Assembly: GCF_004010195.1 (NCBI RefSeq) | Contig: NC_057752.1 | Coordinates: 160,956-206,899, forward strand | Source: Chiloscyllium plagiosum | Taxonomy: Eukaryota | DNA length: 45,944 nucleotides | Direction of reading: 5' to 3' | Shown here: positions 1 through 45,944 of the stretch, piece by piece | Layout of the letters: each line of letters begins with the position of its first letter | Position numbering within the stretch: the stretch's first letter is position 1 | Notes under the pieces: model-generated | The model's input: the letters and a program-made list of their open reading frames with translations, nothing else | Told to the model about the DNA's origin: nothing | Database searches by the model: none | Translations under genes and position numbers: made by a program

Positions 1-1422
1 TGGCTAACGTGGTGCCACTATTTAAGAAAGGTGGTAAGGATAAGCCAGGGAACTATAGACAAGTGAGCCTGATGTTGGTGGTGGGCAAGTTGTTGGAGGG
101 AATCCTGAGGGACAGGATGTACATGTATTTGGAAGCACAAGGACTGATTAGGGATAATCACCATAGCTTTGTGCATGGGAAATCATATCTCACAAACTTG
201 ATTGAGTTTTTTGAAGAAGTAAGAAGGAAGATTGATGAGGGCAGAGCAGTGGACGTGATCTATATGGATTTCAGTAAGGCATTAGACAAGATTCCCCATG
301 GGAGACTGGTTAGCAAGGTTAGATCTCATGGAATACTGGGAGAACTAGCCATTTGGACACAGAACTGGCTCGAAGGTAGAAGACAGAGGGTGGTGGTGGA
401 GGGTTGTTTTTCAAACTGGATGCCTGTGACCGGTGGTGTGCCACAAGGATTGATACTAGGTCCAATACTTTTCGTCATTTATATAAATGATTTGGATGTG
501 AACATAGGATGTATAGTTAGTAAATTTGCAGATGACACCAACATTGGAGGTGTCGTTCACAGCGAAGAAGGTTATCTCAGAGTACAATGGGATCTTGATC
601 TGATGGGCCAATGGGCTGAGAAGTGGCAGATGGAGTTTAATTTAGATAAATGTGAGGTGCTGCATTTTGGAAAAGCAAATCAGAGCAGGACGTATACACG
701 TAATGGTAAGGTCCTAGGGAGTGTTGCTGAATAAAGAGACCTTGGAGTGCAGGTTCATAGTTCATTGAAAGTAGAGTCTCAGGTAGATAGGATAGTGAAG
801 AAGGCGTTTGGCATGCTTTCCTTTATTGGTATTGAGTACAGGAGTTGGAAGTCATATTGCGGCTGTTCAGGAATTTGGTTAGGCCACTTGTGGAATATTG
901 TGGAATTATTGTGGAATAGTTCTAGTCTATCCAATTGGAAAGATGTTATGAAACTTGAAATGATTCAGAAAAGATTTACAAGGACGTTGCCAGGGCTGGA
1001 GGATTTGAGCTATAGAGAGAGGCTGAATAGGCTGGGGCTGTTTTCCCTGGAGCATCGGAGGCTCAGGGGTGACCTTATAGAAGTTTATAAAATCATGAGG
1101 GGCATGGATAAGATAAATAGACAATGTCTTTTCCCTGGGGTGATGGAGTCCAGAGATAGAGGGCATAGGTTTAGAGTGAGAGGGGAAAGATATAAAAGGG
1201 ACCTAAGGGGCAACTTTTTCACACAGAGGGTGGTGAATGTCTGAAATGACCTGCCAGAGAAAGTGGTGAAGGCATCTGGATGGGTATATGAATAGGAAGG
1301 GTTTAGAGGGGTATGGGCCAAGTGCTGGCAAATATTAGGTTGGGATATCTGGTTGGCATGGATGAGTTGAACAGAAGGGTCTGTTTCCATGCTGTACATC
1401 TCTATATCTCTCTCTGACTCTA
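1..1422 (+). mobile_element. CR1-clade LINE, RT region plus 3' end (degenerate, truncated at window start)
   Basis: ORFs 9-734 and 747-1244 carry CR1 RT motifs (YMDFSKALD, GVPQG, FADD, LRGDLIEVYKI). Stops and frameshifts are present, followed by the typical 3' UTR (gggtctgtttccatgctgtacatctctat). Confidence 0.95.
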
Positions 1423-1423
1423 T

Positions 1424-2156
1424 TACACACACACATACACCCCCCCCCCCCCACACTCACACCAACGCACACACCCTCTCACAGGTGCATATTCCATCAC
1501 ACACACAGTTTACCAAGCATACACACATGGTAACACACACTTTCTCATGCGTACTGACACTCATGCACACACTCACTCTCTCTCTTTCTCATGCAGCCAC
1601 GCACACATATAAGTCTCTGGGGTGAATTTGCATTTGCAGAATTATATTTTCAGATACAATCTATTTTGCTCAAAAAGCACACAGTCTGCTGACAGTCAAT
1701 GCAGGCAGTCAATCCATGTAATATTTTATAAATTCCTACTTTGGAAATAGAACAAGTCTGACTCAAGATTGGGCTACAGACAGACTCTAACCACACACCT
1801 TTAATGCATTGTCTGTGCTGAGATGTCTCTTTTTTTAAATAAAACTTTAAGTTATCTCGAGAATGTGACTTAAAAGAAGTTCTGGGATTTACATATTAAT
1901 GAACCAAAACCTTCAACCCATTCTAAAAGATGAAAGACTTTACAGCAATCTACGTTTGTTCAATATATCTCTTCAGTTGCATGACACTGTAATCTTTTGC
2001 TTTCAATTGTGTCTTATGATCCTCTTCCAAAGCTACCTGATGAGGGAGCAGCGCTCTGAAAGCTCGTACTCCCAAATAAACCTGTTGGACTCTCACCTGG
2101 TGTTGTGTGATTTTTAACTTTGTCCACCCCATTCCAACACCGGCACCTCCACATCA
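1424..2156 (+). mobile_element. Penelope-like element terminal region (CA-rich tract plus pLTR-like end with hammerhead-like core)
   Basis: Reverse-complement relative of 6414-7030. CTGATGA-GGGAGCAGCGCTCT-GAAA at about 2037-2061; ends aataaacctgttggac...ggcacctccacatca. Confidence 0.75.
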
Positions 2157-3884
2157 TATTTAAAGGGGGGGCAGTGTCTTCCTGATAAAAGTAGCTGGCA
2201 AACTTTATTTTGATTGGGATCTGACAAATAGTGTAGGGTATACTGAACAGACCTGGGCTCCAGTGAGAGCAGTGTTCAAAGACTGCTCATGTTTGCAGTG
2301 GAGCCATGACATTTCAGCACAAATTTTTGATTCAGTCCCTTTGATAAAAGCAGTATGGGATTGATTAACATATCCTTGTATCATTTCTGTTTCTTCTGTA
2401 AGTGAATTGATATGATTTATCTCATTGATGAAGGACAGAAAGTGCTAACATGTATTTAAATAACACTTTTCACATCTCCAGGATGTCTGAAAAAGCTTCA
2501 CACCCAATTGAAAGCTTTTAAAGTATGGTGACTGTTGGCAAACGTGGCAACCAATTTGTACATAGCATGATCCCATGAACAGTAAATGAAATAAATGAGC
2601 AATCAATCTATTTTGCTTCAGTTCCTTTAGGGAGATATACAGTATTGACCATGAGCAATGCAGAAACTCTCTGATATTCAACTCATACCAAAAGAACTCT
2701 TACTTCCTGAACTGCTAATTGGTGAAGAGACATGGGTTTAATTGGTGGAGAAATCAGACTAGAACAGTACACAGCCATTTTCACCTGATGTTATGATTTT
2801 CACCCAGTTAATTTTGATTTAGAGCAATAGATGCAGTATCAGTCTGTTATATATCCATCCTCATTTTCATTTGCATTGACAGGATGACAATATTTAGCGG
2901 TGATGCCCCAGACACATTGTTTGAAAATTGATAAAGATTTTTTTTCAGAAATAAAGAGGAAGGCAAATACTCAGAGGAAAGGAAAATGCAGACCAAAGAA
3001 AATCCTCCCCCATAGACCCTAGCCATCAGCTTGACAACCCATTTGTTAGATTGTCAGCATTTCACAAGGATCACAAATTTTATCATGAACTTTGAAAGCC
3101 AACAGTCCAGACACAGATATTAATATGTAATGTGGAATTAATCAGAGCAGAATTTCGGAGAATTACAGATAACACACCTACAGAATAAAGTTCATCACTC
3201 CCACATACCAAAAGTTAATATGGACATACAAAGGTGGCAAATACACAACTCAATAGCTTAGCTCAAAAAAAACAAAGTTGTATAAGTTATAAAAATTGCA
3301 AACCATTAGTATACAGTATTAGATTAATTGGATAAATTAAAGTCTGATTATGTCATGTTGCTAACCTGTTTGCATTCTAGAGAGCTACACCCTTAATTAA
3401 TCTTTCAAATCATACATTAATTTGTGAAATTTCATGTACCTAGATCTCAATAATAAATAATAACAATAATGTATAACAAGATCAACTCATTTAAGGTTGA
3501 ATCACTACATGTATAAGCTTTTTAGTTCATTTTATTAGTTAACCCTGTCTACAATAATATCAATTAACAGCAGTTTACATGTTGAATATTTAAGTTTAAA
3601 TATTGCTAATCATACTTTTGAATTTAATAAATAATTGTTAATGCAGTGATTTATATAACTTCTCTTGCTATTATCTAGTTAAAAAAACTGATTTATTAAT
3701 TCAATCAATCACTCGTCCTAATTTATGCATGATTGCTTTGGTAATGGTTACTTCTACCCATGGTGAGTGGTGCAAGAGGATTTGGCAAGGTCAAACTCAG
3801 CATCATTATCTCCAAGATGTAGATTGACCTATAAGCCCCACAGTTTCTATGTGAATTACTGTGAAAGGGTTAAGGATTTGCCAT

Positions 3885-4960
3885 AGAAGACAGGGGGGTG
3901 GTGGTGGAGGGTTGTTTTTCAGACTGGAGGCCTGTGACCAGTGGAGGGCTACAAGGATCGGTGCTGGGTCCACTACTTTCTGTCATTTATATAAATGATT
4001 TAGATGTGAGCATAGGAGGTATAGTTCATAAGTTTGCAGAGGACACCAAAATTGGAGATGTAGTGCACAGTGGGATCTTGATCAGATGGGTCAATGGACT
4101 CAGGACTGGCAGACGCTTTTAATTTAGATAAATGTGAGTTGCTGCATTTTGGAAAAGCAAAGCAGAGCAGGACTTATACACTTAATGGTGAGGTGCTAAG
4201 GAGTGTTACTGAACAAATAGACCTTGGAATGCAGGTTCATAGCTCCTTGAAAGTAGAGTCGCAGGTAGACAGGATAGTGAAGAAGGTGTATGGTATGTTT
4301 TCCTTTATTGGTCAGAGCATTGAGTATAGGAATTGGGAGGTCATGTTGTGGCTGTGCAGGACATTGGTTAGGCCACTTTTGGAATATTGCATGCAGTTCT
4401 GATCTCCTTCCTATCAGAAGGATGTTGTGAAACTTGAAAGGGTTCAGAAGAAATTTGCAAGAATGTTGCCAGTTTTGGAGGATTTGAGCTATAGGGAGAG
4501 GCTGAATAGGCTGTTTTCCCTGGAGCATCGGAGGCTCAGGGGTGACCTTATTGAGGTTTATAAAATCGTGAGGGGCATGGATAGGATAGACAAAATTGGA
4601 TTATGTCATGTTGCTAACCTGTTTGCATTCTAGGGAGCTACACCCTCACTCTCTATGGGGTGGGGGAGTCCAAAACTAGAGGGCATAGGTTTAGGGTGAG
4701 GGGGGAAAGATATAAAAGGGGCCTAAGGGGCACCTTTTTCATGCAGAGGGTGGTGCATGTGTGGAATGAGCTGCCAGAGGAAGTGGTGGAGGCTGGTACA
4801 ATTCCAGCATTTAAAAGGCATCTGGATGGCTATATGAATAGGGAGGGTTTGAAGCTGGCAAATGGAACTAGATTAGGTTAGGACATCTGGTCGGCGTGGA
4901 CAGGTTGGACCAAAGGGTCTGTTTCCATGCTGTTCATCTTTATGATCCCATGATTCCTTA
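3885..4960 (+). mobile_element. 5'-truncated CR1 LINE
   Basis: RT fragments 3898-4881 closely similar to the copy at 1-1422; 3' tail gtttccatgctgttcatctttatgat. Confidence 0.93.
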
Positions 4961-5039
4961 ACATCTATTTGTCAGATTGTCAACTGCAGAATTCTTACAA
5001 CTTGCAATATAAAGGTTCATCATAACCCAGGCTCATCGA

Positions 5040-5380
5040 CTCATAGACACGTACACACTGAAAAAGATCATCAGCCCCATCATGTTGGCACTGATTAACA
5101 AAGGTCTGCCTACACTAATACCATTTTTCAGCTTTTGGACCATAACCCTCGAGGTTATGGCAACAGAAGTGAATCTCTACATATTGCTGAAATGTTACAA
5201 GAATTTCTGACTCAACCACCTTTTCAGGCGGTGAATTCCAGACTTCTACCACCCTCTGAGTGAAAAATAAACTCCTCAAATTTACCTCTTCTCTTAAATC
5301 TATGCCTCTTAGTTATTTACCCCTATACTAATGGAGAATATGTCTTTCTATCCACCCTATTTATACTCTTTATAATCTTA
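5040..5380 (-). mobile_element. Old CR1 3' fragment
   Basis: Reverse complement resembles a CR1 3' end (attataaagagtataaatagggtggataga...tcactcagagggtggtag). Confidence 0.6.
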
Positions 5381-6413
5381 TACAGTTCCTTTTTTTGCAA
5401 CCCCCCCTGTGTGTTTGGAGGCAGTGATTTCATTTAATTGTGCAGAGGGAGCTGTTGACATGTGAAGCAACTCATGCCCAATTAATGGCCTCTTCCCACC
5501 ACTGGTATTAACCCAGCATATGGCCTGTTGCCATGTGGGATGCGTAACATGTAAACCTGTGTGAGTTGCTTGAGTTTCTGCCTGGAGGGGAGGAGGGAGA
5601 GATCCCTTGTTCAAAGGCACTCAGTATTAAGGGATGCAACATTGGCAAGGGAGACCATCAACCCCCCTTCTCTTGCTGCTGACCCCTATAAACTCCTCCC
5701 CCTGTGATCCCCACCCTATGAAACCCCTCCTGTCATCACTTTCTTGACCCTGGGTCTCTGCTGTCATTCTTTAGCAGTCACCATTCTCCCAATGATGCTG
5801 CTGAGCAAATTGGCCAGTAGCTCTTGGTAGGTGGGACATTCTTCCCCTGGAGTCCTGATTCTGTGGAAACCCACTAGTGGCTTGTAATTCCGTGGGCCTA
5901 CCCCAAAGGGGGCAATGCGAGCCTCTTCACACCTCTCCTGCCAGAGGACAAAAACCATTAAACTCCATACAATTCTCCTATGTCTCTATTTGTAAAGGTC
6001 ACAATGCCTTCTGACCTGCAACCTTTAACGGTTTGTGGATATTTATCCCTAGGTCTTTTTGTTCCTGCACATCTATTAGAATTGCATATATTTTTATCAG
6101 TTTGGTCAGTCATGTGACACAGGTCTGGGGTAGGTGGAATTTGAATGCAAACCTTCTGGCCCAGAGGTAGAGACAATAGCACTGCACCTCAAGAGTACTC
6201 CATTTAGAATTGTATCCTTTATATGATATTGCCTCTCCTCATTCTTCCCAGCAAAATTAATTACTTCACGTTTCTATGCATTAAATTTAATCTGCCACAG
6301 GTGTGCCCATTCCACCAACCTCTATCCTCTTGAATTCTATCACTATCCTTCTCACAGTTCATAATACTCCATGTTTTGAGTCAGTTCCAGATTTTGAAAG
6401 TGTCCTGCACTCT

Positions 6414-7312
6414 TGATTTGGAGGTGCCAGTGTTAGACTGGGGTATACAAAGTTAAAAATCACACAATACCCAGTTATAGTCCAACAGGTTTATTTGGAA
6501 GCACTAGCTTTCAGAGCCCTGCTCCTTCATCAGGTGGTTGTGGAGTATAAGATCATAAGACACAGAATTCATAGCAGAAGTTTACTGAAATTATATATTG
6601 AAAAAGAGCTGGATTGTGTGTTAAGTCTCTCATCTTTTAGAATGACCATGTTGGTTTCAGGTCTTTCATATATAAATCCCAGAACTTTTTTTTTAAAGTT
6701 ACACTCTCAAGTGAACTTTAACAATTGATGCCATGTCAGTTCAGATAATGCATTGAAGGTGTGATGAGCCCTGTGTGAGGCTAGCTGCGCCCATGTTCAG
6801 ACTGATTCTATTTCCAAAAAAAAGATTTACAGAATCTTACATTGATTCATGTAGTTTTTGAGCAAAATAAAATGTAATTCTGCAAGTACAAATTCACCCC
6901 ACAAACTTAAAGAGAGAGCTTGTGTATGAGAGGGTCTGTGTGAGTGTATGGGTCTGTATGAGTGTGTGTGAGAGAGAGAGCGTGTGTGAGAGAGAGCGTG
7001 TGTAGTGCAGTGGGGTTACCTGTAGTGTGACATGAACCCAAGGTCCCGGTTAAGGCCATCCCTATGGGTACTGAACTTGCCTATCAGCCTCTGCTCGGCC
7101 ACTTTGTGTTGTTGCTTGTCCCGAAGTCTGCCTTGGAGGATGGTCACCTGAAGTCCTGAGGTCGAATGTCCCGGACCACTGAAGTGTTCCCCACCTGGGA
7201 GGGAACACTCCTGTCAGGTGATTGTTGTGCGGTGTCCATTCACCCATTGCCAGACCCTCTGTTCAGTCTCACCAATGTACCATTCCTCAGGGCATTCTTG
7301 TCTGCAGCGTAT
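6414..7312 (-). mobile_element. Penelope-like element 3' part with GIY-YIG endonuclease remnant
   Basis: Minus-strand translation of about 7034-7312 gives IRCRQECPEEWYIGETEQR...HFSGPGHS...AEQRLIGKFSTHRDGLNRDLG, with WYIGET at 7265-7282 and one internal stop. It is followed by a CA-rich tract and a pLTR-like end. Confidence 0.85.
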
Positions 7313-7673
7313 TCTTGTCATTCATGTATATGCATGGTGTCGTTGTTACATTTATTTAGGGGATTCAAGTTTGTTGATAAACCTGTTGTGTGGCACTTTA
7401 TCAAACACTTGTTGGAAGTCCATGTAGGCAAATCAAACGAATTACCCTACCAACTTTTTCTGTTACCTCATGGTCTTAATTAATCCACATTTGCCCGGGT
7501 GACAGTTAACTTTGTCCCAAATTATGTTTGATAAAAGCTTTTCCGCCACCGAGGTGAAACTATCTGGTTCCTTTCGAATCGAGGATTCCGTAGTGGAAAC
7601 TGTTTTATGTATGCGAAAAACGAGCCTTACCCTATGTCCAGTATTCTGGTTGGACAGGTAATCTGGCCGAGGT

Positions 7674-7747
7674 ATTTGCATTGAATCACTCTTCCTCTCT
7701 TCGGATTTTAAGTGGGAAATCCCGCTCTAACACCAAACCCTATAAAG
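7674..7747 (+). promoter_or_regulatory. Proximal promoter of the IL23A-like gene
   Basis: Octamer ATTTGCAT 7674-7681; AP-1-like TGAATCA 7682-7688; Ets/PU.1-like CTTCCTC 7691-7697; NF-kB GGGAAATCCC 7714-7723; TATAAAG 7741-7747, 90 nt upstream of the ATG at 7831. Confidence 0.8.
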
Positions 7748-7830
7748 GCATGACTTGTTGTGTCTTGTAGTCGATTGTGCTTGACAGTCTGCTGTACATC
7801 AGTGCTGAGCTGCTACATTTTCAGTGAGCC

Positions 7831-7983
7831 ATGAAAAAATGTGGCGAGTTGCTGACGCTCATCTTGCTGCTCAATGTGGCTGGGATCACGAGCTCAGTCC
7901 CCGATCAACTGTCCAGTTGGACATCCTGTCGAATTCTTTCCAGGAACCTCACTTCCAAGGCTTTTAACTACATGCATGGATGG
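7831..7983 (+). CDS. IL23A: Interleukin-23 subunit alpha (p19)-like, coding exon 1 (signal peptide plus helix A)
   Basis: Kozak-like gagccATG. Translates to MKKCGELLTLILLLNVAGITSSVPDQLSSWTSCRILSRNLTSKAFNYMHGW: a hydrophobic signal peptide and a WxxCxxLSxxL motif like human p19 WTQCQQLSQKL. Donor GTAAGT at 7984, phase 0. Confidence 0.85.
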
Positions 7984-9228
7984 GTAAGTCACTGCAAAAG
8001 TTTATTTTAAAACTTTCCCAGTTTATTTAACTGTAATCCAATGATTAAAAAAAAGCTATGAACTCTGCAAATGCCTTTTATTCTAAGGCAGGTAGCTCCA
8101 AGTAAAGTATTGACATTATAAGAATTAAATATTGTAAAATTAGCTTGTAAAAGAAATCTACACAGCATTTTGAAAAGCCGAATTGTTTTGGACAGGGACT
8201 GAATCTATAAAAAGATCACATTCTGTAAATAATTCGGTGCAAATATTTTATCATTATTTTAACGCAATCTAGTTTCTTTATATCTTTAGTTTGTGAGTAG
8301 TAATTTATATTAGAGCGAATATTAACGAAATGTTGGACAAACATCAAAATAAAAGCAGGTTGAAGCTCTAAGTGCAGTTTGAAGAAAATGAGAACCAACA
8401 GAAGTATAAAGGCTCTCAAACCTTTGAATTATGGATATTGCATAAAGGAGTCGATAGTGATTCACGAAAACCTTCATTTACAGTAGAGCTGAGGCTGGGA
8501 TTCCCTGTGTATAGACTTTTGCATGTGAGGAGGGAGCCAAGAAAATTCGAATTTGAATATTTCTGAAAGACAGACATGTTGCAAAGCTCGTCGCGCACTT
8601 CTCTGGTTACAGGCAAGACTGCCACATTTCAGACCATCACACCAAATACAGTACACAATAGGAGACACGGCAAAGTCTTGGTCTGTCAGAGGGCTTATCA
8701 ACCGATCAGCACCCTTTTCGAAAAGCTTTGGCAACGTGTCTTTCTTTTCAGCAAAATTCTTATATTAAATATCCAGTAGACAAGATTATTAATGGGAGAA
8801 TTAGGGAAACATGTTCCTCCGATAGTATAGAATAAGCCGTTTCTTACAGGTGGTAACTGTACGATTCAAAATAATTCATATTTTCAGAAATATTTTCTGG
8901 TAAGCACAAACCCTGACTCTTTTGTATCAAATTCCAGCTACAATTATGCTCAGTAGTGTAAGTTTTAGTAATGTATAATTAATATAAAAGTACACATCAG
9001 AAAATAATGATCAAGTATTGGGCCAAACAATTTCACATCCTAATTCTTGAATCTTCGAATGATTGGTTCCATGGATAAGTGTACCAGTAGTTTGGTACCG
9101 AGTCCTGGATTTACCAGGAAGCACCTAGATTCCCCCATCATCCTGGACTGAGTTAGCCGGTATCCGATGTTGTGACACTTACTTCCAGGTAGTAGTGGCA
9201 CAACTCAGCCGAACATTTTCAATTTAAT

Positions 9229-9386
9229 ACAGAAGTTACTGGAGAAACTCAGCAGGACTGATAAAGAGTCACCGGAACCGAAACATTAACTCTGCTTTCC
9301 CTCCATAGATGCTGCCAGACCTGCTGAGTTCCTCTAGCCATTTCTGTTTTTGTTTTAGATCTCCAAAATCCGCAGTTCTTTGCTCT
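9229..9386 (+). mobile_element. Short Penelope-derived insertion with partial inversion, intron 1
   Basis: TSD attttcaatttaat 9215-9228 / attttcaattcaat 9387-9400. Degenerate hammerhead-like ctgataaa...cgaaacatt; inverted aactcagcagg/cctgctgagtt. Confidence 0.7.
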
Positions 9387-9466
9387 ATTTTCAATTCAAT
9401 GTCGCGTCCTTTTAAAGATATAGGTTAGAATTAATTTAGCCCCGTGTACAATTACACTAAGAACCA

Positions 9467-9605
9467 TGATGTGGAGGTGCCGACGTTGGACCGGGATGGG
9501 CAAAGTTAAAAATCACGACAACTACCTGATGAGGGAGCAGCGCTCCGAAAGCTAGTACTTTCAAATAAACCTGTTCGACTATAACCTGGTGTTGTGTGAT
9601 GTTTA
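9467..9605 (+). mobile_element. Short Penelope-derived insertion with inverted end, intron 1
   Basis: TSD actaagaacca 9456-9466 / 9606-9616. Contains CTGATGA-G-GGAGC-AGC-GCTCC-GAAA; same family as 1424-2156 and 6414-7312. Confidence 0.8.
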
Positions 9606-10612
9606 ACTAAGAACCACGGATGAGGAAATCCTTAATTTTTGGAATCCTGTGCGGGATGGGAAATTGAATAAATTTTAGCTACCTAGAGAGGTTAGTAAGA
9701 GTTGGCAGATCAGGTCGCGCCTGTGGAAAAAAAATAGAATAAACGTTTTGGGTCGATGGTATTTCATCATCATTATCTCCGCCTTTTTTGTTCGTATTTC
9801 CTTTCACATCACCTTGACTCACGTTAAAGTGAATGAGAAATTGAATTCCGTCAACAGGCCCGCAAGATTTAAAGTCGTCTCATCGCCTAACTGCAGGGAC
9901 GCTGAGGAAATGCCAAAAGGAGTACTGCCTCTTGGTGAATAATTATTCGCTGTAATAGTAAAGAGGCATCTCTGGACTTCTCATGAAAGGAGTTGGTTAG
10001 AAAGAAATATTCTGTGCAGTTGTTGTCATCCCCTCCCTCAAATTGAATAACTGTTGGCGATAATTTACATTCTACAAACGACTGTTAGAAGTACACCGTT
10101 TAATAGTTCCATACTCTCACCCATCCACACCATTCCCCGAATCCCAAATGCTGGCTCGAGCGCACTGTCCACAAACACACAGGCCAATGGAGAAATAAAC
10201 CGTGGGTCATCGTGTTTGGCCGGAATTTAACAGGCGACAAGTTCTTGTGTTGCGTCAGCTAAAGTTGTTTAATGAGGTGGTAACTGTCACGAAGGCGAAC
10301 CTGGCACACGAACATTGCACAGTCAAACTTCCAGTTGTAAAAAAAAGTCAGAACTTCACAGAGACATTCATCTTTATAAAAATAAATTTCACAATTCAAT
10401 TGTGAAAGGATTATTTTCCACAAATGTCAACTATTGAACCTATTACTGTCCCGGAGAATGCAGAAACAAAATACAGTTTGTACAGAAGGCGCAGGTAAAT
10501 GGGGTCGAATGCATTGCATCAACATGTGTTTGCACAACAGGAAATGAGACACGTCAATGATCGTAATTTAAAAAAAAAATTCCACCTCATGTTCTCTTGG
10601 TCTTTAGCAACA

Positions 10613-10869
10613 CACCCTCTCCTCCCTGACCTATCACCTTCATCTCCTCCCCCACTCACCCATTGTACTCTATGCTACTTTCTCCCCACCCCCACCCTCC
10701 TCTAGCTTATCTCTCCACGCTTCAGGCTCTCTGCCTTTATTCCTGATGAAGGGCTTTTGCCCGAAACGTCGATTTTGCTGAAGCTCCTCGATGCTGCCTG
10801 AACTGCTGTGCTCTTCCAGCACCATTGATCCAGAATCTGGTTTCCAGCATCTGCAGTCATTGTTTTTAC
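10613..10869 (+). mobile_element. Penelope-like 3' end fragment, intron 1
   Basis: Closely matches the reverse complement of about 18633-18850. TSD ctttagcaaca 10602-10612 / ctttcgcaaca 10870-10880. Confidence 0.85.
10741..10772 (+). ncRNA. Minimal hammerhead ribozyme motif (PLE type)
   Basis: UC-CUGAUGA-A-GGGC-UUUU-GCCC-GAAACGUC-GA: intact core, 4-bp stem II, palindromic ACGU stem III, 2-bp stem I. Confidence 0.65.
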
Positions 10870-11294
10870 CTTTCGCAACAGTTGACTGTCACAGACTAGC
10901 ATGGCACTTAAACCTTTGCTGTGCCATAGTTGATCATGTGATACCTGTTCCTGGCTTTATACATCCAGCGTCCAATTTCAATCGGCTGGAGGATGCGCCT
11001 GGCGAACATAGGGAAGTTCCCGGTTCAAACTTTGGCATGTGCTGAATTCTGCTGGGGTTGTGTTCTGCTGGGAATGCTGCGTGTAGTCTAGTAAGAAAAA
11101 ATAGGGGAACGCGGCACCTGTATCAATAGGATCAGGATTGCAGCGGTGGACAGATTTTTTGGGAATGAGTAACGAGGGCATCAAGACACCGCAGTATGGC
11201 ATAAAATGGCTGTCAAACGAAAATTGGTGAAGTTAAAATATGATAATGTGTTAAAGCTATTTATATAATGATCCGACCATGATTTTCTGTACAG

Positions 11295-11396
11295 GAGCAT
11301 TGCCCGAGAAATTTTAAATTGAATGACAGTGAGGACATCCCACGTATCGAAGTCAGTGATAACTGTGACCCCATCACACTCAGGACAGTTCCAGAG
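11295..11396 (+). CDS. IL23A: IL-23 p19-like coding exon 2
   Basis: Acceptor ttttctgtacAG, donor GTAAGC, 102 nt, phase 0/0. EHCPRNFKLNDSEDIPRIEVSDNCDPITLRTVPE aligns with human DVPHIQCGDGCDPQGLR. Confidence 0.9.
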
Positions 11397-11647
11397 GTAA
11401 GCAGTCGCTGACAATGTATGGCAACTCAGTGGTTCTGTTGCTGGATGAATAATGCATCAGAAAGTGTCATCAAAACCCGCTTTGGCAGTTTGAGAACTTT
11501 TAAAAAGCTGGTATCAGTAAAAGTGACTGTTGGATTGTCCTTAAACTCAATATGCTTTATGAAAGGAAACTTCTCTTAATTTACAGACCCACCGCACCAT
11601 CCCCCCCCACCCTATAATAAATGACACTTCCCATGAGTGACATTTTT

Positions 11648-11770
11648 CGACTGTGGGAAGAAACCCACACAGACACGGGGAGTACGTGCAAACTTCACGC
11701 GGACAATCGCCGAAGATCCCTGGCGCTGTGAGGCAGTAGTCCCAATCACTAAAGCACCGGGCCACACCGG
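11648..11770 (-). mobile_element. Degenerate HE1/V-SINE fragment, intron 2
   Basis: gactgtgggaagaaacccacacagacacggggag...tgcaaac...ctggcgctgtgaggcag matches the SINE at 20465-20772. Confidence 0.75.
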
Positions 11771-11864
11771 TAGGCTTGTGTAGTGTGCTCTGATGAATGT
11801 TAGATGAAGGCAACGTTAGGTGTTGTGGTTGTGATGCTGTTCAGCCATGTGACCGACCAATAAA

Positions 11865-12005
11865 ACCCGAAAGAACTGAGGATGCTGTAAATCAGAAACA
11901 AAAATAAAAATTGGTTCTGAGGAAGGGTCACCGGACCCGAAACGTTAACTCTGATTTCTCTTCACAGGTGGTGCCAGAGCTGCTGAGCTTTTCCAGCAAT
12001 TTCAG
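11865..12005 (+). mobile_element. Short Penelope-derived insertion, intron 2
   Basis: Same family as 9229-9386; contains a hammerhead motif. Confidence 0.7.
11913..11950 (+). ncRNA. Minimal hammerhead ribozyme motif (PLE type)
   Basis: GGUU-CUGAGGA-A-GGGUC-ACCG-GACCC-GAAACGUU-AACU: stem I GGUU/AACU, 5-bp stem II, palindromic stem III, GUU cleavage triplet. Confidence 0.7.
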
Positions 12006-12205
12006 AGATCTTGACATTCATCCATGTCATCTTAGTGTTGCTAAACCATCAGAGCGCGGCATGATAAATGCCAACTATGGAAAAGTTCATGGGCCAAACT
12101 ACTGTGGATAACGGGACTTGAGTAGAAATGTATATCACTACAGACAAACGCTTACAGCACGAAGATTGGTATCACCAAAGTATCTTTACCCTCTGACTCT
12201 TTCAG

Positions 12206-12358
12206 GCGTGCCTTAAGAAAATTAAAGAAGGCCTGTCATATTACCGCAATCAGTTCAGCCAACTTGGAAACGTGGAAGAGTCAATGCACAACAGCGACAT
12301 GCGGAAATTTGCGTATAATCTTTCTAAAATCATCTTGGATCTCCTCAAGTCAATCAAG
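12206..12358 (+). CDS. IL23A: IL-23 p19-like coding exon 3 (helices B and C)
   Basis: Acceptor ctctgactctttcAG, donor GTAATG, 153 nt, phase 0/0. ACLKKIKEGLSYYRNQFSQLGNVEESMHNSDMRKFAYNLSKIILDLLKSIK; compare human FCLQRIHQGLIFY. Confidence 0.9.
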
Positions 12359-13602
12359 GTAATGTTATTTTCTATCATTTAGGAGGTTGGAAGGCAATGT
12401 TGCTGCTGCTGCATATGTGCGCGGCCACTAAGCTGCCTGCAGGGTACTACGCTGGCCTTGTGCTGTGATGTATGTGTGCGTAGCCACGCACAAAGTTTAA
12501 ATGGACCATGCACTAAAAATAAAACTATCACCCACAACATATTTTAAAGGAAATATTGCCGGTGCGTTTTCTGAAGAGGGGAGTGATGACGGCAGGCTTG
12601 AAAGGAATGGAGAACAGTCGTTCGAAGAGTAACTGTTGGACGTTTGTATGTTAGACATCTTGCGTAATTAGAGGTTAATAATCAAAATCCTTTGTATCTT
12701 GGAGCAACGAACGTTCTAATACATATAAACAGAATGACTTTCAAATGTGGTGAAAAGAAACCGTAGCTCACCTTCTGCTTTTAGCATCTCAATGTTCCGT
12801 TAGAAAAATGCTTGTGCAAGAAAGTGTGAGAGTAATGAAATCAGCCATGAGAGACGGACGTCAAACTTTAGCGGCTGATGTATTAAACATATTAGAGATC
12901 CATTGACAATGGTTTATAAAATCTATTCTTCATTCGGCAAGATTAAGAAAAGGTTGGGCAGGATGTCTTGTTTGACGGAAGTAGCTTTGAAGTAGACAAC
13001 TACGACATGAATAGGTTGTTCAGAAAGCATTTGGGAAAACACGGCATGAGCTCTTTTCAGTGATTTGTACTTTTAATATCGGAAAAATGTGATGCACAGA
13101 GAAGCTTGGTATTTATAAGACCTTTGAAGAGCTGAATGATACAGAAACTGAAAGCCACACTCTGTGTCTAGTTAAGCCTTTCACTTAAACTTGATATTAA
13201 TAAATTCTATTCCATATACTTCTTAATCAAGTGTCTCATATTCAAAATATGTGCTATGAACCAGAAGAGGAAGGAGGTTGAATACTAACAAGAACCATTT
13301 GTAATGTCAGTTATTTTTTATTAATTTTTGTACTGTGACCTCCACACGCTGGCCAAATAGAGAACCCTTTCAACAAACAGAGAGGAGATACTTCATCACT
13401 TCACCCTGAATTGATCTAAACCCACATCCCCGAGGTGAAAGTGGAGCATCTAGCCCAACTGCACCATCCAGTTTCCAAATGGCTAAATCATCCATGATAT
13501 TTACTGTGTGATGTAATTCAAATTGTGCAAAATATCACATTAGCTGTGCTACTGGGGTAATTTTTGCTGTCTTGTTAATGTTCAGTACTTGTTATTTTTT
13601 AG

Positions 13603-13818
13603 AACTCGGACAGCAGCGCAGATGACAGGACCATAGACAGAGTTGCTGCGGATAATAGGCCTGTCAAGATACACAAGATCAGAGATTGGGAGCTGAACTG
13701 TACATTGTTTAGAACACTTGAGAGATTTCAGTCCTTCTCATCTCTGGTGGCTCGTGTCTTTGGACATCCTTCAGGAAACCCTTCGGAACATCAGAACACT
13801 GGGGATTGTGGGGTATAG
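13603..13818 (+). CDS. IL23A: IL-23 p19-like coding exon 4 (helix D, stop codon)
   Basis: Acceptor ttatttttttAG. NSDSSADDRTIDRVAADNRPVKIHKIRDWELNCTLFRTLERFQSFSSLVARVFGHPSGNPSEHQNTGDCGV*; compare human [28 protein letters not shown]. Confidence 0.9.
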   Translation, partial: NSDSSADDRTIDRVAADNRPVKIHKIRDWELNCTLFRTLERFQSFSSLVARVFGHPSGNPSEHQNTGDCGV

Positions 13819-14274
13819 TTCAGAGAGTTGATGGACATTCCAGAAAATTGTTATTATCTTCAGAAGATAATTCCAGAGATTAATGTTTTTGAGAGGTGGA
13901 AGTTTTATGAAAAAGTGGTTTGAGGCTTGGCTGGATAAAATGAAGTGGTGTTACACCAATGCTAGTGACTATCACAATAGCTAAAGGATTTTAGATTTCT
14001 AAATCAAAAGGGATTTCTACGGGTTGTTCTGGAATAGTTCAGCTTCATCACCTTGTCAAAAAAATGTTTTTGTCCTCACTGTTTTCTAACTTATTAGTTT
14101 GATTTTGGAAGGTAATTAATTAAAAGGTTTTTAAAAATCTGCAAGAAATTTTGCTTTGACCTCTGGAAATATGACACTTTCCATATATTAATCTCACAGC
14201 TGCAAAGCATGTGCATTTTTTACTTTCTTCATTAAGTTCCTTTAACATTTGAAACTTTGTAGTGAACAAACTGT

Positions 14275-14280
14275 AATAAA
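14275..14280 (+). terminator. Candidate polyadenylation signal of the IL23A-like gene
   Basis: First AATAAA I found after the stop codon, about 460 nt downstream. Confidence 0.5.
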
Positions 14281-17200
14281 GCTCACCTTACACATCATCT
14301 GTCAAGTATCTGATAAAGAACTGGAAGGGTCATCATACCAAATGAAGTTGTCTGAGTCTAATAATGGGTTCAGTTGAGTAGAAAAGGTGCAGAATGGTAC
14401 ATAGGATTAACAACTTGTCCTTTTACTTCCAGAAACTGGGTTTGAGTCCAGCATAGATAGCTGGGATGAGAGATTCCTCTGACTGTCCATTTTAAGATAA
14501 TGTTTAAATACAAAAGAATGTCTAGGCTCCAAAACAAATTTTGGACTGTTTGCCTCACTGTCAGTTGCAACCAGGTAGATGCTTTAAGGCTGGAGGGCAG
14601 ACAACAGTAAGGGGACCAATCAGAGCTAGCAATGGCCCTCAGGAGCGCCATGCAGTTGATTGGAGAGGTTATTGAAGTGTGATAGCATTTATTTTATGGC
14701 AACTGCATTCATGCTTGGAAGTTCTAAATACATTAGGCCTGGCATCTGGATCGACCTAGGCCAAACCAATTCCCGTGAGGGCTACTACAACAGATATTAG
14801 GCCCCAAATTAAGGTATGGGGATAAATGCTCCACACACGAAGGAGAATTGGCAGATAGTGGAGGCTTTGGAATTGGGTGCCATTTCCATGTACTTTGTTC
14901 CCTGCAACTACCTTGTCCACCCACACTACAATTTTACTAGCAGTGGTATGCCCACACATGGGTCAACTGAGGTCTTTAAGTAGCCAACTCAACACGTATA
15001 ATCATGTGTAATTTTATGATTAAATCAAAATTACTGCATCATGGCCTGAAGGAAAATTATTTCTCTAATTAGATGAGTCAGAGTAGGACAATAGACTCTT
15101 GCTTCCTCTTGTGGGTAGATCAGAGCTTCACCTGCACTGTCCCTGGAAAGAGGATTTACTAACATTGGGGTTTTCAGTCTGTGGTTTACACAGAGTTCCT
15201 GTGCACAATGATCACAAACCAGAATTCTACATAAAAATGATTCATAATTAAAAAATAAAGTCTTACACCGTTCATGACCTCAGAACTTCCCAAATGCTTT
15301 ACAGTTCTTCTTTTGGAAGAGTAGTCACTGTTGTAATGTAAAGAAATATGACATATATTTGCACACATTAAGTTCCATACACAGCAATGTGATAAATGAC
15401 CAAGCAAATAATTACTCAACATCCAACTTAATTCTACTCTTACATAACTGGAAACTGAGAGGACCTGGTCTTTTCAAACTTGCCAGTTGAAACAATTTGT
15501 CTGTGCAAGCACAGTCATTTTATAGATCTTGGTCAAATCATCTTAAATCTACATTTTCTTAAATAGTAGAAATACAGCTCTTTGAGCTAATGTGCAGACT
15601 AATCTCAGTGTCCAAGGCTCACATTCTGAGAAAATATGTGGGAGAAAAGAGAAAGAAAATCAAAGGTAGAGTAAAAGACATAATATAAGAACAGAAACAT
15701 GCTGTATTGGAATTATTATAAAATACAAAAAAAACTCAACAATAAACATAGATGGCTTGGTAACCTCGGTCCAGGAAGAGGTTGCTCAGCTCCTGAGCAA
15801 TTTAGGACTCATGAAAGAAGAAATGGGACTACATTAGGTTAAGATATCTGGTTGGCATGGACAAGTTGGACAGAAGTGTCTGTTTCCATGCTGTACGTCT
15901 CTATGACTCTAAAGGTTAAGCAGCCTGGTTACAAAGGGAATCAACTTATCTCCTAAGCAAGGGGTTGATAAAGGGGGATTCAAAGTAAACTTATCAAAAT
16001 TTCCTTGCTGGAGATGTTTAAAAATGTTATTTACATTTAATTCGTCAAAAAATGCACGAGATATTTAAACATTCAACAAAAAAGTATATTTTATCAAGAA
16101 TTGCTTTTTACATATTGCAATGACATTTGTAACCATACGAGGGTGCACAAAACTTGACAAGATCAAGTTGTCAGGATTGGGCATCATGTAGTATGCCTCT
16201 GAGGGTGAGATCAATTTGTTATCACCTTCTAATTCAATTCATGTCGATTCTGTTTGAGCTTCTGTCAGTGGCATTCATTTTTTCTATTGCCGTGAGTTTA
16301 CCTCTGATTCGTACAGCTACTAATCCCTCTTCTTCATCATTTCTGATTATTTCATATTTTATTTTAATATTTTATTGTCAGCCCTACTTTTCATGTAGAC
16401 ACGTTTCATGTTTTTGGTTTCTTGGTGCAAATTATTGCCTCCAGTTCCCCAAATTTTATTTCCAATGCTGTCTAAATTGCTGGAAAGACAGCATATTTTG
16501 CTACTTTGACTTAATTTTTAGCATTCCTTAGGCAGCTCAGTTTTATAAATGTTTTTGTTCCCTGACCATTTATGTTCACATTGTTTCTGATCTTATTCTG
16601 ACCATTACTTTCATCTCCTGTTTCCTGTAACTTCACACTTCTGTTATTTTCACAAGATCCTGCCATTCCACCCATCCCAATTCCAATGATTTAAAGCCAA
16701 TGAAGTACTTATGAAGTCTAGTTACGGTTGAGGAAACATAGCAGCAATTTGCGCACAACAAGCTCCCAAAAACAACATGAGGGTTGACCATTTAGTATGA
16801 GCAATCCTCATTGCAGATCAGCATGTTGTATGAGGCCATCTGCACTATTGCTCATTGGTTCACTTTCCTGCCACCATCTTCTTTCTGGGCATAGATTTAC
16901 AGGCAAGGTAGAAGAAAGGTATTTCCTGGTCTAATGAGAAGATGCTCTTGTCTTAAACATGATGTAGTTTGTTGCATGATAGCAACTAATTACACATTAC
17001 ACTGCGATGACAGACATTGTTGCAGAAACTATGAGGAGAAGCTAAACGGTAAGTCTTAATCATTCAAGATCATAAGCTGTGACCTCATCAAGTCCACATA
17101 ACATCATAATTGTGGGTGGTATTTAAGGCACTCCTTCATATTAACCCTTTAGGTTGTTACACCCTTTTACAACATTTGTAGCATCGGTTGAGAAATAAAT

Positions 17201-17999
17201 ATTGCCCTGAAGAGTGGGAAGAACTCTACCCCAATTTTTCTTCAAAATAAATAGTACCATCTGGTCCATTGCATCCACCTGCAAGGCCACATGGTACCAT
17301 TTATCTAATTCACACGACTGCACCTCTAACAGTGCAGCATATACTCAAAACTTCAGTAAAGACCACATCTTTTTATATTTTTCCTGTATTTCTAATTGAG
17401 GACTAAAGTGAGAAAAGAACTGTTTTTGAACGGTTTGATTCTTTTTTGAAAGCAAGTAACCAGGCACTCAATGCAAGCATCATTTATACAGCTGCATATT
17501 TGAGCAGTGGTTGAAGTGTGGTTGCAGACAAACTGGAGCTGAAGTGTGTACAGATAGAGCTGTGGTTAATACAAGTAGCTGATTGGTTTGTGGACTTGTT
17601 ACCAGTTTTCAATGACAATGGCCTTCCATTTTCCAACAACTATTTGATTAGTTCTCAGGTAGCTGATCAGCTTGGGGCTGTGAACAAGAAAAAGAAAAGC
17701 TTTTTAGATCTCCAACAGCTCAGAAACCCTCTCTGTTTTCTACAATAAATGCCACTTTAAGCCTGAAGAAGATCAGTTTATCCTTCCATCAACAGTTACT
17801 GTATGTTGTGACTTTTAATTGATAAATTAGAAACATTTTATGAGAACCAACCATCCCATGACTCTTAGAAAGTAATGGAAGCAACCAGAGAAGGACGATG
17901 GTGAAGCAGTGTTCTGACCAGCACAAGAATCATAAGAATAATCTCAGTAATCCTTGTGAACAGGAGCCACTGAACTGCTTTCCCAGTTTTTCTATCCAT

Positions 18000-18476
18000 G
18001 AATAACTTCCTCAGAAGGCTAAGGAAATTTCGCATAAAGAAAGGCTGGATAGGTTGGAACTTTTTTCATTGGAGAATAGGAGGTTAAGAGGTAACCTTAT
18101 AGAAGTTCATAAAATCATGAGGGGTATAGATAGGGTTAATGGTATGTTTCTTTCCCCTCGGATGGGGATTTCAAGACAAGTCTGAACATTTTTAAGGTGA
18201 GAGGAGAGAGATTTTAAAAAGACACAAGTGGCAAATTTTTTACACAGAGGGTGGTTCACGTGTGGAATGAACCTCCTGAGGAGGTAGTGGGTGTGGGTGC
18301 AATTACAATGATTAAAAGACATTCGGATAAGTGCATGAATAGGAAAGGTTTGGAGGGATATGGGCCAGGAAATAGGCAGGTGGGATTAGTTTAGTTTGGG
18401 ATTATGTTCAGCATGGGTTGGTTGGATCAAAGGGTCTGTTTCCATGCTGTATGACTGTGACTCAATGACTCTATGT
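18000..18476 (+). mobile_element. CR1 3' fragment
   Basis: aggaggttaagaggtaaccttatagaagt...gggtctgtttccatgctgtatgact tail; tail-to-tail with the next CR1. Confidence 0.9.
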
Positions 18477-18911
18477 CCATAAAACATAGAACATTACAGC
18501 ACAGTACAGGCCCTTCAGCCCTCGATGTTGCACTGACCTGTGAAACCAACCTGAAGCCCATCTAACCTATATTATTCCATTTTCATCCAGATGTCTATCC
18601 AATGACCATTTAAATGCCCTTCAAGTTGGTGATTCTGGATTAGTGGTGCTGGAAGAGCACAGCAGTTCAGGCAGCATCCAAGGAGCAGTAAAATCGACGT
18701 TTCGGGTAAAAGCCCTTCATCAGGAATACAGGCAGAGAGCTTGAAGCGTGGAGAGATAAGCTAGAGGAGGGTGGGGTTGGGGAGAAAGTAGCACAGAGTA
18801 CAATAGGTGAGTGGGGGAGGGGATGAAGGTGATAGGTCAGGGAGGAGGGTGGAGTGGATAGGTGGAAAAGAAGATAGGCAGGTAGGACAAGTCATGGGGA
18901 CAGTGCTGAGC

Positions 18912-19830
18912 NNNNNNNNNNNNNNNNNNNNNNNNNNNNNNNNNNNNNNNNNNNNNNNNNNNNNNNNNNNNNNNNNNNNNNNNNNNNNNNNNNNNNNNNN
19001 NNNNNNNNNNNNNNNNNNNNNNNNNNNNNNNNNNNNNNNNNNNNNNNNNNNNNNNNNNNNNNNNNNNNNNNNNNNNNNNNNNNNNNNNNNNNNNNNNNNN
19101 NNNNNNNNNNNNNNNNNNNNNNNNNNNNNNNNNNNNNNNNNNNNNNNNNNNNNNNNNNNNNNNNNNNNNNNNNNNNNNNNNNNNNNNNNNNNNNNNNNNN
19201 NNNNNNNNNNNNNNNNNNNNNNNNNNNNNNNNNNNNNNNNNNNNNNNNNNNNNNNNNNNNNNNNNNNNNNNNNNNNNNNNNNNNNNNNNNNNNNNNNNNN
19301 NNNNNNNNNNNNNNNNNNNNNNNNNNNNNNNNNNNNNNNNNNNNNNNNNNNNNNNNNNNNNNNNNNNNNNNNNNNNNNNNNNNNNNNNNNNNNNNNNNNN
19401 NNNNNNNNNNNNNNNNNNNNNNNNNNNNNNNNNNNNNNNNNNNNNNNNNNNNNNNNNNNNNNNNNNNNNNNNNNNNNNNNNNNNNNNNNNNNNNNNNNNN
19501 NNNNNNNNNNNNNNNNNNNNNNNNNNNNNNNNNNNNNNNNNNNNNNNNNNNNNNNNNNNNNNNNNNNNNNNNNNNNNNNNNNNNNNNNNNNNNNNNNNNN
19601 NNNNNNNNNNNNNNNNNNNNNNNNNNNNNNNNNNNNNNNNNNNNNNNNNNNNNNNNNNNNNNNNNNNNNNNNNNNNNNNNNNNNNNNNNNNNNNNNNNNN
19701 NNNNNNNNNNNNNNNNNNNNNNNNNNNNNNNNNNNNNNNNNNNNNNNNNNNNNNNNNNNNNNNNNNNNNNNNNNNNNNNNNNNNNNNNNNNNNNNNNNNN
19801 NNNNNNNNNNNNNNNNNNNNNNNNNNNNNN
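18912..19830. other. Assembly gap (919 N)
   Basis: Run of N. Confidence 1.
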
Positions 19831-20464
19831 TGTAATTACGGAAGATCGACTGTTCTACGTAGCCAACAAAGAGACAGGCATAGCTGGGGCCCATACGTGT
19901 GCCCATGGCTACCCCTTTGGTCTGGAGGAAGTGGGAGGATTCGAAGGAGAAATTGTTAAGGGTGAGGACCAGTTCGGCCAAACGAACGAGAATGTCGGTG
20001 GAAGGGTACTGTTGGGGACGTCGGGAGAGGAAAAAACGGAGGGCTTGGAGGCCCTGGCCATGGCAGATGGAGGTGTAAAGGGATTGGATATCCATGGTGA
20101 AGATGAGACGTTGGGGGCCAGGGAAACGGAAGTCTTGGAGGAGGTGGAGGGCGTGGGTGGTGTCTCGAACGTATGTGGGGGAGTTCCTGGACTAGGGGGG
20201 ATAGTACTGTGTCGAGGTAGGTAGAAATGAGTTCAGTGGGGCAGGAGCATGCTGAGACAATGGGTCGGCCAGGGTGGTCAGGCTTGTGGATCTTGGGAAG
20301 GAGGTAGAACCGGGCAGTGCAGGGTTCCCGGACTAGAAGCTGTGGGTGGGAGATCTCCTGAGGTGATGAGGTTCTGTATGGTCTGGGTGATGATGGTTTG
20401 GTGATGGGGGGTGGGGTCATGATCGAGGGGGCGGTAGGAAGAGGTGTCCTCGAGTTGGCGTTTG

Positions 20465-20772
20465 ATTAGATTAGATTACATTACAGTGTGGAAACAGGCC
20501 CTTCGGCCCAACATGTCCACACCGACCCGACGAAGTGCAACCCACCCATACCCCTACATTTACCCCTTACCTAACACGACGGGCAATTTAGCATGGCCAA
20601 TTCACCTGACCTGCACATCTTTGGACTGTGGGAGGAAACCGGAGCACCCGAAGGAAACCCACACAGACACGGGGAGAATGTGCAAACACCACACAGTCAG
20701 TCGCTTGAGGCGGGAATTGAACCCGGGTCTCAGGCGCTATGAGGCAGCAGTGCTAACCACTATGCCACCGTG
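20465..20772 (-). mobile_element. HE1-type V-SINE, near full length
   Basis: tRNA-like head (ggtggcatagtggttagcactgctgcctca...gggttcaattccc), V-SINE core, and CR1-like tail ending taatctaatctaatc. Confidence 0.92.
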
Positions 20773-22496
20773 GCTTCAGCGGTGTCATTGTTTTTACCTT
20801 AAAGTTGGTGAGTCTACTACTGTTGCAGGCAGGCCGTTCCATGCCCCTACTACAATCTGAGTAAAGAAACTACCTCTGACATCTGTTCTATAACTATCAT
20901 TGCCCAATTTAAAGCTATGTCCCCTCATGCTCGCCATCACTATCTGAGGAAAAGGCTGTCACGGTCCACCCTACCTAACCCTCTGATTATCTTATATGTC
21001 TCAATTAAGTGATCGCTAAACCTTCTGCTCTCTAATGAAAACAGCCTCAAGTCCCTCAGCCTTTCCTCGTAAGACCTTCCCTCCATACCAGGCAACATCC
21101 TGGTAAACCTCCTCTGAACCTTTTCCAAAGCTTCCACATCCTTCCTATAATGTGATGACCAGAACTGTACGCAATACTCCAAGTGTGGCCGCACCAGAGT
21201 TTTGTACAGCTGCAGCATGACCTCATGGTTCTGAAACTCAATCCCTCTACTAATAACAGCTAACACACCATATGCCTTCTTAACAACCCTGTCAACCTGG
21301 GTGGCAACTTTCAGGGATCTATGCACATGGACACTGAGATCTCTCTGCTCATCTACACTACCAAGAACCTTATTCTTTATTCCTGTTACTCCTTCCAAAG
21401 TGAATCACCTCACACTTCTCCACATTAAATTCCATTTGCCACCTCTCAGTCCAGCTCTGCAGCTTATCTACATCCTTCTGTAACCCCCAACATCCTTCGG
21501 CACTATCCACATCTCTACCAACCTTAGTGTCATCTGCAAATTTACTAACCCATCCTTCTACTCCCTCACCCAGGTAATTTATAAAACTGACAACAGCAGT
21601 GGACCTAAACACATCCTTGCAGTACATCACTAGTAACTGAACTCCAGGATGAACATTTCCCATCAACCACCACCCTCTGTCTTCTTTCAGCTAGCCAATT
21701 CTAATCCAAACCGTTAAATCGCCCTCAATCCCATGCCTCTGTATTATGTGCAATAGCCTACCGTGGGGAACCTTATCAAATGCCTTACTGAAATTCATAT
21801 ACACCACATTAACCGCTTTACCCTCATCCAGCTGTTTGGTCACCTTCTCAAAGAGCTCAATAAGGTTTGTGAGGCACGACCTACCCTTCACAAAATGATG
21901 TTGACTATCCCCAATCAATTTATTCCTTTCTAGATGATTATAAATCCTATCTCTTATAACCTTTTCCAACACTTTACCCACAACTGAAGTAAAGCTCACT
22001 GGTCAATAATTACCAGGGTTGTCTCTACTCCCCTTCTTGAACAAAGGAACAACATTTGCTATCCTCCAGTCTTCTGGCACTATTCCTGTAGACAATAATG
22101 ACAAAGATCAAAGCCAAAGGCTCTGTAATCTCCTCCTTGGCTTCCCAGAGAATCCTTGGATAAATCCCATCTGGCTCAGGGGACTTATCTATTTTCACAC
22201 TTTCCAGAATTGTGAACATCTCCTCCTTGTGAACCTCAATCACATCTACTCTAGTAGTCTGTATCTCAGTATTCTCCTCGACAACATTGTCTTTTTCCAG
22301 TATGAATACTGACGAAAAATATTAATTTAGTGCTTCCCCTATCTCCTCGGACTCCACGCAAAACTTCCCACTCCGATCCTTGATTGGCCCTAATCTTATT
22401 CTCGTCATTCTTTTATTCCTGATATACCTATAGAAAGCCTTAGGGTTTTCCTTGATCCTGTCTGCCAACGACCTCTCAAGTCCCCTCCTGGCTCCA

Positions 22497-23010
22497 TAAA
22501 GACTCTAACAAATATTTGTAGTTGCACCATAGAAAGCATCCTATTTGGGTGCATCACAGCGCGGTATGGCAACTACTCTTCCCAAGAACCAATGAACTAC
22601 AGAGAGTTGTGAACACATTCCAGTCCATCACACAACCCAGTCTTCCATCTATCAACTTTATCTATCCTTCCCGCTGCATTGGGAAAACAACCAACATAAC
22701 AACAAAAGACCGCTCCCACCCCGGTTTAACTCTCTTCCACCCTCTTTCATCGGACAGAAGGTATAAAAGTTTGTCAACACATATGAACAGATTCAAGAAC
22801 AGCTTCTTCCCTGCTGTTATCAAACTTTTGAATGGACCTCTTTAATGTTCATGTTGATCTCTCTTGACACCTTCTCAGCAGCTGTAACACTGTATCCTAC
22901 ACTCTGTTCTGTTATCCTGATGCATTTGTATCGTATGATCTGCCTGTAATGCATGTAAGACATGACGTTTCACTGTACCTTGGTCTATGTGACAGTAATA
23001 AATCAAAACA
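22497..23010 (+). mobile_element. Rex1/Babar-type LINE 3' fragment
   Basis: CTIESILFGCITARYGN-like frame, then NRFKNSFFPAVIKLLN and tail tttcactgta...gtgacagtaataaatc. Confidence 0.8.
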
Positions 23011-24649
23011 AATCTTTTTTTTCTTATGCGTGTGTGAGAGTGGGAGCATGCACACACACTTAAGGGGGAGTTTATAAGGAGATTAGAGTTTTACACAGCA
23101 GAATTGTATGCCAATGGTTCATAATTCTGAACCTGTAGCTAGAGTATATTTATTTGTGATAAATAGACATTCTTGTTAAGTACAGAAACCTTAATTGTCA
23201 TCTGAGATTATCTGCTCAACTCCTTCCTGTCTCAGATGAAAATATATCACAAAACCCATTAACATTCTTTCCAATCATGCTCTAGATTAAATTGCTTTCA
23301 AACAACTTACATCTTTTCTAATTTTTCTTCCACTCACTGTGTATCCTCTAACTCAAGACCCATGACCTTGAGTGAAAAATTGGAATAACTTTAACATTTT
23401 AATTGGATAGGAACCATTGTTCTGGGAAATTAAGTAGGACAAATAAATGATGCAAAAATAGAGAAAATAATTGGGAAATAATGAGTCACAACTTAGTTAT
23501 ATTCCATGTAAGAACAGCCGTGTTTGATGAGGGAGCTGAATTGGAAATAAAGTAATGTTCAATGAGATAAGAACAAATCTGAGCCAAACTAATTAGGCAG
23601 GAAAGGCAGCAAATAGAATTAGTATGGAAAATGTTCAAATGAAATGGACAGAGGGTAGAATGAATAGATTCCTACAATGAAAAGATAAAAGTCTGCTTTT
23701 ACAAATCTTGGAGCCAATGAAAATATAGGTGTTCAAGAGGAGGTTGTGGAATAATTGTTAGAAAGAAGTGTAGACATTGGCATTTGAAAAATGAGCAGAA
23801 AACAAATTGGATAAGCCCACTGGGCTTGGACATCTTTACATAGACAGCTGACGGAAGTCAGACATGGCACAGTTTTTCAATACTCCTGAAGTATGAAAGG
23901 AGTGCTGTGAGGCTGGGTAGTCAAAGTAATGCTATTTTTAAAGAAGGGAGAAAAAGGTAAGCAAGGGAACAATGAACCAAATAATGTAATGTCAATTGTG
24001 CGCAAACTCTCAGAATCCATAATCTGCAATTAAAGAAATCAGCTTTTAGAGAAGCACATGCAGTCAATGTGAATTCAGTAAAAGCAAATCGTAATTGGTA
24101 AATTTGATAGAGACTTTTAAATGAAATCAATTGAGACAATTTTCAACTTTGGTTGGTTGCTTCTTGTTCAAGCGGTAAAGAGGCCCCCCACCATTGAGAC
24201 ACTGGATTCATTTAAATCTGGCAGGTGAGCATCTGGGTCCTAGCAAGGTAAATCTCAGGAGGGAGTCACTATCATGAAGGGTAGGGTCCCATGGCAGAAG
24301 TAACTCAGACCATGTTTGGAAAATAGTCCAGCTACTTCAAGGCCCATTAAGCTAGACAGCTACTAAACCCCTTCTGTGGAACATATTGGCATGTACACAG
24401 TACAGGTTTTGACAATATTTGAGTAAAAATGGGTATTAGGGACCTATTTACTTCAGAGCATTCTAATTTCCAAGGTAAAAGAGGTTTATCATCTGAAACA
24501 AACAAGGTCTTGGATACACAGTGTCCATTCCCTTTCCGAATGATGTTTGGCTGGAGGTAACACAGCATAAGGCTACTCACCTCATTGATACTCCATTGGT
24601 GTCAGATGGAGTAGTGAAATCCTTTGGAGAAATAGAGGTGTGGGAGGGA

Positions 24650-25242
24650 TAGTGGAAATGTTACTCAAGTGGCAATTTAGAACCTCAGGTTAATATTCTG
24701 GGACATGAGTTTGAATTCCACCATGGCAGCTGGTGAAATTTGAATCCAATGAAAATCTGGAATAAAAACTGGACTAATGGCAACTATATAATCAATGTCA
24801 ATTGTTGTAATCAAAAACAGCTGGTTCACTTCCCTTGAGAGGGAGCACATGGTGTCTATCAATACCCTTGAGGTTTTCAGGGAGAGCTGGGCACCACGGG
24901 GCATGGCGTGTTTTATTTCCCCCTCCGATTCTATTTTGATTTGATCCCTAGCACCCCCCCCGCCCTCCCTCCGCCCCCGCCTTCACTTTTTGGATCACTT
25001 TGGCATTGCCTTGTTTTGAGAAGGGCACTGCTTGTCACTGGCCACTCGGGTGTTTCCTTTCTTCCTGGTAATGGAATATGAATAAAATTGTCTGCACTCG
25101 AAAAAAAAATCTGGTTCCCTAAGGAAATCTGCCATCCTGATTTGGCCTAACCTGCATGTGACTCTAGATCCACAGCAGTGTGGTTGACTCTTAACTGCCC
25201 TTGGGGCAATTAGGGATTGTTAATAAATCTTGGCCCAACCAG
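24650..25242 (+). mobile_element. tRNA-derived shark SINE with an internal insertion
   Basis: Same family as 33850-34180 (ccatggcagctggtgaaatttgaat...catgtgactctagatccacagcagtgtggttgactcttaactgccc). Confidence 0.65.
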
Positions 25243-25640
25243 CTATTCTAAGAGTTTCAAAGAATGAGGTGTGACCTCATTGAAATATACAAAATTCTTA
25301 CAGGGTTCAACAGGGTAGCTTGCAGGAAGGATATTTTCCCTGGGGTTCAGAGACAGAGTCTCACAATGAGGGCCAGACCATTTAAGACTGAGATGAGGAA
25401 GCACTTCTTCTCTCAAAGGGTGGTGAATCTTGGGAATTCTCAATCCCAAAGAGCTATGGGGGTTCAATCATTTAGCTTCTTCAAAACAAAGATCAGTACA
25501 TTTCAAGATATTACACAAATGAAGAGATATGAGGATAACGTGGGAAAAGTATGTTGAAGTAAAAGGTCAGCCATGATGTACAGTAGTGCAACAGGCTAGT
25601 GGGGTTGAATGGCCCATACACGCTCCCATTTCTTGCATTC
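25243..25640 (+). mobile_element. CR1 3' fragment
   Basis: MRCDLIEIYKIL...FFSQRVVNL. Confidence 0.85.
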
Positions 25641-26214
25641 TCCTCCTCCTGCCTCATGGTCATAAATCCACCAGTAGGCATTACATTGATTTTCTGACAT
25701 TGCCGTACTGGTAAGTCCAAGCCCTCCCCTTGTGTTAGATTTCATAAACCCGCTATGGATAAGGAAGGAAATATCTCTTTGTGATTGGACAGTATCAGTT
25801 TCTCAGTAATGACTCAAATAAGCAAAAATAGGCTTCCCCAATTTCTTGCTTTCATGAACACATTTTTAGAAAGGCAGAATTCTTTAGAATAGCCTCAAAC
25901 ACTGTATACTCTGTTTGTATTTTCCAGCACTGAGTTTTGTGACAAATTATTGAAATAGTTAGCTCAAGGTCTTCCCTCAGTTTACTATAGGGTTCCACTC
26001 ATGGGGTTGGGGATTTGGTGGTTGAAGAGTGGGATAGCACATTCATTTTTACATCTTTAAATTTAGAGTGCCGGTTATTATTTACTTCAGTTAGAGAGTC
26101 ATATTATTTACAAAAGGTCACTATGACTCCACCCCACATACTGGACAGCGGTCCTGGTTTCAGTGAGAAGTTCTGAGGCCCACTATGGGTAATTCTCCAT
26201 TCTGGAAAGGCAAC

Positions 26215-26247
<33 letters not shown>

Positions 26248-26774
26248 CAGAAAGATAGGGACTGGAGGGAAAGGGAGAGTCAGAAGGTGGGCACATAGTG
26301 AAGCTGATCCTGGGACTCTGCTCCTCTCTTTAACCTGGCAGAATCTCCTATTTTGCCATGGTACACCATGCCTGAATGTCTGAGGAGAGAGCTGCATGTG
26401 AGAGCCAAGCATTCAGCATGCAATAGAAACATGATTGCATGCTTGTGTTGGCTGCTCAGACCTGGAAGGTGGCCAGTTGTCAGTAACATTAGTTGAATGA
26501 AACTCAGTTACCATAAAAACATGGTCACTCACTTCCTTGTCTGTTCATATATCGTAGAATAGTACAAACTTATAAACAGTCCATCCAGCCTGTCCACATA
26601 ATTGCAATGTGCTTGATTAATTCACAGGATGTGGATGTCACTGGCTAGGCCAGCAATTGTTGACCATCCCTGTTGCCCTTCAGAAGGTGGTATTGGACCT
26701 TCTTGAACCACTGCAGTCTATTTAGCATAGACTATTTAACCCATGGTGCTGTTAGGAAGGCAGTTCCAGGATTT

Positions 26775-27520
26775 AAATTGAATTGAATTGAATTAGCTTT
26801 ATTGTCACGCACTCAAACCACTTCAGTGCCATCTTAGGTATAAGGAGAAAATGAGGACTGCAGATGCTGGAAATCAGAGTCGAGAGTGTGGTGCTGGAAA
26901 GATACAGCAGGTCAGGCAGCATCTGAGGAGCAGTAGAATCTACATTTCGGGCATAAGCCCTTCATCAGGAAGCCCTTCTTGATGAAGGGCTTGTGCCCGA
27001 AGCATCAATTATCCTGCTCCTCGGATGCTGCCTGACCTGCTGTGTCTTTCCAGCACCACACTCATCTTAGGTATAATTCTTAGTTACAGAATAGAGAAAT
27101 GAAGAAAATGTTACATTACAATGATACACAGTTTAACCATAGGTCAGAAAACTAAGAAGCAAAGTTAAAAAGAAAAATATCATAGTCTCTCTCCAAAGAC
27201 TCTCTACAGCAGACCAGCGCAAGGGACCTCCATGTGGTCTGACTGCTGGCTGCCACCATGCTCTGCACTGAGCTGTTGCCCCTGCTCCTGCACCGGGCTG
27301 CTATTGCCATGGTCTGCACTGGGCAGCTGGTTGCCGGCATCCTGCTGTTCACTGGCATTCTTGCTCTGGCCGCTGGCATCTCCTTCAACTCCACTTCAGA
27401 GACTGGGGCCTGGTTCTGAGGCCGAGAGAAGGGAGGAGAGAGGGAGAAAGAAAAGAAAAAGAACAGGTGGAGCACAGCAGCTCCGGCTGGAGAGTCCTAC
27501 TCTGCCTACTCTGCCAGATT
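26775..27520 (-). mobile_element. Non-autonomous element with a Rex1/Babar-like tail, inserted into an older SINE/LINE tail
   Basis: Minus strand ends gtgacaataaagctaattcaattcaattcaatt, like the Rex tail at about 35390-35426. The host sequence ccaggattt...aacccaatgacagtgaagg is split around it. Confidence 0.55.
26844..27062. mobile_element. Palindromic Penelope-derived mini-element
   Basis: Inverted arms at about 26884-26972 / 26975-27063; exact 14-bp TSD catcttaggtataa 26830-26843 / 27063-27076. Confidence 0.9.
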
Positions 27521-27543
27521 TTAACCCAATGACAGTGAAGGTG

Positions 27544-27860
27544 CATAGAGTCATGGAGATGTACAGCACGGAAACAGACCCTTCGTTCAACTCGTCCATG
27601 GCAGCCAGATATCCTAACCTAATTTAGTCCCATTTGCCAGCACTTGGTCTACATCCCTCTAAACCCTTCCTATTCATATACCGATCCAGATCCTTTTAAA
27701 TGTTGTCAGCCTCCACCTCTTCCTCTGGCAGCTTATTCCACACACGCACCACCCTCTGTGTGAAAATGTTGCCCCTTAAGTCTCTTTTATATCTTCCCCC
27801 TCTCACCCTAGACCTATGCCCTCTAGTTCTGGATTCCCCTGCCCCAGGGAAAATGTTATA
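27544..27860 (-). mobile_element. CR1 3' fragment
   Basis: catagagtcatggagatgtacagcacggaaacagaccc is the reverse complement of the CR1 tail. Confidence 0.9.
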
Positions 27861-29841
27861 TTTCTAAGTCTGGCTTGGAGGGGAAGCTTCGGCACAGTCA
27901 GGAAAAAGAAATCCTATCTAGAGTGAGACATAGCCTGAGTGAGAATATAGTTTGAGGAATTTGGTGACAATGTGGGAATTCGGTGCAGAGGATAAGAGAT
28001 GCTTTTTATTTGCTTTGCTTCGGCTGATAGCTTCTAAGTTTTTTTTTAAACAGGATAATTGAAGCCCAGGATCAGGGACACATCACAAAACAGTGATATC
28101 ACATGTAAACTATAAGTTCTTTGGTTGATGAAGGCTTTTAATTTGACTACCTATCATAGATTACTTTCAAATTGAAGGTAAATAGGAGAAATATTTACAT
28201 GCTACAAGCTTAAAGACCACGATGATTTGTTTAGAAAATCAAATAAAGAGCTAAGTATTTAAAGTAGAGATACTGGGTCAGGTGATATGTTGTACCTGCA
28301 GGATGTAGAAACTCGTAGATCCTATTGTGATTCATAGTGACCACGTGTAGCAAGTGTTGGTTATTTGAGGAACTCCAGCTCAGAGTTGATGAGCTGGAGC
28401 CTGAACTTCAAATGCTGCAATAGATCAGGGAGGGGGAGAGTTACCTGGATGCAATGTTTCAGTAAGCGGTCACATCTCCTAGATTAGCTACCTCGAATTT
28501 GGTCAGTGGTCAGGGACAGGTGGGTATGACTAAGAGCGAGGCAGGTAGAGGCATCCAGAGGTAATGTTGAGGAACCTCAGCCCTTGAGCTTGTCTCGCAG
28601 GCTTGAGATTCTTGCTCCCTGTATGGATTGGAGAAGGGGCTGTAGGGAGGATGAGCAGTTTGACCATAGCACTGTGGAACAGGGAGCCATTCAGGATGGG
28701 GGGAGAAAAGAGAGGTGTAGTTGTAATCAGGGATAGTACAGTTAGAAGAATAAATACTATTCTCTGTGGCCAGGACTGGCAGTCCTGAGGGCTTTTTTGC
28801 TTGCCTGGAGCTCAGGATATCTCATCTGGGCTGCAGAAGAACTTGGAGTGGGAGGGGAAAGATCCAGTTATTGTAGTCCCCATATGTACCAACAATATAG
28901 GTAGAAAGAGTAAAGCTGAGGGAATATAAGCAGCTTGGGGCTAAATTAAAAAACAGAACCAAAACGATAATAACTTCTGGATTATGACCTGAGCCATGAG
29001 CTAATTGGTACAGGATCAAAAAGATTAAAGAGGTAAGCACGTGGCTCAAAGATTGGTGTGGGAGAAAAGGGTTCAAATTAATGGGACATTGGCACCAGTA
29101 CTGGGGAAGTGGGGAGCTGTTCCAAGGACAGGCTCCACCTGAATCAGGCTAGGACCAGAGTCCTGGCAATTCACATAACTAGGCCTAGGGATAGGGCTTT
29201 AAACTAATTAGTGGTAGGTTTCAATTGCATGGAAATTATGGGAAAAGTTCAAGTGGGGGAGAAGGACTCAGTAGAGGTTATTAAAGTTTCCAGAACAAGT
29301 AACAGAACAGAGAGTATGGAATGGATCAGGAATCTAACTTCAAACATAGCAGATAAAGGGACAACTATGAGAAGGGCAGCAGTCAACAGAGGACTGAGGG
29401 TGTTACACTAAAATACACTAAAGGTAACTGTAGCACAGATTGAAATTGGCAGGTATGATGTTGTGGGTTTCACAGAGACATGGTTGCAAGGGGATCAGGG
29501 ATGGGAACTAAATATCCAAGGATACACATCCAAATGAAAGGACAGGCAGGTGGCAGAGAGGGTGGGGTTGTCTTGTTAATAAGAAACGAAATTAAATCAA
29601 TAGCAAGAAGTGAAATGGAGTCGGAAAGTGTATAATGTGTTTAGGTAGAGTTGAGAACTGCAAAGGGAAAAAGACCCTGATGGGAGTTATGTACAGCCCT
29701 CCCAGCAGTAGTCAGGATTTGAGAAGGAAAATAAATCAGGAGATAGAAAAGGTGTGTAAGAAAAGCACAATTACAACAATCACAAGAACTTCGATGTGTA
29801 GGTGAACTGGGAAAATCAGGTTGGTAGTGGATCTCAAGTGA

Positions 29842-30085
29842 TGACTGTGTGGAGTTTGCACATTCTCCCCATGTCTGCGTGGGTTTCCTCCGGGTGCTCT
29901 GGTTTCCTCCCACAGTCCAAAAATGTGCAGGTTAGGTGAATTGGCTATGCTAAATTACCCATAGTGTTAGGTGAAGGGGTAAATGTAAGGGAATGGGTCT
30001 GGGTGGGTTGCGCTTCGGCGGGTCGGTGTGGACTTGTTGGGCTGAAGGGCCTGTTTCCACACTGTAAGTAATCTAAGTAATCTAA
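29842..30085 (+). mobile_element. 5'-truncated HE1-type V-SINE inside the CR1
   Basis: tgactgtgtggagtttgcacattctcccc...gggcctgtttccacactgtaagtaatcta. Confidence 0.92.
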
Positions 30086-32159
30086 AAGAAATTTATGGAA
30101 TGTCTGTAAGATTGATTTTCAGGGCAACTTGTGATAGCATCCACTAGGAAACAGGCAATTCTGGATTTTGTGATGTGCAATGAGGCAGACTTGATTAAGC
30201 AGAAGGAACCCCTTTGGGGCAGAGACCATAATATGATAGAATTCACCCTGTAGTTTCAGAGGGAGAAGCTGGAATCAGATGAAGCAATATTACAATTGAG
30301 AAAAGGTAACTGCAAAGACATGAGCAAGGAATTGGCCAGTGTTGATTGGAAGGGAAGCCTACCAGGGAAGATGGTGGAGCATCAATGCCAGGAGTTTCTG
30401 GGGGTAATTCAGGAGGCACAGCAGAAATGCATCTCAAGGAAGAAGAAACATGCTGAGGGGAGGATGAGGCAATAAGGGGGAAAAGATGAAACATGAGAGT
30501 ACGTTAGCTAATAATAATGGAAGATTGTAAGAGCTTTTTTTTAGATATTTAAAAAGTAAGCGAGAGACAAGAGTAGCCATTGCACTACTGGAAAATGAAG
30601 CGACAGAAGTCATAATGGGGAACAAACAAATGACAGAAGAACTGAATGGGTACTTTGTATCAGTCTTCATGGTGAAAGATACCTGCAACATACCAGAACT
30701 TGAAGAGAATCAGGGGGTAGAAGTGAGTGTAATGGCCATCACTAAGGAGAAAGTGCTGGGGAAGCTGAAAGGTCTGAAGGGGGATAAATCACCTGGACCA
30801 GATAGACTACACCCCAGAGTTCTTAAGGAAGTAACTAAAGAGATTGTGGAGGCATTGGTAGTGATCTTTCAGAAATCACTGGAGAAAAGGAGGGTCCCAG
30901 AAGACCAGAAAAAGACTAATGTAACACTCCTGTTTAAGAAGGGAGGGAAGCAGAAGACAAGAAACTATTGGCTGATTAGCCTGACCTCGGCCGTTGGTAA
31001 GATTTTAGAGTCCATTATGAAGATTGCGGAGAACTTGGAAGTCGATGTTAAAATAGGGCAGAGCCAGCACAGCTTCATCGTGCCTGACAAGCCTGTTAGA
31101 TTTCTTTGAGGAAGTAATGAGCAAGTTAAAGAAAGGAGAGATGGTGGCTGTGATCTATTTAGATTTCCACAAGAGCTTTAACAAGGTGCCGCAAACGAGG
31201 CTGCTAAATAAGAGCCCATAGTGTTGGGGGAAGGTAGCGGTATGGATAGAGGATTGGCTGACTGGCAGAAGGTGGGAGTAAGGATAAAGGAGTCTTTTTC
31301 AGGTTGACAGCCAGTGACTACTGGAGTTCCGCAAGGGTCAGTGTAAGGACCACAACTATTCATATTGTATATTAATGATCTGGATGAAGAAACTGAAGGC
31401 ATTGTAGCTCAGTTTGCAGATGATACAAAGATAGGTGGAGGGACAGGTAGTGCTGAGGAAGTGAGGAGGCTGCTGAAGGACTTGGACAGGTTGGAGAGTG
31501 GGCAAAGAAGTGGCAGATGGAATACAATATGGGAAAGTGTGAGGTTATGCACCTTGGGAGGGAGATTAGTGGTGTAGACTATTTTCTAAATCAGGAAATC
31601 TGAAGCACAAAGGGATTTGGGAATCCTAGTTCAGAATTTTCTTAAGATTAACATGCAGGTTTAGTTGGCAGTTAGGAAAACAAATGTAATGCTAATGTTA
31701 ATTTTAAGAAGGCAAGAATACAGCAGCAGAGGTGTACTGCTGGGCTGTATAAGGCTCTGGTCAGACAACATTTGGAATATCGTGAGCAGTTCTGGACCCC
31801 ATATCTAAGGAAGAATATGCTGGTATTGGAGGCCTACAAGAACAATTCCAGGTACGAAGGAGTTGTCATATGACAAACTGTTGAGCAATCTGGGTCTGTA
31901 CTTGATGGAGTTTAGAAGGATTTGGGGTGGGGGGGGGAGCAGTCTAATTGAATCTTACAGAATACTGAGAGGTCTGAATAGAGTGGATATGGAAAAGATG
32001 TTTCCATCAGTTGGAGAGCCTAGAACCCAGAGACACACCCTCAGAGTAAAAGGATAACCCTTTAGAGCTACGATGAGGAGGAATTTCTTCAGCCAGAGGG
32101 TCATTAATCTGTGGAAGTCATTGCTGCAGAGGGCTATGGAGGCCAAGTCATTGAGTGTA

Positions 32160-32376
32160 CAGGTCGTTCTGCTATAATGTGCATTTTGTTAACACGAATT
32201 TGCTGTAATGCAATTGACGAATTGGGGACACTTTCTCAAGCGCAAACATTTAAAACATGTCTTGGCTGTAATGTGATTACATCGCAACCACTTTAAATGC
32301 TGTTTCTAAAGCGTGATTTTTCTATTATGTGGGATTGCATAAGAATGTAACTATCGCATTATAGAAGAACTACCTG
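32160..32376. mobile_element. Tc1/mariner (Tigger-like) MITE
   Basis: TA duplication at 32158-32159 / 32377-32378; 20-bp TIRs CAGGTCGTTCTGCTATAATG / CATTATAGAAGAACTACCTG (2 mismatches). Removing it restores the CR1 sequence ttgagtgtatttaagacagag. Confidence 0.88.
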
Positions 32377-32519
32377 TATTTAAGACAGAGATAGACAGGC
32401 CGTTGACCAGTAAGGGGGATCAAGGGTTAAGGGGAGAAGGAATGGGGTTGAGAAATATATCAACTATAATCAAATAGTGCAGCAGGCCCAATGGGCCAAA
32501 TGGCCTAATTCTGCTTCTT

Positions 32520-32756
32520 TGAGGAGAAAGTGAGGGCTGAGGATGCTGGAGATCAGAGCTGAAAATGTGTTGCTGGAAAAGCGCAGCAGGTCAGGCAGCA
32601 TCCAAGGAACAGGAGAATCGACGTTTCGGGCATAAGCCCTTCTTCAGGAATGAGGGCTTATGCCCTGAAGAAGGGCTTATGCCTGAAACGTCGATTCTCC
32701 TGTTCCTTGGATGCTGCCTGACCTGCTGCGCTTTTCCAGCAACACATTTTCAGAGA
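32520..32756. mobile_element. Palindromic Penelope-derived mini-element with hammerhead motifs on both strands
   Basis: 90-bp arms 32559-32648 / 32664-32753 with one mismatch; exact 14-bp TSD taattctgcttctt 32506-32519 / 32757-32770. Confidence 0.92.
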
Positions 32757-33849
32757 TAATTCTGCTTCTTAATCTTACGATCTTTTTTGGAACTTGAAAG
32801 TGGTGTTCTTATGTGTCTTCTGCCTTTGTCATTGGTGGTGAAGGTAGCAGATTTGGGAGGTGTTGCAAAAACTCCCTTGGCAAGTTGCTGAAGTGCATCC
32901 TGTAGACAGTACACACTGCTGTCACTGTGCAGTCGCGGTAGAAGGAATAACATTTGAGATGGTGAATGCAGAATTTTGTCCTGGGTGGTGGCGAGTTTCT
33001 CAAGTGTTGCTGGAACTCCTTTCATTCAGGCATTTGGAGTGCTTATCAGACTCCTGATTTCTGCATACAATATATACATTTCCCATCTGATCCAGAGCCA
33101 TGTAATCTCTTGGGAGAAGTGTAAACCATATAGAACCCAGGCAAACTGGGGGGAAAATCAGGAATATTACTCTCACAATCCTGGGGTGATCAAAATCTAT
33201 TCAGAAAACTACCCTGACTCAATAGCATCACTCTCACTTCTGAGCTGAAGATTGTAGACAAAGATCTCACTCCACAGATTCAGACCATATCATCCCTGCT
33301 GGTAAATGATGGCCTGTTGTCAGTGACCAACACTTCCGGGAGCCTATGTATTGCAAAACATCTTGCAGCTTTTCTATCATCGTCACCGTGTTTGATGAAT
33401 GAACTCCATGCACATCCACCCACTTTCAGTGGACATCCACAATGACTAAGAATGTTGAGCCCATGAAAGGGCCAGCATAGTCGATGTGTAACCAAATCCA
33501 GGGTTTACCCAAACATTCCTACGAATGTGGGGGAGCTGCTGGTGATCATTTTTGTCCTTATTGGCACTCTGAACACTGCCTGACCAACACAGCTATGTCT
33601 GCTTCTAATCCTGGCCACCAGACAGAACTTCTCACCAACATTTTCATTTTGGAGACCCCTGGATGACCTTGGTGGAGTTCAGCCAGTATATGGTGGTGAC
33701 CTTTACTCAGGACAATCACTCTTGCTCCCCCATAATAAAATGCCATCCTCTACAGTGAACTGGTCTCGCTGGGTCCAGAAAAGTTTCACTTCAGGTTGTT
33801 ATGGCCCTTTGGTTTCCTCTAGCACCACCAGCTGTTTTAGTGTTGCCAA

Positions 33850-34180
33850 CCTAGTGGTACTATCACTGGACTGTTAGTCAAGACACCCAAGTAATGTTCC
33901 AGGAACCCGGGTTCGAACTCTGCCATGGCAGATGGTGGAATTTGAGTTCAGTTCAAAAATTCTGGAATTAAGAGTCTAATGATGACCACCAATCCATTGC
34001 CAATTGTTGGAAGAATCCATGTAGTTTTCTAATGTCCTTTAGGGAAGGAAACTGCCATTGTTACCTGGTCTGGCCTACATGTGACTCCAGACTCACAGCA
34101 ATGTGGTTCACTATTAACTGTCCTGTGGGTAATAAATGTTGGCCTAGCCAGTGATGTCCTAATCCCGTGAATGAATTAAA
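33850..34180 (+). mobile_element. tRNA-derived shark SINE nested in the gypsy element
   Basis: B-box ggttcgaactc; tail aataaatgttggcctagccagtgatg...gaatgaattaaaa. Confidence 0.8.
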
Positions 34181-34327
34181 ACAAAGACTGGATCTTTTTG
34201 CATCCACGGTCTGATACTGTCAACTGTGACTGGAAGGGTGTCCAGAAAGATTAAAACCATTACAGATACTTCCAGTGGTGGCACCACCTGTGGTGTATCT
34301 GCCAGTGGGAAGTAGCTCAAGGCATCC

Positions 34328-35428
34328 ACATTGCTTTGAAAGGCTGGTCATGGCATTAGTCAACTCCAGCCTCCCCACTACTCTTGACCCACTCCAATTT
34401 GCCTATCAGACCAACAGATCCACATCAGATGCCATATCACTTGCCCTTACTCCTCCCTACAACATCCTGACACCAAGAACAGCTACGTAAGCTACTCAAC
34501 ACTGGAGCCCCCCAGGGGTGCATATAAGCCCCCTACTGTACGCGATGTATACCAATGACTGCGTATCCAAATACCAGACTAATGCCATTTACAAGTTCGC
34601 TGATGACACCACCATAATCGGTCAAATCTCAGATGGCGATGAACAGACTACAGACGGGAGGTGGAAGACCTAGAAAAATGGTACACTGAGAACAACCTAG
34701 CTCTCAATGCCAGCAAAACCAAGGAACTCATTGTTGACTTTCGGCAGGATGTTACTCATGCCCCTCTACACTTTAACAGCACAGAGGTGGAACGAGTAGA
34801 GAGTGTCAAGCTCCTGAGAGTGGTCATCCACAACAAGCTTGCTTGGACTCTTCATGTGGACACACTGGTTACAAAGGTCCAACAACGTCTCTTCTTCCTC
34901 AGGCAGCTGAGGAAATTTGACATGACGGCGAATACCCTTGCCAACTTTTATAGGTGCGCCATCAAGAGCATTTTGTCTGGATATATCACTACCTGGTACG
35001 GCAACTGTACCATTCAAGATCGGAGACGATTACAGAGAGTGGTGAACTCGGACCGGACAATCACAAAGGCCAACCTCTCATCTATAGAATCCACCTATCA
35101 GGCCCGCTGTCAAGGAAAGGCATTCTCAAAGATCCAGCCCACCCTGGCAATGTTTTTCTCCAACCTCTACCATCAGGGAGAAGGTACAGAACACACGCAC
35201 CAGCCGGTTTTGCAACAGTTTCTACCCTATTGCTGTTAGAATACTGAATAGACTCACAAACTCTTAACATTCGCCTGTACCTGTGTTTTGTTTTTGCTGC
35301 TGTTTACCTATTATTTACTTATCTATGCTACTTAACTATGTGATCTGCCTGTATTGCTTGCAAGACAAAGCTTTTCACTGTGCTTCGGTACACGTGACAA
35401 TAAATTCAATTCAATTCAATTCAATTCA
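34328..35428 (+). mobile_element. Rex1/Babar-type LINE fragment nested in the gypsy element
   Basis: CFERLVMA...LDPLQFAY..NRST.DAI, GAPQGC, KFADDT, LNASKTKELIVDFR and QQRLFFLRQLRK; (aattc)n tail. Confidence 0.9.
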
Positions 35429-36854
35429 CTTGCCAATTCGCCTTCCAGACAGCGTTCCAACTTGTAATTGTATGCACTTGGAATGAGAGCCCACCACTGA
35501 ATTCAACCTGAAGCTATGGGTGGTATGGCCTTGTCCTCTTTCAGTTGCCCTAGCAGGGGTTTGTCGTCTGTTACTATTACAAATTTATATCTGTAAAAGG
35601 TATTGGTGGAATGTTCTCACACCAAAGATGACTGCCAAACCTTTCTTCTTTATCTGGGTATATTTGCACTCTGCATCAGCCACATTCTGGGGGCATATGC
35701 TATTGGATGTTCCTCTCCATTGGACCATTTGTGAGCCAATGTTATCCTGATACTATACGGGGAGGCATCGCATGTCAGCACCACATCTCACTTGGGATCC
35801 TAGTGTGCCAGCACATTAGACGATGACAGCTGCTTCTGCACTTCCCTAAATGTAATGTCTTGGCTAACAGTCCATTTCAAAGACTGACCCTTTCTCAACA
35901 GAAGATGTAAGAGTGCCAGGATGGAGGCCAGCTTACATAGGAATGTTACATAATAATTCACCAACCCAAGGAAAGACCAAGCTCTGGTTCGGAGGTGGGA
36001 GTCAGAGCACTTTTGATCTCCCTCAGCAGGTCTTCCAACAGGTGTAAGCCAGTCTTGTTGGCTCTGTAGCCCAAGTAGGTCATTTAGGGTGCATGGAACA
36101 CACATTGTTTTCCCTTCTAAGGAGTACGCATGCCTTGGAGAAACATTTGAGGACTATGTCCAAGTTCTCTAAATGCTCTTTAAAGGCCTTTCCTGTTATT
36201 AGCACATCATCAGATAAATAGCGACCCGGGGATGACTTTGTAAAATATTCTCCATCATCCGCTGAAAAATGGCACAGGCTGATGATACCCCAAATGGCAA
36301 TCTCAGATATTCGCACAAACTCTTCTGGGTATTAATTGTAGCATACTTCTGGAAATCCTCATCTAACTGCAATTGCAGGTAGGCATGGCTCATGTCCAGG
36401 ATCGTGAAGGACAAGCCCCCCTGCCAGCTTTCTGTGTAAATCCTCTATGCGAGGGATTGGGTATTTGTCCAGCTGCAAGAAGTGGTTTACCATTTGTTTA
36501 AAATCCCCATAAAGGCGAACTGACCTATCCTTTCACAATTGGTACAACCAATGCTGCCCATTCCACAAACTGTCCTGGTTTGATTATTCCTTTGCTTTCC
36601 AGCCTCCTGATTTATGCCTCTACTTTTGCCTGTAAGGCAAATGGTATTAGGTGAGCCTTGCAGAATTATGGAATTGTTTCCTGATCAACATGCAAGGTGG
36701 CCTTGGCCCCTTTGATAGTTTTTAGATCTTCCTGAAAAATGTTTGGGTATTTAATTAGGACTTCACTCAGGCAGCCATTTTCTAATTGAAAAAGGTTGAG
36801 CAATCAAGGTGAATCTTTCTCAACAAATTTTGCCCCAAAGGGGCCTTTCACCTC

Positions 36855-37480
36855 TGTGATGATGCTGCTCCCTTAACAAGGTTATGCAGTTCTTAGCCTT
36901 TCTTTCCAGAGAGACCGTAAAACACACAGACTCCGAAAAGTCTGGGATTGAAGGGTTTAAGGGATAATTTGTTTCTAGCTAACAGATACTGCCTCAGGCA
37001 GAAGGCTTTCAAGTTAAAAAAAAACACCTGTACAATGAAATGGGAGCAGCCAGTTCTCCCAGCTCAGCTTTTCTCTGGTTTGGTATTGTTTTTAGCAGTA
37101 GTGTTGAAAGGCTGCTGGACCCAAAGGAGCAGGTCCATGCTGATCCTTTCTCTCTGACTTCTCTCCTGTAAGACCCTGTGATTGATTTTACCTTTTATGT
37201 CAAGGGGTGTTTATGGGGATTGTTGCAAGTGTTTGGAATGGCATCATTAAGTTGGGACGATCTGTTGCATTTCAGATAGGTTAGATTATTCTGTTCTCTT
37301 TTGTTTGTGTTTCATTCGATAATCTTGTAAATAAATTCTGTTTTGTTTAAAACAACGTGGGTTGACCAACTGTACCCCTCCTGGAATATCCACATTACAC
37401 CTGCTTAAAACAACTAACAAAGTTAGGGTCTGGACTACTTTCTTGAAATGTTTTGAAGGGGTCTGGTCTGGTCCATTACA
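36855..37480 (+). mobile_element. Solo-LTR-like insertion inside the gypsy pol region
   Basis: Starts TGTGAT, ends TTACA, has an internal AATAAA near 37330 and interrupts the protease region. No clear TSD. Confidence 0.55.
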
Positions 37481-38394
37481 AAAACAATCAGTGGTAACAG
37501 AACCAGTGGTTCTCATATGAGACTGGAACTGCAGTTGTATCCTTAATCTATAAAGGTTCCTCTGTATAGGTTCTCAGCCTGGCCGACATCTTTTGTAATG
37601 ATAAAGTCAGTTGTGGTGCCTGTTTGAAGTCCAGTTGGGCTTCAGCTAGTAGACACTTTTGCATGGTCAAATAATTAATCCCACATACCAAATGGTCTCT
37701 CAGCATCTCATTAACTGTTAAACCGAAGTCACTTACCTCTGCCAGTTTGTCAAAAATCCAGACACAGATTCCCCTGGTTCTCAAACTGCCAAGTAAAATC
37801 GATTGCATCTCAGAATTAGAGGATGCTTGGGTGTCATAATATTCCTTAACTCAATCCATCAACTCTTTAGAGGTATTACTACCTGGTGCCTTAGGAAATG
37901 TTAGGCTCCTAATAACCAAAAACGCTGCAGGTCCACAAGCGGTCAGGAAAATTGCTTGTTGCTTTTCATCTTCCCCAAAGTTATTTGCCCAGAAAAAAAA
38001 CACATTCTTTCCATGTACTGGGCCCAGTTGTCGACAGCAGGATCAAATGAATCAAGGTTCCCAAATAACAGCATGATGCCATGAATGCTTATCCCAACTC
38101 AAAGGTGACTGTTATGAGCGAATGTCTTCAGGAGCACATTTTCTTCTCTCGTCGCCGTTGAAATAACTCCATAGAGGCTGACATCCTATCACCAAATCAC
38201 CCTTTATTTACATGTGCACAGTACTTGAAACTAGTCCAGATTTCTCAGAGCCAGCTCTCAGAGTGAGCAGAATTTCTGATACTCCTGTTAATGTTTGACA
38301 GCCAGGGCTTCCTGATTGGACCAGATTACCAGCCCATTCACTGAACTCATATTATATGAGGTCCACCTGACTGACCTCATTACAATCACAACAG

Positions 38395-38920
38395 TTTCCT
38401 TATTTCAGGAAAGATATACTGTCATTGATGAGAGCCCAGAGAAGGTTCAATAGGCTGATACCAAGTATAGAGGGATTTATTTTTGAGAAGATGTTAAGCA
38501 AGTTGGGCCTGTATTCATTGGAGTTTAGAAGCATGAGAGGAGACCTTTTTTTAAACATACAAGATTCTTAGGGGGCTTGACAAGGTGGATGTTGGGACGT
38601 TATTTCTCATAGCGGAAGACTCCAGAACCATAATCTCAGAGTGGAGCGTCACCTAACTAAGTCAGAGACGCAGAGGAATTTCTTTTCTCATGGGGTAGTG
38701 AATCTATGGATTTTATTTACTGTAGAGTATTGTAGACGCTAGATCTTTAAGTATATTCAAGACTGAGTTAGGCGGATTTTTAAACAGTAAGGGAATCAAG
38801 GGTTTTAGGGAAAAGGCAGGACCGTGGAATTGAGGATGGTCAGATCAGCCATGATTGAATTGAATGGCAGAGAAAAGTAAATGGGCCAAAAGGCATACTC
38901 CTACTCATATATCTTATAGT
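38395..38920 (+). mobile_element. CR1 3' fragment
   Basis: cagagaaggttcaataggctgata...agcatgagaggagacctt, followed by a CR1 3' UTR. Confidence 0.85.
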
Positions 38921-40789
38921 CTAGCCTGTTGTGTTTATTTCAGCTCCTTGAAAGAGTCATAGAGTCATACAGCATGGAAACAGACCCTTTAAAAAACATT
39001 TTAAAGTTTAACTATTTGGGCATTTTCTGCTCTGTAATTCCCCTTACACCACAATTGGCTGGATGGGGAAAAGCCATCCTTGCCCCACTACTCAAATCTC
39101 CAACTAAAATTACAGATCTGCTGTAATGACATAATCATACCCTATCTGCAGTTTTAAAAGAGGATCCCATTTCCTTCCCAAGTCAAAGTGTAAGTCTGTG
39201 GATGCTGGAGATTGGAAAAAGAGAAGTACTTGTGAAACTCTGAGTCTAGCATCTGTGGAGAGAGAAACAGAGGGCAGAATCTTATGGGGGTTGACAACAA
39301 GCCTGGTGAGATCCTCTCACCCCAGCTTTTACGCTTTTCACAAGCAGCTTGGTGAGATCCTTGCTATGCCAATTGATAAAGATTAATGCATGGGATGTGC
39401 GAGAGTGAATGAGGGAAGATGTGCAAGCAATAGTGAGAGTGGTAGAGCATGTGCCTTGGTGACATGGGTACAGGAGCAGAGATAGTGAGAACGAGGTATC
39501 GGAGAGAAGATGGTGGCAGGAGTTAGATTTAGATTTCTTGTCACGTGTACAAAAATACAGTGAAAAGTGTTTTCTGCATGTTAAACGCAAAGTCTCGCCG
39601 CTGAATATAATGCAAGATTTTACTGTAATAGAATTCACCTTTTTCTCTTCTTCCTGGTCCTCTACCACTGCTCTTGTAGATGCTGCTTGACATCAGCTGG
39701 GGTCTCTGTCATGGGCTCCAGGGTCTCGGTTATGAGCCCACCTCTGCTGTCGCCGTCGCTCCTGAAACTGCCACATCTGAGCTGGAGCCATGGGCCTGGG
39801 GGGGGTTTCATACCTCTTGCTCCCCCACCGATGCTCCTCAAAACACTGCCGCTGGTCATCAGGGTCCTGTCTTCAGGCTCCACCACCACTGATGCTACAG
39901 CTTATGCAACTGCTGTTCCTGTGCTGGAGCTGACCATGGGCATGGGGCTGTGCAGGGCGTGGGCTAGAGCTTGAGTCCAAGAGTCACTCAACCTGCAGAA
40001 AGACAATGAAACTGTTACAGTACTGAGCGACAATGAAGCTATAAAATTATCATAATAGTGCAATTGCTTCATTAATATCCTTTTGGGAAGGAAATAAGCT
40101 GTCCTTATCTGGTCATTTATTGCGCTTCTGTTTGGGAAACTTTGGCAATTTCAGATTGTTGTAATGTATAAAAGGTAGCAGTGTGCACATTTCAAACTGT
40201 TTTGAAACAACTTGACATTAAGGGTGCTAAATACATATTATTCTTTTTTTATGTTGTTACATGGTGTTCCTTATTTTCTTATGATCCACAGAACCTCTCT
40301 GGAGTGAGTGCCTTGATCTCTGAAGGCATCAGATAGACCTTCCAATGTGAGCAAGACAAAGAAAAATTAGGATGAGCAAATTGTGTCAACTGCATCCAGT
40401 TCTGGGGGCCTGTTACCACTGTCCCATGTGCAAAATGAAATCTATATTCTTGTGAATGAATATTTACAGGGTTTATTGAATATAAGGCACAACAAGAAAG
40501 GGCATTCTGCTGCAACCTTACAGACTGAGGCTCTAGTGCCATGTGGTCTGACATCCCTATTACATAGCTTCATTCACACTTGCTCAGTACCTATTCAGAA
40601 TAAAGATGTAATTAACTCTTTACTCCATGTTTTCCTCAAACCTTCAACCCCATTGACCATAAACACTATTTACACTATTTTTCACATCACTCTCATCCAA
40701 AGTCTGATTTACAAGGAAATTCTGTGGAATGGATTCACCAATTTCCCAGAATCCGCACATAGTACCTTTGGCAAACAGGTTATCTGAGA

Positions 40790-41330
40790 CTGCTCAACCC
40801 TTGTCATGCCCATGACTGAGTGGGATCTTCCAGTGTGTGAAGAAGCAAATGAGTTTGGCATCTACATTCAGTATGCTGAGGTACAAAGTGTCCAGTTTCT
40901 GAAGGCCTTTAAAAAGTTTTGGGAATTGTTGTCCAAACTTATCTGTTGGTGTCTGACTGACAGTTGTGTTATGATCACAAGTTGTGTTGATTTTATTAAT
41001 AGACACGTCAGGTCCCAGACAGAAACTTGGCTTGATAGCTCACAATCTGATTTGTTTTTGTTTTAACAAAATGGTCTTTTGCCATAATGTAAACACGCAA
41101 CATTCAAAGAATTTTAAACATCAGTCCCAAAATACTCTTTCATAAATTGAGAAGTCAAAAAACAGATTTTGTATAGTACTCAAAATGCTACTCGTACAAT
41201 ATTCACACCAGTGTCCCTGTATCAAATGCCTTGTTAGGTTTAAGTCACTTGAACTTTTAGATTGGAACTTCATATAGCTTCTTTCTAGAGAAGGGCTTAA
41301 ATGCACTTAGTTTTAAGTAACTTCTTTGGG
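40790..41330 (-). mobile_element. Highly decayed gypsy pol remnant
   Basis: FPKLFKGLQKL...DAK...WKIP resembles the gypsy protease-RT linker. Confidence 0.45.
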
Positions 41331-41455
41331 GTTTTATCCCAACACTTCTAGTCTGGGAGTAACACTGACTCTTCACTTTAAGGTTAACTAGCTCACTATA
41401 TAGAGCTTCCCTTCTCAGAAGCACTGGTCTATACAGCCATCCTATTCCAGGGACT

Positions 41456-41947
41456 TAGAATCATAGAGATGTACAGCACGGAAACAGACCCTTCAGTCCA
41501 ACTTGTCCATGTCGACCAGATATCTTAAATTAATCTAGTCCCATTTGCCAGCACTTGACCCATATCCCTCTAGACCCTTCCATGTACCCATCCAGATGCC
41601 TTTTAAATGTTGTAATTGTATCAATCTCCACCACCTCCTCTTGCAGCTCATTCCATATACGCACCACCCTTTGTGTGAAGAAGTTGCCCCTTAAGTCTCA
41701 TTTATATCTTTCCCCTCTCACCCTAACCCTATGCCTTCTACTTCTGGACTCCCCCAACTCAGGGAAAAGACCTTGTCTATTTACCCTATCCATGCCCCTC
41801 ATGATTTCATAAACCTCTATAAGGTCATCCCTTCAGCCTCAGATGCTCCAAGGAAAACAGCCCCAGCCTATTCAGCCTCTCCATATAGCTCAAACCCTCC
41901 AAGTCTGGCAACATCCTTGTAAATCTTTTCTGAAGCCTTTCAAGTTT
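41456..41947 (-). mobile_element. CR1 3' fragment
   Basis: Reverse complement of the CR1 3' end seen at 950-1420. Confidence 0.92.
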
Positions 41948-43739
41948 GACTTTACTGGACTTCTTAAAATTCAAAGTTAAAGTAAAATCAAAAGTCTCCC
42001 TTTCTAAGCTATGGGTGTTTCTTTAAATTTAAAAAGAAAGTTCCAGAAGTCTCTTACAAATAATAACCTTGCTTGGCCACAAAACAATCCTAGATAAACA
42101 AAAAATCTATTAGTGGTGTACACAAATTCATTCACTCTGATGCTAGAGCTCAAAGATTGTTTTAAAAGAAATCATCATGGCTACAGAAGTTAATTATTCA
42201 TTTTAGTCAGATAGAAAACCCACAGGTTACTAACTCAAACATCAAACTCAAACTTACAATAAATAATACTAAATATATCCATATAAATGTAAGTGCTTAT
42301 ATCACAACTGCATCCAATTTAGGGGTGAGATTGATAGTCATGCAGGTTTGCCTGTTAAGCAGTGAGCATAGTCATTGTATATGCAGTCTTGCAACAGCTT
42401 TTTAAAAATCTTTATGTCTTAATGTTGCCTGAAACTGGCCTTTGACTGTGAGACTGGTTCCTCCTGGGTCATGTAGTTGGATGAATGAAGTTGTAAGGTA
42501 ATATCCGTCAGCCACTTTACACTATCTGACAAAACAATGACTGCTGCCTTGTGTCCAATTTAAACTGCATGCAGTGGCCATTGATAATGATGTCTATACT
42601 CCAATATTGACTATTCTGGTCCATCACTTCCCAAGAAGAATGTTTCCATGCTGGTTCACTTTAAAAATGATTGCCTTGTTTTTTTCTCTTACTATTGGCT
42701 TCATTGATGAATCGGGAATACTGTGATTGCGGGGGGAGACAATTAATAACTTACACGGTATTATCAAATTGTCAGCATAAAATGGAAATTTGAGCATCAA
42801 ATGTTTAACATTTAATGAAATGCACCTTATACCTAATTATCCAATTATAGAACACTTAATCTCCATACACTGATAAATCACTGAGTCACACTCAGGCACT
42901 TGGAGCACAGTGCTAATATTCCTATCCCAAGACCAAGAGACCTGCGTTCAAGGCCCACCAGCTCTAGAGGTGTGTAATAACATCTCTGAAGATTGATGAG
43001 GTAATGAAAAAATCATCCCAGAAAACTGCAGTTTTGGGGTTTGTAGTCAGGTTCAAACCGTGAAGCAAATGGCCTGAAAAACTAGTAAATACAATTGAAT
43101 TTATTGCTATCACCAGACAACAAGATCTAAATAATTTTGCCATGATAATTAACTTAGTGATATCTTTATTATTTTATAGTTTTTGGGAACGTGGCTGATT
43201 TTCTTCTAATCACGGTGAGAAATGGGTCAGTGTCAGACAACAAACACTGAACCCAGGAGCAAAACATTCAGCAGGATTTTACAATGGGGTTTTACTGTAG
43301 AGTAATAAGATACAGGAATCCTGGTTGATCTGTCTCCTCCCTAGCCCAGAGACATTGAGTATCTCTTAAGGATGGAAGAGAAAGCCTATGTATATCACTG
43401 TGTACTATGTGCTTAATTCCATTTGAGACAATCTTGTGTTCAGTTAACAATATGCAGGTACAGTACCCATCAAAACACAGAGCCTATGAGGGAGTACACT
43501 CACCCACTGAACTTTGCAGCAAAACTGTCTGAGATTTTTGAGTGCTTCATCTGGTCCATTTACAGAGTAATGACAGAAAGCACCATTTTTGTTCCAGAAC
43601 AACTACTAGGACAGCTTGGTATAATAAGATTTTATTTTGGAGCAGCAATGAGATAACTCATCAACAAACTTATTTGCCTTCCATTTTAAGAAAACATCAA
43701 ACAATGTAGCAACCTGTGGCTAGTGGTTTTTGTAATTAG

Positions 43740-44610
43740 AATATTCCTTTATGGTCAAGGTATAGAATACAAAAACAGGGATGGAATGCTGAAACAAGTT
43801 AGGGCACATCTGGAACTTTATGTACCGTTCTGGCCCTATATTATAGGAAGGACATAATTTCTCCGGAGTGATGACAGGAAGATTACAAGAATATTGAAGG
43901 GCTTGAAAATTGCAGTTATGAGGAAAGGTTGGCTAGGTTAGGCTTATAGTCCTTAAAACAGAGGAGTGACTTAATTAAGGTGAATTAAATTCTGAGTCAT
44001 CTAAATAGAGTCTCCCCTAGCGGAGAGGTCAGTTAGCAAGGAGCACAGATTTAAAGTAATTGGTAGAAGGATTAGAGGAGAACATTTTCACCCAGAGAGT
44101 GGAGGGCATCTAAAATCCACTGCCCTGTTTGGTGGTGGAGACAGAAATCCTCAATGTGTTTAAGAGATACCAATCCACAACTCAAGTACTTTAACCTGCA
44201 AGATAACCTATCAGGTGCTTGAAACTTGAAAGGGTTCAGAAAAGATTTACAAGGATATTGCTTGGAGGATTTGAACTTTAGGGAGAGGTTGAATAGGCTA
44301 GGGCTGTTTTCCCTAGAGTGTCGGAGGCTAGGGGTGACCTTATAGAGGTTTACAAAATTGAGGGGCATGCATAGGATAAATAGACAAAGTCTTTTCCCTG
44401 GGGTCGGGAAGTCCAGAACTAGAGGGCATAGGTTTAGGGTGAGAGGGGAAAGGCATAAAAGAGACCTAAGGGGCAACATTTTCACGCAAAGGATGGCTCA
44501 TGTATGGAATGAGCTGCCAGAGGAAGCGGTGGAGGCTAGTACAATTGCAACATTTAAAAGGCATCTGGATGGGTATATGAATAGGAACGGTTTGACTTTG
44601 AGGTGCTGGT
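43740..44610 (+). mobile_element. Old CR1 fragment followed by a younger CR1 3' fragment (about 44220-44590)
   Basis: Two successive CR1 C-terminal segments with different levels of decay. Confidence 0.8.
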
Positions 44611-45388
44611 AGGTACCATACAGGTGGAGAACTTTGTCTACCCTTCCAACTCCATTTTGATTTGCCTCCTCCCTCTCTCACTTTTGATGGTCTGCATTGC
44701 CCTTAATGGCTTTCCATGTAAGTTAATCAATTGGAAAACACAGGTGATTTTCTGGTGGTGGTTAATAGATTAAAAAATACATGTTGATGGTTGTGAGTTG
44801 GTTGTAGAAACAAATACTCAGTTGTAAGAGCATTTCTGAATTTTAAAAAAGAAAATGGATCAGGTGCTGGAAGGTCGGATTAGAATGGATGGTTTGTGTT
44901 TTTTTCCAGTTGGAGCAGACATGATGGGCTGAATTACTTCTTTCTGTGCCATAACGCCTTTCTATGGTTCTAACATTTTTATTTGCTTTTCACAACAAGG
45001 CAAGCAAGACCGTGTACCCATTATCCCGCATTCTGCTAATGCATCCACGTGCTTAATCCCATTACGGACAATCTTTCTGACCTCAAATTGACTATAGCAA
45101 TTTATAATCCATTACAATTGCTTGAATTCCCAGCGAGAATACATGAACAACAGCCTTAAACAGATAACCCAGTAAATATCATAACTGAGTTCTGGGCCCA
45201 AGACCACATGTGAGCAATTCCAGGGGTGGTCTGTTCTGGTTCAAGTGCTGGGTTGGTCCTTCTCACTTTTACTCTGCAGTCTAAGTTTCTAGCCTTTAAT
45301 TATACAAGTAATTTTACATCAGTTTATTGCTGTGAAGTACATTCTTCACAATCAGTTAGTAAAAGTCCAAAGCTTTCTGAGTGTGGAT

Positions 45389-45944
45389 ATAGAGTCATAG
45401 AGATGTACAGCATGGAAACAGACCCTTCGGTCCAACCTGTCCATGCCGATCAGATATTCCAACAAATCTAGTCCCATCTGCCAGCACCCGGCCCATATCC
45501 CTCCAAACCCTTCCTATTCATATACTCATCCAAATGCCTCTTAAATGTTGCAATTGTACCAGCCTCCACGTCTTCCTCTGGCAGCTCTTTCCATACACCT
45601 ACCACTCTCTGTGTGAAAACGTTGCCCCGTAAGTCTCTTTTTTTATATCTTTCCCCTCTCACTCTAAGCCTATGCCCTCTAGTTCTGGACTCCCCCACCC
45701 CAGGGCTGAGACTTTGTCTATTTATACTATCCATGCCCCTCATAATTTTGTAAACCTCTATAAGGTCACCCCTCAGCCTCCGATGCTCCAGGGAAAACAG
45801 CCCCAGCCTGTTCAGCCTCTCCCTATAGCTCAAATCCTCCAAACCTGGCAACATCCTTGCAAATCTTTTCTGAACCCTTTCAACTTTCACAACATCTTTC
45901 CGATAGGAAGGAGACCAGAATTGCACGCAATATTCCAACAGTGG
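45389..45944 (-). mobile_element. CR1 3' part running off the window end
   Basis: ORF 45468-45938 EYCVQFWSP...LRGDLIEVYKI; tail atagagtcatagag on the plus strand. Confidence 0.95.

Follow-up and report, generated by a model that had tools for sequence, protein, structure and literature searches.

The p19 subunit of shark interleukin-23 has valine at the site of the p40-linking cysteine, a probable tetrapod addition

Introduction

Human interleukin-23 (IL-23) consists of p19, encoded by IL23A, and p40, encoded by IL12B, joined by a disulfide (PDB 5MXA, 6WDQ). On the p19 side the bond is made by a cysteine in the AB loop, C73 (C54 of the mature chain), which lies four residues before the first cysteine of the intrachain pair C77-C89. 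Mutating the linking cysteine (C54S, mature numbering) has an intermediate effect on p40-induced secretion, with a reduced level, and loss of the intrachain pair has a drastic one (PMC6739322). According to a source available in excerpt, human p19 without mature C14, C22 and C54 is partly secreted alone and has been studied by NMR bound to p40. Site 1 of mouse p19, which binds p40, has its hot spots at I176, A178 and R179, and W156 of human p19 is a hot spot for IL-23R (PMC7600943, excerpt). In human p19 the AB loop, the BC loop and the part of helix D at its N terminus form one pocket, and crystal structures available by 2014 left the AB segment disordered (PMC4220489, excerpt).

IL-12 without its interchain bond reassembles and signals, and the bond has been reported to be dispensable for formation and activity (PMC10599630, excerpt). 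Among fishes, carp p19 is co-induced with p40c, which has no linking cysteine, and in the excerpted part of that study the authors' modelling gave no evidence of preferential pairing (PMC2946394). Grass carp p40c and p35 formed no heterodimer on non-reducing gels (PMC8481787, excerpt). IL-23 p19 and IL-23R have earlier been published for cartilaginous fishes (PMC6238376, excerpt). Here we describe IL23A in a stretch of 45,944 nucleotides from the shark Chiloscyllium plagiosum (hereafter the window) and compare its p19 with these systems.

Results

The IL23A gene and its product

The window holds an intact IL23A gene of four coding exons with GT-AG phase-0 introns (Table 1), an arrangement that we take to match mammalian IL23A. 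Its 207-residue product shows 0 differences from XP_043538065.1 ('interleukin-23 subunit alpha-like', C. plagiosum RefSeq); the gene itself is therefore not new, as a RefSeq annotation exists. That the product is a p19, as the sequence-only reading had it, is upheld by three kinds of search. The Pfam IL23 profile PF16649 matches at E 1.9e-12 (48 bits; cut-off 27). In phmmer, the 96%-identical protein P0001 returned 11 matches below E 1e-7, all p19, the next standing at E 0.19. Our first, weaker structure model (pLDDT 59) gave no Foldseek match at E<=0.001, and VIA Z-scores computed on it did not separate the family members. The second model, built from a 49-sequence alignment, has a mean pLDDT of 77 and shows a four-helix bundle (helices 29-48, 84-106, 115-138 and 164-188); all nine of its Foldseek matches at E<=0.001 are p19, and IL-6 first appears at 0.016. 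Similarity of the shark protein to p35 is weak in sequence (E 4.2). Since the sequence, Pfam and fold matches are all to p19, an identity as IL-6, G-CSF, p35 or p28 is ruled out.

Table 1. Positions of IL23A features, counted from the first letter of the window
Feature	Position	Strand	Remarks
Putative NF-kB-type consensus site GGGAAATCCC	7714..7723	+	Upstream of exon 1; sole pattern match in window
TATAAA box	7741..7746	+	Upstream of exon 1
IL23A coding exon 1	7831..7983	+	Residues 1-51; helix A, putative signal peptide
C33	7927-7929	+	In exon 1; corresponds to human C33 (mature C14)
IL23A exon 2	11295..11396	+	AB loop, residues 52-85; run X4 shows it spliced to exon 3
C54 codon	11301..11303	+	AB-loop start; invariant across sharks and rays; predicted to pair with C169
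V71 codon GTC	11352..11354	+	Site of tetrapod p40-linking Cys (human C73, mature C54)
C75 codon	11364..11366	+	First Cys of intrachain pair; 49/49 aligned p19 sequences
IL23A exon 3	12206..12358	+	Helices B and C, residues 86-136; C87 at 12209-12211
IL23A exon 4, coding part	13603..13818	+	CD loop, helix D, tail; residues 137-207 and stop
W165 to C169	13687..13701	+	Human W156 (IL-23R hot spot) and L160; ungapped alignment; human roles from PMC7600943 (excerpt)
L184-V185-A186-R187	13744..13755	+	p40-binding site 1 (mouse I176, A178, R179); mouse roles from PMC7600943 (excerpt)
C205 codon	13807..13809	+	Tail Cys, 18 residues after R187; candidate partner C33 or p40

Conserved synteny of IL23A orthologues would place the gene in a region with STAT2, PAN2 and ORMDL2. 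We identified no neighbouring genes of IL23A within the 45,944 nucleotides, and tblastn found no second copy within the window. Gene models of the bichir type (P0047) and of a catfish (P0064) fuse p19 with an ORMDL2-like sequence, which suggests that the two genes are neighbours in ray-finned fishes. Elsewhere in the window, long open frames at 27150-27630 and 39585-39974 are not obviously repeat-derived and have no significant Pfam match, and a 919-base run of N (18912-19830), an assembly gap or mask, lies outside IL23A. Upstream of the gene, the putative NF-kB-type decamer sits 17 bases 5' of the TATAAA box (7714-7746).

In run X4 coverage continues without a break from the 3' end of intron 1 into exon 2 (10844-11397, depth 1312-2484), and exon 1 has a depth of 0. 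This is only a hint at transcripts without the signal-peptide exon, as contigs cannot show where transcripts start and some records were filtered. A stop at 11280 is in frame with exon 2, and no ATG precedes the exon. The RefSeq X2 isoform (P0015) uses an alternative first exon at 10993-11034, with a GC donor, and has no obvious signal peptide.

Valine at the linking-cysteine site

Positions 11340-11372, in exon 2, translate as PRIEVSDNCDP. The segment aligns without gaps to human PHIQCGDGCDP, so that V71 faces the first cysteine of the human motif, and the tetrapod linking cysteine is missing from the shark chain. C75 and C87 match the human intrachain pair; as residues, both are invariant in 49 of 49 aligned p19 sequences, in keeping with the earlier claim that this pair is retained. 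The numbering of C54, V71, C75 and C87 in the sequence-only reading was correct, and its assignment of V71 to a GTC codon is borne out by the translation, by the identity with RefSeq and by read contigs.

Two of the four public runs that we examined have a listed contig over the V71 codon, and neither differs from GTC. Record 7 of run X1 (10846-11675), possibly the very sample from which the window was assembled, carries one other letter, its sole listed difference, at 11444. Record 19 of run X4 (11185-11397) has no differing letter, and the same run contains the spliced joint of exons 2 and 3. For run X18 the nearest listed piece ends at 11309, and run X23 gave no reads at the locus. The sequence-only reading had allowed that reads or close relatives might show cysteine at this codon; the reads show GTC, and the corresponding residue is V or I in all 15 elasmobranch species. 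V71 is thus neither a chance change nor a private allele, and the X1 and X4 contigs together with the 15 species rule out a sequencing or assembly error. An alternative exon encoding the cysteine is likewise ruled out, as a six-frame motif scan of the window gave this one site only.

In other respects shark p19 resembles its human counterpart closely: the four-helix fold, W30 and C33 in helix A, the intrachain pair, the site-1 arginine and the site-3 tryptophan are all present. It differs in having no cysteine at the C73 position and no second helix-A cysteine (human C41), and in adding C54, C169, C205, a longer tail and four N-glycosylation sequons.

Distribution among vertebrates and direction of change

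We compared the residue four places before the first intrachain cysteine, taking one sequence per named species. The alignment of chondrichthyan and bony-fish p19 that the sequence-only reading had proposed shows a residue other than cysteine in all 32 fishes of this census: valine or isoleucine in the 10 sharks and 5 rays, serine in both bichirs, alanine in both sturgeons, glutamate in bowfin, alanine, serine or threonine in the 11 teleosts, and arginine in the lungfish Protopterus. Cysteine occupies the site in all 11 named tetrapods (3 caecilians, axolotl, 2 frogs, skink, 2 ducks and 2 rodents) and in 17 of 17 further representatives, which the tree without exception groups with named tetrapods. 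The census excludes ten records that are duplicate isoforms or come from a species already counted; six of them agree with it and four (P0057, P0060, P0064, P0065) are untallied. The 32 and 28 sequences are not independent, and the 60 together amount to one evolutionary event, so we set aside a Fisher test on the split.

Parsimony on the accepted species tree requires one gain in tetrapods against three losses, which favours a Cys-free linking site as the likely ancestral state of jawed vertebrates. Judged from these sequences, it is highly probable that the linking cysteine was gained once, on the tetrapod stem, and that it let p19 use a free p40 cysteine that p35 already used. The sequence-only reading had spoken of a cysteine replaced by valine, and it is this direction that we would reverse, since a tetrapod gain is more likely; its suggestion that the shark condition might be ancestral fares better than its other option, a lineage-specific one, on the contrast of 32/32 fishes with 28/28 tetrapod-type sequences.

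The alternative of an ancestral linking cysteine, with independent losses in cartilaginous fishes, ray-finned fishes and lungfish, we think quite unlikely. Teleost p35 and p40a/b do retain linking cysteines, which indicates that a covalent link is old in the family, and in the p19 gene tree sharks stand beside amniotes at moderate support (94/89). Against this stand the three losses required in place of one gain, the 0 reversals among 28 tetrapod-type sequences and the different position of the cysteine in p35. As the deep nodes of the gene tree differ from the species tree, the polarity relies on the accepted species tree. The linking cysteine of p35, kept in teleosts and mammals, is C96 and appears to come after the first cysteine of the conserved disulfide, whereas that of p19 comes four residues before it; the mapping of C96 uses a signal peptide that we take to be 22 residues long. 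The different placement suggests separate origins, both aimed at p40 C199. A word-based search, which is insensitive and so not evidence of absence, found no p19 of coelacanth, chimaera or other lungfishes; Protopterus is thus the single sequence that fixes the node of the gain.

The remaining cysteines

Mature shark p19 has six cysteines: C33, C54, C75, C87, C169 and C205. All 15 elasmobranch species have both C54 and C169. The human counterpart of C169 is L160, which belongs to the IL-23R site; counting along the alignment puts C54 opposite human M54-L56, where the AB loop begins. From these positions we infer a likely C54-C169 disulfide, which would fasten the start of that loop to helix D at the receptor site. 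In p35 a disulfide, C64-C196, also joins the AB loop to helix D, and presumably it resembles the predicted C54-C169 bond, with the same 21-residue spacing to the next cysteine. None of the ray-finned fish and lungfish sequences, which in 17 of 17 cases also have no loop cysteine, contains the C54/C169 pair; many ray-finned fishes have instead one cysteine in the BC loop and one early in helix D, a pair that would do the job of C54-C169 at the same end of the bundle. The predicted intrachain pairs of shark p19 would then be the conserved C75-C87, C54-C169 and, least certain of the three, C33-C205, joining helix A to the tail.

The sequence-only reading had suggested that C54 or another cysteine might take over the bond to p40. 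For C54 this is hardly credible. The residue is invariant in sharks and rays and located in the AB loop, but 17 residues separate it from V71, which lies downstream, and its place is at the receptor end of the bundle rather than at the p40 end. Its use for p40 would also leave the equally invariant C169, its likely partner, unpaired. The option of another cysteine has a better candidate in C205, which that reading did not mention.

A cysteine 18-22 residues after the p40-binding arginine occurs in all 10 sharks, all 5 non-teleost ray-finned fishes, 10 of the 11 teleosts (8 of 9 anchored by the arginine plus both Labrus sequences, which end with a cysteine) and 3 of 3 caecilians. It is found at this distance in 0 of 5 rays (Narcine has a cysteine at +27) and in none of the catfish, the lungfish and the other 8 named tetrapods. 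Four of the five rays, the catfish and the lungfish have neither loop nor tail cysteine, yet keep the arginine; a form without either link thus exists in any case.

It is possible, if doubtful, that shark IL-23 is covalent through a bond between C205 and p40, an older link that tetrapods replaced by the loop cysteine. The distribution of the tail cysteine is nearly complementary to that of the loop cysteine, Takifugu flavidus keeps the tail cysteine without a helix-A cysteine, and several neoteleosts and bowfin have odd cysteine counts. The tail also starts at the p40 interface (human T167 is in the interface, according to an excerpted source), and the model is confident for residues 191-200 (mean pLDDT 84; residues 201-207, which include C205, mean pLDDT 51). 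Other observations fit less well. The tail cysteine is missing in four of five rays, catfish and lungfish despite the kept arginine. In sharks, Polypterus, A. ruthenus and Aldrovandia the mature chain has an even number of cysteines, with the helix-A and tail cysteines both present, and in the catfish both are absent, as an intrachain pair predicts. Caecilians have tail and loop cysteines together. On balance we lean towards C205 not bonding p40.

The tail also carries a motif, G[ND]P..H (window 13756-13809, residues 188-205), which is confidently modelled, occurs from sharks to frogs and salamanders and is absent from the aligned amniotes; most ray-finned fish and lungfish sequences share it, together with the tail cysteine, with the shark. 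Six of eight p19 sequences of the squamate clade (P0027, P0029, P0032, P0035, P0042 and P0055) have a new cysteine five residues after the p40-binding arginine, possibly for a separate bond between helix A and the tail.

Partner choice and assembly

L184, A186 and R187 of the shark chain match the mouse site-1 hot spots, with R187 invariant in 49 of 49 p19 sequences, and W165, the counterpart of human W156, is kept in at least 90% of the 49 aligned sequences. p40 is quite probably still the partner, with R187 predicted to dock in the p40 pocket and W165 to engage IL-23R; the Arg-pocket interface with p40 is one that shark p19 shares with IL-12 p35 (IL12A). Because these p40-binding residues and W165 are kept, we regard a non-covalent p19:p40 dimer, held by the conserved arginine interface, as the most likely form of shark IL-23, with a probability of roughly 55%. 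The non-covalent assembly put forward in the sequence-only reading therefore holds up as the leading possibility. The human C54S and triple-cysteine mutants, the IL-12 results and the co-induction of carp p19 with p40c, all described above, also speak for it. Two reports count against it: human C54S p19 (mature numbering) is degraded faster, in a source available in excerpt, and in one cited report IL-12 was less stable and less well secreted once the bond was lost.

The sequence-only reading had pointed to IL-27 (p28/EBI3) as a parallel. The likeness would lie in assembly, probably, without an interchain disulfide; the alpha chain is another one, as is the beta chain if p40 is the shark partner, and the shark protein matches p19 and not p28. 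We consider it very unlikely that shark p19 pairs non-covalently with EBI3 rather than p40, in the manner of IL-39. IL-27 and IL-35, both EBI3 dimers, are not disulfide-linked according to the cited literature, and EBI3 has been reported in Callorhinchus by an automated survey in which the oldest p40 is that of bichir (PMC12162339). The absence of older p40 from this survey weighs little, because the same survey missed all fish p19. Moreover, the p40 site-1 residues are kept in the shark, and a published title reports no evidence for IL-39 in human immune cells. Our own broad-alignment search returned 7 proteins, with p40 not among them.

A further idea of the sequence-only reading, that shark p19 folds and is secreted alone like IL-6, would have it meet p40 or a receptor chain outside the cell. 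Human p19 is held back through its free cysteines, and once all three are removed a part of the protein is secreted alone (excerpted source); if all six shark cysteines are paired, no free thiol would be left, and the four N-glycosylation sequons also fit secretion. Nevertheless, we judge this unlikely. An unstable helix A acts as a second, Cys-independent checkpoint that still retains much of the human triple mutant (excerpted source), rays and lungfish keep an unpaired helix-A cysteine, and site 1 shows the residue conservation expected of a chain that binds p40 tightly.

Discussion

Given the human mutants and IL-27, a non-covalent shark IL-23 comes as no great surprise. Our search of full-text literature, in which few subscription papers are covered, found neither the missing linking cysteine of shark p19 nor a tetrapod gain of the bond stated anywhere, and the excerpts of PMC4929537, PMC4690019, PMC9731863, PMC12281479 and PMC6795676 hold nothing on fish p19 cysteines. 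In the excerpt of a paper on the duck (PMC6744436), zebrafish is listed with the intrachain pair and is not among the species with a p40-binding cysteine, so that the absence in teleosts was probably already visible in print; the vertebrate-wide polarity suggested by our comparison we did not find there. In a survey from 2025 that covers 405 species, p19 is assigned to the avian and mammalian epoch (PMC12162339), which the p19 sequences of sharks, rays, sturgeons, bichirs, teleosts and lungfish contradict.

The separate observations can be joined in a single scheme, which as a whole we think rather unlikely. Every cysteine of shark p19 would be paired within the chain, with the C54-C169 staple pre-ordering the IL-23R site; p19 would leave the cell alone and join p40 reversibly outside, like IL-6 and soluble IL-6R. 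Later, in tetrapods, the loop cysteine would have appeared and the tail cysteine disappeared, making an obligate, ER-gated covalent dimer in which human C14 is the orphaned half of an old disulfide.

If the tetrapod gain is true, a disulfide treated as defining IL-23 would be a tetrapod addition, gained apart from that of p35. It would explain how teleost p40c, without the linking cysteine, can be a candidate IL-23 partner, and it would give an origin for the odd free C14 of human p19, which ER chaperones use to hold the unassembled chain. Human IL-12 and IL-23 can partly dispense with the bond, so the physiological effect may be a small one. Shark p19 would nonetheless model a p19 whose receptor-binding loop is tied down, and would be a natural test of the passage from an IL-6-like cytokine to an obligate heterodimer.
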